Below are positions 1 through 64,000 of a stretch of 64,000 bases of DNA, piece after piece; positions within the stretch are counted from its first letter, which is position 1; each line of letters begins with the position of its first letter. The stretch is from positions 62,001 through 126,000 of the forward strand of contig CBFDEM010000029.1 in assembly GCA_965603825.1 (NCBI GenBank), given 5' to 3'. The translations under genes were made by a program, and so were the position numbers. Origin of the DNA: Blepharisma stoltei ATCC 30299 (lineage: Eukaryota; Protista; Ciliophora). The notes beneath the pieces were generated by a model. It did not search any database and was not told where the DNA came from. It saw nothing but the letters and a program-made list of their open reading frames with translations.

Positions 1-846
1 ATTTCCAAAATTTTCATTAGGTGTAGGAATTGTAAGTCACACGAGTTTCGAAATTTTAATGCATAGAAATGCCCCTTTAGATGATAGTTTAGGGCTTGGA
101 GAAGGGGTAGATGATAAAACTTTTACTGATTACATTTTATGATTGAATTAAGCCCACTTTCTCAGCCTGAGCTTAAGGCATCTTCACTGGATACTAAAAC
201 TGATATTTATCAATTTTGGATCAAAGACTCAAAAAGTTTTGAGACTGATAAGGACATGAAAAATGCATACAATTTTAATGAAAATTGAAAGTACATATCA
301 AAGTACGAATTCGGATTTAATTATTCTCATATATATTTGTCTAGTGCAGTAATCAAAGAAAATCAGCTATTTTTACGATTTTGAAATTTTAAAAATACTT
401 ATTCAGGGATTTCTTCTGAAAATTTCAGTATTGGCAGAAGAATGTTATTAGATGGATATAGCAAAGCAGTTATATCAGTTCCCTGGGAAGAAAACGGAAA
501 AAAAATTGATTTCAAGAATAAAAGCCAAACTGGAATGCCGTTAATTGATCAGGATTCGTCTTATAAAGATGACTTTCAAGGTGATCAAGTCCTCAAACCT
601 TGCGAGTTAGCAACTTTTCCTGCGAAAAGACTTCGCAAACATATATGAGGCTTTGAAAGAGAGAATAAAGATCCATTTTTCTTACAAAATAGCGAAGAAG
701 GTTTAATAAGAGAGAATGAATCAGATGAAAACTCAAATATTTTTGTTTTGATTATCATAAGTCTCATCTTTTTAGGAGCTGCGACTATTATTTATATGAA
801 GCTTAAAGCTAAAGCACATAAGAATAAGAATAAAGATTCAAAATAG
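1..846 (+). CDS. 3' part of a GH38 alpha-mannosidase-like gene with a C-terminal TM anchor (5'-partial; apparent frameshift near 120-140)
   Basis: Frame 2 (2-150) reads SLGVGIVSHTSFEILMHRNAPLDDSLGLGEGVDD, resembling the GH38 C-terminal motif (LEIMLDRRL..DD.RGLGQG). Frame 1 from ~121 is open to TAG 846 when TGA=Trp and contains LFLRFWN, LKPCELATF (cf. L.PMEIRTF) and a hydrophobic stretch IFVLIIISLIFLGAATIIYM. Confidence 0.6.
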
Positions 847-1043
847 AGCGATTAGATTTCGATATCAGTGGTTATAGAATAATTAAGGATTTTATTTTTT
901 AACATAAATAATTAACTATACCAGTATTAGCCAGTTGCTTTAAACAAAGTCAAAAAGAGAGTCAATTATAACTATTAATTATATGCTGAGCCAATTTAAT
1001 AAGGAAGGCTAAATACAAATTTGTATAATAATAAAAGCACATA

Positions 1044-1625
1044 TTACGGAGAGCTAAATGAATGCATACCACTTTCCTCAGTTTCAGGAGGAACAAAAAC
1101 GATATTAGGAGGCTTCAGAGTTTCTCCTCTTCTCTTTACCCTTGGCTTTTTAACTTCAGGGACTTCAGAATTCGGCTTCTTTGGCGATAAAAAAGGATCT
1201 GACTTGCATAAAGGACAACGAGGCTCTGGCTGTCGCTTAAACCATTCATCTATACAGCTATCATGAAAAACATGGCCGCATAGAAGCTTTCTTGCATATG
1301 AGTTTGAATTGAATCTAAATTAATTTTACTCTTCAAAGCAAATGCAGCATGCAACTTCATTTTTTACACTAAGATCATTTCCGAATTGAAACCTTGGGAA
1401 AAATGATTCTAAGTCAATTTCATGAACTGATATATGTTCAGGGACTACAGCATACATATGGTTACTTATAATTCCTAATAATAGTCTTCTAAATAATCTG
1501 ACTTCCCTTTGGGTATCGCTTTTTACTTTGCAACAAAAACATAAACAGCAGCCCATGCAGCATACGCACAAAAGTGCCAATATAGTAATAGTAGCGAGCT
1601 TTCCATCATCGTCATCATCAGACAT
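1044..1625 (-). CDS. Single-TM RING-H2 E3 ligase (ATL-like), ~188 aa, 1 intron
   Basis: Removing the 15-nt intron 1315-1329 joins CCICFEE to FNSNSYARKLLCGHVFHDSCIDEWFKRQPEPRCPLCK (C3H2C3 RING). N-terminal hydrophobic/Cys-rich segment; TAA at 1044-1046. Confidence 0.85.
1315..1329 (-). other. 15-nt spliceosomal intron GTAAAATTAATTTAG
   Basis: GT-AG, A at position 10; removal restores the RING-H2 motif and removes an in-frame TAA. Confidence 0.9.
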
Positions 1626-2284
1626 TTATTAAATGAATAATATTTAGATTTAAAACTTAAAATATAAACTGTCATAATTGAAGAACAGTTTTTGGATATT
1701 CTCTTTCATTTTTTTTATTCTTCAGAACAGAATTCATTATAGGAAGATAAAATGAAGCCTTAATGGATAAATTGCTCTATAATATATTATAAGAGACCTT
1801 GCATAAATTCTGAAAAGTAAAATAATGAAAAATATTAATTCCCTTTTTATATTTGGACCACTGGAATATATAAAATTGAAAGAAGTATTGTATAGTGCAA
1901 ATAAATCTATAATCATCAATAAATTAAAACTAGTCCACATATGTAAAGCTAATGCATTGAGAATGAAAACTAAAATATGAATTCTAATGAAAAAAATTAC
2001 TATGTAAATATAAGATTTTTAGCAATTAAGTGAAGAAACTTAATACTTAAGTCAGTAAATAAAAGAAAACCAGATTGCCAAATGCATCTATAAATCAATT
2101 ACGCATTATAAAGATCATAGATTGCTAATTAAATTTCGGATAAGAAAATGAAATTAGTGTATGGAATGATATAACTCATATACTTATTAATGCTGATAAA
2201 TCATTATGTAATTGGCTAATATAATAATTATATGCAGCTGCTACTTGCCTTATTGCTTTATATCAGAATCTTAGATTAACAAGT

Positions 2285-5200
2285 TTAATTATTTTTATTT
2301 TTTTGAGAATATTTATAAAGCTCTTGCTCTAAAATAACATTTTTTTCTTTCTCAGCTTCCAGCTCAGTCCTAAGATCTTCATTTTCTATTGCATAATTAT
2401 TTGCCTTTTCTTGAAGTTCATCAAATTGATCAGCTATTTCATCTAGCCTTTGCTTAAGAAATTCTTCATATTTCTCTTCAATTTTTTTTAGATTCTCTTT
2501 ATACACTTTATTTGGTTCTTCTCTTTCTTTCTAAATAAAAATTACTTCCAATTCTGTACATATTTTTGCTAGATTTTCAGCTTGCTGCTGATAATGCTTG
2601 ACTTTTTCATCTTTTCCGTGAAGCTCTCTTAAAGTGTCAATTTCTAACTCTAAATCATTTTTCTCACGGATAATTTGATCTAACTGCTCAGACAATATTT
2701 GAATTTGCATAGACGTTTCTTCTTGGCTTGTGTCTTGTTTATTTTTTTCATTTTTTATCAGTTCTTCATGCTCTTCCAAAAGCTGATCATATCTATATTG
2801 CAAATCTTCCAGCTGTGCTTCCAAGTTTTCAAATTGAACTTTAGCATCTTCAGCATTAAATTCTGTGCCCTGCCTTTGTTTTAAGTCCTCTATAATAAGT
2901 TTATATTTCTCCTCATTGTCAAGCAAGATATCAATATCATCAGTTAATAAGTTTACTTTTTGCTTTAATTTTTCATTTTCTTCGTTTTCATTCATTTTTT
3001 TGCCCAAAATTGAAACACTTTCATTTGCCTCCATTTTAAGCTTTCCTCCTTTGAAAAGCCCTTTATTTCCAATCGACTGTAAATCTCTCTCCAATATTTC
3101 TATCCTCTTATTTTTTTCTTCCATTTCTGTATATAATGAATTATAAAGCGCTTCAAATTGATCTGCTCTTTGTTTGGCTTTATTTACCTCAACATTTTGT
3201 GATCCAAATTCTCTTTGCATGTCCTTTATAATTTTTTCTTTTTTGGCTGCTTCATTTTCAAATAAAATTTTGCTTGTCCTTAATGAAGAATTTACAACTT
3301 CAAGCTCGCTACAAGCATTTTTAAGTGCAGTTAATTTTTGCCCTTTATTCTTGCATTTTTCTTGTAAAATTTTTAATTCCTCCTCCAGTTCTGATTTTCT
3401 TAATAAATCTTTTTGAGTTTTTTCTAAATTTTGCCGCAAATTAGAAATTTGTGAATGCAAATTCGCTATTTCAGTCTCAGAAAATTGCTTTTTGAGCTGC
3501 TCTTTAAGACTAATATTTTCTTTTGTTAAGTCATCTAATTGAATATTAATCTCTGCTAATTTCGTGTTATCAGTATACTCATCTATTATTGAGTTTGAAT
3601 TTTCTTTTTGCTTAAGAGCATCTAATTCAATGTGAAGCTCAAATATTTCTTTTTCTTTGGATTTTAATATTTTTTCATATTCAATTACTTCTTGCAACTG
3701 ATCTGACTGATATTTTTCTAAATCTTCCATTTTTTCGTCTACTTCAAATAATTCTTCTTTAAGCTTATCGATTTCTTTTTCTCTGTCTCACAATTTATAT
3801 TGAGTTGCAGATAAAGTTTCTCGTAAGTTTTCTAAAGTTTTCAGATCATCGACATTTTTATCATATTTCTTTTTTAAATCCAAATAATTCTCCATTAATT
3901 TATCATAGCTTGCCTCGTAGCTTGCTTTTAATTTACTGATTTCTTTTGTAAATGATTCTTTCAATTCTTTTTCATTTCTCTGCATAAGATCGAAATACTC
4001 ATTTTTTAAAGTTTTAATTTTTTCTTCTAATTCAGTAATAAGATTTTCTTGTCCGTTTTCCCATTTCAATTCACTCAATTTTTGTTCAAAAGCTTCTTGC
4101 TGATCTTTAATGGCATTTTGAAGGATTATAATTTGCTGATTTTTTTCATCAACGACATTGTCAAGTGCAATTTGCAACTTAATTTTTTCATCTTCGAAGT
4201 CATTCTAAATATAAACTACTTTAATTTTCTGCGAATCAGTTTTCACTTTGAGCTGCTCCTTTAATACTTCTTCAGTCTTTATCGCTAAGCCGTCGTATAG
4301 CTTGTTTATTTCTTCAACTTCAATTGCTTTCTCAGCAAATCTTTCATTGGACTCTTTCAACTTTTCATTTAATTCGTCAATGTTAATGGAAGCTTTATCC
4401 AACTCTAAGTTTAAAGCTTGGATTTGGCTATTTAGCTGCTTATTTTCCTCTTCCAAAGATTTTATTCTTTTATTGTTGTCTCCAGTAATATTTTTTAATA
4501 TTTCATCTTGCTTTGACTCAAAAACTGTCTTTGGTTTTAATTCTACTTGTGCATCTTTAAGCTTTTTTTCTAAAATTGCAATCATACTTTTTAGGGTTCC
4601 AATCTCATCCTTATTTTCTTCATTAATTTTATACAGGCTTTCATATTCTATATTGAGACTTTCTAAGTCAGCTATCAGCTGCTTATTGTCTTGTTCAAGC
4701 TTCAATTTTTCGTTTTCTAGACCTCCACTACTTTTGATCTTTTTATTTTGTTGTTCTAGATTATGGATTTTTTTTTGATGATTTAAAACTTGTGACTCAT
4801 AGTCTTTTGCTTTTTCTCTTAAAGATGATCGTAATTTATTTGTTTCATCTTCATAGCTTGCAATCTCCTTTAGCCTTTTTGCGCTTTCTGCTTCTAATTT
4901 CTGCTTTAAATCTTCTTTTTCTTTGCTAAGCCTTTGGACTTCTCTTTTTAACGCTTCTTCATTTTTAATAGATTTATTTTTGATATTTTGATCTATTCTT
5001 GATCCAAACCCTTTAACAAAATTAATAATTTTGTTTAGTTCATTTTCTGTTTGCTCAACCTTATACATTATATCACTTATTTGCTGATTCATTTCATTCG
5101 CTGCTGTTTTAATCATTAGCATGCATTCTTCTTTGGTTTCTTTAGCCTTTTCAGTGTTTTCAGCTGGGTTTATATTTTCTTTTAATCTCTCAAATTCACT

Positions 5201-6190
5201 TTCTAAATTTTGATATTCAGAGTTTCTACTTTCTAATTCTCTAGTCATGGTCAATAAGCTTTTACCTAATTCAGATATAATTTTTTCTAAATCATTCGAT
5301 TTTAGCTGATTTTTCTTCCACTCTTCTTCTAATTCCTTTTTTTCCTCACTGCATTTTTTCAACTTGAATTTTAAATCTTCAAATTCGTAAGAGTGCATCA
5401 TATCTTTTTTGCTTTCATATATTTCAATTTTTTGTTTTTGCTGGAAAATTTGTTCATTTTGGTGTTTTATTTCCATATACAGTCTTTTGATATCACTTTC
5501 AGCCTCTGCAAGTGCACTTCGGTAGCTGTTATTTTCATATGTCAATTGTTCAATTCTCGAGGCTACTGACTCTGAGCTATTTCTTCTATGGATGCTTTCA
5601 TACTCTTTTTCTTTATTTTTCAAAGTATCTTGAAGAAGCCCTGACTTTTCTTTTTCTCTTAAATACAATTCTTCAAAATTATTACTTTTATCTACCCTAG
5701 AAATCTGAGGAGAGTTCGATAACGAGCCCGAATTCTTCTCAAATTTTCTTCTGAGAAGCGCAATGTACTCATTCATGTTTTTAACTTCATTTTCATACGA
5801 CTCCGTCATCTTCTTTATTTGTTCTTCCAGATTTTCTATATGTTTTTGATCTTTAATTTTTAACTCATATAGCTCATCTCTTTCTCTTTTAATTTCATCA
5901 AGCTCTCCATTCGTTCTCAGTATTGATGAGCTCTCATTTTGAGTTTCAAAATTTTTCACAAAGGATTTGTGCTGCTCTTCTAGCTTTTTGACTTCTTGAG
6001 TTAGCTCTCATAATTGAACTTCTTTTTGTGGAGATTCTTGAGAGATATTTTTGCTCCGGGTTTTGGGCGGGCGCATGAATGTTAAGCTTGCTGCATAGAT
6101 TGGGTTGGTTTTTATATTGGAATACACAACCTGCCTGGGCTTAGAAAAAGTAGAAAATTTCGAAGCACTTAAAGTTCTAGGTCGAGACAT
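2285..6190 (-). CDS. Large coiled-coil protein (~1290 aa), 2 introns, 2 TGA-Trp
   Basis: Five same-frame ORFs joined by TGA (6008, 3788) and 15-nt introns (4205-4219, 2531-2545). E/K/Q/L-rich heptads throughout. Confidence 0.8.
2531..2545 (-). other. 15-nt intron GTAATTTTTATTTAG
   Basis: GT-AG, A at position 10; its TAG is the apparent ORF stop and the frame continues after it. Confidence 0.85.
4205..4219 (-). other. 15-nt intron GTAGTTTATATTTAG
   Basis: GT-AG, A at position 10; frame continues NDFEDEKIKLQ. Confidence 0.85.
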
Positions 6191-6214
6191 ATTAATGACT
6201 TATTATATAGCATA

Positions 6215-7138
6215 TTAGAAAAATGTCCTTGGCTTGTCAAAAAACTCTTGTGAAAGGCCTAGCCGTCCAAGGAGGCCTTGTGAGGAAGGAGGCTGGATGT
6301 GGTCTTCGTAGCGCTTAACGGCTTTTTGAACAAGGTTCTGAGTTTTTATTACTGATTTGCGTCTTTGCTCGAGAGATTTTATTTTCCCATGAATTAAGTG
6401 GATTTTTGCATCAGTTTCTTCTATAAATATTTCAACTTTACTTTCAATTTTGGAAATTCTCATTGTAAGAGCGTTGATGAACTAATTAAGGATTACCTCA
6501 ATTGCTGTCCTTATCATTATGCTTGAGTCTTCGATCTCATTGTGATATGGACTTTCAGAAGCAAGGTTAAGCTGACTTTCTGTTTCGCTTCTTTTCATTG
6601 TTTGCATGGCATCTTCTTCAACTTTTTCTTCAACAATTATTTCTTCCTGGAAATTTAAATTTTCAGACGGAATTTCAATAGCTTGTTTTTCTGCTAATTT
6701 CTGCTGTAATTCTTCTGATTCTTGGCTCGTCATGCTGCCAACTCTTCTCGGTCTCTGTTGAAATCTCAACAACTCTTTATGCTTTTGTTTCACTAATTTT
6801 ACAATATCAAGCACTATTAAAATCTTTCTTTCAGCATAATTCAAAGATAAAAATTGATCAACTCTTAAAATTGGAACATAGTTAAATTTATTTCTCAGCA
6901 ATTTATAGATAGATTCTAGAAATCCTGCATCATTTTTAGTAGCTAAATCATAGCCCATATCGCTTATGTAATTACTTACAAGATCTGAGTATTCTAAAAA
7001 TAAGAAATGAATGACAGGAAAAATTGCTGCTGGATGTCCTTCAGGTAATTCTCGGGTATCTATTGGAGACCTATACTTTATTTTTGATAACTCTGCTTTT
7101 AGTCTTTCTCTGTTATTATGCAAATTTCCTATTGCCAT
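6215..7138 (-). CDS. CEP44: CEP44-like centrosomal protein, ~302 aa, 1 intron
   Basis: N-terminus MAIGNLHNNRERLKAELSKIKY...GHPAAIFPVIHF...KNDAGFLESIYKLLRNKFNY.P.L...QFLS..YAERK matches the CEP44 domain. Intron 6482-6496 joins the C-terminal coiled coil. Confidence 0.8.
6482..6496 (-). other. 15-nt intron GTAATCCTTAATTAG
   Basis: GT-AG, A at position 10; joins two in-frame ORFs. Confidence 0.85.
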
Positions 7139-7158
7139 TTATTAAATATTTCTTAATA

Positions 7159-8424
7159 TTAATTGTGCATATCCATTTGTCTCTTGATCGCTTCCTTTAA
7201 TCTAATTATATGTGAAGAAGGTCCCAATGAATTTAAAAGTGTAAGCGCCTGTCTATAATTTTCTTTCAATAAATGTGAAGCTATATTTTCATCACTTCTA
7301 CACAGCTTCACCGCCATTTCTAAAATCAGCCTCGTCATTGTTGAGCTTTCCCAATCAGTTTTATTTTTACATCTTTTTGCCTCATCAAAGTTCACCTTAA
7401 AAATGCTTGCACATACTTGGTCTTCTAAATAAGGTTCTAATAAAGTGCAGGCCTTCATATAAAAAAGGAAAGGGTGGGGTGTATCTTTTGCTAAGTTAAA
7501 CAAAACTTCTGAGATATCTAATGCATCTTCTTTGGTTGAGAGCTCAAAATCTTCACTCATACATTGGATTCCATGCAAGTCAATTATAGGCTTGATGCTG
7601 GGTCGTCCTAGTATGAAAGGATGATCGCACATGGTTTCAAAATCCATCCTTTCTTTTGGGTTTATTTTGAAGATTTTACTTAAAAAATCTATGCAAGGCT
7701 CTGAAAAGTACTGAGAACTCAAAAAATCTGGATCATTAAGTCTTGTTTTTATGACAGGCAGCAAATCTCCAAAATTTTTAGCTTCAAAAGGCCGAGCTCC
7801 TCTGATTAATTCATATACAATGCATCCTACACTCCATATATCAGCCCTTTCTGTATATCTCTCGCTTTGGTTTTCTCTCAACTTGATCACTTCAGGAGCC
7901 ATATATAAAGGAGTTCCCACGTAGCTTTTTGCTAAACTATTCGCACTTATTTGCCTTGCAAGTCCAAAGTCAGCCAATTTAATTTTGGCATCAGGAGATT
8001 TATCAGAGAGGAGAATATTTGCAGGCTTTAAGTCCCTATGAATTATATTATTTGCCTGGAGCACTTTGAGAGCGCTAACTATTTGGCGCAAATAAATAAT
8101 TGTGTGTTCTTCACTTAGATCTCTTAATCCAGAGAGATCACCACCGCTGCAGTATTCAAGCACCAAATAATTATAATTTCTTGTTTCCAGGTAATCGTAT
8201 AATTTTACGATATTTTCATGGTCCAAATTTCTCATAATTTGGATCTCTCGGCTTAGTGCTTTCTTTTCTTGAGGTTTTAAAACATTTTGTGCACTAATCA
8301 TTTTAATGGCACGAATTTCGTTTGTATTTAGATCTTTGCCTCGGTAGACAGTCCCAAAAGTACCATTACCAAGCTCTTCTTTCAGCAAGTAATGAGATAC
8401 TTGTTTATAGTTTCGATCGCCCAT
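7159..8424 (-). CDS. ULK/ATG1-family Ser/Thr kinase
   Basis: GNGTFGTV, AIK, LEYCSGGDL, HRDLKPANILL, IKLADFGLAR, GTPLYMAPE. Confidence 0.8.
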   Translation of the reverse strand: MGDRNYKQVSHYLLKEELGNGTFGTVYRGKDLNTNEIRAIKMISAQNVLKPQEKKALSREIQIMRNLDHENIVKLYDYLETRNYNYLVLEYCSGGDLSGLRDLSEEHTIIYLRQIVSALKVLQANNIIHRDLKPANILLSDKSPDAKIKLADFGLARQISANSLAKSYVGTPLYMAPEVIKLRENQSERYTERADIWSVGCIVYELIRGARPFEAKNFGDLLPVIKTRLNDPDFLSSQYFSEPCIDFLSKIFKINPKERMDFETMCDHPFILGRPSIKPIIDLHGIQCMSEDFELSTKEDALDISEVLFNLAKDTPHPFLFYMKACTLLEPYLEDQVCASIFKVNFDEAKRCKNKTDWESSTMTRLILEMAVKLCRSDENIASHLLKENYRQALTLLNSLGPSSHIIRLKEAIKRQMDMHN

Positions 8425-8922
8425 TAAAATATTGGTAAATTTCTTATAAAATGGATCATGAAAATCTGATTCTAATCAGAGAGACCAAGTAAGAATTGTC
8501 TATGAAAGCATAAAAATGGCAAAGAGTTATCGGAAAGCACTTTTTTGGTTCAATTTTTGACGAGGCAGTCAAGAAGAAGCATTTAAAGATGCAAAAAAAT
8601 CATCAAATTTATAAAAATTATGTGAGCTGACATAAGGAATTCGCAAAAAATCTCCATATTGCAATGTAAAGAGAAAAAGAGCCTCAATCGTCTTAATTTT
8701 TTTAAAAATTCCATTATTAAACGAAGAAGGATTACTTGAAGATTAAATTGCTCTACCCAAAAAAATACTTAATGTCTGCCATAAACAATTTTGTGCATAA
8801 AATCACACAACATTTGATATATTTAATCTCTTAACCAATAAATTTCTTATCAATTTATCATGAACAAAAGTTCCCTCAAATCTTAAAAATAAATTCATCC
8901 GCATTTTGCTTGTTTTCAGACA

Positions 8923-9399
8923 ATGGAACAACAAGAAATACAAAATGCTCTAATTAATACAGAAAACAACATAGAGGAAGCTATCCAGCTATTAAGTAAT
9001 CTTTCAATTTCTACATCACAAGACCTTGCCTATCGTTATGCTCAGGAGCTGATAACTAGGTTTGATTCTAATACTTCCCGAGAAGATGCCATTTCAATTA
9101 CGTCACAGATGTTCAATGCATTTTATGAGGAGAAAACAAAGCAAAATTTCTCAATAGGACCAGATGAGACAAATTTAGTCCAGAAACTCGAAGTTTTATT
9201 GCAGGACAATTCGATTTTGAAAAAAGCTGTGGTAAAAATGAAAGAAAAATGTGATCAGGCAGCAAGAATTGAATTGGAAAATCAGCAGCTTAAGGCGGAG
9301 CTTCAGAGAGAAAGAATGACGAACTACGCGCTGAGGGTTCATCTTGAAAATGAAATTGCTAAAGACAAAAATATAGAAAAAGGCCCAGATGTTTATTAA
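8923..9399 (+). CDS. CUE/UBA-like domain plus coiled-coil protein (resembles the plant 'ubiquitin system component Cue' family)
   Basis: MEQQEIQNALINTENNIEEAIQLL is CUE-like. DNSILKKAV and NYALRVHL resemble the family motifs ENSILKRAV and NYAL.MHL. Confidence 0.55.
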   Translation: MEQQEIQNALINTENNIEEAIQLLSNLSISTSQDLAYRYAQELITRFDSNTSREDAISITSQMFNAFYEEKTKQNFSIGPDETNLVQKLEVLLQDNSILKKAVVKMKEKCDQAARIELENQQLKAELQRERMTNYALRVHLENEIAKDKNIEKGPDVY

Positions 9400-9536
9400 C
9401 AGATAAAATTGCATATAAGTGTCTATTGAATTAGTTAATGAATTCACCAGCCATCTAGTCTTTAATATCGCTTTTGTAATTAACTAAATTCGAAACCTTA
9501 GCTTTATAATTAAAATCTTTATCATAATATATCAAG

Positions 9537-11114
9537 TTAATTTAACTTTGCTTTAATAAATTCTTTACTAAAAAATGATATGCTCGGTCTATTTCTTCTT
9601 TTAGGTGAAAGCTGCATTTTCAAAAACGGGTGATTTATAGCTTGTTCTGGTGTCAGCCTTTCTTGCGGATCTCATTTTAAAATTGCTGTCAAAAATTCCA
9701 GCAAAAGTGGATCCTGGTTTCCAATCATTGTTGATAAAGGCCTTGTATTTGGGTATCTGATTTTTCCTCTAGAATTTGGGATTAGCTTAGGATTGCCATC
9801 ATTGTCAAAAAATATTTTTTTTCTTGTCGAAATGTCCATGATTTGTTTAGGAGGGAGCCCTAATACTTCAATAATTCTATATAGCTGTTCTTGTTCGCTT
9901 TCTCCAGGAAACAAAGGATAGCCAGTGTGCAGCTCTGATACAATGCAACCAAAACTCCACATATCGATGCTTGTACCATAAGGAATTCCTAGCATGATTT
10001 CTGGTGCTCTATAAAATCTTGACTGTATATAAGTGTATATTCTTTCACTTTCCAAGCAAGACGAGCCAAAATCAATAATTTTAATCAATGATTTCGTCGA
10101 TGTTTTCAATAAAATATTCTCAGGCTTCAAATCACAATGGATAATCGATAAGGATTTAGAATACTTCAGCCCATTTAAAATTTGTAAAGAAAATCGTTTT
10201 ACAAGATGCAATGATAACCCTTCAAAAGAATTTAGTTTTAAAAATTCATATAGGTTCATAGAAAGCAGCTCAAAACTGAGGCATAAGTGTTTTCTAAATG
10301 TAAAGCTTTCTTTGATTCGGATTACATTGTAATTGTCTTCTGGATCTTTGGCTTTGAGTAAATTTAGGATCTTTATTTCAACTAAACCTTGTTTATGGAA
10401 TCTCTTTTTGTTGCGAATCACTTTTACAGCGACATGCTCATTATTTTTATGGTCCAAGCATTTTAAAACTTGTCCAAATGTCCCTTTTCCAAGTACACTA
10501 ACTATTTCATAACGGAAATCAATATGATCTCCAAGCACAACTTGGAAGTCTCCTTTCTCATTATCATAGCCTCAGTTTAAGTCTCCAATTTTCCCATTGA
10601 TTTTCCCTGTTTTGCTGCCTAAAAAATAAACTTCTTTATAATCTAAAACTTCACTTTGTTCATATTCGGTTAAATTTTCACAAAAATATCTCATAGCATC
10701 TTGCCCAGAAATGGGAAATTTAATTTCTCGCTTGGAAGGAGTTGAAATGGATTTAAATCCAGATCTTCTGGATCGAATCCTGCTGGTATTGATAATATCT
10801 TTTAAAGATGTGGAAATGCTATTAAACGACGTATCAACTGGACGAGCTGTGTATGATTCTTCTAAATTCTTGTAAGAAGGAGTAAACATCGTTGAATCTA
10901 ATTGATTAACTGGGAAGGCTGCAAACTTTGTGCTTAAAGGGTGATTGAAAATGCTCTTAGATTGTTTATGGACGTTAGTTAAATCTAAATACAGCTTTTG
11001 ACGAGGGTTTAGAGGGACTTGCTTATGATAGCTGGATTCTATGCTTGCATGTGATATTTGATGAGTTTTTTTTATGCGTTGAGTGCGAGGAAATGACAAA
11101 TTAATATCGGACAT
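9537..11114 (-). CDS. DYRK2/4-class dual-specificity kinase, ~525 aa, 2 TGA-Trp
   Basis: DH-box N-W(TGA)-GYDNEKGDF, HCDLKPEN, YTYIQSRFYRAPE, and LK-W(TGA)-DPQERLTPEQAINHPF; TAA at 9537. Confidence 0.9.
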
Positions 11115-11323
11115 TCTAATAAATTGAAGTGGACATTTTTAATTCGGAGAAATGAAAAGAAACTTATTTAGAATATCTGATATAAACCAATATATGGCGA
11201 ATTATATCAAGGCACATGAAGAATAGCAAGAAGTGTGCTTTTATAAATAAAAATATTATTACAATAATCTTTAGTTTTAATTTTTTAGAGAAATTTTTTC
11301 AGCAATATAGTTAGAAACTTATA

Positions 11324-12820
11324 CTAATTATCACTATTTAAGTCATAATGGCTGTCTTCAAAAATTCTAAATATCAGAATATAAGCTACCAAAAATCCAT
11401 GAAAAACTGAAATTAGTAATGAAAGCCACTAAATAATTTTTACCTTTGGAGCCCAAATAGCATCGTATGGTGACTGCGTCCCTATAATTTGCCTAGCTGC
11501 TATATGCATAATTGGTATAAATATAGGAATCAAGAAAAATCCCACCAATCTCACATAATCAAGTATGAATGCCTAAATATCATTCACCAAATCATAAAAG
11601 AAAAAGGTAAGCCCAATAGAAAATGTTACAGTTAGCCATCTCAATGATAAATAATCTTGCTTGTCATGCGTTTCTTCATTCCCAGGCCCATAAAACAAAG
11701 AAGTGATTGCATTACTCAAACTTATCGCAGAAATAGGGAAATTTGATGCAATAATCATGCATGGGGAAAGGGCAACTGCATATGCAATTAAATCAGTCCA
11801 CCATGGCTTTCCAGCTTGCTCCATCCCTGCTGAGTAGTTTCTGTAATCTTGAGTAAATAATTTATCCACATCAGGAATTGCTAAAGGCGCAATTAATCCT
11901 AAAGCTAAATAAAATCCAACACTTGCACAAAGAATTAAAAATGGTATCGTCCATAATCTTTTTTTATTCCCTACATGCTCAACAATGCTTGGTAGCTGAA
12001 GTTGATATAAAAATACATAGAAAAAGATTTGGAATCCTTTATATAAGTCCTCCCAATGTGCAAGAGTTGGCATTTCAAATTTATAGTGGTCATTATCAAT
12101 ATTTTTTTCATCCCCAATTAATTCAAGACATGTGATCGCAACAAGCACAATTAATGCCAATTTTAAAAACTGCAAGACCACTTGCCACCATTTTTGCCAC
12201 TTAAACGAAATCATTGAGAGGAAAAACATAGCCTGAGAAAACATTCCCAGGTAAATCCAGTAGTCAACCCTGCACAGGTTCCAATATGAGTTTAGGTTGC
12301 TGATGCTGCAGGCTGATTGCAGCAAAGGCACATATCTTGTGATTGTATCTACAAAGACTTCTGCGTACCATATCAATTCTGCTTGAAAATATGCTATCAT
12401 ACATAGAAGGTAAAGCGTGCCAATAGGTTTTCCAAGTAATACTGAAGCACATTGGTTTAAATCGTAGCGGAGTCCTGTGATCATAGGAGTTTGCATCAGA
12501 GAATCAAGGTGATTTGGCTCTCTTTTACCGAATAGGTTTTCACAAATATTGGGCTTGTCAACTGTGTAGCCTTCGCTCTTTAGTCTATCTATTAAATCTA
12601 CTCTGGCAAGAATTTCGATTACCAATCGGGAGAGATAATAACTGAGCAGACCATTCAGCCCCAGACAAACTATCGATACTATGTAGCCCATTTTCTGGAA
12701 AGCCCAAGGAATGTTTAGGAGGTTTGGGTTAAAAACTGCGTTAATTGAGTAGATGAGAGCAATATAAATTCCATACCCATTCAGCGGTTCTGTTCTATCA
12801 AGACTTCGCTCTTTTACCAT
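11324..12820 (-). CDS. Amino-acid transporter-like multi-pass membrane protein (Aa_trans/TMEM104-like), ~488 aa, 2 introns
   Basis: About 11 hydrophobic segments; LLNIPWAFQKMG and FPISAISLSNAI motifs. Introns 11573-11587 and 11429-11443 extend the ORF by two more TM segments to TAG 11324. Confidence 0.75.
11429..11443 (-). other. 15-nt intron GTAAAAATTATTTAG
   Basis: GT-AG, A at position 10, phase 0. Confidence 0.8.
11573..11587 (-). other. 15-nt intron GTGAATGATATTTAG
   Basis: GT-AG, A at position 10, phase 0. Confidence 0.8.
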
Positions 12821-12899
12821 TTAAAATAGATTGTTTATTAAATTGGTGAATTTTAAAATATTAAATTATAGATCAAGATTCAGTCTTCGATTTTGTTGC

Positions 12900-13754
12900 T
12901 TAAAGATTGAGCTCTTTAAAAACTTTGAGCCTTTTATTCTTTAACTTAAATTGATACACTAGTTTATCATGACTAAAGTATCAAGAATCATTATATAAAG
13001 TATTTGACACAAAATAGACCATTTCATTTCTAAAAGGACTATCTGCTTTACAAGAAATTTTTCACTCATAAGGATCTTTTCAGCCACTTTCATATAAATT
13101 CCCTTTTGTCTCAATTAAATATGCTTTTTCTTTGTGTTTAAAAATTAATTTTGCTGATGAATCTGACAAGTTTAAAGGCAAATCCGAATATGAATTGCTA
13201 TAAATATCGTATAAATAAACAATAGAATTCCCTAGACTTGATACTAAAATCATGCTGAAAAACTCGCAGCATCAAGAATAATCTGGGATATCAGGAAATG
13301 GCGGTAATTTGACTCATCGATTTTCCTTGATGATAAATTTTTCTGGCCCTTCTCCTGGCTCTCCTGAATAATTAACGCAAAATACATAAACAATTCCATT
13401 ATGATATACAGAAGACGCCCCATAGCTTGGAAATGTGGACTTTAGTATGCGGATTTCCCGATTTTTATCGATAATAAACACAAGTCTTTCTTCAAAATTT
13501 TCTTGATTGAAGTCATAACTATAATCCATTGCATTCGTAAAAGCAAAAAATTCATTATCAGGGAGATTGCAAATGCAAAAATTTTTTAGGGATGTGAATG
13601 GAAGATGTAATTCTGATTTTAAGATAGATCCTGCTTTAATATTTGTGTCTAATAAGTAAAAGGAATTCGAAGAACTTTCGATACTAATGATGCAGCAAAT
13701 ATGAGTTTGCTCAGAGTTAAGAAAATCTTGCTTTGAGGGAAGTAATCATTTCAT
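12900..13754 (-). CDS. Divergent Kelch-like beta-propeller protein, ~284 aa, 6 TGA-Trp
   Basis: Uninterrupted 285-codon frame when TGA=Trp. Kelch-like GASSVYHNGIVYVF...EKFIIKENR-W-VKLPPFP and VYLYDIYSNSY. Confidence 0.7.
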
Positions 13755-13790
13755 TTTATTAAAATAATGCTTTTTCTATATATTTAGTGT

Positions 13791-14162
13791 ATGTCTATAA
13801 ATAAAATAATGGAAGCAGTAAAGGATTATGGAAGGTTCTGTGTAATTTGCCAAAACAATTACAATCTCACTACTATTCCTTATGTATTAAAATGTGGGCA
13901 CACGTTTTGCTATGCATGCGCAAATAAAAATTCATGTTCATCTAATACATCGAATAGGTATGAGTGCCATCTCTGCAGACAGATTAGTAATGATCCGCCT
14001 TCAAAAAATTTTGCATTAATAGAAGTATTGAATAATGATGATAGCTATGAAGTTACAAAATCAAAAAGCATTGGGTATTGTGCTGATCATGATATGGTTC
14101 TAATATTGGACTCATTATATGAACATAGAATACATGATTGATTTTTGCTTAGCAATTCTTAA
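13791..14162 (+). CDS. RING-HC zinc-finger protein
   Basis: CVIC...PYVLKCGHTFCYAC...CHLCR...KNFALIEVL; TGA 14139 read through to TAA 14160-14162. Confidence 0.75.
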
Positions 14163-14213
14163 ATTATATAATAATTATCACTATAATTTAAATTCGTAGT
14201 GATTGGATCTTAC

Positions 14214-15179
14214 CTAAAATTCCCAATTTGAATATCTTGAAGAAAATAAATTGCTTGGCGCTTCCAAAGAAATTCGACTATTAACCCCTTGCATAAATGA
14301 TGGTAATGGACAATTAGAATATTTCTCTCTCCCTGAAAGTTTAGAAAAATCCAAATTAAGCTGTCTCTGTGTTACTAAACTATAATTGACATCATAAGGA
14401 TCTGGAATATGCTTCAAGTTTTCATCCTTTCTTCCAATTGATTTATCTAACGAAAATGACTTAATCAGCTTTTTCAAAAAAGGCTCTTTATTTGGTTTAT
14501 ACTCTGGTGCACAATCAGAAACTCTATAAAACTCTTTCCTTGCAAGTTGCTTCGATATATCTGGCACCGTTACTTTTTTGAATTTTGTACAAATTTCTGG
14601 TGATAAATTTTGCTGAACAAATCTTTGCTCATTTACAGATATATTATGAAATGATCCTCTCTTCAATTGCTTATTAAATGGAATTGCAGATTGTAAATGG
14701 CTATTGCTGAAATTTTTTTCCTTTTTAATTTTGTGTCTAAACTGCTTTTGAGCAGTTGTCGCTTGTCTTATTTCAATTTTAGTTTTCTTTAGTCTTGGAG
14801 ATTGTATATGTTTTTGAGTAATTTCAAAGCTCGGGTTATAATGGCCACATGGAGGAGCACAATTTTTACCTGAAATATTTCGATAATAGTCTTCACGGGT
14901 TTGTGCTCGAAAAGCTGGAGATAATTTAGGGATCTTTGGCGAATTGTCTTCGCTTACATCGTGAGCCATTTCTTCTTTTTTAATTAGCTCATTTATCATG
15001 AGAGATTCTTTTAGATCTTCATCTTCGTCTGGGGCGAAGCGAAACTGTTTTTGGCGAGATTTTCCACTAACTATTTCATCTCTCTGTCCTAAAATCATAA
15101 ATCTATCTGCACTGTTTTTTCCTATCCGGGAAATCATTTTGGGAGTAAATTTTTGTTTTGGCGTAAATGTATAAGACAT
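14214..15179 (-). CDS. Basic hypothetical protein with a SHIPPO/STPG-like motif (possible ciliary microtubule-associated protein)
   Basis: 321-aa ORF; APPCGHYNP and related P..Y.P/V.N motifs. Confidence 0.5.
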   Translation of the reverse strand: MSYTFTPKQKFTPKMISRIGKNSADRFMILGQRDEIVSGKSRQKQFRFAPDEDEDLKESLMINELIKKEEMAHDVSEDNSPKIPKLSPAFRAQTREDYYRNISGKNCAPPCGHYNPSFEITQKHIQSPRLKKTKIEIRQATTAQKQFRHKIKKEKNFSNSHLQSAIPFNKQLKRGSFHNISVNEQRFVQQNLSPEICTKFKKVTVPDISKQLARKEFYRVSDCAPEYKPNKEPFLKKLIKSFSLDKSIGRKDENLKHIPDPYDVNYSLVTQRQLNLDFSKLSGREKYSNCPLPSFMQGVNSRISLEAPSNLFSSRYSNWEF

Positions 15180-15234
15180 CTTACAACTTTTTATAACTTT
15201 TTAAAATTGAAATAATATGCAAGCATAATTAATG

Positions 15235-15645
15235 CTGCTTGAGGGTATGAAAGTTTCAGAAGTATCACCAATGGATTTTGCAGAGTTTTACTAGTATATG
15301 GTGCAATAGCAAAAGATACATTTAATAATTGTGAATATTGAATTGACGAAATATATCAAAATACTTCAGCAATGTTGTTATTGATTTGGTCTCTAATCAA
15401 GAGATTTAATTGACTCTGGAGAACAAGAGAAGTGACCTCAGATGAAGCTAGAAAGCTTGCTCAGAGACAAAAATTGGAAGGATTTAAAGAAAATTCGCCA
15501 AAAGTGGATTAAATGCTGAGGAAACTTTAATGGATCGCACAAGAGTTCATTTTGAAAGATGGAAATACAGAAAAGAAATAGAGCCTGTTGAGAAAAAAAT
15601 TGAGTTAAGAATTGTAAAGTTCAAGAAAAAGATAAAATGCTGTAG
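15235..15645 (+). pseudogene. Decayed Rab GTPase pseudogene fragment
   Basis: Pieces in shifting frames: GYESFRSITNGF, VLLVY....KDTFNNCEYWIDEI, SNVVIDLVSNQ, REVTSDEARKLAQ, AKSGLNAEETL and a C-terminal KKKIKCC. No P-loop; several frameshifts. Confidence 0.7.
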
Positions 15646-16005
15646 TCTTATAATTATTTATGTCATAAATAATGATAAGTCTATGACGATTTCAATTCTA
15701 ATTATGGGATTGTAGGAGTAATATAATAATTGTTACAATCGAAATGGAAAAGGTAAATCGCATAGGACCAAAATTATCAATTTTATTTATAAATTATAAA
15801 CAAAAGTATCATATACTATTATGCAATCAGATTATATCTCATTTCGTGATAACATGAAGCCCATTATTAAAAAACAACTATTTAATATTTGATTTTTAAG
15901 AAAAAATTAAAATCAAATGTTATTTATCTGATTACTTATAAATTATTTAACTTGCAAACTTGTTGCTATAAATAGTAATCATCCTTTCATTTTTGAATAA
16001 GTTAA

Positions 16006-17811
16006 ATGATTAAAAGGGTCATCGCAAACTTCGAGTCAATTTCATCAATGCTTCCGTCAAACCAAGATACTACTCCAAACATGACAAGCACAGAAATCAG
16101 CGACTCAACAGATGCTGCAGTTTTGTCGAAATATAAGAAAAAATTCATGAAATGCCTAAACAACTCTCTCATGCAATTGACTATTTCAGTCCTAATTATA
16201 ATTTACGCATCACTTGCTACAGCCTTAATTACCTTTGATGCAGATTTAGATGATGCAAAAATCTCATTACTAGCAATCGAACTTGGTCTGCTTGCTTTTT
16301 TCGTAGGTGAAACTTTATGCTTCGCAATAATTTCTCAAGGAAAAAATCTGTCAAATTGACTTGATTTGATTCTGCTCATAATCTCGATTTTGATCGTTTG
16401 TTTTCAAATAAATGATCCAGAGCTGAAATTCGGTGATTCGTGAAGGCTAAAATCTCTACTGTTCATCCTGAGGATTATTTTAATTAACCGTCGGCTATTT
16501 GAATTGAATACAATTTTTATCCAATTCAAAACCAGAAGAATGACCACACGCAAAATTTCAACAACTCATACAGAAAAAGTTATTGATATTTTAGAAACCA
16601 TAACAAATTCATTTCTGTGCACCAAGAATTATCCATTAAAAGAAACCTTGCAGTTATGTTTAGAGTCAATAGCAAGGGCCAAAGCAGAAGACTTTGGGCT
16701 TGACGCAACTACAGAAGCTGATAAATTAAGATCCACAGAGTGGCCCAAAAAATCCAGAAAAAATTCAAAGGTTAAACCAATGAGGCCTTCTATTGAAACT
16801 CAAGACAATGGAGGCTCAGTATTTAACTATGGGGAAGACTCTTTATCTTTTATTATTCCTACCACTATTTCTAAATACTGTGCCAAAGTGAATGAGCTTG
16901 ATTTTGATGTTTTTAACTTGAAGCGTGCTACAGATGGAAAAGAGCTTACCTCAGTCATCGTTTTCTTATTTTCTGAAAATGAATTGTTCGGCTATACAAA
17001 TATATCACCCCAGAGCTTGGTGATGTTTATCGATGCAATCCAAGAAGGATATCATTATGATAACTCTTATCACAACGCTACTCATGCTGCAGATGTTACT
17101 CAATTTTTTAATTTTTTATTAACGACTTGTGGGGGGAAAACAACTTGCAATTTAACCTATATGGAAATTGCAGCTTGCTACATAAGTGCAGCAATTCACG
17201 ATTTTGAGCATCCAGGTGTAAATAATGTTTTTCTAATCAATACTCAAGATCCACTTGCAATTTTATATAACGATAAAAGTGTTCTTGAAAACCATCATAT
17301 AGCATCTGCTTTTAAATGTGCACAAGAGCCAGACAAAAATATTTTTTCCAGCCTAACCAATGAAGAAAGAAAATCATTAAGATCCAAAATAATATCAATG
17401 GTATTGGCAACAGACATGTCAAGACATTTTAGTGATATTGCGAAGTATAAAACAAGATTCTCGATAGATACTCCTATAAAAGATGATATAGACAGACTTT
17501 TGACTATGGAAATGATGATGCATAGCTCAGATTTAGGGAACCCATGCAGGCCTTGGGAGCTGTGCAAACAATGGACACAGCTAATAGTTCAAGAGTTTTT
17601 CATTCAAGGAGACAAAGAAAGAGAACTTAATCTACCTATAAGTAATTTGTGTGATCGGTATACGGTGAACATACCGAAGTCGCAAATTGATTTTATTAGC
17701 TTTATTATTGAGCCGACTTTTAATACTCTTGCCTTGCTTTTGAAAAAGGTTACAGAAAATGCTATAGAAAATCTAAAGAATAATAAAGCAAATTGGGCCA
17801 ACGAGCTTTAA
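16006..17811 (+). CDS. Class I cyclic-nucleotide phosphodiesterase with an N-terminal 4-TM voltage-sensor-like domain, ~601 aa, 2 TGA-Trp
   Basis: TGA 16357 and 16441 link the two ORFs in frame. PDE motifs YHNATHAADV, HDFEHPGVNN, SVLENHH, LATDM, HSSDLGNP, QIDFI. Confidence 0.85.
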
Positions 17812-18104
17812 ATTGATAAATCTATTCACAGAGGAATATTAATTTTCTATTAGAATATTCAATTTTTTATTTTAACTGGCCACTTTTCTAAAATCTTACT
17901 CTTGGATTAATTAAATGATTTTAAGTATATCAACCTTTTTGTTTCAATAAGTCTTTTGCCTCATTTTTCAATATAGCCAGAGTGCTGCATCTCTTCTTGA
18001 ATATTTTGATTCTATCTATTTCTAATTACTATTTAAACAAAGTATATTAAATTATAAAACCATAACGCCTTATTGACCAAACTAATCTTTTTGTGAAATT
18101 AAAA

Positions 18105-20063
18105 ATGGGTCTTGAAGAGGAGAGGAAAAAGGTTACATTTTGTGTGGAAAATCTGACCAGATTTTTATATGCCCAAATCCTCCCTGATGTCTCATTTGAA
18201 CGAATAAGAGAACTTAAAGATAAAATATTAAAAATCCCAGACTTAAACTACACGTTGGAACGCTATCATGACACAAGAGAGGATGCTCTTAACAGAGGAA
18301 TCCGTCAAGGCTTAGCAATGAGGGCAATTTTCCAAAAAGAAAATTGCACAGAGTCCGAAAGAAGAATGGTCATGGGTTTTTTCCCTGAAATCACAGCAGC
18401 TGTTCTTCAGTACGATTTCTTCATGCCAGCCTTCAATCTTCAAGCAAGCGAAGAACAAAAAGCTCAATACAAAGAAAAATTAGACAATTTAGAAATTATT
18501 GGGTGTTACGCACAAACAGAACTTGGTCATGGCTCAAATGTGAGGGGAATTGAAACTCAAGCAATTTATGATAATCAAAGAGATGAATTTATTATGAATA
18601 GTCCAACAGTAACTTCACATAAGTGGTGGATTGGCGGCCTAGGTGTCAGTTGTTCTCATGCACTGGTCGTGGCCAAACTTATAATGAACCAGCAAGATAT
18701 GGGGCCGCACACCTTTTTTGTGCCTATTAGAGATATGAGAACACATGAGCCTTTGCCTGGAATTACAGTAGGAGATATAGGCCCTAAAATGGGGAATCCT
18801 TGTGCTGATAATGGATTTTTAAGGTTTGATAACTACAGAGTGCCAAAAAGTGTAATGCTAACTAGGTTTGCCAGAATCAATGACAAAGGAGAATATGAGA
18901 TCTTAGACCCAAATGCACTGAAAGTCTTATATTCATCACTTGTAAGAGCAAGAGTTAACTTATCAAGAGACGCCTGGCACTATCCAACAATTGCAGCAAC
19001 TATTGCTATAAGATATTCTCTTGTCAGAGAACAATTTCCAGACCCTGAAAACCCCCAGAGAGAGCGTAAGTTACTAGACTACCAAATCCAAAGATCAAAG
19101 TTATTTACAGTTCTAGCCAAAATCTATGCTATTGTGTTTGTTAGAGCTGTGCTAACTGAAAAATATAACGAATCTGAAAGAAGAATGAAGAATATGGATG
19201 GATCTTTATTAGGGGAACTTCATGCACTGAGTTCTTTATGCAAAGGATTTATCACAGCATCTGCGATCGAGTGCATTGAAGTCTGCAGAAGGTGTTGCGG
19301 AGGTCATGGCTATTCTATGTACTCAGGTATCCCTCATTTATATGCTTCTTATCTTCCATCTGCTACCTATGATGGAGATAACAGTATTTTGATCCTCCAA
19401 TCAGCCAGATATATGACCAACATTATCAAAAAAATTCATAAAGGTGAGCCAATCCCTGACAAATACGTCTTTTTAGCAAATCCTATTCCTCACTTATCCG
19501 GCGACCAAAATCCTGCCAGTCCAAGTTTCCATCAAGCTTGCTTCCAAGCAATTTCTTATGTGAGCCTTAATAATCTAGCCAAGAGAGAAGCTCAGTTTTT
19601 GAAAAATGGAATGAAAAAAGAAAAAATCTGGACAGAAATATTGCAGATTGAAGGAATAGAAGCAGCAGAAACATTTTTCCATACATCTGTGCATGAAGAT
19701 TTTATTAAAGGACTTTCTTTAATAACCGATCCAAATGCAAAGCAAGCAATAGAATATTTAAGACAAATCTATGCGATAACTCAGCTGGATAAGTATGCAG
19801 GAATTTTGATTAACTTGGGAGCAAGCCCTAACGTCATTGATAAGATGAAAGATGTATTATTGGAGGCTTTTGATAAAACTAGAGATAACGCAATTGGGCT
19901 AATCGAAGCGTTTGAAAAACCTGACGAAATGTTGTGCTCTGTGCTTGGAAAAAGAGATGGGAATGTGTATGAGAGTATGCTTTTCGCAGCTAAGCACTTA
20001 AATCCAATCAATAAGTCAAGCGTATATCCAGGGATCCAGAAATATTTAAGACCTAAGCTTTAA
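18105..20063 (+). CDS. ACOX: Peroxisomal acyl-CoA oxidase
   Basis: GCYAQTELGHGSNVRGIET, KWWIGGLG, AIRYS, RRCCGGHGY, TYDGDN; C-terminal PTS1-like PKL. Confidence 0.92.
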   Translation: MGLEEERKKVTFCVENLTRFLYAQILPDVSFERIRELKDKILKIPDLNYTLERYHDTREDALNRGIRQGLAMRAIFQKENCTESERRMVMGFFPEITAAVLQYDFFMPAFNLQASEEQKAQYKEKLDNLEIIGCYAQTELGHGSNVRGIETQAIYDNQRDEFIMNSPTVTSHKWWIGGLGVSCSHALVVAKLIMNQQDMGPHTFFVPIRDMRTHEPLPGITVGDIGPKMGNPCADNGFLRFDNYRVPKSVMLTRFARINDKGEYEILDPNALKVLYSSLVRARVNLSRDAWHYPTIAATIAIRYSLVREQFPDPENPQRERKLLDYQIQRSKLFTVLAKIYAIVFVRAVLTEKYNESERRMKNMDGSLLGELHALSSLCKGFITASAIECIEVCRRCCGGHGYSMYSGIPHLYASYLPSATYDGDNSILILQSARYMTNIIKKIHKGEPIPDKYVFLANPIPHLSGDQNPASPSFHQACFQAISYVSLNNLAKREAQFLKNGMKKEKIWTEILQIEGIEAAETFFHTSVHEDFIKGLSLITDPNAKQAIEYLRQIYAITQLDKYAGILINLGASPNVIDKMKDVLLEAFDKTRDNAIGLIEAFEKPDEMLCSVLGKRDGNVYESMLFAAKHLNPINKSSVYPGIQKYLRPKL

Positions 20064-20182
20064 TACTTAATTGCTTATCAAAAAAAATAAATAATATTTT
20101 ATTTTAATAAAACTAAATCAAAAAGAATAAATGATATTTTATTTTAAAAAAAACTAAATTTATATATCTAAATAATTATCTT

Positions 20183-21589
20183 TTAAGTTCTCTTAAGCAT
20201 CATTTCAGTGAATTCTCTAAAATCAATAACACCATCGCCGTTTAGATCCACTTCATTAATAATTTGTTGTCATACCTCTTCTTTATAAGAATGATGCTTT
20301 CCAAGCACTCCTTTAAGCTCTTCAGCAGAAATAGTTCCATTTCCATCTAAATCAAAAGCTCTAAAAGCAGCTTCTAGCTTTTCTCTGCAAAGCAATCTAG
20401 TTCTATTTAGAGTAGCTGCTATAAATTCATTATAATCGATTTCTCCTGACTTATCAATGTCGACTTGGCCCATAATTCTTGCTGCTTCTCCTTCAATATC
20501 TTCTATTTGGTTTCCATATAAAATTCTAAATCCCTCAATGAGCTCATTTCTTGAAAGAGTGCCACTGTTATCAGTATCAAGCGACTTAAATAAGGTCAAC
20601 ATTTCTTCTTGTTCTTGTTTGGTTGATAATTGACTTGCCATAAAGGAAAACGTCGCCTTTTGTAAAGCCCTTTCAGCCCTAAATGATTGCAGATTAGTAA
20701 AAATGTTTCTTGCAGCAGCTGGGTTGATTGGGGTTCTGCTTGCATTGTGCATCCATGGGTGATTCAAAGCTTCTCTTGCTGTGCATCTTCTTTGTGGCTC
20801 AAAAGTAAGCATTTTCGATATTAAATCTTTTGCTTCAAAGCTGATATTGTCCCATTCAGGGCTTGGGTAGCTATATCTCCCAGAGGAAACTCTTCTTAAA
20901 ATTTGTTCATCAGTATTTCCACCAAACGGAGGATACCCACACAAGAATATATACATATTCACCCCAGCACTCCAAATATCGCATTTTTCATCATATGATT
21001 TTCTCAAGACTTCGGGCGCTATATAATAAGGAGTCCCAAACTTCTGAGTTAGCGTTACTCCTGGTGTGAAAAACTGTGCTGTCCCAAAATCAATAACTTT
21101 TAAATTTGCGTCGGCCTCTGGGGTGTCTAGCAAAAAGTTTTCTGGCTTCAGATCTCTATGCACAATATTTCGATCATGGCAGTATGCAAGCACAGACAAA
21201 ATTTGTCGCATATATTCAGCAGCAACTGCTTCTGAAAATGAGCCGTTGTTTATGATTCGGTCGAATAGCTCACCTCCAGAGCATAATTCAGTAATTAGAT
21301 AGTAATTCTTTTCGTCTTGGTAAAACTCGTAGAGCTTCAGGACGTTGGGGTGATCTAAAGCCCTGAGAACTGAAACTTCGTTGAAAAATGTTTGTCGCTC
21401 TTCTTCGCTGCGAAGAGTTTTTTTGTGAATTGTTTTCACTGCACGAGCTTCTCCTGTAATTCTGTGAGTAATTTTTCTGACACTTCCAAATGCACCGTCG
21501 CCTAATTTTGAACCAATCCTATAAGTGTCTCGCAGTTTTCCACCTCTTTCGACAACAAAGTCACCATGGGTCACGCGAATTGACTCCAT
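20183..21589 (-). CDS. Calcium-dependent protein kinase (CDPK), ~468 aa
   Basis: Kinase domain plus 4 EF-hands. The fourth (DLNGDGVIDFREF) lies after TGA 20270 read as Trp; TAA at 20183. Confidence 0.92.
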
Positions 21590-21984
21590 TTTATTTTTGG
21601 CATAATTCTGCTATAACTGAACTTGGAAAAAACTGGAATTTACTTTTTAATCAAAAATAATGAATTTGTAAAAGTTTACTATTTATAAGAAATAAAAATT
21701 TTTGTTTAAATGTAAAAAATTTTTTAATATTATTTATGATCATTTTTAATGATTATGGTAAAAAATGATTAAATTCTTTATAAAAGAACTAGTCTTTAGG
21801 ATCTGATAAGCAATTATGCTTAATGAAGTTAAAAGGCTTTCCCTTTATAGAAAAATAAAAAAATTAAAGAAAGCAAAAACTTGTTTGATCTTATTGCTCG
21901 GTTTCTATAATAATTTTTAAAATAAAGATACTAAAATAATAAATAATCTTATTAATACATTTTAGAAATCCCATTAAAGTTAAT

Positions 21985-23694
21985 TTAATTTATATATAAT
22001 TTACTGACAAATGGATGATTTCTTAACTCTTTAGCAGATTTTCGCATCTCAGGATCTCTCTGTAGACACAAAGATATAAAACTTTTAGCATCATTAGATA
22101 TGTCTTGAGGTATTTCAGGTATATCGTTAGATGTAGCAATTTTAAGCATTAACAAGACATGATTTTCCATCTGAGGCCAGGGCTGCTTTGCTGTCAGCAT
22201 TTCGATTAAGACGCACCCAAGGCTTCAAATATCTGCCTTTCTTCCGTATCCATTTTGTCTTACTACCTCAGGAGCCATTCATGGTAAGCTACCTTTTAAT
22301 GAATTAACCAAGCCTGATTCGTCGCTGTTATCATATTTCACGGAACATCCAAAATCGCTTAATCTAATTTTACCTCTTGAATCTAGCAATAGATTTGCTC
22401 CCTTTATATCTCTATGAATTACATTGTTGTCATGCAAATAAATTAAACCTTTTAAGATCTGCTTCGTATAAACCTTCACAGTTGATTCTGGAAGAGCTCC
22501 AACATTGAACAATAAGCTTGAAATACTTCCGCCAGGCAAATACTCTAAGTAAATGCAAAAGCTGTCAGCGACTGCTTCACTTCCATAATATCTTACAATA
22601 TGCTTATGGTCAAGATCTTTCAAAATATTTATTTCGTTTTTATACGCGTTTATAAACTGTGCTTGCGGTGTATTTTCCGGGTTAAAAAAAATTCTTTTGA
22701 CGGCGAATAATTCTCCAGTTTCATTATCAAATGCTTTTAAAACACATCCAAAATTTCCATTTCCAATGCAATCTCCTGCCTTCCAACTTCTTATAATTCC
22801 ATTAACACCTTCATATAGAGGATCTTTTGAAATCACTTTGAACTTGAATTCGTGATATTTGGCAACGCATGATGTTAAAAGCATCTCTTCTAGCATTTCT
22901 TCACGTGATAGCTGTCTATGGGTTGATGATAGGCCAACAATACTACTTGAATATTTAATCGAAAGCTCAGACCCCCAAGATTCACCTGAATGTGGCTCAA
23001 TTATTTTTCAAACAGCTGCTGGAGAATCAAACTTAGTCAAATCACTTGGCTCGGGAGTAGCGTCAAGTTTTTCTTCCTCGAAGTTTGTGCACGAATTTTC
23101 ATTTTTACTAATTTCTTCTGTATTGACTCTTGCAGGTGAATAATCAGATTTCGATTTCATTATCGGAGGCAGTGTGGGGGTTTTATTAGAATTTTCTCTC
23201 CTTCTCCTTTCGCTATTCAGCTTATATTTTGGCATGATTAAATTAATTTTATAAGCCTCTGGCTGAATAGGGCTTGTACTTTTTGAATAATCCCTTTGTT
23301 TGGATTTATTGAGGATTTTAGGAACTTTGGGAGGCTCTGTGTTCATTTTATGGAGTCGTTCATAAGTAATTTTTCTGGATGAAATATAGTCATGAGTTAG
23401 GGCATGAGGGAAATATAATTTTCCTTGGCCTGTGACTTGCAACTTTTGATCCTCTTTTTCAAATTTATTAAGTATTCTTAGTTTGTTGGTATAATATTTT
23501 GGAGAATCCATTTCAAGTCTGTTTGTTTTGCATACAGGATTTTGAGAGATTCTGTGTTTTAACGAAGCTGATGTGTGTTTTTTAATTCTAAATATAGGTT
23601 ACACTGGCATTAATATTGACGCTTTTTTAATTTCTGATGATTCACCTGAAAAACTTTCTTTTAGTCTGATCTCATTTTGCCTATATCTCTTCAT
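21985..23694 (-). CDS. STE11/MEKK-family MAP3K, ~564 aa, 1 intron, 3 TGA-Trp
   Basis: FAVK, HRDIKGANLL, KGSLP-W(TGA)-MAPEV, ADI-W(TGA)-SLGC; intron 23588-23602. Confidence 0.88.
23588..23602 (-). other. 15-nt intron GTAACCTATATTTAG
   Basis: GT-AG, A at position 10; removes an in-frame TAA and links to ATG 23694. Confidence 0.75.
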
Positions 23695-24147
23695 TTAGCC
23701 GGATTAAATAAGGAGTAGAATTATTATTTTTTGCATTTAATGAATTAAATGATATAAATAAAATTTTTGCAAGGTATCCTAAATGTTTTACAAAAATTCT
23801 ATCGAAACTCATTTAAAGTATAAATCGACGAAAATTTTAGAAACCAATAGAGAGTTTCATTTTTTTTTCCTATAACCGTTCCTATTCATATCTATAAATC
23901 TTTTATAATACATTATATATTTTGTGCGAATCTCAAGCAATAATTCTTATAAATGTAAAAAACCATTGCATAAGTACAATATCCTTAATATCCATTAAAC
24001 TTTAAAATATTAGAAACCCCATGCTTATCATTTTTAATTTCAAATTTACAATGATATAAGTGCACTAAATGACCGAATTGACACATTTATTCATTGGTAT
24101 TCCCTGATTTCATGAGATCTTTGCTATTTAAATTATAATTGGAAAAT

Positions 24148-26343
24148 ATGTCATCTCTTTCCTCAACACTTGAAAACTACACTTTAGCGCAGTCCTTACA
24201 GATTCATAGTGGAACCGTCAGATGTTTATCACTTTACAATGACCTTTTGCTCTCTGGAGGCTTGGACACTCAGCTCTTTATATCAAAACTCAACCAAGGC
24301 AAGTATGAGCCTCTTCAGCATTATACTCATCACACTTCTTATATTTACTCATGCGCCTTTGCAAATGACGGGCAGTCTTTCTTCTCAGGTGATAAAATAG
24401 GGCAAATAGTTCACTCAGATTTCACGTCTTCCAATATAAGGAACTTTATTGGGCACTCCAATGCAGTTTGCTCATTGGATGTGAATGAGAATGTTCTATT
24501 GTCAGGCTCATGGGATGCCACAGCAAGAATTTGGGATATTACAACAGGAAATTGTTTATCTGTGTTAGGGAACGAAAAGCATACTTACGGAGTCTGTGTA
24601 AAAAATACTCAATACGCAATCCTCACTGCATCACAAAATGGAAAACTTAACTTTTGGAGCAAGTCAGGAGAATTCATAAGGTCAATCCAAGCCCATAACG
24701 ATTTGATTAGGGAAATTTCGTTCTCTGAAAATTTTGGCATTATGACCTGTTCTAATGATAATACAATAAAGCAATTTACCATCGATGGAAGACTGGTAAA
24801 CACTTATATGGGACACCAAGGATTTGTGTTTTGTGCGAAATTATTGAAGAATGGGGAAATCATTTCTGGAAGTGACGATAGAACTGTCAAGGTTTGGGCT
24901 AATGGTAGGGAAATAGATTCTATTATACATCCAAACAGCATTTGGGATGTGGCAATGAATTTTGAAGATGACATAATTACTGCTGGTGCTGATTGTTTTA
25001 TAAGAGTCTTTACAAGGGATAGACCAAGAGTTGCTGCGCCAGAAGAAATTGAAGAATACAATAAAAAATGCACAGAAGTTCCAAAGGATGAAGCAGCGAT
25101 GGATATTGACAAAATGCAGTCGATTAATGATATTTCGAATGTGAAAGGGAAAAAAGAAGGCGATGTCCAAGTTTTTAATAATTTTGGAGTTCCTGAAGCA
25201 TATGTTTGGCATGTGGAAGGAGAATTTTGGGAAAGAATTGGAGAGGTTGTAGGCCAAGGGGCATCTGGAAAAAATCCTGTGAAAAAGCATTATGATGGAG
25301 ATAGACTGTTCAAGGCTGGGGATTATGACTACGTTTTTGATGTAGAATTAGGAGACGGGGTTATGAGAAAAATGCCTTATAATAATGCTGACAATCCTTT
25401 GGAAACTGCTGAAAAATTCATAGCTCGAGAAGGGCTGAACAAAGAATATGTAAGTGAAATAACTAAATTTATCATGAGCAATGCTCAGCCTAGTTATAAC
25501 AGTGCTCCTGCAGCACCACAAGTTAGGCAGATCTCTAACAGATTTTTCCCTCAGCAAGCTCCTATCTATTTTGACACTTTTAATATCCAGCCAATCATCA
25601 ATAAAATCAAAGAATTCAATGCAAACCTAGTTACTCCTCATCAGCTAAATGAAGCAGAGCTAAGAGAGCTCGATAGGATTGCCCAAGCACTAGGAAACCC
25701 AAAAGACTATAAGCAAACATCTCTTACATACAAAGATACCGACTTACTGCTAAAACTCATTAACTGGCCAAGAGAAAACATATTCCCTGTCTTTGATTTA
25801 TTCAGGATCTCTCTCCTCCACAACTCAGCTCAAGAGATGTTCAAAGGTGCAGACCATGGTTCTCGACATTTAGCAGTAATCACTGCACAGATTTCCCGTT
25901 CTCAAGAAAATCCAATTTTAATTACAGGTCTGAAGCTTCTTTGCAATTTATTTTATGGAAATACTTCGCATTCAATGATTTCCCACAGAAGAGAGTCAGT
26001 TCTAGATGCAGTTTTAGCTCACATTGATAATACTAATAACAACGTAAGGCTCGGATTGGTGACTTTGCTGTTCAATTTTTCAGTAGATTTGATTGCAGAG
26101 AAGGAAAATGAAGGGAAAATCCAAGTGCTTTCAGCGCTGATGGAATTTATAAATGCAGAAGGAGAGATGGAAAGCCAGTTCAGAGCATTTTGTGCAGTAG
26201 GAAATATTTTAGCAGGAAGTGGGATTAATAGTGAGCTGGTTGATATTTCTAGGCAATTAGGATTGGATAGTGTTATTGGCTCTAAATCTTGCACTGGCAA
26301 GGCTGATGAATGCAAGCAAGAATTAATGACTATTTTCAATTAG
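24148..26343 (+). CDS. PLAA: PLAA/DOA1/UFD3 (WD40-PFU-PUL)
   Basis: WD40 repeats (SGSWDATARIW, SGSDDRTVKVW), PFU (YDYVFDV...PYNNADNP..AEKFI), PUL (WPRENIFPVFDLFR). Confidence 0.9.
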   Translation: MSSLSSTLENYTLAQSLQIHSGTVRCLSLYNDLLLSGGLDTQLFISKLNQGKYEPLQHYTHHTSYIYSCAFANDGQSFFSGDKIGQIVHSDFTSSNIRNFIGHSNAVCSLDVNENVLLSGSWDATARIWDITTGNCLSVLGNEKHTYGVCVKNTQYAILTASQNGKLNFWSKSGEFIRSIQAHNDLIREISFSENFGIMTCSNDNTIKQFTIDGRLVNTYMGHQGFVFCAKLLKNGEIISGSDDRTVKVWANGREIDSIIHPNSIWDVAMNFEDDIITAGADCFIRVFTRDRPRVAAPEEIEEYNKKCTEVPKDEAAMDIDKMQSINDISNVKGKKEGDVQVFNNFGVPEAYVWHVEGEFWERIGEVVGQGASGKNPVKKHYDGDRLFKAGDYDYVFDVELGDGVMRKMPYNNADNPLETAEKFIAREGLNKEYVSEITKFIMSNAQPSYNSAPAAPQVRQISNRFFPQQAPIYFDTFNIQPIINKIKEFNANLVTPHQLNEAELRELDRIAQALGNPKDYKQTSLTYKDTDLLLKLINWPRENIFPVFDLFRISLLHNSAQEMFKGADHGSRHLAVITAQISRSQENPILITGLKLLCNLFYGNTSHSMISHRRESVLDAVLAHIDNTNNNVRLGLVTLLFNFSVDLIAEKENEGKIQVLSALMEFINAEGEMESQFRAFCAVGNILAGSGINSELVDISRQLGLDSVIGSKSCTGKADECKQELMTIFN

Positions 26344-26439
26344 CTTAACGGGTATTTCTATTTCATTTATTTTAAATTATTAGCTATAAATAGGAATTGC
26401 AAACTGTTTTCTTTGAAACTTAATTACATAATTAAAACA

Positions 26440-27648
26440 TTATGCAAAGACTTCCATCTCTTTCCATTGCATCTGTTTCTTCTGTTTCCATTTTCATTGG
26501 AAAGCTATCCGGCTCTTGTTTTGTCGAAAACTGAATATCTTTTCGCGATCAAAAAACTCTGGTCAACTATTGCCAACTACGGTTTCGCAATCTTCGTCTT
26601 TGACTTCAGCTTGAGCAGGTGCTAATATCTGCTCAGTTTCTATATTTTTTGGACTTTTCCCAATCGCTTGCTTTTTTCTTATCTTTTTCGTCTTTTTTCC
26701 TTTCTGAACTGGAACTTCAATTTCCTCGATTTCAGCTTTTTTTACTGAGCTACGACCTTTGTTAAACTTGCTTCATTCGAATATCAAATCAAGCTGAAAA
26801 TTTTCTTTTCTTGCAATTGATGCAATTTGTTCTCTCATATAATTGTAATTAGGATTTTCTTCAAATCTCAGTCCTTTGCAGTAATTAAGTAAAACAGCTA
26901 CTTCAGAAGGACAGCCTTTACATAACTCTCCCACACTTGTGTTCATTTTTGTAGTCATTATTTTGTTGTACTTTTCGGTTTTATTTTTTATGTGTAGTCC
27001 TTGCCAAGGCAAAGCTCCTTTTAGAAAATATATGAAAACATATATTATTCCTTCTAAATCGTCTCTTCTAGTTTGATCTATCCCTTGATGTGCATTTAAA
27101 GATGCATATCTTGCAGTCCCAGTTAAGCTCTTTTTATCTTTGTATTGAATATGCTGCTTTGTTTTGCTTTCTCTGTATTTTTTTGAAAGTCCGAAGTCAA
27201 TTATATAAATCTGGCTTTCTTTTTCATTCAAGCCAAATAAAAAATTTTCCGGTTTGATATCTCTGTGGATATAGTCTTGGTTGTGGATGGTTTCTATCCT
27301 CTGAACCATTTGATCGCACATCATGCAGGCAGATTTTGTGGATATTCTCCTGTCATTTGCTGCGAAAGCATCTTCTAGTGAAGATCCTAAAAGCTCCATA
27401 GCCATGATGTTATAATTGCCCTCAGACCCTGATCAGTAGACTTTTGGAATTCCTTCACCTTTTAGACTTCTGATTATTTTAGCTTCATTTATAAGTTGAG
27501 GTGGGGTTGTATTTACACTTTCTAATTTTATTGCGACATCCGCTTGAGTTTCTAAATTAGATCCATAAAAAATATCTCCAAATGAGCCTCCACCTATTCT
27601 TTTCCGTAGAACGTATTTTCCTCCGACTCTCACATAATTTGACTCCAT
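26440..27648 (-). CDS. Casein kinase 1 (C-terminus uncertain; see findings)
   Basis: IGGGSFGDIF, AIKLE, IPKVY-W(TGA)-SGSEGNYNIMAMELLG, HRDIKPENFL, LTGTARYAS, LPWQG, IFE-W(TGA). Confidence 0.88.
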
Positions 27649-27999
27649 TGATATAATTAAAAAATGATAAAAAACAGTAATTTTATATCTTTTAATTTAA
27701 AATTTTCAAAAGGAAATTTACTCCGATATCGTAATAATTATTCCTGATAATTTTCCATCATAATGTTTATGCGATCCTCAATAATGTATGATAATTCAAA
27801 ATAATGATTGTGTTGAAAGCACAGTAAACCATTTTTTTTTAAAAATTAATTATATAAAAACAGGGTTTAATTTGAAACTGAGCTAAAAGTTTTTATAATT
27901 GCCTTTTGCTAATTTTTTTTATAACAAAAATTTCTGGCATTTATTGATTTATTAACATAATCAGAATATATTTAATAATAAGGCATATTTAATTAATTC

Positions 28000-29244
28000 C
28001 TAATCAACTATATAATAAAAGTCAGCTATTGGTCCGCAAATTGTATCACAGCGATTATTTTGATGATTTTGAGAGAAAGTTGTATTTTCAAAATCCCATC
28101 GAATATGTCCCGGCCCCGTCACAGATTGCATGCAGTCGACACATTTATAAGTATGAGACCCTTCTATACAAAACATCACTGTGTATTTGTGATTTTTTGA
28201 AATCGGTATTGGGCTATCCATCTCAATTTTGAAGACTGATTCATCAGAGTTATATTCAATTACAATACTTTGAGGATGACGATAAGCAGATGATGAGCCA
28301 GTATAATTCCCTTTAATCACTTGAAACTCTTTTACCGTTGTGACTCCTCCAGCTTTATAAGGAGCACAGATTCCAACTCCAGTGAGTTTTATAGGCTCAG
28401 AAACTGTAAAAGTTAGCGCATCAATACGCTCACCAGTGTACCTCCATTTAAGAGCCCTCGTTATTGTTGTTCTTCTTATTTTTTCTTCAAGTGGGTTATC
28501 AAGCCTTACACGAGTTGAAGAGTGAATTATTTTTTTGAGCCCTTCGTCAGGAATTGCTACACTAAATTGAGTTTCTGATTCGTTATCAAAGTCTTTGAAC
28601 ATTAAGTTATTTCTTTTTATAGCTTGAATAAGTCTAATTTTATGTACAGCTGATCTATTCGATTTTAAGATATTTTCAAATTTTTCATAACTTTTGGTTT
28701 CTGATTCTAAGATTTCATTAATTTTTATTTGCTCAATTTCTGCTATTTTAATATGGTTTTCGTACAAATTTTCAATCTCTTGACTAAGATCTTGTTCTCG
28801 ATTATTTAAAATTTCTTTAATTTTGGAAAAGACAGAAATTAAAGAAATGTCGCTTAAGGCTTTGCGTTCCTGGAAATTCGAGATATTCAATATTGTTGAG
28901 TTTTTTGGGGAATTCATAGCACTTGTAATTAGATCGAGTCAGCCTCCTAAATCCGAAGAGGAATTCGTAGAAATGATGTATTGTCTCGATGGAGTGGCAA
29001 TTTTGAAACAAAATTCTCTATTATTTTCTTGATCCCAAGGGCCAGCTTCTACAATGGAATTAATGCTGATATTTGCAGTGGGAGTTGCTGTGGACTCAGG
29101 ATGCTTATATGTAGAAATGGAGGTTTCATTGAGAACAAGCCATCTCTTTCTCCACTTTTTAAGATAATGCGATCTCTTTTCAATCCAACCTGTTTTTAAA
29201 GTGCCTTCCATATATGATGATAAATCTTTTATATTATAAGTCAT
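28000..29244 (-). CDS. PH domain + coiled coil + PHR-domain protein, ~414 aa
   Basis: PH: KTGWIEKRSHYLKKWRKRWLVL...GG-W(TGA)-LDLI (conserved helix Trp). PHR-like: WRYTGERIDALTFTVSEPIKLTGVGI...NNRCDTICGPIADFYY. Confidence 0.7.
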
Positions 29245-30416
29245 ATTACAAATCTGAGAGCATATAACTAAACGAATAATGGATAAAAATCATAAATAAG
29301 CATATAGTTAAACAAAACTGTGATAAAAGAGTTATTAAAATATTTTTTTCCTATTTTAATTTACTTTTTTATAAGTTTGATTTTAATTTCATATAAATGG
29401 TAACCAAAATTAATTTTCCTTACGATTTGTTGTAGAATTTGTATTAAAAATGATGTTAGAACTCGATCTCCACACATATCTTTTTCTTTCTGCTTTAATT
29501 TAAGACACATCCACTTTTGTTTTAAATTCGAGATCGAAATCTTGCACACTTACTCTTCATGAAATAGGTACAAAAGTCTCGCTGCACCACATACAATTTC
29601 CTCTCTTCAATATTAATTATCCAAATTAATCCCTAAATATCTCTTATTCAGATATCATAACATAAAATATAATTTCTTTTCTTTTATTAGGTAATCAGGG
29701 TAATTATTGCAAGGATTATTAACCCGAATTCATATTTTGTAATCATTAATTTTTTTAAGTTTAGATTCATCAAAATTTCAAAACTTTTCATCTAATATTT
29801 CTACTCCAACAAAACCTGTTAACATTTTAAAAGCTTCCTTACCACACTTACTGTAAACTTGAGGGGTTTGGTACACGTTTATCCTTTGCTTTCAGGCTTT
29901 AAAATGTGTTTAATTCAAGAGCTTCCTAATTCCTTAAATCTTTTTTATTTTGATATGCTTATCCTTCCTGGAGTCTGTTCTTAATAGTAGTCATTATGAG
30001 ATTTTGGTAAAGTCGATAAGATAAATATATTAAATAGGGTTAGATAGCCGCTATATCACTATGCTCATAACATAAAAATACAAAGATTCAATAGATTTAG
30101 GAATATTTTAGGAAGCATCAAAATTGTGTGATAAATTTAAAATGTTATAAACATATTTGAGAAACTTTTAAAATATAAGAGGAATAAAATAGCATAAAGT
30201 AGCAGGCAATTAATAAAGACATATAATTATTTTAAATTATAAATATAAGCAGCACTTTAAAATGTTAGACAAAAATATAAAACAGATGAAATGAAGTAGT
30301 CAAACAATCTTTGAGTAATAATTATTTTCAACCCAGAATTTGAATGTTGCTCAAAAGTATAAAACAAGCTCCATAAATATACTAAAGCCACATTTACTTT
30401 AAAGGATTTTATTAAC

Positions 30417-31826
<1,410 letters not shown>

Positions 31827-31845
31827 TTATGGAAACTTAACTACC

Positions 31846-31916
31846 CCCATGATTTTAAAATGGTATAGTAAAAAATACCTATAGGTACCCATGATTTTAA
31901 AAGCCATTTTAAAATG
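31846..31916. promoter_or_regulatory. Candidate alpha-tubulin upstream element: 15-bp direct repeat plus two 12-bp palindromes
   Basis: CCCATGATTTTAAAA at 31846-31860 and 31888-31902; TACCTATAGGTA 31876-31887; CATTTTAAAATG 31905-31916; 70-140 bp upstream of the ATG. Confidence 0.4.
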
Positions 31917-33857
31917 AAAATTCTGGGCATTTGAAACAGGGTAAAAGGGCTGATTTTATGATCTCTATTAACTTAAAATTTCAGCAAAACCAAAATAAAT
32001 CAAAGAGGCATTTATTGATTTTTGACCCATATAAAGACTTCAGTTTTTGCTAAATTGGCTTTCTGATTAAAGTTTACTATTTGATTGAATATTATCACTA
32101 CTAAGAGTGCTACAATGAGGAGTAGGGTGGAATCTGATTTTTGGATTAAAATTATTGATAATTAGAGAATGAAAAATCAAAGAAAGCTTATTCAATTTAT
32201 TGTTTAAAGCCGTTCTTTCCAAGTATCCTATTTATGCATAGGAATAAGTTATGGAACTAAGTTATGAGAAAGTGAATCAATATTGAGATGTGATCACCAT
32301 CCAGACAGCTATAGATATACTGAAAACTAAGGAATTTACAACTTATTTTACAAAGCATTTAACATATACTTATTTTTTCATTGCATTTAATTCAATTATG
32401 TTATAATAATGAAAATCAAGCTCTTTAGAATTATCATTTAAACTGCTTTTACTACCCAGAATATAGATGCAACGATTGAGCCTTCCAAAATTCATTCAGC
32501 AAAGATATTATTTAAACTTAATTAACTACTCCGGCCTAATAGATATATGTAAAAATGATTTCCATGCATTGATTTCAAGTTGGAGCTTAAGTAAACTAAG
32601 TATAAAAATCATTTAAATTCGTAATTAATTTCAAGATTGTATAAAAGAAATATTTTTATTTTCCTTAATTCAAAAATAAAGCACTCCAACATCTTGTATA
32701 CAATTTCAATAAGAAAATAGAATTTAATGTTCAAGTTTTTAGACATTGTAAACTTAAAGCTATAATAAAAGATCTTACATGATAATCAATTAAAGCTAAT
32801 AAATTATTAGAATAAGAATAAACACAATGGCTGCAATTGATAGTTTCTTTTATTAAGTCCTTTCTTTATTCAATATAATTCCTTCCTTAGAGAATTTTTT
32901 TCCAATTTTGTACTTTTCTCAGGTATAGATTTGGAAAAATTCTGTTTTTACCGTACTTTTTTTCCTGTTGGGAAAAAAATTCAATATTGCCAGTCACTTT
33001 GAATGTAAAAAAGCTGACTGTAAAAAAGTACAGTGTGCTTCTTTACAGACCACCCGCAAGAGGCTCGAATAAATTCAATTAAACCAAAATATTATAGTTT
33101 AGTAAACTCCTTTGAAAGAATATTCCAAAAAAAGTCTTATTGTAAATTTAGAACCATTTTGTAGATTTCACTCTTAATCTAATTTAAAAATCAACTAATA
33201 TCTTAATCAAATTAAATATTATCCAAAATTTCAAAAATTATACATTATTAATCAAAATCTTTAACTCTTCCATTCAAGAGAAAGTAAGACTAATTTGCCC
33301 GAATGTAGAAGATGATTAATAATTTGTAAATGCTTATTTATATCAAAATTTTAATTTTGGCTTCAGATTATGTAAAATACAGCTACTTATATATTGTTTA
33401 AACAGAAGGAAGGTTTATTATAATAATAAATACTTTTATGATGATATACTATCCAATCCTATTTATCGAAAGTAATTATGGCAATTAAAAATCATGAAAT
33501 AAAATAAATCATTTTTTTTGTAAATGATTTCTTTATTTATTAGTTTTAAACTCAAAAAATGACTCTTAGGGACGAGGGCATTATTTTCACTTTATCTTTT
33601 TATGACGAAATTTCAATAATTTATTTATTATTTTTCCTCTTTTTATTAAAAGCCAGTAATGAAAATTGAAATTGTCTCTGTCAAAGCTAAACTAATAGAT
33701 AGCCATAGGCTTTGAATAAATATTTCAATTTAAATTATTCTTTTTAACTAAAAAAGTTAATTGAAATTTATATATTTTTTCTTATTTTCAGAATTCGTTT
33801 TTCACAGTTTATTTTGAATTGCAAATCTTTTTTCTTATATAAAATAGCTTATATTAA

Positions 33858-36551
33858 ATGGGTAGCTGTGTATCGAAGTCCAAAGTTAAAAATCCAAAAG
33901 TTCAAGAAACTGATTTATCACAAATACCATCTCATCCTGCATTGCCAAAAATTGCTAAAGAAGAAACTAAAGATGAAACCCAGCTGGGTCGTAAAAACAT
34001 CAAAAAGAAGGCACCCGTTGCAGATAATAGAAGACGAATTGGGCCAGAAGATGTTGACGCTGCCACAGCAGTAATCACAGAAAAGCCTAAAACAGACCGC
34101 GAAAAAGAAGAAATCAGAGAAGCTCTATTAACACACTCACTATTCAACAGTTTGCCACGGCAAAATGTTGAATTGGTAATTGAACAAATGAAATTTTATG
34201 AGATGGGCCCCAGGGAATTTGTATTTGAGCAAGGCCAGCCGGGCAACAATTTTTTTATTATTTCTGCTGGAAGAGTTGAAATTATCGTTAATGGACAATC
34301 AAAAGGCTTTCTTGGTAAAGGTAAATGTTTTGGAGAGCTCGCTCTCTTACATGATTCAGTTAGAACTGCTACAATTAAAACTATAGAAAGAGCAAGACTG
34401 TGGGGAATTGGCAGGCAAGCTTTCAGATCAGCGGTAGAATCAGTAAACGCAAGAAAATATGAAGAAAATAAGCAATTTTTAGAAAGCATCCCAATCCTGA
34501 ATTTGCTCACTGAGGACCAAAAAGAATCATTGCTTGCTGTAATGGTGCCTATGGAATATTCCCCAGGCCAAAAAATCGTTACAGAAGGAGATCCAGGAGA
34601 TTTGATGTATATAATCAAACTCGGCACTGTAAGCTGTACATTTAAAGGAAACGAAATTAGACAGCTGGGAAGAGGCGAATTCTTTGGAGAGCAGGCATTG
34701 CTTTATGATACTGTGAGGACCGCAACAGTAACCGCAATAACCAAGGTAAAAGTTCTTTCGATTGGCAGAGAAAGTTTACAAAAAGTGTTAGGTGGAGAAT
34801 TGCAACAACTTTTATATAGGAATTCTCAAAGGATTGCTCTTAACCAAAGCCGATACTTGACTTGTCTCACCAACGGTCAGGTTGAAGTTGTTATTGGAAA
34901 AATGCATATAGCTTCTTATCAAGACTCACAAGTTGTTATACACAGAGGAAACCCCAAAAAAGAAAAAATTTGGGTTGTTCTTCAAGGAAAGTTAACAACT
35001 AAGGGTGGCACAAAAGCAATTGAGGTATTTGGATGTGTCGGAGATGGCGACAGTGAAATCACAAATAATTTAGTTTATGAGTCAGAGTATGTTACTCAAG
35101 GAGAAACTACGATAGCAGAAATCACGTGGGAAGAGCTCGAAGCAAGCATTGGAGGGCCACTTTCATCGATTTCAAATCATAATGAAGTTGTAGGGATTTT
35201 AAGAAGAGTGCAGCTATTAAGAGCTTTGCCTTCTCAGAAATTAGAAGCTATAGCTGCTGTTTTAAGAGTAAAAGAGTATCACGATCAAGATGCAATTTTC
35301 AGACAAGATGATGTAGGAGATTCTTTTTATATAGTAAAAGAAGGCCAAGTTGATATATTTAAAGATGGGACGCTAATAAGAACAATTATCAAGCATGACT
35401 TTTTCGGGGAGAGATCTATTATTCACAACGAAAACCGAACAGCCACAGTTATCGCAAAAGGAAGCGCATCATGCTGGGTGCTTGATAGACAAGCCTTTAT
35501 CAGCCTGATCGATGAAGGAATCCGTAACCAATTAATGAAGAGGATTGAACTGCAAAACGACTCTGTCGTATTAGATGATCTCTGCATTGTAAAAGGACTT
35601 GGCAAAGGAATGTTCGGTACGGTTTATTTATCGGTCAATAAAAAAACAAAAACTCCATATGCTCTGAAAACAGTTCCTAGAACCAAAATACAGGCTTATG
35701 AAATCTACGATAACCTGATTCTCGAAAGAAAGATTCTGCTACAAATTGACCATCCTTTAATCATGAAGCTAGTAAAGACCCTAAAAGATGCTGATAGGAT
35801 CTACTTTTTAATTGAATTTGTAAGGGGGAAAGATTTATTCGACGTTCTCCGAATTTTAAATATCCTGAATAACGAGTATTCCAGGTTTTATGCTGGATGC
35901 ATTATGCTGATGCTTGAGCACCTTCATGAAAGAAAAATCATTTACCGAGATCTCAAGCCAGAAAATATCATGATTGATGAAGACGGATACCCAAAAATGA
36001 TAGACTTTGGGACAGCGAAATTTGTGAGTAACAGAACTTATACAGTTGTAGGGACACCTCATTATATGGCCCCAGAAGTCATTCTTGGGAAAGGATATGG
36101 GCTAGCTGCTGATTATTGAACCGTAGGAATTATGATTTACGAATTTTTGTGTGGAGGAGTCCCGTTTGGAGAAGAAGAGGAAGATCCATATAGGATTTAT
36201 GAGAAAGTTCTAGAAAGACGCTTATCCTACCCAAATTTTGTGGGTCAAAATTTAAAGGCTGCACCGATGATTGAGCTTCTTTTGAACAAAAATCCAGCTA
36301 TGAGAGGCACATATGATACAATTAAAGCACACAAATGGTTTGAAGGGCTGGATTGGGATGCTTTATTAGGAAAGCAGATTCCAGCTCCTCATGTTCCAAA
36401 GCTTGAAAGTTTGGATACTGAAATTGCAAGAGAACTAAGAAATCCAAGAGATATTTTTGCTTTTATGAAGCGCGAAGATGGAAAAGAAGTTGTTGATACC
36501 CGCAAGTTACGATCAAGAACTCCACCGCCTCACTGGGATGATGAATTTTAA
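33858..36551 (+). CDS. PKG: cGMP-dependent protein kinase (alveolate-type PKG), ~897 aa
   Basis: MGSC acylation motif; cNMP-binding cassettes FGELAL..RTAT, FGEQAL..RTAT, one degenerate, FGERSI..RTAT; AGC kinase with ADY-W(TGA 36117)-TVG; C-terminal WDDEF. Confidence 0.92.
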
Positions 36552-36580
36552 AGATAAAGAAACCGTTTTAATTGGCTAAA

Positions 36581-37762
36581 CTACTTCCATAACTTAGCAA
36601 ATGATAAATTCTTGTCTGTATCTTTCTTCATCACTTTTGCAACAGCTAACTCAAAGTCCTCTTGAGTCACGTGAACTCTTCTTTCTCTTAATGCGAAAAT
36701 TCCTGCTTCTGTGCAAACAGCTTTGGTCTCTGCAGCTGAAGCACCGTTCATATTGCTTGCCACTTTCTTAAAATCAATTCCTCTAGTTAGGTTCATTTTT
36801 CTTGAGTGAATTTTTAAAATTTGTGCCCTGGCGTCTTCATCAGGATTAGGGAATTCAATTTTTCTATCAATTCTGCCTGGCCTTAACAAAGCTTCATCTA
36901 AAATATCAATTCTATTCGTTGCCATGATAACTTTGATGTCTTTATTAGCCTCAAACCCATCCAATTGGTTTAAGAGCTCAAGCATAGTTCTCTGCACTTC
37001 AGAGTCTCCTCCATGCTCTCCAGATATTCTTGTCCCACCAATAGAGTCAATTTCATCCATAAAGATAATAGAAGGCGCGTGCTCTCTGGCCATCACAAAC
37101 AGTTCTCTCACCATCCTTGACCCTTCTCCTATATACTTCTGAACTAATTCCGCACCTGAAACCCTGATAAATGTGCAGTCAGTATGATGAGCAACAGCTC
37201 TCGCTAGCAAAGTTTTGCCTGTTCCTGGAGGGCCATATAGTAAAACTCCTTTAGGCTGAGCAATGCCTAGAGCTTCGAAAATTTCTGGATGCTTGATAGG
37301 GAGCTCAATGACCTCTTTAACTTCTTTTATTTGCTGATCTAGACCTCCGATCATGTCATAAGTGGAGTCTGGGACTTTTTCAACTTTCATCAGACTGACT
37401 AATGGATCTATTTTGCTAGGTAAGATCTTGTGAAGTTGGTATGAGTCACTTTTCAAAGCGACACGTGTGTTTGGTGTCAATTTATCAAGTGGGATATCTT
37501 TAGCTATATTGACTACGAATTTTCCTTCGGGATTTACCTTGCAGAGACATTTTTTCTTCCCCATGACCTTGACGACTTCACCTACATAGGAACCGGGTTC
37601 TTGCAAGAGCTGGATTTCTTCTCGCAGATTGCGGACTTGGTTGTTCATTTCGTTACGTTGGGCTTCAAGGCGTTTTACTTCTGACATTTTGAGCTGAACC
37701 TTATGCATCAGGTCTTCTATCTTAGAAAGATAGTAAGACTTTAGACCAGCATGACCTGACAT
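36581..37762 (-). CDS. RPT6: 26S proteasome AAA-ATPase subunit RPT6
   Basis: [54 protein letters not shown]; ends LWK-TAG. Confidence 0.96.
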
Positions 37763-38051
37763 TTTATTTATTCAGAAGTATTCATTTGAGGATAACAGAA
37801 ATTTACTATTAGGAAAAATTACATTAAGAAGATGCAATCGCTAGCCATTATAGCCTTGAAGCATGAAAATTAATTTGAGTTTATAAAAAATATAAATATA
37901 TATGTATATTGAATAATGATAACTAAAGGAAACAGATATAGAATAAATTAAAATTGAGAGAATTATAAATTTTAAGATTAAGCTGCAATAATTTTTATCA
38001 ATAATGCTGAAATTTGCATAATAGTTTGCTTTTAGAATTTTAGTCTAAAAA

Positions 38052-38565
38052 ATGGAAAGAAATCAAGATGATACTGAAGAACAAGATGAATCTGACGAAG
38101 TATGATAAAATTTAGGAATTCTCTAAAATTGCAATCGAAAACTCAAAGGAAGCATTAGATTTTGCTTGCAGATTTGCTGTTAGACCAGATGAAAGAAAAA
38201 AATCTCAACTCCAAATCTTAAAGACTTCTTACGAAACTCACAACAGCTTTCCCAAAAAACCTCTAATGAATGACGTTGAGCAATATAAAAAGCTTGACTT
38301 AGATGCTCTTTTCTTTATATTTTACCATCAGCAAGGAAGTTATCAGCAATTTGTTGCGAGTAAGCTATTAAAATCTAAAGATTGAATTTATCATAAGCAA
38401 TATCAAACTTGGTTTCAAAGACAAGGGAATCCCAAAGCAACTTCCCCTGAAAAGGAGCTAGGAACTTATCTGTATTTTGACTATGAAGTTAAATGGACTC
38501 AACAAAAAAAAGCCAATTTCGAGCTAGAGTATGCGAAAATTGAAAATGATGTGAAATTTAAATAA
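38052..38565 (+). CDS. Stand-alone NOT3/NOT5-type NOT-box protein, ~165 aa (absent from the ORF track)
   Basis: After the 16-nt intron 38100-38115: LFFIFYHQQGSYQQFVASKLLKSKD-W(TGA)-IYHKQYQTWFQR...GTYLYFDYEVKWTQQKKANFELEY, the NOT2/3/5 C-terminal domain. Confidence 0.85.
38100..38115 (+). other. 16-nt intron GTATGATAAAATTTAG
   Basis: GT-AG, A at -6; joins ATG 38052 in frame to the NOT-box exon. Confidence 0.8.
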
Positions 38566-38724
38566 TTTAATAAAAGATATTTAAATTTAAATGTCTCGTA
38601 AATTATTTTATGTTAAAAGCATTATTAAATCAACACGTGTTGCTTATTACCAACAGATAGTCATAGATAATTTTATAATAGAATTAATACATTTTTAAGA
38701 TAATATTACTAAATCTGACATCAG

Positions 38725-39333
38725 ATGACCGACCTTGATCTATATACCTTACAAGAACTAGAGCCCCTTCCTGATTACTTTACTTATTCAGACACAACTG
38801 AGTGCTCATCACCTGGCTTGCCTAGAAAAAGACTCCTTGAAGACGACGAAAGTCTATATCCAGCAGGAACTGAAGCCTATAAAAAAGCAAGAAAAAGAAG
38901 GCAAAATCGTGAAAGCGCGACCCGAAGCAGGGCAAGAAAAAAGATTGAAGTGAACAAAATGGACACAGAAATTTCACAATTGTCTGACATCAATCAAAAA
39001 TTGACATTGGAAAACACAGCTTTAAGGGCTGAAAATGAGATATTGAAAAAAGAGCTGGCATTTTACCAAGGAATGGTAAACCCAGAGAAACCGAAAATGA
39101 AAGGAGCCAAGAAAAGCACTGCCTGGCTGGCTGTTAGTGTTGTGCTTTCAATGATTTGTGTCGTACTTGCAACTCACAATGAAAGTAGTGATGTAACGAA
39201 CACGGGAAAACGAACTCTTAAGTCCTTTAGGTTCATGGAAGGAGAAGAGCCAGAGTTTATGGGAAATATTGTAATATTACTTGCATGTGCTGCAGTTGGA
39301 TGCGCGTATAAGCACTTTTCAAGCAGTAAATAG
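38725..39333 (+). CDS. Membrane-tethered bZIP transcription factor
   Basis: Basic region KKARKRRQNRESATRSRARKK, leucine heptads, then two hydrophobic segments. Confidence 0.85.
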   Translation: MTDLDLYTLQELEPLPDYFTYSDTTECSSPGLPRKRLLEDDESLYPAGTEAYKKARKRRQNRESATRSRARKKIEVNKMDTEISQLSDINQKLTLENTALRAENEILKKELAFYQGMVNPEKPKMKGAKKSTAWLAVSVVLSMICVVLATHNESSDVTNTGKRTLKSFRFMEGEEPEFMGNIVILLACAAVGCAYKHFSSSK

Positions 39334-39824
39334 CCATTTTCTTTTATTAATTTTAATTTTATTGTAGAAACAAATAGCTTTGATAACTGAAAAGCCTTAT
39401 ATTAATTTTTTCTCCGAATTATTTTGGGTCTTAATATAAATAAAACATTATTAGTTCATTTGCAGATATTTGAGTTTATAATTATGTCTGCCAATTTATA
39501 AATGGATTAAGAGTGTCAATTTATTCAGGCTTACTCTCAAGTTTATAGTTGTGGAATAAACCCATTTAACTTATAAAAGCATTTTTAAAAAAGCAAAAAT
39601 AAGTTATCTTAAGCTATTTGGCAGTTTACTTGATTGTAAGTCTAGCCATACCTCAACAGAAAGCCCAATATGCAAAGATGTGGGTTAAAATATCAGAAAT
39701 ACATAATAGCAGATATTTAATATTATGAATCAAATCACATCTTTTCCAATTTCTATTATAACTTAAGCTTAAATTGTGTGACTTAATTAAATGGTCTCGT
39801 TTAAATTAATGGCTCAAATAATAA

Positions 39825-40676
39825 ATGTTGTCAAGATCTAAGCTGATTGCTCGCCTCATAACTACTCAAACAGTTCCTCAAACTGAGTTATCAGAAGGAT
39901 CAAGAATATTTTGGAATAAAGTCGCAGACTGATATATCAAATATAACCATGAAAATTCCACCAAGATGTATGAGACAATGGCAAGCTTTCTCAGATTAGA
40001 TAAAGCCAACAAAGTAATTGATGCAGGGTGTGGGTCAGGAAATGGAGTAGAAGCTATGAAAAAATTTGCTTCTCCAAACACTCAATTCACCTTAGTAGAT
40101 ATTAGTGATGTGTTTGTTGAAAAGGCGAGAGCAGCTAATCCTGGAGTAGAAGTCTTTCAACAAGACGCTGAATCTTTATCTTTCCATGATGCCACTTTTG
40201 ATGTCTATATTTCCAATGGCCTTTTAGAAATCGTTAAAAAGCCTGACTGGGTTGTCAGTGAGGCTTATAGAGTGTTGAAACCAGGTGGTGTTGCCTCATT
40301 CTCAATTTATGGGAGAATGGGAATATGCAATACTTTAAGAATTTACAAATCAATCAGAAATAAACTAGGAATTAAACGTGGAACTGCTGAGCCAAGATTC
40401 GAACTTGCAGACCCAGAAAAAGTGAAAGCACTAGTAAAGTCGATTGGATTCAAAAGAGCCTGCTACTTCTATGAACAATACCACTTCAATGTCATTGATC
40501 CAAAGGACATTTTTGGAATGTATCTTGATAACCCTGTCCTTCGAGATGGTGCAAAACAAGTCGGAAAGAGCCATGAATTTGAAAATCTGGTCAAACAAGA
40601 GCTCGAAGAAATCTTGTTTGAAAAAGAAGAGCCTCTCATTTACGAAGCTTTAGTAGTAACAGCTTATAAAGATTAA
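39825..40676 (+). CDS. Class I SAM-dependent methyltransferase (type 11/UbiE-like), ~283 aa, possible mitochondrial presequence
   Basis: VIDAGCGSG, DAESLSFHDATFDVY, EAYRVLKPGG. TGA readthrough extends the ORF to ATG 39825 (MLSRSKLIARLITT). Confidence 0.8.
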
Positions 40677-40783
40677 TTTATATTTCTCATAAAAATTCAA
40701 AATTCCCTAATTCTGTCGCTTTTCAAAAAAAGTCATAATTAAATTTTTGAGGGGCAATTAATTAATCTGCGGGTTCTTATAAA

Positions 40784-41491
40784 ATGGAACTTCTGAAGTC
40801 ACAATTAATTTTAACACACGAAAGAACCATAAAAATCCATGACAAGACTTCGGAGCAGGGTTTTTGTGCAGAGTCTTTAATGTTTATTAGAGACCTAGCC
40901 ATTACGCTCCGGTTGTCGCAGCCATGTGTTGCTACCGCTCAAGTTTACTTTAATATAGTAATTGTGAGCTAGTTTGCTGTAAATCACAGCAAGTTCAAGT
41001 ACGACTGTCTCCTACTGGCTACAGCATGTCTGTTTTTAGCAGGGAAAGTTCTAGAACAGCCAAGACATTTAGAGACTTTTTGCAAAGGGTTTTATGAGAG
41101 ACGTGCAGCTATTCAAATGGCAAGAAACCCAAGACTGCAAGTCCCGCCGATGTCTCCGGCAATGCTTCAAAAATTCAAACAGAGTATAATAGATTATGAG
41201 TTCAATGTCCTGGACGTCATAGGATTCAACACGGAAATTCCGCTTCCTTATTCATACATCACAAACTTCGTTAATTCATATAATTTGCAGCCAAAATTAA
41301 AAGATAGCTTTCTTAGATGTGCAAATAACTTTGCAAATGATAGCTTTAGAACTTTGGTTGCTTTGAAAAAAGAGGCTGAAAATATAGCCAGGGCTTGCAT
41401 ATTTTTGGCTTCTAAATATTTAAATATAGAAGCTATGGTTGTAGCAGACCCTGAAACAGTAGAAATTATATTAGAATTATATAATAATTAA
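40784..41491 (+). CDS. Transcriptional cyclin (K/T/L-like), ~230 aa, 1 intron
   Basis: LRLSQPCVATAQVYF|F...LATACLFLAGKVLEQPRHL...EFNVLDVIGF...LPYSYI; intron 40958-40972. Confidence 0.85.
40958..40972 (+). other. 15-nt intron GTAATTGTGAGCTAG
   Basis: GT-AG, A at position 10; restores the cyclin box. Confidence 0.85.
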
Positions 41492-41941
41492 TGTTTAATC
41501 TAAACTTAGCATCCTTAGAAATCAACATTATTTCACCTTTTGAAAATTTTTATAAAAAATTATATTGCATCCGCAATCAAGAGAGTTTTATTATAGCTCA
41601 TGTTGTCTTATCAAATTTTTCTAAAGTCATTAAGCTTTGTTCTTTCTATAAATTTTATTGCATAGAAAACTCAATTAAAAAATTGTTTAAATTTATAATA
41701 AAATCTGGAATTGATTAAACGCCCTTTAAATTGATCTTAAAAATCCTTTGGCAGCGAAAAAAATTCATTTTACTTAATTAATTCCATCCTTCCAAAAAGT
41801 CATTATTTTACATCTTAAAGCTTATCCTTAATCATTTCTCTGAATAATTTTTCTTTCTTTCCCGACAAAAATTTAAATAATCAGAAAAAATTAGCTAAAA
41901 GAATTCTTCATAATTCAGTTATAATACTCATATTTAAATTT

Positions 41942-42976
41942 ATGTCATTAGAAAGACTGACAAAGCTAGAAAAGAAGATCATGGATATTTGTGTATTTTT
42001 GCACACAGAAATCTCTTCCATGAATGACAAAACAGACGAAAGTATGATGGATCTTTCAGATGTGCTTCAATTAGACTCATTTGAATCTTTAGAAAATATT
42101 AGTGACACTATCAAAGACTTATTGCGAATCAAGAGGGACTTTCAAATGTCAGAGGACTACAATCACTACAGGTCCCATGAGCAATACCAAAAAGCTTTAC
42201 AAAAATTAGAAGGAGAAGTTAGAAACCATATAAAAATTGAGCAACAAATGAAATTGCATATAGAAAGCACTCAAGCTAAACTTGATGAGATGGAAAAAGA
42301 AAGAAAAGACTCAGAAAGCAGTAGCAGAATTATTGATAAGCTTAAAAGAGATAACTGTCGACTCTCAGAAAAGCTAAAAGAACAGGAATCCTTACGGAGC
42401 AGTGAAGGCGCTTCAACTGAAAGAGAGATGTGTATCACAGATAGAGGAGAAAGGGCTAGATTTGTGCAGGAAATTGCAATGCTGAGGACTGCTAATAAAA
42501 AAGATTCACAAAAGATAGCTGACCTTGAAAAAACAAATAAACGGCTTGAATTAGAACTAGCAAAAAATAAACAATATTTGGAAGAAAGAGATAAAGAATT
42601 TAGTTCTGCTGAACAGAAGTATAAAAAATTAAGAGAGAGCATTAGTCAAAAAGAAAATTATCCAGATACGCTTACAGAGCTATATAAGAGGAAATATGAA
42701 AGAAAATGTGAAGAAATTCGGGTGCTTGAGAAGAGATTAAGCCAAACGAAAGAAAAAACAAGGGAAAACTCAAGGGAGCCAAAAGTAAGAGAAAAAACAA
42801 AGTCACCTGCCCCAAAAAGGTCTGATTCAGCTGCGAGGATTCATAGACCTGAAAGTCCATTTTTATCTACAACAAGAAGCCAAAGTAAACTTAGAGAGGG
42901 ATCTATTGACACCAAAAAGCGTCCAACCTCGTCTACGCATCAAAACTGTTATTATTTAAGTACATCGCGGCGATAA
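41942..42976 (+). CDS. Coiled-coil hypothetical protein
   Basis: 344-aa ORF; YQKALQKLEGEVRNHIKIEQQMKLHIE heptads and a basic S/R-rich tail. Confidence 0.7.
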   Translation: MSLERLTKLEKKIMDICVFLHTEISSMNDKTDESMMDLSDVLQLDSFESLENISDTIKDLLRIKRDFQMSEDYNHYRSHEQYQKALQKLEGEVRNHIKIEQQMKLHIESTQAKLDEMEKERKDSESSSRIIDKLKRDNCRLSEKLKEQESLRSSEGASTEREMCITDRGERARFVQEIAMLRTANKKDSQKIADLEKTNKRLELELAKNKQYLEERDKEFSSAEQKYKKLRESISQKENYPDTLTELYKRKYERKCEEIRVLEKRLSQTKEKTRENSREPKVREKTKSPAPKRSDSAARIHRPESPFLSTTRSQSKLREGSIDTKKRPTSSTHQNCYYLSTSRR

Positions 42977-43132
42977 ATATAGCTAATCTAAATTTAATTT
43001 TTTATAATTCATATACTCCCAAACTTCAAGCATAATTAATTTAGGTTTAAATTTATATTTAATAGGAACTTAAAGTTTTTCAGGAATATCATCAAATTTA
43101 GAACAAAAAGCAATGTGTACATTATATAAAGC

Positions 43133-45274
43133 CTATGAAACCAGCTGATTATCTTTGATAGAATTGGCAGAAATTATAAACGAAAGCTTAGGCTGGGGGA
43201 TCCTAGACGGTGTTTGCGATTTTTGGTATCGAACATCTTCAGGAGGATTTGAGCTCGGCCGAGTTAAAGCAGAAGGACTAATACTGCCTTTTCTTTTAAC
43301 ATGTTCATCTTTATTTCTTGATAGCTGTGCAGCTTTACTTTTAAAAATATTTTCATTTTCTGCCTTAGCTGCAATTGTTTTTAATCTTTTATTAGTCTCA
43401 TCCTGCTGCACCTTTAAATTCACTAATTCTTTTTTGAGCTTCGTTATTTCATCCTGGAATGTTTTTTCTTTCTGCTTATATTTCGTATTCAAAATCCCCA
43501 TCTTGACTTCTCTATCCTTTAGGGCATATTGGTAGCTTTCTAAATCTCTTTCTACTTTATCAAGTCTTCTTGATATTGTATTCTTTTCCGCCCTTTCTTT
43601 TTCTAGAAGCTTGAGTGTTCTTTCGATTTCTTCACAATTAAGATTTTTTCTGATTAGAAATCCAAAGTCTAGCACTTGAAGCCTTAGCCCGAGGGCCAAG
43701 GTTGAAGCTGTTTCGTTTGAGCAGGATTCTGAAGGACTGCAATTCAAAATAAAAGTAATTTTACTTTCAGATCCTCCTAAAGTTGGCTGGAGAATTCTTG
43801 TGAGAATTGAATTTCTAAACGGTACATGGTTTTGCTTGCTCTCTAAGGCTCCAATTACGTCTTGCAAAGCAGATAGCGATTTGTTAATTAGAAGAGTTTC
43901 TTTCAGCATTTCACCAGTTACACTGCTTTTTATTAATCTTTCACTCCCTGCTAAATCAACAAATTGGATTATGCCGGTATCTCTTCCGCTCATTATCTTC
44001 AAAGTATATATTAAATGGCTCCTTGAGGAAAATTCATTTGAGCTAGTTTGCCGTGTGGCTCTTCTTTTTAATGTTTGGTCAATCAAAGAGAGACCATGGG
44101 AAACCCAATCGTTTTGCAGCTCGATTTCTGCTATAGAAACAATATCATTTCAATTCTTGCTCAAAGGCAAATCAGTTAAGAGATTCCTAACTTGTTCATT
44201 ATAAATTTCAATGCAATGCATGGTAACTTTGATGTTTTCATTTTCTAGGAGTTTTTTTAAGGCGTAAAAAGACTGCTCGATAATTCCGTTCATTGTATAA
44301 GTCTTGCCGGAGCCAGTTTGGCCATATGCTATAATGCAAGATCTTCCTCCAAAAGAAGCATGCTCTATACAATCATATGCTTCTTGAAACACTTCCGAAA
44401 TTGTAGACTTTTGGTCAAAAATCTTAGAAAACTCATATTTCTTCTGGGAATTGACTGAGACACGACCTCGAGTCCTTGATGTTGGCATGCTTAAAAATAA
44501 AGTATTATTATCGCATATAATACATGAAGCCTTGCTTGAATCAAGCTCAAGTATCGGTCTAACCCTAACAATCACTTTCAGCATATGGTTTCCTTCAGAC
44601 AAAGCAGGAATAGTAGTATCAGCAGACACTCTTCGTGAAGAGAACCGAGAACTTGGTAACGAACTTTTTGCATTTTCTAGCTTTAAGTTATAGTTTTCTT
44701 GCTGCTTTGTCGCCTTTTCTAAAGCTATTTCAAGTTCCAAAATTTTATTTGTATCTCCATGCTGAGCTACAAGGGTGCTGATTTCTTGTTTTAGTTCTTT
44801 GCACTCATCTCTTAATCTTTGAAGTTCGATTTCTTTTGAAACTGTGATTTCATCTAGCTCTTCTTTATAAAGAATCGCGTTTTCTTCGGCTTGGTAGAGC
44901 TTCTCTTCTAAGTCTTGTTTGGAAAATTCTAAAATTCTTGCTGATTGTTCCCATTGGTCATTCAAATGTTCTAATTCGCGCTTTTGATCTTCATGAGATT
45001 TAAGCTGTCTTTTAAGTTTGTCGACCTCTTCGCATTTTTTTGTGAGTTCGTGCTCATTTTTCTTGTATTTTTCTTTGTAATCTTTAAGTTCATCTTCTAT
45101 GTCTTCTAGCTTCCTTGAAATTTTATGGATTTTTTCATCTTTTTCTGCTACTTCGGCTTCAAGGATTTCTTCGTATTCCTTAGATTGGGCTTGAAATCTA
45201 ATTTTAAAATACTCTTCAAATTCTTGTTGGAGGCTTAAAAGCTGAGATTCTAGTTCAGCTTCTCTTTCGCTCAT
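43133..45274 (-). CDS. Kinesin (kinesin-14-like motor) with an N-terminal NudE/NDE1-like coiled coil, ~708 aa
   Basis: VIVRVRP, AYGQTGSGKTYTM, SSRSH, VDLAGSER, INKSLSAL, HVPFRNS.LT.ILQ. TGA 44150 links the two ORFs inside the motor domain. Confidence 0.88.
45198..45212 (-). other. 15-nt stop-free intron candidate GTATTTTAAAATTAG
   Basis: GT-AG, A at position 10; removal converts EFEEYFKIRFQAQ to EFEEFQAQSKEYE, restoring NudE spacing. Confidence 0.7.
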
Positions 45275-45548
45275 TTATAAATCAAAAAATTTATTATTTA
45301 ATTTTTAAGAACATTTCAAAGAATCATGCAACTTAACTACTATCAAGGCATCTAAAAGGTTAAGGATTTGCTGATATGAATTCCTGTAATATTGCTCTGA
45401 GACTTTAAATTCGTTTTTCAGGTGAATGCTATAAGTATTTTTTCCAACAGATTTCTACCAATAGCAATGTTTCTCATATGAATTGAATTTTTTTATCTAT
45501 ATAATTGGACCTAAAATTAATACTATTAAATTATTTGCATTTTTAGCA

Positions 45549-46628
45549 TTAATATTTCATTGAAACTATAGCAGGCCTTACTTGTTTTTTAGACATTTGA
45601 ATCACTTGCTGAGCAGTTCCCATTGCTGAATTAAGTCTTTTTGTGATAATCCCTCTCGTGTTTTTTCTATATTCTCTCGCATTAAATTTAGCAGGCCTTG
45701 CTTTCACACTTGGGCCTATCACTATTGGCTGCTCTTGCTCAATTTTAACTTCTTCGTGCTCTCCTTTTTCTTTTTTCTTCAAAGCACTATCAATTTCTCC
45801 ATATAGCTGTTTATTCGCAGCCAAAACCCTTGCAATTCTTGCTTCTTCATTATCATAATCTTGCAAGTCTTCAATTCTCCTTTCCATTTTTTCAACAATA
45901 CTCAAAGCTACTTTTTTCTTTTCAGCTTCAAGCTCTTTTCTGTAATTTAAATCGATATCTTCAATTCTCTCATTCTCATTTTTCATGTCATATTCAAGTT
46001 TGCAAGCAACATCCTCTAAGTTTGCTAGCTGCTCAGTAAGAACCTTTAGTCTATACTCTTTAGTTTGTTTTATATGATACATTGGATCTTTCCTTAGCAT
46101 TTCAAGCCTCTCTTCTTCCTCTCTAATTAATTTAGCGCTTTCTTCAATATCTCTAAGGACTGAAGGGCTAATAGGTCTTGGTGGCAATTCTGTAAACTGT
46201 TTTTCATCAATATCTACTGATGCTTCAAACTGCTGTGTTGGAACTGGCATTAGAATTCTCCCTTCACTATAATTCACAGCAGGGGTTTGCAATGGAATAT
46301 CTTCAATATCATTGACTTCTAAAAATTGCATATCTTGAAGCTCATCTGCATTAATCCCGATATCCTTTTGATATTGGTAACTTATTAGATCATCTTCCAA
46401 ATTTGTTTGGCATCCAGTTTCATCAGTGTGCTGATTTCTCTTAACTTCTTGTATTTGTGAACGAATCGCAGCCGGCTGTGTGTGCTTTTGGTGAATTGGC
46501 TTCAGTAGCTTAGAAGGGCCTCCAAATTGAAGTAATTTAATAGGCTGAGAAGTTTTCTGTGCTTGTGGAAGCTCATACGCAGGAATCCTCATACTCAAAA
46601 GCCCAAGCTTATTTGCGTCAAAAGACAT
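45549..46628 (-). CDS. Hypothetical coiled-coil protein
   Basis: Long ORF; first ATG gives MSFDANK; no recognised domain. Confidence 0.65.
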   Translation of the reverse strand: MSFDANKLGLLSMRIPAYELPQAQKTSQPIKLLQFGGPSKLLKPIHQKHTQPAAIRSQIQEVKRNQHTDETGCQTNLEDDLISYQYQKDIGINADELQDMQFLEVNDIEDIPLQTPAVNYSEGRILMPVPTQQFEASVDIDEKQFTELPPRPISPSVLRDIEESAKLIREEEERLEMLRKDPMYHIKQTKEYRLKVLTEQLANLEDVACKLEYDMKNENERIEDIDLNYRKELEAEKKKVALSIVEKMERRIEDLQDYDNEEARIARVLAANKQLYGEIDSALKKKEKGEHEEVKIEQEQPIVIGPSVKARPAKFNAREYRKNTRGIITKRLNSAMGTAQQVIQMSKKQVRPAIVSMKY

Positions 46629-46688
46629 AATAAAAATACAATATGATTGCACGTTTAAATTTTGAAAAAACTTGTACAGGATTATAAG

Positions 46689-49394
46689 ATGGCGAAGAAT
46701 AAAGGAAATGCCGAATCGGGAAAAGACAAGAGTGCTTTCTTAAGGAATGGAAAAGTCAACATGCCAGTGGCGAAATATAACGCTTTTTGGACTGAAAAAA
46801 TTCAAATTGGTAACTATATTTTGGGGTTAGTCAAATATCTAATTGATTGTGAGAAGCTCAAGAAAATATCTGGTGTTTCAATGGAGCAGGCATTAGCAAC
46901 CCTTTATTTCCTAGTCATTTCTGAATCATACTCGCCCAGCGATGAAAAATTCCTAGCTTCTTTATCAGAAGCCCGTCAACGCTGGGAAAATCATAGGACT
47001 AATCATCCTACATTAAATTTGATGTTTGATGAAATAATGACATGCGTTTTGAGAATTCCCAATGAAAGAGAAGAAATTATCCCATTGATTATCACACATG
47101 CAACCAAATTCCAGCCTCCAATTAGAGATTTTGAAGATATAAACTACTTGAACTATCTTGGCCAAGAAATTAAAGTTGAAACTCCTCAAGATTTGCAAGT
47201 TCACTTAGGCAGTGGGAGTATTCATCTGTCTCCGAACCCAAAGTTTTCGATACTTGACTGTGGAGAATTGACTATGGTTTATACTTTCTTGAAAAATTAT
47301 ATAAAAACAACGTCACACATGCCTGTGAGTTTTCTTGATATTTTTCATAGAAAAATCCAAGAAATTATCATTTCTGTAAGATCGAGCAACCCAAGAGTTG
47401 CTGAAGCGTCTTTGCTGCCTGTTTTGCATATTTTGGAGCAGCTTATTACAAGGTATCCAATTATGAATTATGAGGCAATTGAATCTTTGATATTGGAAAT
47501 TGATGTTCTTCGAAGGTGGCCTATTCCTTATGGGTCTTCTGCAGATAGACTTGTAGAGCTTTTAAAAGATGAAATGAAATCTCCGGGGAATTCAATGATA
47601 AATAAGCTAAGGGAGGAATTCCCTATGATTGATGCATGCATTCCATTATTTGAAAGCTCTTATGATACCTATCAAAAACAAGAATTCAGACGAGCCAATG
47701 CTTTTGTATTTTTAGATATCAATGAAAGTCCAGAAGTTGGACTCTTTTATAAATTATCATTGCTCAATCGAAAACACAGAGAAGAAAAATTAAGAGATAT
47801 TATTCAAAATGTTGATATGGGAAGGACTATCAATTTCACAGCATTTCAGAGCCATGTTTTACGATTAATGATCATTCTATTTGTCTTTTCCAATCATCAC
47901 GATATTAACATTCAGGATGTTTCTTATTTGTCTGGGTTAAGTCCTGAAAATGTATTTGACTTATATAAGAGAGTGATACTCATTATTGAAAAAGCTGGAG
48001 AAGTTGAAGTTGAGCATGCTAGAAAGCTTCAAGAAGATTTTTTCTTAGAGCTGCTTGTTGAGATGAATAACTTTTCTTGTGATGATTCAAATCCCTTAAC
48101 AACAGCTCTTTTTACTTATTTGAGTAATTTCAGTATATATACTCCACAATTTCCAATTCACACTATCTCGATTATTGACATTTCGCAGATAGATGAGCCA
48201 TTACCAACTGATACTGATGTCACAAATAGGACAGTGGACGAGTCAATTTTTAACCTCCAAGCAGAAAAATCAGTGAATGAGCCTTTGTATGAGGTGTTTC
48301 AAAGAAGCATAAATCCTGATAATGCTTTTCATATGGCTCCTATCAAAATAGTTTTAACAGGCAGCGACCAAATCATTCATAGGTTTTTAAAAAGCTATGT
48401 TAGACTGCTTGAAAGAAAGAATCCAGATGAAATGGACATTCGTATATATATCGTTCCCACGTATGATGTCTATAATACTCTAGCCCAATATTTATCTACC
48501 ATTGACAGCTGATATCTAAGACACATTTATGTTCCATTCGCATTAAGACCTTGGGTACCTAGGCTAGACTCAAAAGAAGCCATAAAACAAATGAAAAAAG
48601 ACCCACAAGCAAAAGATATTATAAGGAGATCGGTTGCACTTGATCCATCTTCAGATGGAGGATTAAGAGAAGACACTCTTCCTTTCATATACTCAGAAGC
48701 TCTGCTTCAAGACTACATTATGGAAGCATCAAGGACTCTTCCAATATCAATTTATCAAGTGAAATGCTATAAAGGGGAAGTCAATGATGCAACTTTACCT
48801 GATATTGTGATACCCTTCTGCCTACACATAAGAATTGGGATCACTGCAGCAATAAGAAGGTTTCAAGAAAAAAATGAAGGATTCAAAGATAAATCCCCAC
48901 AGGATATAATGGAATGCAAACTTTTCAGATACGTCCCTATACAATTGAATATGAGATTGACGCAAATGGATTTATTTGGGATAGAATATGCTACGACTGA
49001 GTCAGCCACAAGAGTTATTTATAATATGAACATTTCCAATGTGCCATGTGAAAACGATAAAACTACTCCTGCAATCCCAAGCGCTGAGTGGCTTGAGTTA
49101 TCTTATATAGAGCCTGAATCAGCTCAGCAAGAAGCAGCATACATGAAAAGGATAAAAAGCAAAAAGACAGGAGACACTCAGGCTAATGTGAATGTGGCTA
49201 TCTCAACGCTTTATTCTTCGTTGCATATTGGGAGTGGGTATATTGTTATGTCAGACAACTCGAGAGGAATGGATATATTAGTTGATGATGTCCTTTATGG
49301 ACCATTTAGTGGCATTTCGATTGAGCCGCTAAAACAGGAGAATGGATCTGTAATGTATTTACCAGCAATGGTATATTTAGAGCCAGAATTATAA
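46689..49394 (+). CDS. Protein with PI3K class IB adaptor (p101/p87, PIK3R5/6)-like motifs, ~901 aa
   Basis: TGA 48510 links the two ORFs. Motifs WPIPYG...EMKSPG, IVLTGSD, IYIVP and LAQYLSTIDS-W-Y. Confidence 0.6.
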
Positions 49395-49521
49395 TTTAAT
49401 TCTACTATTATATTTGCATAATTTATTTTCAGAATAATTCATAAATCTATAGGAAAAGCAAATCTGAAGAAAAATCTTAATTATTCACAAATTTTTGTGT
49501 AAAGCCGCTTAATATAAATAT

Positions 49522-50475
49522 CTAAAGCTTAGGCCATACCAAAGAGAGAATCTGAAAAAGTTCATTTCCAGGAACTTCCATCTTCCTCATATATAGTGCT
49601 ATAGCGCATAATAATCCATACACTCTTCTATACTTTGTCTTTTTAAGTGACCAAGCGAATTTTGCTACTGACGCAGCATCTCTAATATTCAAAACTGTGT
49701 GCTCAATTCCTTGTTTTTTTGCCATCTTACGAGCAACAGCAGCGTAAGAATCTTTCTTTATCGAGGAATCCGAAAGGTTAAAAGGAAACGGAAGCTTGAC
49801 GACATCCAAAACTCCTTTTTGTTCCAAAACTAAAAAGTCATTTAAAGAATGGGATCCAATTTTCCCAAAATCTAAGCAGTCTGAATACTTTTCTCTGATT
49901 TCTTGAATGTTTGGCAAAGCACTCAAAATGCTATCAGTACAAATTCTTCTGTCTTCTGATGGGACTTTTAGAGTGATTCTAAATCTTTCATATAAAACTA
50001 AATATAGCCAAGTCGTAAGAGCTTTTGTGCTTTCGTATTTCTGGTTATTTAGACTTCTGATATTTTCTAAAAATTGAGCTCTTATGTTATCTTTAACCCT
50101 CAATACAAAAGGTTTTCTTGAAAACAATAAAAAGTGGTAGGAAGGGATCAGTCTCACCCTGGGTGGTCCAACTTGTAAGCAGGTCTCACTGTCAACTAGT
50201 ACTGCAACGTGGTCAAAATAAGAATATGCCATTGTCCTTAAAGATGTGTAAGCTCTTCCAGGTGTTTGTGTCTGAATAGCGATTACCATTATAATATCTC
50301 CTGGAAGGAGAGACTTTGCGAGTGAAATTGCAGCTTCTTTTTGGTCTTCAGGAATAGGCTTTTTATAGGACACCAAAAGACTATCAGGTGCCAAAATGCT
50401 GTGGATACTTTCTAGTGTAGCTCTGTGTAGAGTTTACTTAAAAACTGCTTCATTTAGATCTTCCATTTTTCTCAT
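49522..50475 (-). CDS. Permuted papain-like NlpC/P60 (YiiX/C92-like) protein, ~307 aa, 2 introns
   Basis: LLPGDIIM|TQTPG, FDHVAV (His), ICTD (Cys, downstream of His = permuted order); ends WPKL. Confidence 0.65.
50272..50286 (-). other. 15-nt stop-free intron candidate GTAATCGCTATTCAG
   Basis: GT-AG, A at position 10; removal gives PGDIIMTQTPG. Confidence 0.6.
50423..50437 (-). other. 15-nt intron GTAAACTCTACACAG
   Basis: GT-AG, A at position 10; removes an in-frame TAA and links to the upstream ATG. Confidence 0.75.
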
Positions 50476-50903
50476 CTTGAAAGATTATAAAGCAAACTAT
50501 TTATTAAATACATATTTATTTATATATTCACCATTTAATTATATATTTATTTGTAATAATTAAAAAAAAACTTTCAGTGTCATAAAATGGCTAATGCTAA
50601 AATCAATAAATATAAAATAGTTTTATTCTCAGATAAAATCTAATAGTATTCCATTTAAAATATCAGCCAGAATTATGCAAGCTCGTATAATCTTTAATCT
50701 TACACATTTAATGCATTAAATCAAATTTAAATCAAATTATTTCCATTTTAACCTGATCAGATTATTAAAAAATCCCTCGAGATTCTATTATTAATTTTCA
50801 TAATAATTATTAATATAGCCTAGTATTCTTGCCAAACCGATTAAGCTACAAATAAGCCTACCATTATTTAAATTATAAGCTTCGATATAGTAATAATATA
50901 GAC

Positions 50904-52664
50904 ATGATAAAAATCAACCCCAAAATCTGCAATTCTTTCCTTGGAATGCAATCGATGAAATCATCTTGCGCTTATTCCATATGCCAAAACTCTTCTACAG
51001 ACTATGATACTTGCCCAAAATGCAACTCCACAAGATATTGCTCTCAAAATTGCCTTAGAAAAGATTGGACGGCATCTCATCAATTTACTTGCAGTCAACA
51101 TAAGACTGCTATACAGGACTATATAGAGGATAGAGAGACTAAAATTCTGGGAAAAGGCTCATACGGAGAAGTAAAACTTGTAAAAAACCCAACATCAGGT
51201 CAGTATTTTGCCTTAAAGCAAATAAACAAAGAGCGATTAAAAAGCGATTCTTCTTTATTAGTGATGCTTAGAGAAATAAATATCCATAAAGCTTTAAAGC
51301 ATCCCAATGTAATTCAACTATTCCAGCACTTTGAAGATGATAAAAACGTCTATATTTTATTAGAATATGCTCCGAATGGGTCTTTATTTAAATTAATCAA
51401 AAAGCGCCAAGGCCTTTCCGAAGAAATTGCATGGCATTACTATACGCAAACTTGTGTAGGTCTCAAATACTTGCATGATAACCATATAATTCATCGGGAT
51501 TTAAAGCCAGAAAATCTGCTACTCGATCAATATGGCAATGTAAAAATCTGTGATTTTGGATGGTGCGTGCAGAGTACTGAGCAGAGGCAGACTTTTTGTG
51601 GAACTTTGGACTATATGGCCCCAGAAATGATTTTAGAAAAAGGGCATTCTTTTGAGCTAGATATGTGGGCAATTGGGGTGCTCCTCTATGAGCTATTACA
51701 TGGATATCCACCTTTTCGAGCAGTTAGAGATACTGATAAGTGCCAACAAATTTTGCTACCCAAATTAACTTTTGACCCAAAAATCAGTCCTGAAGCAGCT
51801 GATTTAATTAAAAATTTATTAAGAACAAATCCAGAAGAGCGCTTACAGCTGAATGAAGTGCTAGCACATCCATGGATTGCTAGATACGCTCCTTCCATCA
51901 ATACTAATGTGAATACAAAAGCAATTCATCCTGAGTATGGCCTTGGAGTGATAACCAATATAGAAGGTCTACTATGTACAATATTTTACCATGATAAAAA
52001 TTTCACTCAATATTTAGCTGTTCCTGATATCCCGTATATATTAGAAATACAGCCAAACGATCAAAAAGAAACCCTCCTACAAGAAATAGAGTCCCTAAAA
52101 AGCATTGATTCAGAAGCTTCATCTTTAACTAGAGAAAAAAGGCTTTTACATAGAATCCATAAGTGATGCAAAGCTCCTGTCAAGAGAAAAAATAAATTTG
52201 AAAGGAAATTAAGAAAATCAATTAATCTAAAGGAAAAAAACTTTAAAATAGCTTTGAAATTAGAATTAGAGAGATTTTCAGGGGAAAGCAGAAGCGAAAT
52301 GAGAAGCAGCAATCAAATATCGGACGGCTCATCTGTCATCGATATAAAAGCGTTAAAATTCGTTGATCTAAGAGAACAAAAATCGTCTACGTCTAACAAT
52401 TGTGATGGGAAAACAACTGAAATGACTGGAGACCAAAGCCAAAAAGCCTACCAAAATGATAAAGAGATCAAGGAATTCAATCAAAGCCTCGAGCAGCAAA
52501 GAGAAAGAGAATGCAGAGACTTCAAAAGGTTTCTCAAAACAAATTCAATTGGCTGCCAAACAAGAGATAGCAAAGGAAAGACACCGAATCAGCAAAAATC
52601 TGGAATTACCCACTGGTTCACTGCGATTTTTGGCTGTGTTGAGAGAAGACGTACAAGAGAATAA
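50904..52664 (+). CDS. MYND zinc finger + Aurora-like kinase, ~586 aa
   Basis: CPKCNSTRYCSQNCLRKDWTASHQFTC; REINIH, ICDFGWCV, RQTFCGTLDYMAPEMI; TGA 52164 read through. Confidence 0.85.
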
Positions 52665-52845
52665 TGTAAGCTACTTAATGATCATTATTTCAGAAAATTA
52701 TAATAGTGTCATCAATGACAGAGAGATTCCTACTCATCATAATAGTTATGAATCCATTTATAAGGAATCTCTAACGTAAACAACCATAATTGTTTAACAG
52801 TTAATTTGGGTTGCTTTGCAACTGGTTTTTCTTTAATTTATTGAA

Positions 52846-53006
52846 GGCGGGGAGGCGACGAGCGCACGTCCCCACTGCCAGAAATTTAGTAGTCAGCTAT
52901 CCCAAGCGGGAAGCTGTAGGGCTTTACAGACATCAGTGTTCAAAGGACCTGCTCCACCCTAAGTGATCATACTGCTTGATCTATGACTCACTCCAACCAG
53001 GTAAGT
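52846..53006 (-). ncRNA. U1: U1 spliceosomal snRNA
   Basis: 5' ACUUACCUGG; SL-I with loop GAUCAAGCAG; SL-II, SL-III; Sm site AAAUUUCUGG; GC-rich terminal SL-IV; ~161 nt GC-rich island in AT-rich intergenic DNA. Confidence 0.93.
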
Positions 53007-53026
53007 GAATTTAGCTCCTACCGCCC

Positions 53027-53064
53027 TTTTTATAATAATTTTCCATCTTAATTTGTTATGGGAC
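53027..53064 (-). promoter_or_regulatory. U1 upstream element (GTCCCATAAC at about -49 to -58) and TATAAAAA at about -25
   Basis: CCCATAA core resembles the ciliate snRNA/telomerase-RNA upstream sequence element at the expected distance. Confidence 0.6.
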
Positions 53065-53125
53065 CATTTTAAATTTATTTATTCACAGATTTTTGAAATT
53101 ATTATCATAAAATTATATATAAAGT

Positions 53126-54856
53126 TTATTTTGGTATTTTCACTCTTCTTGATGACAGAGGTGTATATTCTCTCAAAGAAGTTTGGAGCTTAGGGACCTG
53201 GTTCAAAATTTTGGCTTTGCAGCCTAATGCCATTTGTTTTTTCAAGTCTTTGCATGAAGAATCAGACTTTAATGGAGTTTGAACAGGAGTCATGTTAATA
53301 ATTTCATTCATTGACATGTTATTTTCACAATCGTCCTTATATAGAGGCTCAAGGGTTTTGCCTTTGCCGAGCTTTGGCTCAGAGCTTAATGATCGCTTTG
53401 GGTTTTCATCTTCTTCTGATTTTTTCTTGGTTTGAGTCAAATAGATTTTAAGGAATTCTTCAATAAACATATATCCGCCTCCTACTCTTATCACTGGTGC
53501 TCCATTTCTTAAACTTATACTGAACTTTTTATTGCCCAAACTATAGAGTCCTTCTGATATTTTTACAAATGGATTTTTTATTCCAATTTTCAATAAATAG
53601 CCCTTCAGCTCAGTATCAACATCTGTTCTGCTGCTTCTCGAAGTTGATATATTTTCGATTGCCAATTTCAATTGTTCAGAAAGTTCTGAGTTTTCTTCTT
53701 CTTGCTTTATTATTGTTGATTTTAGTTTTTCTAAAGCATCTCTGAATTGGTTATTTTCATATAGCAATTCCTGAGATTGCTGCTGTAAGGACTCGTTTTC
53801 ATTTTGCAAGTTCGAGATTTTGCTATTTAGTGAGTGAATTTGGTTTAAATAGTGCTGCTCACTCACTTTTGTTGCGTTTTCTTTTAGCTGAAACTCAGCA
53901 TTTCGCAGCCTTTCTGATAGAATTTTATTTTTGTCTTCAAGTAACTGATTTTCTTTTTCAAGATGACCATTTGAAGAAACTGTTTTTCCTTCCCATTGGG
54001 CGTGCGCAGAAATTAATGCTTCCTGCAACTTTTTCCTTTCATTTTCTGACTCAATCAGTTTACCTTCCAAATCTTCTTGCTCAGATTTTTGATTAAATTC
54101 GAAGACCCTGTTATTATGTGAAATTTGGTGAGTTAATTTCAAATTTTCACTTTCAAGCTTAATGATTCTCAATTCTAAAGCAGATATTTTTGCTTCAGCT
54201 TTGGATTTTTCCTCTCTAGCCTCCTCAATTTCTTTTATAAGCTCCGATTTTTTCTCTTGAAAATCGTTTAGACACTCGTTCATTTGCTCCCTGATGTCCC
54301 CATAAGCAGTTCTTAACTTTGTTGTTTCTTCTTTGGAAGCATAAAGTAAATCTTTGAGATGGACAGTAAACAGCTCTTTCTGCTCAAGCTCAAGCTTAAT
54401 TGAGCTATTATACGCGAATTTTGCTTCATTTTGAATGTCAGGCATTAATTCTGACACATAATTTTGAGGTGAGCACATAACCGGACTGGTATTTCTAGAG
54501 CATTCGCTTATTTCTCTTCTTTCTATTACAGGGGACAATACTGTTATTTCTGTGATAGATAGAAGAACACATGGAGTGCCGATATCACAATCTAAGGTTG
54601 TTAGTTCAATATATGGGCAGCTGACTGGGAATCATTTCGTTTTATAGCCATGCAATACATTCATAGGAATTTTAAATCCGCAGAGGCCTTCATCTGCTTT
54701 TTGAATTCCAAGAGAAAAGTTTCCTTCCCCATAGATCTCAAAGGTATCGGTGTCAAAAAGCTGCTGCTCGGTGGAATCAAGTGCTATTGTATAATCAAAT
54801 GGACCGTCTCCAAGTCCTTGAACTTCGAGTATGCTTATTTCGAATTTGTACTTCAT
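53126..54856 (-). CDS. Coiled-coil protein with a C-terminal GAR/GAS2 domain (possible N-terminal C2-like region), ~576 aa
   Basis: FVKISEGLYSLGNKK...VIRVGGGYMFIEEFL; TGA 54632 links the ORFs. Confidence 0.8.
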
Positions 54857-55342
54857 CGTTAGACAAATTTAATATTAAAGATTTAACGACATTTTAATAG
54901 AATTTGGAAAAGAAATGTTAAGATTCTGAAAATTTTGCAATTCAATAGTGGCAGCAGCACTATTAAGTGGCTTATTTTTTAAATTAAAAATAATTCTTTT
55001 AATTAATTGATTTATTAACAACAGTTAATTTAGATTTCTATTTAAAAATCTATTCAAAAGACGCAGGTATGAAATCTTCATAACTAAAATAAGATTTAAG
55101 CTAGTGGTGAAGTACCAATTTGACCTTTTTTTGTGATTCATTTCAACAATATGCCTTTTGCAGTATTTCTTTCTAATTGTGATTTAGCGAAGTCTACATT
55201 TCTATTATTTGATAAATAATTAGCTAATAAAAAACTTAACTAATAATTTTTTTGAAATATCTCTATTAAATTATTTTAAATCTTTTTCGGTTTTATCAAA
55301 TTGAATCTTCATCAATATGACTATAACACAAATATCTAAACA

Positions 55343-55894
55343 ATGATCCAGACAAACAGCAAGGTTTTAATAAAGTCTTCGAGCTGTATCAATTTGATGC
55401 TTGATAATCTTCCGCTAGCAGCTTCAGTAAAATCTGAGATTTCATCAAAGAATTTCATTGCTAGAAGAAAAGCTTCCCCTTACTGCAAGGCAAGCATCAA
55501 GACAAGTGAAAAGGAAAAACTTTTAACTAAAATAAGGACAGGCAAAGTCCATTCTAGGTTTTCAGCACCTCCTTCTCAGTCTTCGCCAGTAGCTAAAAAA
55601 CCAAGCCAGAATAAAAAAACACACAAATATATTTCCACCAAATCTAGTAAAGGCGTTATAAGCAAAAAAAAGTCTGTTTCTGGTGTTCCAGAATCAGTGA
55701 AAATGCAAGAAACTGCAAGATATTATGGAAGAAGAGAGAGTGCTTTAACACTGCCTGAATCTTTGAAATTAGTGGAAATTGAGAGCTTCTTGATGACACC
55801 TATAGAGAATAAATCCATAAGGAGACAGATTGTTGAAGAAAATGATAAAAGCTTATTAGATATCATTGAAGATATTGAAAATTTTGTAAGTTAA
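55343..55894 (+). CDS. Basic low-complexity hypothetical protein
   Basis: 183-aa ORF, K/S-rich. Confidence 0.6.
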   Translation: MIQTNSKVLIKSSSCINLMLDNLPLAASVKSEISSKNFIARRKASPYCKASIKTSEKEKLLTKIRTGKVHSRFSAPPSQSSPVAKKPSQNKKTHKYISTKSSKGVISKKKSVSGVPESVKMQETARYYGRRESALTLPESLKLVEIESFLMTPIENKSIRRQIVEENDKSLLDIIEDIENFVS

Positions 55895-56018
55895 ACGTCT
55901 AATTTATTAGTTAATTTAAGTATATTTGGTAAAGTTGTTTATTTTTTATACTTGAGTAGGGGAAAAAGTTTTGGTTTTAATTAAAGCAAATAGAAATGTC
56001 TTGTTACAATAATATCTC

Positions 56019-57824
56019 TTAAAAATATGCATCTCTATAATCGGGTGTTAATAATCTCATATGATTCAGCACTCCTCCAATAGACTTATTTTCTGAAATT
56101 ACTTCAATAACATCTCCAATCCTCTCACCTAGGAGCCTTTTATAATCATAAATATGAATATCTGGAAGAGAGTCCACTCTTTCACATAAAATATAAAGCA
56201 CATTTCTTCCATACCTATAAGTAACCGGATAAAGGCATTTAACTTTTCTCGGAAGTAAATCCACTTGATAAAGCCTCAATAATTCTTCAGTCTCATTTCC
56301 TGAGTATCCTTCAGTTTCAAAAATAAACACATTATCGCTTATTCTCCCTCCAAAAATGGCAAGTTTAGTTGGGGAAACTTGATATAAAGCTGGATTAATA
56401 ACAACATTTGGAAGCCTCAATTCCAGCAGTTGCCATCTATTGAATTCAAAGCTGTACCTTTCTATAGAATTCCCAGCTGCATTTTCAGGCAATCCTCCAA
56501 TGATCAGCATGAATTTTTCATTGTTAAATGTACAAGCAGAAGCTTCACATCTTGCAATGTTTAAACTTGTAATGGGTACTCATGAGTCTTGCTGTATTGA
56601 ATATCTCTCACATGTGTTTCCTGAAGGAATTCCACCCATTGCGTATACATATCCATACCTATATATTAAACAATGTGCAGCTCTTCCTTCTAGCATGCTC
56701 CCTTTTCTTAAAATCACTCCTGAATTTGGGAAAACTTGAAAAGTGTCTCTTCTTGACTTCCCATTATTTGGATCTTTTCCTCCTACAATCATAATACTCC
56801 CGTCTTGCAAGTTTACTAGGCGAGAATTTGTAGGAAACCCTCAATGTTGTCGTTCATAGCCTTTAAATTCATTGATATTATTTAATGTAACAATTTTTCA
56901 GTCTTTTACAATCTCATCGAATTGGTACACGTTTGGGCTGTTTCATTGAACCCAAAAGAGTGTATTTGAGTCTGCGAGACGATTGCCTAAATTTGTGGGA
57001 AGTTGATAAAATTTTGCATATTCTAATAGGAAATTTTCAAGTTCTTGTGCCAAAATTGTATTTTTTAGCATGAGGAGAGAGGTCAAGATGGAGTCAAGTC
57101 TTCTGGCTTGCTTTGAATTATATGAATTTGAGCCTGAGACAAATATACCTTGAAGCTTCCATTTCTTAGAAAACAAAGGAGTCCCTGGCAGTATTAATTC
57201 TTTGGATTTAAAAGTGAAGCTATGATCCGTGATTTCACTCACCAAGCTAGGGACGAGCCGGCCATTTAAGATATTTAAAGTTTCTCCAGGCAGTAATTTA
57301 AATCTATGCCTTGCTTCTAATGGATACCTAATTCTTTCGTCTCCTTCTTGCAGCACTAAGCTAGTGATTGTAATATCTCTTGCCCCATCAGTATAAAAAA
57401 ACTGATTCGGGTCAAGCCTATGAATTTCATTATAAATCCCCATGAATTTGATTTGGCTCATCAGCGCACTTTCTTCGGTTGGAATCACAGAGTGAGTCGT
57501 CAATATCAAATTTTTTGTAATTAAAAACCCTATTCCTCTTGGAGCACCATACCCATTAGATGAGCTATAATTAATCCCAATCCCATGAATTTCAAATATC
57601 CCAGTCATTAATTCGTTTTTTCCCACCTTAGGAAGCCTTTTTTGTTTAGGAGTTTCAGGTTTCAGATAACTCATGATTTCAGGAAATGTAAGCTTTGATC
57701 TGCTTTGGTGGCCGTCTCAAGATTGGCGTAAACTTGCAGCTGGCTGAAATGTGTAACGAGAGCTGTTAAGCAGCCCTGAAGTATTGCTCATCTGCAAAGC
57801 TTGGGGTGGCGATCGTCTTGACAT
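56019..57824 (-). CDS. Degenerate trypsin-like domain + Kelch repeats, ~601 aa, 5 TGA-Trp
   Basis: GIGFLITKNLILTTHSVI, DIT, LPGTPLF; Kelch IMIVGG, VYAMGG..TCERYSIQQDS-W, LIIGG..SIERYSFEFNRW. An in-frame ATG also exists at 57836. Confidence 0.75.
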
Positions 57825-57908
57825 GTTATTTTGCATATAATAATCTCAAAATGTATAAAAATTTCTTTTTACAAATTAGTCTATTAAAGTGGATATAAAC
57901 GTTAAAAA

Positions 57909-58667
57909 ATGGAAGAAAACTTGTCTGACTACGCAGCCTCATCAGAACTTAAACGGTCAATTTTTAGTCAAAATTTGAGTCCAACCCCTCTTAAAGGCTC
58001 CTTGGTAGAATTTCAAGATATGACTTCTATATCAAGCATGATGAGCTCTCCATTTAGAAAAGCTGACCCAAATAATCAAACGCCGTTTGGCAGGTCTATC
58101 CTAAGAGAAAGCGCAGACACCAATACAAGCACAATGCGTTCATTCGGTCGCAGACGTAGCTCTCCAAGAAAATCTCAAACTTCTTTATTTTTAGCTGCAA
58201 AAGCTCGAGATCTTGAGAACGCACGACTGCAAAATCGTTTGCAAGAAAAGCTGAAATCTATTGAAAATGAGTTTAAATCAAGAAAATCCGACACAAATGT
58301 TATTACAAGTAATGATGATCCACTCCCATCACGGCATACACACTCGGTCTCATTATCACAGTTGCCATTCAGTGCAAGTCTTGGAGAATCAAAAGAGGCA
58401 ATATTTATTGATGATGCTGAGGAGGAGTTTGAATTGAAAAATGATGTCCCTAAGCTTGTTTGGTGTGCTTATTGCAAATCAGAGGTTACGACTGAATTAA
58501 TTTATATCAATTCTTCAAAGACCTTTTGGTCAGCAGTTGGAATTTTCTTTATGGGAGGAGTGTTTGGGTGCTTTCTGCTGCCTTATATGACAAATGAGTG
58601 TAAAGCTCCTAGGATTAGATGCCATAAATGTTCTAGACCACTAAATTGTACGAACAGAACTAATTAA
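57909..58667 (+). CDS. LITAF zinc-ribbon domain protein
   Basis: P.LVWCAYCKSEVTT, hydrophobic stretch, GCFLLPY...CK....CHKC. Confidence 0.85.
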   Translation: MEENLSDYAASSELKRSIFSQNLSPTPLKGSLVEFQDMTSISSMMSSPFRKADPNNQTPFGRSILRESADTNTSTMRSFGRRRSSPRKSQTSLFLAAKARDLENARLQNRLQEKLKSIENEFKSRKSDTNVITSNDDPLPSRHTHSVSLSQLPFSASLGESKEAIFIDDAEEEFELKNDVPKLVWCAYCKSEVTTELIYINSSKTFWSAVGIFFMGGVFGCFLLPYMTNECKAPRIRCHKCSRPLNCTNRTN

Positions 58668-59004
58668 ATATTAATTTTTGTCATTAAATATCAGTCATAG
58701 CCATTTATTTAGCATCTCTTGGCAGATTTCTGATACTAATCTAGCTAAGGCTTCTTTTATTTACTAACACAAGAGTATGGACTCAGAATTAATATTTCAA
58801 TATCCATATAAATTAAATTCAAATTTATACACTATGAGTATATATTACATTCTAAACAGGATGAATGGCTACAAATAACACAAAAATAAATCAAAATGCT
58901 TCTTATTTGGCTTCCTATTTCTTAGTGGAATAAGATCATAAATTAATATAGCAAAGCATTTATAACTGTTAATCAAATATTTTCTTTATAATTTTATTTA
59001 ATAA

Positions 59005-59440
59005 ATGAAAACAAGAGGTGCTCTGCTGACTAAAAAATATTCTGATTCTGATTTTGACGAAAGTGACCTTGAATACTCTTCACCCAAAGAGAAAAAATTT
59101 TTTTGTGCAATATGTGGATTGTCATACAAATCTAGCTCAACCCTTGCAATGCATATGAGTTGTCACAAGGGTGAGGAAACATATAAATGTCAAAAATCTG
59201 GATGCAATGCAAAATTTAAATCAAAAGCCCAGCTTGCAGCACACCAGCGAAACCATTTAGCACTAGCAAGTTTATTTTCTCCCAATCATATAGAAATTTT
59301 CAAGGTAATTAATAAATCAGCTTACCGATATGATAAATATGCATCAATCTTTTTTCGAAAGCAAAGTAGATGTAATTATTCCAGCTCCCTCAAACCATCC
59401 CCAAATTTCCTTGCCTCCTCTTATTAAACCTGAAAAATAA
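59005..59440 (+). CDS. C2H2 zinc-finger protein, ~139 aa, probable 16-nt intron
   Basis: FFCAICGLSYKSSSTLAMHMSCH, YKCQKSGCNAKFKSKAQLAAHQRNH. The spliced form ends ISLPPLIKPEK-TAA 59440; the unspliced form stops at 59427. Confidence 0.75.
59305..59320 (+). other. 16-nt intron candidate GTAATTAATAAATCAG
   Basis: AAG|GT...CAG, A at -6, AT-rich. Confidence 0.6.
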
Positions 59441-59497
59441 ATAGAAAAATTGAAGATAGAACAGTTTTATCCAATACTATTAAATAATTTAAAACTT

Positions 59498-60568
59498 TTA
59501 CTCGTTTGAAATCACGAATGTTGATAATTCAGGATAGGCTGTTTTGAAATAATACAACAATTCCTCAATAGCTTCTTTTTGGTGAATTCTTAATCTTTCA
59601 TCAAAACTGGAAAAATCACTTTTAGTTCTGCAGTAGGCTTCTTCAGCCTCTCTTGCTTTTTTGAGATTATTCATTGCTTTTTGGTTAAGGTCTGAAAGCT
59701 GTGCATTAGATTCCATGTCTCTTTTAACCTTTGCAATGTGAAGCTGCTTTCTTTCAATTTCGTCAAGAAATTGAGCAGCTTGCTTTTGCAGATCCATTTC
59801 TATGAGAACGAAATCGTTTGCGGTTTGTATTTCTCTTCTTTCAACATCTTGAAATGCCTGCTCGATATCTTTTTCAATCTTATTTAGCAATATTTCTAAA
59901 TCTTCTTCTAGTTTTTGACCCTTTTTGCCTGAAATTTTCATTGCTTCTTCTAGAGTCATTTTTTTATCATCAGCATATCTTTGGGCTGTGTTGAATTCAT
60001 AAGGGTGTGAATGCAAATCATAGTTTGCTTCAATTTCTAATAGGGAGTCTGTGTTTCCAGTATTTTTAGAAACCTCTTTAATTGTTTCTAAGAATTCTAC
60101 CCCTTTGGACTTGAAGAATTCTTTCAAATTTGCTTTAAGAAAATCTACTTTTTCCAAAGATTCTTTCAAATCGATTAAGTCATTGACAAATCTCTCATTT
60201 TCAAAGCAGCGCTTTGATTGAAGGTCGACAATCTGTTCGGAGTCATGCATTAGTTGACGATTGTTGTTTGATATGTATTCTTTTGATTGCTCTAAATCAA
60301 TTTCCAATTTTTTTTGCTGCTGTTTAGCTTGGTTCATGCTATTAAATGATTCAGTTTCAGATGCTGAAATTGCCCCTATGAGCTTTCCGCATCTTTGCTC
60401 GATGTCTTGGCTAATGATATCAGAGTCATTATTCTCTCGTTGATTGATATCTTTAAGCTCGAAAGCTAATTCAGCTACTGATTTTAAAGTTCCTATGGGC
60501 TCACTTTGAGCGTTTATTGTTGCGAGAATAGCTGAAAGTAATAGGATGGTATGATGGATTTTGACCAT
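59498..60568 (-). CDS. Secreted acidic coiled-coil protein, trichocyst-matrix/granule-lattice (TMP/Grl)-like
   Basis: Signal peptide, ~356 aa, two coiled-coil halves with spaced Cys and a central FLE linker, as in ciliate extrusome proproteins. Confidence 0.55.
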   Translation of the reverse strand: MVKIHHTILLLSAILATINAQSEPIGTLKSVAELAFELKDINQRENNDSDIISQDIEQRCGKLIGAISASETESFNSMNQAKQQQKKLEIDLEQSKEYISNNNRQLMHDSEQIVDLQSKRCFENERFVNDLIDLKESLEKVDFLKANLKEFFKSKGVEFLETIKEVSKNTGNTDSLLEIEANYDLHSHPYEFNTAQRYADDKKMTLEEAMKISGKKGQKLEEDLEILLNKIEKDIEQAFQDVERREIQTANDFVLIEMDLQKQAAQFLDEIERKQLHIAKVKRDMESNAQLSDLNQKAMNNLKKAREAEEAYCRTKSDFSSFDERLRIHQKEAIEELLYYFKTAYPELSTFVISNE

Positions 60569-60954
60569 TTTAAATTATAACGTAATTGGTATCTTTAACC
60601 GTTAATCTTATATATATCTCAGACTGTTAATTTTTAATTATTATTTTAAAAGGAGAGCTGATAATATTTGCTAGTTGCATGAGAGAAGATTAATTATAAG
60701 AAAATTTTAATCTCTCGGGAAAGAGCAAGCAAAACATACTAAAACTCTTAGTAATCAATCTAAAGATTTATAATTTCTTAGAGAGGAACTAATATAAAGA
60801 AAAATATCAGTACATAATGGCATAATCTTTAGAATTTATTGCATTATATAAAGGAAAGCTAAAAAATTTATTATGAAATCTTGAATATATATAAATTTAA
60901 TCTTATCTATAAATTTCTATGTGACTAAAAATAATGAAGAATTAAGTTAATTTA

Positions 60955-61905
60955 ATGTATAATTACAATTCGGCATCTAAAAACAAGTTGTCTCCAAGAA
61001 ATTGCAGATTAAACTCGCCCGCTAGTCCCCGTTATACATCACCTATTAAAAGTTCTTCAAAATCATTGCTAAGACCTCAAAAGTTCGTTAAATTTCAAGA
61101 ATTTTCTCCTGGACTGCGTAAAGCTGACGACTTAAAGCTATGCTTAAAGAGCTTATACCAAGAAATAAAGTATAATTGTTCTCAAAGCACCTCCAAAGCC
61201 TCATCAAATATTCTTCGGCCAAATAAGCTGCAAACTGGGTCATCAAGTGAAAGCCCTTTTAAATCAGAAATACTGCCAAAAATTTCTCAAAAACGGACTC
61301 ATAAAAGGACTAATTGAAGTCTTGAATATGATAAAAAAGTTATAGAGCCAAGCAATCACTTAAGAATTAAAGGAAAGATCACTATTGATAGCCTGCTTGC
61401 TTCAATGAAAAAACGGCATCAAGCAGCTCTTGAATTAAGGTCCAAACCATCGATCAAGCACATAAGAAGCGGGACTAATATAACTCCTCATGAAATATCA
61501 AATACATATGGGTTTAATGCGATGATAAATCCAAATCTTAATAATTCGCATAACAGCCATACAAATTTGCAATGAAATGAAGGCAAGTATGGAGTCTCGT
61601 CAAATCCTCCATCGAGAGATCAAACCCCTACAAAGGAAGCTTCTGAAACATTTATAAAACCAATAAAGAATGAATATATAAGTAAACTGAACCTCTCTAT
61701 GGACTCTCAAGCATCATTAGTGAATTTTTCCAATGCAAATGATGTGGCAAATCAAAAATCTAATATTTTTATAAAAGTAAACGCTCACTCAGTAAGTCCA
61801 AGGTCAAGATATAACAACTCGCCAGTTCTTTCAGGAATTTTAAAAACAATAAAAGAGCGCCAGCAATCATCCAACGGCTCAATAAGGCTCGATCACTATA
61901 ACTAA
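60955..61905 (+). CDS. Basic S/P/N-rich hypothetical protein, ~316 aa, 2 TGA-Trp
   Basis: Two same-frame ORFs joined with only TGA codons between them. Confidence 0.65.
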
Positions 61906-61945
61906 ATCTAAAATTTATCTAAAATACAGAAAATTTAATGTTTAT

Positions 61946-64000
61946 TTATCTCTGGTTCTTTTGAGATGACTGTCTCGCAATCTTTATCATTTCTTGAGGG
62001 TTAAGCCTTGAGCTTTTCAAAGATATCGTGCTTATTTCACCTTCATTTTCAGATCATTTTGTAAAAATATCTTTAAAGTAGTTAATTGCAATTCCCGAAT
62101 ATACCAGAAAGACTGGCTCATGAGGATTTTTCTTTGGGTTTATATATATTTCTAATTTCCCTGCTTTAAGTACATCAATTGCTAGCAATGCAAGCTCAGC
62201 AAGCATTTTAAGGAAAGGAAAGTTAGGGTCAATATTTTTTGTTTGAAATAGCCAATCCATAAAATGATTGTTATAGTAGGACTGCAAAAAAAGTATAAAT
62301 AAAAATCCGACAACAGAAATATTCCCAGAAAAATCGCTGTTTATATCTTTGATCCCAATTTCATTTCATAATCCATTATTTTTTGGCCACTCGTCTATGC
62401 CTGTAATGTTCTTATAAATCTTTTGCAGCATTTTCCGATGAAATTCGACATTTAAATCAACATTTATTTTTGACCATTTTATTAAATAGTCACAAGGGCA
62501 TGGCTGATCATCACATGATTTGTCATCTTTAGATGAGAAACAGCATTGGCAGATTTTATTTAAAATCCCTGGCTTTTTTTGAGGCTGATTTTGTATCTGA
62601 GGCAGCGGCTGTTGTTGAAAATCCTGCAATGCTTGCATAAAAACTGTAATTTTTTCGCAATTCGATAAACTTCTGCTCCTATTTAAAAGGTCTATAAGCT
62701 CGTTATGCCTGCTTGACATCAAATCGATGCCGAGTTCATTTTCTATTGAATTTCGATTTGTGTCGATTTCAAATGATCTTTGGAAATTCTTCTTGCTTCC
62801 GCCGTTTGATTGCAGAGATTTATATGATGACTGCTCAGAAAATGAATCAACCATCTCTTGGCCTATAAAAACGTTGGGTTGCAAATTCTCTCTATTGCTT
62901 GATAAATTCCCTCCAAAAATATTTGAGTTCATAATCCCATACACTGGGGTGTGAACTCCTGTGTGAGACCCACCACTATTAGAACCTGAGCCAATATTTT
63001 CAGGAGAAGGAGCTAAATCAGGGCCAAAAGTTTTAAAATCGTATATGTCTTTAGCTTGCTCTCTGCTGCTTACTTGCTCTTTTACATCAATTATGGGTTT
63101 TTTTGCTATCCCCTTCTGAGATAAAAATAATTTATCGTCTTCTCTATTACGCTGAAATCTAGCATGAAACGCTTTGCTTGAAGATAAAACGTCTTTTTTC
63201 TCTCCTTTATTAGAGGATTCATCTAGGTCTTCACCTGGAACCAAATGCTTTTTTGGGTTTTCTATATGAGAAATAGGCCCAGGATAATAGGCCTTTTCGT
63301 TTTCTTTAGGAAGTATAGGCTGCTTTTCTTGAATATTTGAAGCAATTTCATCTTTGCCTTCATCTATATAAACTTTAACGTCTTCCAGAAGAGTTTCAGG
63401 AATTTTTAATTTATCACTGCTTTCTTTCTTTTTGGATACATTTATTTCTTGTGGTAATTCTTCAGGTATTTCTATTTTCGGACTTCTTTTTTTGGCTGGC
63501 TCCGTGTCAAACCTACTAAATTGATTTTTTGAATTTTTTTCTCCGCTCAATTCTTTCGGGCTATTAGATATAATTTTAAAATCTGAATTTGGGTTAGTAG
63601 CAATTTTGCTCATTCCAAATTTGAATATATTTGCTTGATTCTCAGCTGAACTTTCATACAGTTTTATATTGTCTTTCTTTTCAAGTAAATTCTCTTTTTT
63701 TATGGAAAACTGATTTTTGGAGCTTGGGCTATCAAAAACTGCAGATCCTGATGAAGATGAAGATTTTTCTCTGCTTGAATCATATTTTTTCACTGAATCG
63801 CTTTTCAATGGATTTTTCTCTACTGATATTGATTTTTTAATTTTAAATGAATCAAACTTCAATTGCTTAAGCGAATTTTCAAGAGATGGAGGAGGTTGAA
63901 TGGTGCAATCGTTTTTAAGATTGCTTCCATTGTTTAATTGTCCAAGTTCAGCTTGAGAATCTGAGTAAGAACTGTCAGATGAATCTGAGCCCTCATCTCC
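61946..64000 (-). CDS. 5'-partial protein with a long low-complexity region and a divergent C-terminal ELMO/ELMOD domain
   Basis: HRKMLQKIYKNITG...GL-W(TGA)-NEIGIKDINSDFSG...GFLFILFL...FPF; frame open to the window edge; TAA at 61946. Confidence 0.6.

What the first reader, a model, noticed from the sequence alone, without database searches (positions are those of the whole stretch)
16006..17811. Voltage-sensor-like domain fused to a cyclic-nucleotide phosphodiesterase (candidate voltage-sensing PDE)
Seen: with TGA=Trp the N-terminus has four consecutive hydrophobic helices: S1 LMQLTISVLIIIYASLATALITF, S2 LLAIELGLLAFFVGETL, S3 NWLDLILLIISILIVCF, S4 WRLKSLLFILRIILINRRL. No pore helices follow, only a linker and a PDE domain with all metal-binding His/Asp motifs intact. 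Known: E...FxxE in S2, NxxD in S3 and basic residues in S4 are hallmarks of voltage-sensor domains. Pore-less VSD-enzyme fusions exist (voltage-sensing phosphatase), and ciliates have channel-like adenylyl cyclases and control ciliary beat through membrane potential and cAMP/cGMP. Inference: this could couple membrane voltage directly to cyclic-nucleotide breakdown. The S4 charge spacing is irregular, so it may sense pH or only anchor the enzyme. The fusion is invisible under the standard code because both TGAs fall in S3-S4.
Basis: partly seen in the sequence, partly recalled or inferred. Interest (0 to 1): 0.9.

Follow-up and report, generated by a model that had tools for sequence, protein, structure and literature searches.

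The report
Voltage-sensor domain fused to phosphodiesterase
This ciliate gene really does join a four-helix voltage-sensor-type membrane domain, with no ion pore, to an intact cAMP/cGMP-degrading enzyme; it belongs to a large family I found no paper describing, which may let membrane voltage control second-messenger breakdown directly, although this copy has lost a key sensor charge.

Summary
Window 16006-17811 (+) is one 601-codon gene with two in-frame TGA codons (118 and 146). The genome (41.46 Mb, 64 contigs) fits Blepharisma stoltei, which reads UGA as Trp. Gene-bounded, gapless contigs in four runs show one unspliced transcript.

Residues 355-585 are a complete class I PDE (E 1e-85) with all metal ligands. 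Residues 54-182 are four helices, S1 to S4. Pfam Ion_trans does not match this protein itself. However, 44 of 48 full-length relatives match it over the S1-S4 half only. The family profile hits solved sensors (TPTE2 9e-18, Hv1 7e-17). The AlphaFold model (pLDDT 84.7) matches the Ci-VSP sensor best (Z 12.6, 2.8 A over 121 residues). No pore follows.

The gene is not unique. The same fusion occurs in Tetrahymena, Ichthyophthirius, Protocruzia, Stentor, Euplotes, the dinoflagellate Oxyrrhis, the oomycete Aphanomyces and Platysulcus.

The family conserves the S2 Glu/Phe, the S3 Asp, two S4 arginines and a 50-residue post-S4 linker. This copy has Phe where 42 of 45 relatives have Arg.

Voltage control of hydrolysis is plausible for the family and doubtful for this copy. 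No paper describing such an enzyme was found. Apart from this stretch's own note, the scan's earlier notes hold no other voltage-sensor-PDE.

The parts
15981..17875 (+). Transcribed unit (longest gene-bounded contig)
   Evidence: four runs each give one gapless contig with no other letters (15981-17875, 16072-17933, 16016-17830, 16072-17867). The stretches just beside the gene (15669-15835, 18007-18173) are uncovered in all four runs. The neighbouring gene has 15-25 times the word depth. The record labels the runs as RNA only as a guess.
16006..17811 (+). Coding sequence: 601 codons plus TAA, no intron
16357..16359 (+). In-frame TGA, codon 118, read as Trp, at the start of S3
   Evidence: UGA = Trp in B. 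stoltei (PMC9942806).
16441..16443 (+). In-frame TGA, codon 146, read as Trp, first residue of S4
   Evidence: it aligns with a TGG-encoded Trp146 of P0002.
16165..16233 (+). S1 helix (residues 54-76)
16255..16332 (+). S2 helix (84-109) with E92, F99 and E102 (charge-transfer-centre pattern E, +7 F, +10 E)
   Evidence: In 45 relatives the counts are E/D 39, F 39, E 43.
16348..16413 (+). S3 helix (115-136) with N117 and D120
   Evidence: D is present in 44 of 45 relatives.
16441..16551 (+). S4 helix (146-182), running on into the cytoplasm. It carries R147, K149, F153 (family Arg lost), R156, R162 and R163.
   Evidence: It is the best-conserved segment against P0002 (75% identity).
16552..16692 (+). 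Post-S4 helical linker (183-229), carrying a family-wide conserved motif of about 50 residues
   Evidence: No solved relative and no Pfam family.
16693..16860 (+). Low-confidence, probably disordered spacer (230-285)
   Evidence: pLDDT is about 40 over 227-278.
16861..17805 (+). Class I cyclic-nucleotide phosphodiesterase catalytic domain (286-600; Pfam match 355-585 = 17068-17760)
   Evidence: pLDDT 96-99; H356, H360, H398, D399, D509, Q560, F563. Predicted symmetric dimer through residues 414-467.

Best explanation
The gene encodes a membrane-bound class I cyclic-nucleotide phosphodiesterase. Its N-terminal regulatory module is a pore-less voltage-sensor domain (S1-S4) homologous to those of voltage-gated channels, voltage-sensing phosphatases and Hv1.

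Shown:
- One unspliced transcript covers both halves.
- The topology puts both ends in the cytoplasm.
- The S2/S3 charge-transfer centre is intact.
- S4 continues as one long helix into a conserved helical linker.
- The PDE has all catalytic residues.
- The protein belongs to a family found in ciliates, a dinoflagellate, an oomycete and Platysulcus.

Inferred:
- In the family, S4 movement in the membrane field passes through the S4 extension and the conserved linker to a dimeric catalytic domain.
- Membrane potential would thereby set the rate of cAMP/cGMP hydrolysis, as voltage sets phosphatase activity in VSP.
- In ciliates this would sit beside voltage-linked cyclic-nucleotide control of ciliary beat.

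This copy is a reduced-charge variant: Phe153 replaces the family's conserved Arg, while R147, R156 and R162/163 remain. Its S4 is nonetheless the most conserved segment within its own clade. The most likely reading is a weakened or shifted voltage response rather than none.

My odds: sensor-domain-PDE fusion 0.95; voltage regulation in the family 0.55; voltage regulation in this copy about 0.35-0.4.
For: Gene and transcript.

PDE: PF00233 E 1.2e-85; metal and glutamine motifs present; pLDDT 96-99.

Homology of the N-terminal domain:
- P0001 aligns with P0003 over sensor plus linker at BLASTP E 9e-19, and P0003 hits Ion_trans at 5e-14.
- 44 of 48 full-length relatives hit PF00520, always within profile positions about 1-122 of 241, the S1-S4 half.
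- The family profile hits Cav/Nav sensors per domain down to 2.7e-15, TPTE2 9c49 at 9.1e-18 and Hv1 3wkv at 7.1e-17.

Fold: the model has pLDDT 84.7. The Foldseek top hit is Ci-VSP 4g7v (TM by target 0.69), and the top of the list is mostly sensor domains. VIA-align gives Z 12.6, rmsd 2.8 A over 121 of 128 residues of Ci-VSP 4g80_S.

Topology: loop charges are +4, -3, +1, -2, +6.

Selection on sensor residues across 45 relatives: E102 43, D120 44, F99 39, R at position 153 42, R156 44, R162 36.

The linker motif is conserved from ciliates to Aphanomyces and Platysulcus, which argues against a plain tether.

S4 is 75% identical to P0002, against 61% for the PDE domain.

Homodimer: score 0.72 with best control 0.01. 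The mark was reached by 21 of 30 proteins solved as pairs of one chain and by 0 of 23 solved as single chains. The runs agree in at least 17% of contacts and the partner's pLDDT is at least 74. The pass may be from memory of solved PDE dimers.
Against: - P0001 alone gives no Ion_trans hit at E <= 1 and no solved relative by phmmer.
- This copy has no RxxR pair in S4; the position that is Arg in 42 of 45 relatives is Phe.
- Its closest relative, P0002, has also lost the S2 Glu (Lys there).
- The Stentor members have still poorer S4 helices, so sensor decay recurs in heterotrichs.
- Fold scores for four-helix bundles are not specific: a designed bundle reached Z 12.0, and Foldseek E-values were only 0.05 or worse.
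- No gating charge, localisation or enzyme data exist.
- The predicted dimer interface lies in the catalytic domain, not in the S4 extension, so the coupling path is unknown.
Confidence: 0.5

Rival explanations
1. Relic sensor. The S1-S4 domain descends from a voltage sensor, but in this copy it serves only as a membrane anchor, a ciliary or cortical targeting signal, or an assembly scaffold. PDE activity would be voltage-independent and controlled by other means such as phosphorylation of the disordered spacer.
For: Phe153 replaces the family Arg and no two S4 charges stand three apart. P0002 lost the S2 Glu, and the Stentor relatives keep one S4 Arg. Pfam does not recognise the domain in this copy. 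One close paralog in the same genome (L015) has no sensor at all yet sits inside the fusion clade, so the PDE can do without it.
Against: S4 is the most conserved segment between P0001 and P0002 (75%), and S3 is at 64%. E92, F99, E102 and D120, which have no role in a plain anchor, are all kept. The first helix of the linker motif is retained.
Confidence: 0.35
2. The sensor-type domain responds to something other than voltage (pH, lipid, a ligand in the S1-S4 crevice, membrane tension), or itself conducts protons or ions as Hv1 or omega-current mutants do. Such a signal or flux would be linked to cyclic-nucleotide breakdown.
For: The family profile scores the pore-less sensors TPTE2 and Hv1 about as high as, or slightly above, any single channel sensor (67.5 and 64.5 bits against at most 59.4). 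Loss of an S4 Arg can open a leak path in channel sensors (established knowledge, not tested here).
Against: There is no acidic residue in mid-S1 where Hv1 has its selectivity Asp (sequence). The hydrophobic Phe99 plug is kept. Nothing positive points to a ligand.
Confidence: 0.1
3. Artefact: two separate genes, a pseudogene, or TGA acting as a stop, so that only the 455-aa PDE is made.
For: Under the standard code the frame is broken twice. The depth of the contigs is low (about 10).
Against: - Gapless contigs span both TGAs in four runs.
- UGA = Trp in this organism.
- TGA146 aligns with a TGG Trp in P0002.
- The whole N-terminus aligns with full-length relatives.
- The gene has clean boundaries against its neighbours.
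Confidence: 0.02

Closest known systems
Voltage-sensing phosphatase (Ci-VSP / TPTE family)
   Same: A pore-less S1-S4 sensor is followed by a cytoplasmic enzyme, with S4 running on as a helix towards the enzyme. The best structural match of the model is the Ci-VSP sensor. The family profile hits human TPTE2 at E 9e-18.
   Different: The enzyme is a class I cyclic-nucleotide PDE, not a PTEN-like lipid phosphatase with a C2 domain. The linker is about 100-130 residues with its own conserved two-helix motif, not the short phosphoinositide-binding linker of VSP. This copy lacks the regular Arg ladder.
Voltage-gated proton channel Hv1
   Same: A single sensor domain without a pore and a long S4 extension. 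The profile hit to 3wkv is E 7e-17 and Z is 11.2.
   Different: No mid-S1 Asp. No evidence of a coiled-coil dimer through the S4 extension; the predicted dimer contacts lie in the PDE. It carries an enzyme.
Ion-channel-like adenylyl cyclase of Paramecium and other alveolates (from my own knowledge; not tested here)
   Same: An alveolate protein joins voltage-gated-channel-type membrane helices to a cyclic-nucleotide enzyme. It is a plausible physiological partner, with synthesis on one side and breakdown on the other.
   Different: That protein has S1-S6 with a pore region and a cyclase. This one has S1-S4 only and a phosphodiesterase. The cyclase matches in this genome did not coincide with the sensor matches.
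Membrane-bound class I PDEs (mammalian PDE3, six-helix apicomplexan PDEs; PMC10865986)
   Same: An N-terminal transmembrane region precedes a class I catalytic domain.
   Different: Those membrane regions are described as anchors of unknown function with six helices. None is reported as a sensor-domain homolog, and the review contains neither 'voltage' nor 'ion channel'.
Euplotes 'adjacent' PDEase_I and Ion_trans genes (PMC8670190)
   Same: The paper notes that the two Pfam families are always next to each other in Euplotes. A Euplotes protein (P0051) falls in this family, with a sensor found by the family profile.
   Different: The paper reads them as neighbouring, functionally associated genes, not as one fusion protein or a voltage-sensing enzyme.

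Membership tests
Voltage-sensor domain (S1-S4 of Pfam Ion_trans PF00520) | Four transmembrane helices, N- and C-termini cytoplasmic | tested here: met
   AlphaFold helices 54-76, 84-109, 115-136, 146-182. Hydropathy and the positive-inside pattern +4/-3/+1/-2/+6 agree.
Voltage-sensor domain (S1-S4 of Pfam Ion_trans PF00520) | Significant sequence match to the family model | tested here: inconclusive
   P0001 alone has no PF00520 hit at E <= 1 and no PDB hit. By transitivity it is met: BLASTP 9e-19 to P0003, which scores 52.5 bits against the 25-bit cut-off. 44 of 48 relatives match. The family profile hits TPTE2 at 9e-18.
Voltage-sensor domain (S1-S4 of Pfam Ion_trans PF00520) | Charge-transfer centre: S2 acid, Phe seven residues on, Glu ten residues on, and an S3 Asp | tested here: met
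   E92, F99, E102 and D120 are present. They are conserved in 39-44 of 45 relatives.
Voltage-sensor domain (S1-S4 of Pfam Ion_trans PF00520) | S4 with basic residues at every third position (at least an RxxR pair) | tested here: not met
   This copy has R147, K149, R156, R162 and R163, with none three apart. Position 153 is Phe where 42 of 45 relatives have Arg. The feature is met in the family and in the two other copies of this genome.
Voltage-sensor domain (S1-S4 of Pfam Ion_trans PF00520) | Fold superposes on solved sensors | tested here: met
   Z 12.6, 2.8 A over 121 residues on Ci-VSP, and Z 11-12 on Cav, Nav, TPC, CatSper and Hv1 sensors. Caveat: helical bundles reach such Z values by arrangement alone.
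Voltage-sensor domain (S1-S4 of Pfam Ion_trans PF00520) | Gating-charge movement in response to voltage | not testable with these tools
   Needs electrophysiology.
Voltage-gated cation channel (full Ion_trans, S1-S6) | Pore module S5-P-S6 after S4 | tested here: not met
   No hydrophobic segment after residue 175. Ion_trans matches in relatives end at about profile position 120 of 241.
Class I 3',5'-cyclic-nucleotide phosphodiesterase (PF00233) | Full-length match and the His/Asp metal ligands, general-acid His, and invariant Gln and Phe clamp | tested here: met
   E 1.2e-85 over profile positions 1-234 of 238. H356, H360, H398, D399, D509, Q560 and F563 are present.
Voltage-sensing phosphatase (VSP) | PTEN-like phosphatase and C2 domain after the sensor | tested here: not met
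   The only cytoplasmic Pfam domain is PDEase_I.
Hv1 proton channel | Acidic selectivity residue in mid-S1 | tested here: not met
   S1 of P0001 and the family consensus have no mid-helix Asp or Glu.

The most novel reading that the evidence does not exclude
The sensor-PDE family would be a second natural class of voltage-sensing enzyme. Membrane potential would directly gate cAMP/cGMP hydrolysis in ciliates, dinoflagellates and oomycetes, an electrical-to-chemical transducer dating back to the common ancestor of stramenopiles and alveolates. The Blepharisma copy in this window would be a naturally charge-reduced variant whose S4 still moves, with a shifted or shallower voltage dependence.
Probability: 0.4. 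Interest if true: 0.92.

Novelty: new variant of a known kind. Interest (0 to 1): 0.78.

Why it matters
Only one enzyme class, the voltage-sensing phosphatases, is known to be driven directly by a voltage-sensor domain. A voltage-driven phosphodiesterase would link membrane potential to cAMP/cGMP without Ca2+ or channels in between.

It would help explain how swimming protists such as ciliates and oomycete zoospores turn electrical events into changes of ciliary or flagellar beat. It could also offer a compact, genetically encoded tool for lowering cyclic nucleotides by voltage.

The family is large: an ESM Atlas cluster of 248 members, and 87 sensor-bearing sequences in the tree made here. 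Members sit in model organisms (Tetrahymena, Stentor) and in a crop pathogen genus (Aphanomyces), so the idea is directly testable.

In TGA = Trp ciliates the fusion is hidden from standard gene callers. Several database relatives begin inside S3 or S4, which fits such truncation.

Tried and rejected
- Pfam on the three stop-free pieces and on P0001 gave no Ion_trans hit. phmmer of residues 40-200 against PDB sequences gave only a chance hit at E 0.6. Homology had to be shown through relatives.
- Foldseek E-values were weak (best 0.049). I relied on the make-up of the hit list and on VIA-align Z values, with their helical-bundle caveat.
- The post-S4 linker profile found no solved relative (best E 0.46) and no Pfam family.
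- Literature: six phrases of the type 'voltage-dependent/gated/activated/sensitive/regulated phosphodiesterase' and 'VSD-PDE' gave 0 papers. 'Voltage-sensing phosphodiesterase' gave 0 occurrences. Searches pairing sensor terms with PDE, ciliates, dinoflagellates and oomycetes gave nothing relevant except the Euplotes adjacency remark. Subscription journals are not covered.
- None of the four runs is on record as RNA. The RNA reading rests on contigs ending at gene borders and on depths that differ between neighbouring genes.
- The monophyly of the fusion clade has weak support at its base (SH-aLRT 57). I did not run an AU test, so a single origin is compatible with the data, not shown.
- An earlier scan note about voltage-sensor adenylyl cyclases in this genome could not be confirmed here: the cyclase matches do not coincide with the sensor matches.
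- Substrate preference (cAMP or cGMP) was not assigned. The nearest animal families by score are PDE4 and PDE1, which is not decisive.
Full report
**1. The sequence**

Window 16006-17811 (+) translates to 601 codons ending in TAA, with in-frame TGA at codons 118 and 146. The window's assembly has 41,464,486 bases in 64 contigs, is about 33% G+C here, and carries in-frame TGA in many conserved PDE domains. This fits the published macronuclear genome of Blepharisma stoltei ATCC 30299: 41 Mbp, 64 telomere-to-telomere contigs, UGA = Trp, and tiny 15-16 bp introns (PMC9942806). The identification of the organism is my inference.

The protein with Trp at both places is on record as P0001. Codon 146 (TGA) aligns with a TGG Trp in the closest relative, P0002. 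That relative's own gene has three other in-frame TGA codons and a TAA stop.

**2. One gene, one transcript**

Contigs of four public runs, all from one study, each cover the gene with a single gapless piece without any differing letter: 15981-17875, 16072-17933, 16016-17830 and 16072-17867. The stretches just beside the gene (15669-15835 and 18007-18173) are empty in all four. The next gene has 15-25 times the word depth.

That pattern is what transcript assemblies give, although the record calls these runs RNA only as a guess. Both TGA codons lie inside the contigs and no joint falls within the gene, so there is no intron and no split between the two halves. The neighbouring open frames end at 15179 (- strand) and begin at 18105 (+ strand).

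**3. The enzyme half**

PDEase_I (PF00233) matches residues 355-585 at E 1.2e-85 over profile positions 1-234 of 238. The following are all present and are invariant or nearly so among 48 relatives:
- the general-acid and metal-binding residues H356, H360, H398, D399 and D509;
- the substrate-clamping Q560 and F563.

The AlphaFold2 model has pLDDT 96-99 here. A two-copy prediction of residues 146-601 gave a score of 0.72 with a best control of 0.01. The mark was reached by 21 of 30 proteins solved as pairs of one chain and by 0 of 23 solved as single chains. The runs agree in at least 17% of contacts and the partner's pLDDT is at least 74. The symmetric interface lies at residues 414-467. Since PDE catalytic dimers have been solved, this pass may be from memory. 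It shows likeness to dimeric PDEs, not that this copy binds.

**4. The membrane half**

Neither the stop-free pieces nor P0001 itself hit Ion_trans, and phmmer against PDB sequences found nothing. Homology shows through relatives.
- P0001 residues 40-334 align with P0003 at BLASTP E 9e-19. P0003 hits PF00520 at 5e-14, 52.5 bits against a 25-bit cut-off.
- Of 48 aligned full-length relatives, 47 hit PDEase_I and 44 hit Ion_trans. The Ion_trans match always falls within profile positions about 1-122 of 241, the S1-S4 half.
- A profile of 22 N-terminal regions hits the individual sensor domains of Cav and Nav channels (down to 2.7e-15 per domain), human TPTE2 (9c49, 9.1e-18, 67.5 bits) and the Hv1 chimera 3wkv (7.1e-17).
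- The AlphaFold2 model of residues 40-210, built on 45 sequences, has mean pLDDT 84.7. Its best Foldseek match is the Ci-VSP sensor 4g7v (TM by target 0.69, probability 1.00, E 0.049), and the top of the list is mostly sensor domains.
- VIA-align gives Z 12.6, rmsd 2.8 A over 121 of 128 residues for Ci-VSP 4g80_S. It gives Z 11-12 for the sensors of TPC1, Cav1.2, CatSper, Nav, NALCN and Hv1. A designed helical bundle also reached Z 12.0, so fold alone would not suffice. Sequence and fold together do.

In the full-length model the helices are S1 54-76, S2 84-109, S3 115-136 and S4 146-182. Helical linker segments follow at 188-229, then a low-confidence spacer at 227-278, then the PDE from 286. 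No segment after residue 175 is hydrophobic enough for S5 or S6. The loop charges (+4, -3, +1, -2, +6) put both ends, and therefore the PDE, in the cytoplasm.

**5. The sensor residues**

Counts across 45 family members:

| Position in P0001 | Family | This copy |
|---|---|---|
| S2 outer acid (92) | E/D in 39 | E92 |
| S2 Phe (99) | F in 39 | F99 |
| S2 inner Glu (102) | E in 43 | E102 |
| S3 Asp (120) | D in 44 | D120 |
| S4 position 153 | R in 42 | F153 |
| S4 position 156 | R in 44 | R156 |
| S4 position 162 | R in 36 | R162 |
| S4 position 163 | K/R in 43 | R163 |

Aligned to Cav3.2 domain IV, the family's two central arginines stand at that channel's third and fourth S4 charges. The outer and inner basic residues stand at its first and sixth.

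P0001 therefore keeps the counter-charges and three S4 charges, but has Phe at 153, and no two of its basic residues are three apart. P0002 shares this loss and has also lost the S2 Glu. The Stentor members are poorer still.

Against simple decay, S4 is the most conserved segment between P0001 and P0002 (75% identity). S3 follows at 64%, and the PDE domain is at 61%.

**6. The family**

This genome has at least 66 PDE domains, but only three lie downstream of a sensor: this gene, one on C21 and one on C58. The other two have a regular S4 (three arginines spaced by three, plus an inner basic pair). They also have a long N-terminal extension with extra hydrophobic segments and a Cys-rich stretch.

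An exhaustive profile search found 341 cluster representatives at E <= 1e-30. The best 150 are single-sensor proteins of about 560-1060 residues whose match runs through the linker, mixed with four-domain channels.

Named members come from:
- Tetrahymena, Ichthyophthirius, Stentor and Euplotes;
- Protocruzia and the dinoflagellate Oxyrrhis marina;
- the stramenopile Platysulcus tardus and the oomycete Aphanomyces euteiches.

The last three pass the Pfam cut-off for both domains. An ESM Atlas cluster of 248 members, mostly ciliate, carries PF00233 in 100% and PF00520 in 73% of members.

In a tree of 142 catalytic domains, all 87 sensor-bearing sequences fall on one side, together with 17 mostly truncated sequences and one sensor-less Blepharisma paralog (L015). 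Animal PDE1 and PDE4 and 28 sensor-less Blepharisma paralogs fall on the other side. The basal split has weak support, SH-aLRT 57. One old fusion with occasional loss is compatible with the tree but not proven.

Several shorter database relatives begin inside S3 or S4. This fits gene models cut short at the N-terminus, as happens to this gene under the standard code.

**7. The linker**

Between S4 and the catalytic domain the family shares a two-helix motif of about 50 residues: roughly [ST]-P-x-E-x-V-x-x-I-L, then about 15 residues, then L-x-W-x-I-x-x-I-x-x-x-K-L-Y-E. It is recognisable from ciliates to Aphanomyces and Platysulcus. It has no Pfam family and no solved relative. P0001 keeps the first helix well and the second only in part. 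A plain tether would not be conserved over such distances, so this is the best indirect sign that sensor and enzyme are functionally coupled.

**8. Mechanism**

Shown:
- the architecture, the single transcript and the topology;
- intact catalytic residues;
- conserved sensor residues in the family;
- the continuous S4 helix and the conserved linker.

Inferred:
- S4 displacement in the field is passed through its cytoplasmic extension and the linker to a dimeric PDE.
- Voltage thereby sets cyclic-nucleotide hydrolysis. This resembles VSP, where S4 extends towards the enzyme (PMC9245683, seen).
- In ciliates, where swimming depends on membrane potential and on cAMP/cGMP (PMC2115034, listed), such an enzyme would shape or end cyclic-nucleotide signals with voltage.

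For this copy I put the chance of real voltage dependence at 0.35-0.4. A voltage-insensitive relic is the main rival at 0.35.

**9. Comparison and novelty**

The protein works like, but is not a member of, the VSP family: its enzyme is different. It is not Hv1, because it lacks the mid-S1 acid. It is not a channel, because it has no pore.

The domain pair is visible in public databases. In 8.4 million full texts, however, I found no description of a voltage-sensor-PDE protein. One paper noted that PDEase_I and Ion_trans are 'always adjacent' in Euplotes and read them as neighbouring genes (PMC8670190). A review of apicomplexan PDEs mentions only transmembrane helices. Subscription literature was not searchable.

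I rate it a new variant of a known kind, namely sensor-domain-enzyme fusions. The family-level interest is high. The window's copy is an atypical, charge-poor member.

**10. Earlier notes of this scan**

Apart from this same stretch, the earlier notes held no other voltage-sensor-PDE. One note on voltage-sensor adenylyl cyclases elsewhere in the genome prompted, which did not confirm it with my sensor matches.

Noticed in passing
L031:386-3322 (G000:C21:726685-729621) and L032:207-2996 (G000:C58:219006-221795): The two other sensor-PDE genes of this genome have open frames of 979 and 930 codons. Each has a regular S4 (three Arg spaced by three, plus an inner basic pair). Each also has an N-terminal extension of about 340-380 residues with extra hydrophobic segments and a Cys-rich stretch that has no Pfam match in the long database relatives P0181 and P0239. 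The gene starts were not verified.
   Followed up: partly
G000:C58:216392-218422 (+), just upstream of L032: A gene with two cyclase domains (PF00211, E about 1e-45) ends less than 1 kb before the open frame of the C58 sensor-PDE paralog. Another two-domain cyclase (C4:773839-775848) lies 4 kb from the sensor-less close paralog L015. Cyclase and PDE genes may be clustered.
   Followed up: no
L015 (G000:C4:769172-769867, - strand): This PDE paralog has the best score against the fusion family's catalytic profile (379.9 bits) and branches inside the fusion clade, but no sensor lies within 1.5 kb upstream. It looks like a secondary loss of the sensor.
   Followed up: partly
L003, L006-L008, L013, L016, L017, L022-L024, L030 (locus position about 1480-1483): In at least eleven Blepharisma PDE paralogs the open frame, read with TGA = Trp, begins at the same point: catalytic-profile position 63-64. 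A TAA or TAG stands just before it. This suggests a tiny intron at a conserved position.
   Followed up: no
window 18105-20063 (+): The downstream gene is covered by contigs only from 18273 on, at word depths of 156-271. The true start or 5' end may therefore lie later than the first ATG of the open frame.
   Followed up: no
P0061, P0063 (Stentor coeruleus), P0051 (Euplotes crassus): These annotated 'phosphodiesterases' carry an N-terminal sensor-type domain that Pfam misses but the family profile finds (27-52 bits). The Stentor S4 keeps only one Arg. The Euplotes case probably explains the 'adjacent Ion_trans and PDEase_I genes' of PMC8670190.
   Followed up: partly
window 16666-16685 and 18984-19007: A 772-base contig of very high depth (350-660) in three runs shares only 20-24 bases with each of these two places. 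It is most likely a chance or low-complexity match from another transcript.
   Followed up: no

What the first reader, a model, noticed from the sequence alone, without database searches (positions are those of the whole stretch)
43133..45274. NudE/NDE1-type dynein-regulator coiled coil fused to a kinesin-14-like motor
Seen: the first ~165 aa read LQQEFEEFQAQSKEYEEILEAEV...RELEHLNDQWEQSARILEFSKQDLEEKLYQAEENAILYKEELDE...LQRLRDECKELKQEI, followed by a complete kinesin motor and a further coiled coil. Known (from memory): NDE1/NDEL1 have EFQEGSRELEAELE...RELEQANDDLERAKR....[24 protein letters not shown]....QRLKDEARDLRQEL, which binds dynein and LIS1; they are normally motor-less. Inference: one polypeptide may carry a LIS1/dynein-recruiting module on a kinesin, physically coupling two motor systems or moving dynein/LIS1 along microtubules.
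Basis: partly seen in the sequence, partly recalled or inferred. Interest (0 to 1): 0.85.

Follow-up and report, generated by a model that had tools for sequence, protein, structure and literature searches.

The report
Dynein regulator NudE fused to kinesin-14
In this ciliate, and in Stentor, water moulds and other stramenopiles, the NudE protein that normally links LIS1 to the dynein motor is the front end of a kinesin, and a microtubule-tip-binding tag sits at its tail, so one protein may do the dynein-positioning job that yeast shares among four or five proteins.

Summary
Confirmed and extended. The gene (Blepharisma stoltei CAG9321718.1, UGA = Trp, one 15-nt intron, 708 aa) is transcribed as one spliced RNA covering coil and motor. 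Residues 1-165 are a true NudE/NDEL1 homologue: NDEL1 is the best PDB hit, reciprocal searches agree, and shuffles and other coils score far lower. All six residues mapped in NDEL1 for binding dynein intermediate chain (E36/E39/E48/E52) and LIS1 (E119/R130) are kept. The motor is kinesin-14 with intact catalytic motifs but no minus-end neck. New here: a conserved C-terminal SxIP (EB1-type) motif; four fused paralogues plus a divergent stand-alone NudE; the same NudE + kinesin-14 layout in Stentor, oomycetes, diatoms and other ochrophytes; and ciliate paralogues whose motor has decayed. The genome encodes dynein-1, LIS1, dynactin p62 and EB1. Best reading: an all-in-one adaptor that loads dynein-LIS1 at microtubule plus ends. 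Binding, localisation and direction are all inferred. One versus several fusion events is unresolved. Ten literature searches found no description. The scan's notes (this genome only) hold no earlier report.

The parts
43133..45274 (-). Whole gene, 708 aa (B. stoltei CAG9321718.1); stop TAG
45213..45274 (-). Exon 1 (Met1 to the first two bases of the E21 codon)
45198..45212 (-). 15-nt intron splitting the codon of E21 (= NDEL1 E39); same position in all four paralogues
   Evidence: spliced out in contigs of runs X1-X3; paralogues
44765..45274 (-). NudE/NDEL1-homologous coiled coil, aa 1-165, one continuous helix
45158..45223 (-). Dynein-intermediate-chain site: E18, E21, E30, E34 = NDEL1 E36, E39, E48, E52
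44936..44971 (-). LIS1 site: E97 and R108 = NDEL1 E119 and R130
44585..44752 (-). Short helix (aa 170-199) and disordered Ser-rich linker (199-225) in place of the kinesin-14 neck
43664..44584 (-). Kinesin-14 motor domain, aa 226-532
44300..44323 (-). P-loop GQTGSGKT
44150..44152 (-). In-frame TGA read as Trp370, in the shortened loop-8 region
   Evidence: W in homologues
43940..44038 (-). Switch I (NxxSSRSH) and switch II (DLAGSE), both intact
43325..43633 (-). Post-motor coiled coil, aa 543-645
43196..43207 (-). SxIP motif (SRIP, aa 685-688) in a basic, Ser/Pro-rich disordered tail; candidate EB1-binding site
   Evidence: S[RK]IP in 29 of 37 ciliate homologues, 0.25 expected; disorder

Best explanation
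An all-in-one plus-end loading adaptor for cytoplasmic dynein-1. The N-terminal NudE coil dimerises and binds the dynein intermediate-chain N-terminus and LIS1, as NDEL1 does (inferred from conserved contact residues). The tail SxIP motif binds EB1 on growing microtubule plus ends (inferred). The neck-less kinesin-14 head, an intact ATPase by sequence, holds the complex on the lattice and may bias it toward the plus end (inferred from kinesin-14 engineering work). Dynein-LIS1 is thus concentrated at plus ends, where dynactin would displace the NudE part from the intermediate chain and start minus-end transport. Shown here: gene, transcript, homologies, motif conservation, presence of partner genes. 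Not shown: binding, localisation, direction.
For: Across 79 fusion proteins E119 is kept in 78/79, R130 in 75/79, E48 in 55/57 and E52 in 59/64, against a median of 17% for other E/R columns. These residues are needed for LIS1 and dynein binding in NDEL1 (PMC3101096; 10.1101/2023.01.13.523097). S[RK]IP occurs in the tail of 29/37 ciliate homologues (0.25 expected), 0/23 unrelated kinesins and 0/19 motor-less NudE proteins; SxIP-type motifs recur in oomycete and diatom tails. Partners in the genome: dynein-1 HC E 1.6e-278, LIC, two LIS1 genes, p62, six EB1 matches over the cut-off. The kinesin-14 neck is absent in the ciliate clade; loss of such sequences, or C-terminal attachment, makes kinesin-14 plus-end directed (PMC9474454). 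Yeast does this job with Lis1, Clip170, EB1 and Kip2 (PMC4046564).
Against: No experimental data. A SxIP motif in Cik1 proved dispensable for Bim1 binding (PMC4338441). The stramenopile members keep a kinesin-14-type neck and so are probably minus-end motors. Many ciliate paralogues lost the motor motifs yet kept the NudE residues, so walking is not essential to the family. A stand-alone NudE exists and could do the classical job. The dynein intermediate chain was not found with the one model tried. The motif counts come from related sequences and are not independent events.
Confidence: 0.55

Rival explanations
1. A minus-end-directed or non-motile microtubule tether: the protein pins dynein-LIS1 to microtubule bundles (cortical ribbons, spindle, nuclear envelope) for sliding or pole focusing, and works with dynein rather than against it.
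For: The motor is kinesin-14. Stramenopile members keep the neck. The CC-motor-CC layout matches plant OsKCH2, a minus-end motor whose second coil aids microtubule binding (PMC5852081). Decayed-motor paralogues recall the non-catalytic Cik1/Vik1 partners of Kar3.
Against: The ciliate clade lacks the neck and has a disordered linker there; the SxIP motif points to growing tips.
Confidence: 0.25
2. A localised dynein brake: the NudE part competes with dynactin p150 for the intermediate chain and with dynein for LIS1, and motor plus SxIP only place that inhibition where plus-end transport should win.
For: NDEL1 competes with p150 for the IC and with dynein for LIS1. A separate stand-alone NudE could supply the activating role.
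Against: Both the IC site and the LIS1 site are kept together, which fits a tether better than a pure competitor.
Confidence: 0.1
3. The NudE coil was captured only as a dimerising stalk or cargo coil and no longer contacts dynein or LIS1.
For: NUDE_C scores stay under the Pfam cut-off and the NudE C-terminal region is absent.
Against: The best-kept columns are the exposed charged binding residues (E119, E48, R130, E52 rank 1, 2, 6 and 7 of 148), in ciliates, oomycetes and ochrophytes and even in paralogues with dead motors.
Confidence: 0.05
4. It ferries LIS1 into cilia for outer-arm dynein rather than serving cytoplasmic dynein-1.
For: A LIS1-like protein acts on the outer-arm alpha heavy chain in Chlamydomonas, and that chain exists in SAR lineages including Stentor (PMC12338079).
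Against: The cytoplasmic-IC-binding glutamates are conserved too; nothing here points to cilia.
Confidence: 0.05

Closest known systems
NDE1/NDEL1/NudE/Ndl1 family (PDB 2V71; Pfam NUDE_C PF04880)
   Same: N-terminal ~165-aa coiled coil with all six mapped dynein-IC and LIS1 contact residues.
   Different: Known members have no motor. Here the NudE C-terminal region is replaced by a kinesin head, a second coil and a SxIP tail.
Kinesin-14 family (Kar3, Ncd, KIFC3, KCBP)
   Same: Motor sequence, tree position (100/97) and fold; the best PDB sequence hits are Kar3, KIFC3 and Ncd.
   Different: The ciliate clade lacks the neck before beta-1, has a remodelled, shorter loop-8 region and sits on a long branch; the N-terminal tail is NudE.
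Plant KCH kinesin-14 (OsKCH2; PMC5852081)
   Same: Internal motor flanked by coiled coils, with a partner-binding module at the N-terminus.
   Different: KCH carries an actin-binding CH domain, has a neck, and lives in cells without dynein.
Yeast Kip2-Bik1-Bim1-Pac1 (plus Ndl1) dynein plus-end delivery (PMC4046564)
   Same: A kinesin, an EB1 link and a LIS1/dynein link used together to bring dynein to plus ends. This is what it probably works like.
   Different: Separate proteins and a kinesin of another family; here NudE, motor and EB1 tag are in one chain, with no CLIP-170-like part.
Hook3 dynein-KIF1C scaffold (PMC6719453)
   Same: One protein bridges dynein and a kinesin.
   Different: Hook3 is an activating adaptor without a motor; NudE is an assembly factor that is displaced on activation.
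Kar3-Cik1/Vik1 (PMC4338441)
   Same: Kinesin-14 with non-catalytic paralogues and an EB1 connection.
   Different: No NudE part; heterodimers are not shown for the ciliate proteins.

Membership tests
NudE/NDE1/NDEL1 | N-terminal coiled coil homologous to NDEL1 beyond generic coil similarity | tested here: met
   a vertebrate-type NDEL1 query ranks the four fusion genes first in the whole genome
NudE/NDE1/NDEL1 | Dynein-IC-binding glutamates E36/E39/E48/E52 | tested here: met
   E18/E21/E30/E34 (residues defined)
NudE/NDE1/NDEL1 | LIS1-binding E119 and R130 | tested here: met
   E97 and R108
NudE/NDE1/NDEL1 | NUDE_C region over the Pfam cut-off; motor-less architecture | tested here: not met
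   16.5-20.1 bits against 30.9, only the start of the model matches; a motor follows. So it is a NudE-domain protein, not a canonical NudE.
NudE/NDE1/NDEL1 | Physical binding to LIS1 and dynein IC | not testable with these tools
   no multimer prediction or assay available
Kinesin-14 | Motor domain inside the kinesin-14 clade | tested here: met
   41-row clade 100/97 against 29 other kinesins; PDB hits. Few reference kinesin-14s, so no subfamily call.
Kinesin-14 | Conserved neck just before the motor core | tested here: not met
   absent in this protein and the ciliate clade, present in modified form in stramenopile fusions; region disordered. Kinesin-14-derived by descent, atypical.
Kinesin-14 | Intact P-loop, switch I and switch II | tested here: met
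Kinesin-14 | Minus-end-directed motility | not testable with these tools
   needs a gliding assay
SxIP-type plus-end-tracking proteins | Conserved SxIP in a basic, Ser/Pro-rich disordered region | tested here: met
SxIP-type plus-end-tracking proteins | EB1-dependent tip tracking | not testable with these tools
   EB1 genes are present; binding untested

The most novel reading that the evidence does not exclude
An ancient, so far undescribed NudE-kinesin-14 family, born once before ciliates and stramenopiles split, hard-wires dynein regulation to a kinesin. Stramenopiles keep it as a minus-end motor; ciliates dropped the neck and turned it into a plus-end-directed, EB1-linked carrier that walks dynein-LIS1 to microtubule tips as a single polypeptide, a natural reversal of kinesin-14 direction.
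Probability: 0.25. Interest if true: 0.92.

Novelty: new variant of a known kind. Interest (0 to 1): 0.8.

Why it matters
How dynein reaches the start of its track, and what NudE/NDEL1 contributes, are open questions studied almost only in animals and fungi. A natural NudE-kinesin-SxIP chain is a ready-made reagent for testing the tether and delivery models, and a candidate neck-less kinesin-14 for testing what sets direction. It extends NudE to ciliates and stramenopiles, where databases call these proteins only 'kinesin motor domain-containing'. Stentor has several copies and allows RNAi, so a role in cell polarity, regeneration or nuclear shaping can be tested directly.

Tried and rejected
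Artefact of two joined genes: rejected by spliced single contigs and by one-ORF homologues in Stentor and a stramenopile contig. Generic coiled-coil match: rejected. Pseudogene at the TGA: rejected, UGA = Trp across the window and homologues have W. 'NudE exists only fused in this genome' (suggested): rejected. Homology of the post-motor coils between ciliates and stramenopiles: no significant profile match. A kinesin-1-like neck linker after the motor: spacing matches by eye, but the model predicts a low-confidence helix there, so not claimed. Dynein IC search with PF11540: no real hit, uninformative. ESM Atlas: NudE among the top hits for the ciliate coil, only unnamed clusters for the oomycete one. 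Literature: ten searches and the kinesin survey PMC2867816 with supplements show no NudE-kinesin; subscription journals are not covered. My own joined spliced models stayed inside scripts and were not sent to search tools: exon pieces were searched by reference, and the database record P0038 stood in for the whole protein.

Full report
Verdict. Its function is inferred, not shown.

Gene and organism. Genes across the window end in TAA or TAG and carry in-frame TGA, which marks a UGA = Trp heterotrich ciliate. The gene runs 45274 to 43133 on the minus strand with one 15-nt intron (45212-45198) and one TGA (Trp370). The 708-aa product is identical to Blepharisma stoltei CAG9321718.1, named only 'kinesin motor domain-containing'. 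Contigs of three runs lack exactly those 15 bases, and single contigs cover 43701-45270 (spliced) and 43104-45135; the intergenic stretch has no cover. The runs are only guessed to be RNA and come from one study, but the spliced intron shows transcripts. My joined model stayed inside scripts; searches used exon pieces by reference or the database record P0038.

The N-terminus is NudE. NDEL1 is the top PDB hit for the single sequence (E 3.4e-6) and for a 28-sequence profile (4.9e-13; next coil 1e-4). That profile retrieves NudE proteins across eukaryotes from 1.84 billion sequences. In reverse, a profile of motor-less NudE scores the domain at 94 bits against at most 15.7 for heptad-preserving shuffles and 15.2 for unrelated ORFs. 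That profile's members were picked with the first one, so this test is partly circular. A vertebrate-type NDEL1 query, which does not depend on that profile for scoring, ranks the four fusion genes first in the genome. The residues needed in NDEL1 for dynein (E36/E39, E48/E52) and LIS1 (E119/R130) binding (PMC3101096) map to E18/E21, E30/E34 and E97/R108. Over 79 fusion proteins E119, E48, R130 and E52 rank 1, 2, 6 and 7 of 148 columns (92-99% kept; other E/R columns 17%). The NudE C-terminal region is missing.

The motor. It has an intact P-loop and switches. Its best PDB sequence hits are Kar3, KIFC3 and Ncd, its best fold hit is KIFC3, and it falls inside kinesin-14 at 100/97 on a long branch. 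The kinesin-14 neck is replaced by a disordered linker. The stretch between EIYN and SSRSH is 65 aa rather than the usual 70-73, with a helix in the loop-8 region; one other Blepharisma kinesin-14 is similarly short. A 100-aa coil follows the motor.

The tail. SRIP at aa 685-688 lies in a basic, disordered tail. S[RK]IP occurs in the last 110 aa of 29 of 37 ciliate homologues (0.25 expected by shuffling), 5 of 11 decayed-motor paralogues, none of 23 other kinesins and none of 19 motor-less NudE proteins; SxIP-type motifs also occur in oomycete and diatom tails. These sequences are related, so the counts show conservation, not independent events. SxIP is the EB1-interaction motif (named so in PMC4338441).

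Distribution. The genome has four fused paralogues with the same intron position and one divergent 215-aa stand-alone NudE that also keeps the six residues. Of 37 close homologues 34 carry a kinesin domain, including Stentor SteCoe_21395, 34447 and 19836. The same NudE + kinesin-14 + coil layout occurs in Saprolegnia, Achlya, Thraustotheca, Aphanomyces, Pythium, Hyaloperonospora, Phytophthora capsici, Thalassiosira profunda and Chrysoparadoxa; the Pythium N-terminus alone again hits NDEL1 first. Many ciliate paralogues have lost the motor motifs. Pseudomicrothorax has such a protein with a weak motor remnant (E 5.6e-4, probability 30%) whose NudE part joins the heterotrich clade (99/97), which suggests the fusion predates the heterotrichs. 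In both trees the ciliate and stramenopile groups are separate clades, but one origin is not rejected (AU p 0.21 for motors; 0.35 for NudE domains, group chosen after seeing the tree). Whether there was one fusion or two is open. Tetrahymena, Paramecium and other alveolates were not properly tested.

Partners. The genome encodes dynein-1 heavy chain, light intermediate chains, two LIS1 genes, dynactin p62 and several EB1 proteins. The intermediate chain was not found with the one model tried.

Mechanism. Most likely (0.55) the protein concentrates dynein-LIS1 at microtubule plus ends: NudE holds dynein IC and LIS1, SxIP binds EB1, and the neck-less head binds or steps along the lattice. Kinesin-14 cores turn plus-end directed when sequences outside the motor are lost or the load is attached C-terminally (PMC9474454), and yeast achieves the same delivery with Lis1, Clip170, EB1 and Kip2 (PMC4046564). 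Rivals are a minus-end or static tether (0.25, and the likelier mode for the necked stramenopile proteins), a local dynein brake (0.1), a mere stalk (0.05) and ciliary LIS1 delivery (0.05).

Novelty. Each part is known; the combination is not described in the papers I could search, nor in the 1,624-kinesin architecture survey PMC2867816. Precomputed NUDE_C hits sit on ten of the homologues, so automatic annotation has touched it without comment. I class it as a new variant of a known kind. Interest 0.8: a dynein or kinesin specialist would be surprised, and it makes the NudE tether and plus-end delivery models testable with one protein.

Noticed in passing
L011:1156-1818 (+), G000 contig C51: Divergent stand-alone NudE, 215 aa, one 15-nt intron, all six binding residues kept and a NUDE_C-like last helix; missed by the fusion-family profile.
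   Followed up: partly
P0033, P0035, P0045, P0050, P0054, P0055, P0059, P0060, P0075, P0168, P0188, P0195 (Stentor SteCoe_4327): Ciliate paralogues that keep the NudE coil, often also the SxIP tail, but have decayed motors; possible Vik1/Cik1-like pseudo-motors.
   Followed up: partly
window 45198-45212: The intron is in frame and stop-free in this copy, so retention would insert five residues into the dynein-IC site; in the three paralogues retention gives a stop. No retained form was seen in the contigs.
   Followed up: partly
L009:1489-2736 (+) and L010:370-1647 (-): Two nearly identical LIS1 genes.
   Followed up: partly
G000 whole genome: At least about 120 kinesin motor matches, a very large repertoire.
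   Followed up: no
P0074 (EukProt g934.t1, organism not given): 918-aa fusion with the ciliate-like compact layout (motor right after NudE, weak neck, SRIP tail) but a motor that groups with the stramenopile proteins; a possible link between the two groups.
   Followed up: partly
P0094, P0157, P0100: NudE-like proteins without a motor in Heterolobosea, Rhodelphis and Spironema, consistent with NudE being pan-eukaryotic.
   Followed up: no
window 50904-52664 (+): Aurora-like kinase with an N-terminal MYND-type Cys/His finger (read by eye).
   Followed up: no
window 41942-42976 (+) and 45549-46628 (-): Flanking coiled-coil genes with no confident Pfam family; no sign that they belong to the finding.
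   Followed up: partly

Follow-up and report, generated by a model that had tools for sequence, protein, structure and literature searches.

The window, a 64,000-nucleotide stretch of DNA from the ciliate Blepharisma stoltei, contains a gene whose product is a distant yet full-length homologue of p101 (PIK3R5) and p84/p87 (PIK3R6), which regulate the class IB enzyme PI3K-gamma of immune cells. The family to which it belongs is pan-eukaryotic, with members across most major eukaryote groups. We consider it rather probable that the protein is a non-catalytic regulatory subunit of class I PI3Ks, built on a diacylglycerol-kinase-like fold and independent of G-beta-gamma, and we treat it as a candidate for that role below.

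Coding sequence and domain architecture

The first-pass annotation had placed one p101-like gene in this part of the window and had read its in-frame TGA as tryptophan, and both points hold: the frame is single and uninterrupted, its only in-frame TGA encodes Trp608 (Table 1), and the product matches exactly the database protein P0001 (901 aa). The same TGA codon is present in transcript-like contigs, and other genes of this genome likewise have internal TGA only. Since Pfam hits weaken when the protein is cut at the TGA, P0001, which carries W at that position, was used in its place. Gene-sized contigs from four runs span 46692-49421 without joints and unspliced, which suggests that the gene is expressed; the RNA nature of these runs is the tool's guess, its sole support being that the contigs are gene-sized and that the neighbouring gene has a poly-T loose end. 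Small hidden in-frame introns were rejected, as genome and transcript-like contigs proved colinear, and are further disfavoured by the alignment, where no ciliate-specific insertion conflicts with the orthologues. The genome holds one p101-like gene. Its flanking genes are unrelated, two being without a Pfam match and one encoding a zf-MYND protein kinase, and thus permit no operon-style inference, which would in any case not be expected in a ciliate.

Table 1. Coordinates in the window of the p101/p84-like gene and the features of its product
Feature	Position	Strand	Remark
p101/p84-like coding sequence	46689..49394	+	901 codons, then TAA; intron-free
N-terminal helical extension, residues 1-125	46689..47063	+	without counterpart in solved p101/p84
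Helical solenoid, residues 126-310	47064..47618	+	p101/p84 N-terminal helical domain by structural and HMM alignment (p101 47-152)
RRWPIPYG...E...PG motif, residues 275-310	47511..47618	+	aligns to p101 118-152
Central alpha/beta domain, diacylglycerol-kinase-like fold, residues 311-680	47619..48728	+	
Helical insert in alpha/beta domain, residues 350-478	47736..48122	+	ten-residue blocks average pLDDT 84-97
Vestigial GGDG-type motif IKIVLTGSDQIIHRFLKSY, residues 552-570	48342..48398	+	aligns to p101 VVVFGSDRI
IRIYIVP...NTLAQYLSTIDSWYLRHIY motif, residues 584-614	48438..48530	+	common to p101 and PACS
In-frame TGA, Trp608	48510..48512	+	W invariant in 9/9 ciliate sequences (alignment)
C-terminal beta-sandwich, residues 681-883	48729..49337	+	HMM alignment to p101 601-876; model strands 682-880
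C-terminal tail, residues 884-901	49338..49391	+	L-P-x-x-[TV]-[FY] strand running back to alpha/beta domain; aligns to p101 LPIMTF 871-876

The three-part architecture of p101 and p84 is present, with an N-terminal helical solenoid, an alpha/beta barrel and, C-terminally, a beta-sandwich, followed by the returning C-terminal tail. Structural alignments start at model residue 125 for p84 (chain residue 4) and 129 for p101 (chain residue 11); the preceding extension, modelled with helices at 16-120, is conserved in the consensus of the wider family. The stretch of p101 corresponding to the helical insert (311-512) is an unresolved linker (bioRxiv 10.1101/2021.06.01.446612).

Conservation was counted over 85 members of the family. 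W-P-x-P-[YF]-G...E...PG is the best-conserved N-terminal element (W277 in 75, P278 in 75, P280 in 85, G282 in 61, E295 in 84, G300 in 78), occupying in the model the loop between helices 261-276 and 281-297 plus the next helix; its most conserved positions, W277, P280 and E295 among them, align to p101 118-141. At the GGDG-type motif 83 members keep G558; position 559 has G in 50 members and S in 21, and position 560 has D in 51 and N in 18. The IRIYIVP...NTLAQYLSTIDSWYLRHIY motif resembles the P-x-G-T-G-N-D-x-A motif of diacylglycerol kinases (P590 85, N596 57, D606 85, W608 81, Y609 82, R611 70, H612 60). The beta-sandwich, which corresponds to p101's G-beta-gamma/membrane-binding domain and carries inserted helices at 809-823 and 831-841, has a D866-[GD] motif (D866 84, G867 68), and the tail retains P892 in 67 members, T at position 895 in 63 and F at position 896 in 71.

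Homology to p101 and p84

Assignment to p101/p87 had been proposed from a series of short motifs, all of which are found in the product and in the p101 order. The proposal is borne out by both a family profile and Foldseek, each ranking p101/p84 at the top. Searched against the PDB, the profile, built from 55 sequences with the ciliate protein included, retrieved p101 (7mez_B/8so9_B) at E 3.7e-27, the match falling into three colinear parts that together span p101 47-876, and p84 (8aj8_B) at E 3.9e-15, with no other entry below E 0.3; a ciliate-only profile also matched p101 best (E 0.0014). Single-sequence searches of both protein halves against PDB sequences gave chance matches only (a globin and an RNA polymerase III subunit, E~1), so that profiles were needed, and a word-indexed search with the 55-sequence alignment recovered the same close ciliate sequences only, without vertebrate or PACS sequences. 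A template-free AlphaFold2 model (pLDDT 88.7, pTM 0.92) had p84/p101 chains as its top eight Foldseek matches, with E from 2e-17 to 6e-12. Congruent with this, the top 15 ESM Atlas feature matches are all PF10486 (0.91; 193-194 of 256 features) and the best Atlas fold match is a p101 cluster (TM 0.54/0.56). The structural alignments show low identity to p101/p84, 14-18%.

The check by hmmsearch came out divided: PF10486, the p101 family, stays below its cut-off (16.2 vs 23 bits), whereas Pacs-1 lies above its own (35.5 vs 25). Only one of eight ciliate sequences scanned, the orthologue P0004, exceeds the PF10486 cut-off (23.6 bits). Several non-ciliate relatives also exceed it, with scores of up to 40 bits; PF10486 is matched individually by 31 of 55 relatives and by all ten members sampled across clades, at profile positions 42-158, mostly 76-147. 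The sub-threshold score reflects the limited sensitivity of a model built on vertebrates and is no argument against homology.

At E<=1e-3 the family comprises 455 cluster representatives, with named members in six protist groups, namely ciliates, stramenopiles, Rhizaria, Heterolobosea, Amoebozoa and Cryptista (Stentor, Tetrahymena, Protocruzia, Norrisiella, Triparma, Mucochytrium, Willaertia, Soliformovum and Palpitomonas). The first-pass annotation had called the adaptor ancient. One relative is a fusion with a Ras-family GTPase. Given this pan-eukaryotic spread, a p101/p84-type subunit is much older than vertebrates. A phylogeny of PI3K regulatory subunits has p101 and p87 as having arisen only lately, within Vertebrata, and raises the question of how the regulation of class IB-type catalytic subunits works elsewhere (PMC4617754); the protist members contradict this published origin. 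The authors of the p101 structure remark on a 'lack of homologous proteins', and we located no literature report of p101 homologues in protists.

A candidate partner of class I PI3Ks and the alternatives

The genome encodes two class I-type PI3Ks with an RBD, on the minus strands of contigs C18 (571500-580500) and C36 (643500-652500), as well as one Vps34-like gene. Scanned for domains as pieces between TGA codons, both class I-type genes show RBD, PI3Ka and kinase domains, with C2 detected in the C18 gene only. In Tetrahymena a survey recovered three class I PI3Ks and found no regulatory subunit (PMC3823935). With relatives in most major eukaryote groups, the p101-like protein may thus fill the long-vacant place of a regulatory partner for the class I PI3Ks of protists; co-occurrence with these kinases across eukaryotes was followed over about a dozen named taxa and the literature. 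The main part of the mammalian p110-gamma interface is formed by the alpha3-alpha4 and alpha5-alpha6 loops (PMC10068899), and the C-terminus of p101 touches the C2 domain of p110-gamma. By helix counting, the WPxP[YF]G motif presumably falls in the alpha5-alpha6 loop, as a candidate site at which the PI3K catalytic subunit is contacted.

In the mechanism that we propose, the p101-like protein, itself without a catalytic role, would bind one or both of the class I-type PI3Ks (RBD-C2-helical-kinase; C18, C36) through the W-P-x-P-[YF]-G solenoid loop and the C-terminal tail, in the manner of p101/p84 on the p110-gamma C2 domain and flanking linkers. Binding would stabilise the kinase, and the beta-sandwich would help to bring the complex to membranes when a membrane-bound activator calls for it. 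G-beta-gamma couples to the kinase strongly via p101 and weakly via p84. This defining input of p101 is unlikely for the ciliate protein, whose host has no detectable G-alpha or G-gamma: in a genome search no G-alpha reached the cut-off (best 35.6 vs 48.8 bits), the sub-threshold matches lying in open frames that are 69-214 aa long, most of them ~130-210, and G-gamma was not found in a search that had no positive control. G-beta is indistinguishable here from other WD40 proteins. The lack of detected G-alpha or G-gamma implies that the activator of the ciliate complex is probably other than G-beta-gamma; candidates are a small GTPase and/or lipids, which may work alongside Ras input via the kinase RBD.

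The divergence from both mammalian subunits is deep. Relative to p101 (PDB 7MEZ, 8SO9-8SOE; 15-17% identity), the ciliate protein has an N-terminal extension of ~125 residues, an insert of ~50 residues in the solenoid and a helical bundle that is predicted to be folded where the p101 linker 311-512 is disordered. The extension and inserts are likewise its own in comparison to p84/p87 (PDB 8AJ8; 12-14% identity), which also scores lower than p101 with the family profile. It is therefore conceivable, albeit unlikely, that in ciliates the p101-fold scaffold has been re-used and serves, in place of a class I PI3K, some different partner such as a cytoskeletal complex, another lipid kinase or a small GTPase module. 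The very low identity (14-18%), the extension and structured insert absent from p101/p84, the GTPase fusion of one relative and the G-protein context that was not found would all fit such re-use. Against it, the motif best conserved across clades presumably falls in the region contacting p110-gamma in mammals, and both this genome and other ciliates have class I-type PI3Ks for which no partner is known.

A likeness of the central motifs to the PACS C-terminal region had also been pointed out, and it is real, yet confined to the diacylglycerol-kinase-like core. Pacs-1 (PF10254; E 7.7e-9) matches residues 538-722, spanning only profile positions 64-213 of 413; held in common with PACS-1/PACS-2 is an alpha/beta core including a G-x-D strand and a P...N.LA.YL..D..Y motif. 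No family except Pacs-1 exceeds its curated cut-off with the ciliate protein, 8 of 55 relatives match Pacs-1, the Stentor orthologue is automatically named 'PACS 1/2 C-terminal domain-containing protein', and PACS clusters come second in the Atlas fold ranking, at a weaker TM of 0.34/0.48. Taken together, these could hint at a PI3K-independent sorting adaptor of membrane traffic whose PACS-like C-terminal region links cargo tails or coat components. We regard this as quite improbable. PACS-1/PACS-2 carry a C2-like cargo/lipid-binding domain at the N-terminus and lack a p101-type solenoid, while the N-terminal 310 residues of our model are all-helical save for a few short strands and the protein has no match at E<=1 to the C2-like furin/cargo-binding region (PF25332, C2_PACS_N). 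A link between p101 and PACS was not found in the literature, and a preprint on the PACS1-WDR37 structure does not mention p101.

The two-domain DAGK/NAD-kinase fold raises a further alternative, that the protein is an active or nucleotide-binding member of the diacylglycerol/sphingosine-kinase superfamily and itself phosphorylates a lipid. GGDG is retained in some relatives, and P0038 exceeds the Pfam DAGK_cat cut-off exactly at the GGDG-type motif. In the ciliate protein the catalytic GGDG is not intact, reading T-G-S-D at 557-560, and D-D replaces D-G at 866-867. These degenerate motifs, together with large helical elements that have been added N-terminally and within the alpha/beta domain, set it apart from diacylglycerol kinases, sphingosine kinases, YegS and NAD kinases. 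DAGK_cat gives no match even at E<=1, a 130-residue helical insert breaks up the alpha/beta domain, and the authors of the p101 structure find the active-site residues not conserved. Enzymatic activity is hence very improbable, and judging from the motifs no catalytic role would be expected.

Implications for PI3K regulation

As a candidate regulatory subunit of class I PI3Ks, the protein suggests a tentative view of their history, in which a p101/p84-type subunit rather than p85 is possibly the ancestral partner, present in LECA. It would have arisen from a diacylglycerol/sphingosine-kinase-like lipid kinase that lost catalysis, with coupling to small GTPases or membranes coming first and G-beta-gamma later. 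If so, every 'orphan' class I PI3K in ciliates, heteroloboseans and stramenopiles, and probably in amoebozoans as well, would be a heterodimer with a p101-like protein. The origin of the p101/p84 fold is shifted back to early eukaryotes, and sequence-level support is added for its descent from diacylglycerol-kinase-like enzymes. The core in common with the PACS C-terminal region may aid the interpretation of the disease proteins PACS1 and PACS2. A host in which a heterotrimeric G protein is undetectable furthermore offers a natural experiment on the role of p101-type subunits, and the gene with its 455 family representatives provides a testable candidate for the missing class I PI3K regulatory subunit, present in protists that are open to genetic work, among them Tetrahymena, Paramecium and Stentor.

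Homology and predicted structure

All five colinear motifs on which the first-pass annotation had based a p101/p87-like adaptor are present in the encoded protein (residues 275-310, 552-573, 584-590, 596-613 and 672-690). Pfam searches with the protein alone gave two matches: Pacs-1 was matched above its cut-off (E 7.7e-9, 35.5 bits, residues 538-722), and PI3K_1B_p101 (PF10486) below cut-off (E 0.0023, 16.2 bits, residues 276-310). When nine ciliate orthologues were combined into a profile and searched against the PDB, the solved p101 (7mez_B, 8so9_B) came out on top (E 0.0014), and the three colinear stretches of that alignment are exactly motifs of the first-pass annotation. When 1.84 billion cluster representatives were searched exhaustively by HMM, 455 relatives passed E<=1e-3, of which 245 also passed E<=1e-10. 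The 55-sequence family profile, which includes the protein itself, matched p101 at E 3.7e-27 over residues 47-876 of 881 and p84 (8aj8_B) at E 3.9e-15, with the next-ranked match at E 0.32. Searched singly, 31 of the 55 relatives matched PF10486 and eight Pacs-1, while all ten members sampled across clades matched PF10486, at profile positions 42-158 and mostly about 76-147.

The AlphaFold2 model, computed template-free from an alignment of 85 sequences in which vertebrate p101 and p84 are absent, has a mean pLDDT of 88.7 and a pTM of 0.92. Its eight best Foldseek matches in the PDB are one p84 chain and seven of p101 (target-normalised TM 0.59-0.70, E 2e-17 to 6e-12), followed by sphingosine kinase 1, acylglycerol kinase, YegS, DgkB and NAD kinases. 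In the ESM Atlas the top 15 feature matches are all PF10486 (score 0.91, 193-194 of 256 features in common), and the best fold match is a p101 cluster (TM 0.54/0.56, 570 residues aligned), with PACS clusters second (TM 0.34/0.48). We regard homology to p101/p84 as supported with high confidence. The architecture is that of p101/p84 with an N-terminal extension and a structured insert added; where the ciliate protein has its helical bundle, p101 has an unresolved linker (311-512).

Features of the p101/p84-like gene and protein, its neighbours and the PI3K genes of the host genome (C18, C36 and C1 are contigs; L019, L021 and L022 are loci excised from them)
Feature	Position	Strand	Remarks
Flanking gene	45549-46652	-	no Pfam match at E<=0.001
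p101/p84-like CDS	46689-49394	+	single ORF, 901 codons, TAA stop
In-frame TGA	48510-48512	+	only one in the ORF, from translation
Flanking gene	49522-50394	-	no Pfam match at E<=0.001
zf-MYND protein kinase, 420 aa	50904-52166	+	N-terminal MYND zinc finger E 1.2e-6; complete kinase domain E 5e-78
Class I-type PI3K gene	C18 571500-580500 (L019 2782-6573)	-	RBD, C2, PI3Ka, kinase domains; 1,264 codons stop to stop, 8 TGA in frame, first Met at codon 100
Class I-type PI3K gene	C36 643500-652500 (L021 3376-6846)	-	weak RBD (21 bits), PI3Ka, kinase domains; 1,157 codons, 10 TGA in frame
Shorter Vps34-like gene	C1 (L022 3373-5826)	+	C2, PI3Ka, kinase domains; no RBD
Helical extension	residues 1-125		not in solved p101/p84; model and structural alignment
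Helical solenoid	residues 126-310		lower-confidence insert at ~145-195
Diacylglycerol-kinase-like alpha/beta domain	residues 311-680
Helical bundle	residues 350-478		interrupts alpha/beta domain; confidently predicted
Beta-sandwich	residues 681-883		counterpart of p101 G-beta-gamma-binding domain; inserted helices 809-823 and 831-841
Tail strand	residues 884-901		back to alpha/beta domain

Conserved motifs and possible catalytic ancestry

Conservation, counted over 85 family members, is concentrated in five motifs. The first comprises W277 and P278 (75/85 each), any residue, the invariant P280, Y or F, and G282 (61/85), followed by E295 (84/85) and P299-G300 (78/85). The second is G558 (83/85), G or S, and D560 (51/85, with N in 18 more); the third runs from P590 (85/85) via N596 to D606 (85/85), x-W608-Y609-x-R-H; the fourth is D866 (84/85) and G867 (68/85), and the C-terminal fifth is P892-x-x-T-F-F-P. 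Motifs 2, 3 and 4 we take to resemble, in degenerate form, the diacylglycerol kinase signatures GGDG, P-x-G-T-G-N-D-x-A and DGE, respectively. This reading is supported by a relative of 860 aa, P0038, which passes the cut-offs of both PF10486 (E 1.5e-10) and DAGK_cat (27.2 vs 23.6 bits, residues 517-575), the latter match falling exactly on the G-G-D strand, with a literal GGDG. Judged by its sequence, P0038 bridges p101-type subunits and diacylglycerol kinases, and may still bind nucleotide. Seven relatives have a literal GGDG, and in such proteins lipid-kinase activity is possible. For the Blepharisma protein itself an active lipid kinase is disfavoured, as it carries TGSD and DD motifs and lacks a DAGK_cat match.

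Candidate partners and proposed mode of action

Mammalian p101/p84 contact p110-gamma chiefly via the alpha3-alpha4 and alpha5-alpha6 loops of their N-terminal helices (PMC10068899). In our model WPIPYG (277-282) forms the loop joining helices 261-276 and 281-297, which would be alpha5 and alpha6 if helices are counted from the point where equivalence to p101 begins, and the profile alignment sets it against p101 W119-C124. We therefore infer that the surface element best conserved across the entire family lies at the catalytic-subunit site. Class I PI3Ks number three in Tetrahymena and five in Paramecium, with no regulatory subunit identifiable (Leondaritis et al. 2013, PMC3823935). In Blepharisma the two class I-type genes encode suitable candidate partners.

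No G-alpha was detected at the Pfam cut-off in the host genome (best 35.6 vs 48.8 bits); the 21 weak matches cover profile positions ~159-264 only, in open frames that range from 69 to 214 aa and are mostly ~130-210 aa long, and may represent small GTPases. Neither was a G-gamma found, in a search run without positive control. Given these results, we propose that the protein acts in the manner of p84: it would stabilise the PI3K catalytic subunit, its beta-sandwich would help the kinase to engage membranes, and the activating input would be small GTPases and/or lipids, not G-beta-gamma. One relative, P0087 (980 aa), is a fusion in which an entire Ras-family GTPase domain (residues 10-171, Pfam Ras E 1.2e-51) precedes a p101-like alpha/beta and beta-sandwich C-terminal half, a single-sequence Rosetta-stone hint that small GTPases may feed into the family.

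A regulatory subunit of class I PI3K is the best-supported reading, and one we hold to be moderately probable. A role in trafficking as a PACS-like sorting adaptor is disfavoured; the PACS resemblance noted earlier is real for residues 538-722, but extends to only ~150 of 413 Pacs-1 positions, the PACS N-terminal C2-like domain is absent, and over its full length the fold matches p101/p84. A p101-fold scaffold that serves a partner other than class I PI3K is a less probable but possible reading.

The gene, its expression and its distribution

The gene is single-copy in the host genome (41.46 Mb, 64 contigs searched), and the genes around it are unrelated to it. The TGA column holds W in nine of nine ciliate sequences and in 81 of 85 wider relatives, and TGA alone occurs as an internal 'stop' in the other genes examined; hence TGA encodes tryptophan here. 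Four public runs from one study, the RNA type of which is an automatic guess absent from the record, contain the stretch. A gene-sized run contig of 2,736 nt spans 46692-49421, and separate contigs, likewise gene-sized, cover both flanking genes. At 49465, where the downstream minus-strand gene has its 3' end, a poly-T loose end probably marks the poly(A) site of that gene. This pattern suggests that the runs are transcriptomic and the mRNA unspliced, with very short UTRs. No joints, insertions or deletions separate run contigs and assembly at the gene, and the TGA is unchanged. At 46911, within the gene, one run (X3) has T at full contig depth where the assembly has C, possibly a difference between strains or alleles.

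An identical 901-aa entry (P0001) already exists in the protein database, as does a partial sequence 81% identical; the nearest named orthologue, from Stentor coeruleus, is 43% identical. Further ciliate members occur in Tetrahymena malaccensis and Protocruzia adherens, and others in the chlorarachniophyte Norrisiella, the stramenopiles Triparma and Mucochytrium, the heterolobosean Willaertia magna, the amoebozoan Soliformovum and the cryptist Palpitomonas. Named members are all annotated as hypothetical or uncharacterised, except that the one from Stentor was automatically named 'PACS C-terminal domain-containing'. In a FastTree phylogeny of the 85 sequences, with many long branches, a 13-row clade (support 99) unites our protein with Protocruzia and Tetrahymena, compatible with vertical descent.

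The literature searched returned no paper on p101 homologues outside vertebrates or on a p101-PACS link. p87 and p101 were held to have 'appeared very recently (in Vertebrata)' (Philippon et al. 2015, PMC4617754), which the breadth of the family across eukaryotes contradicts. A protein of p101/p84 architecture is present in a lineage, and in a signalling context with no heterotrimeric G proteins detected, where this subunit was not thought to exist.
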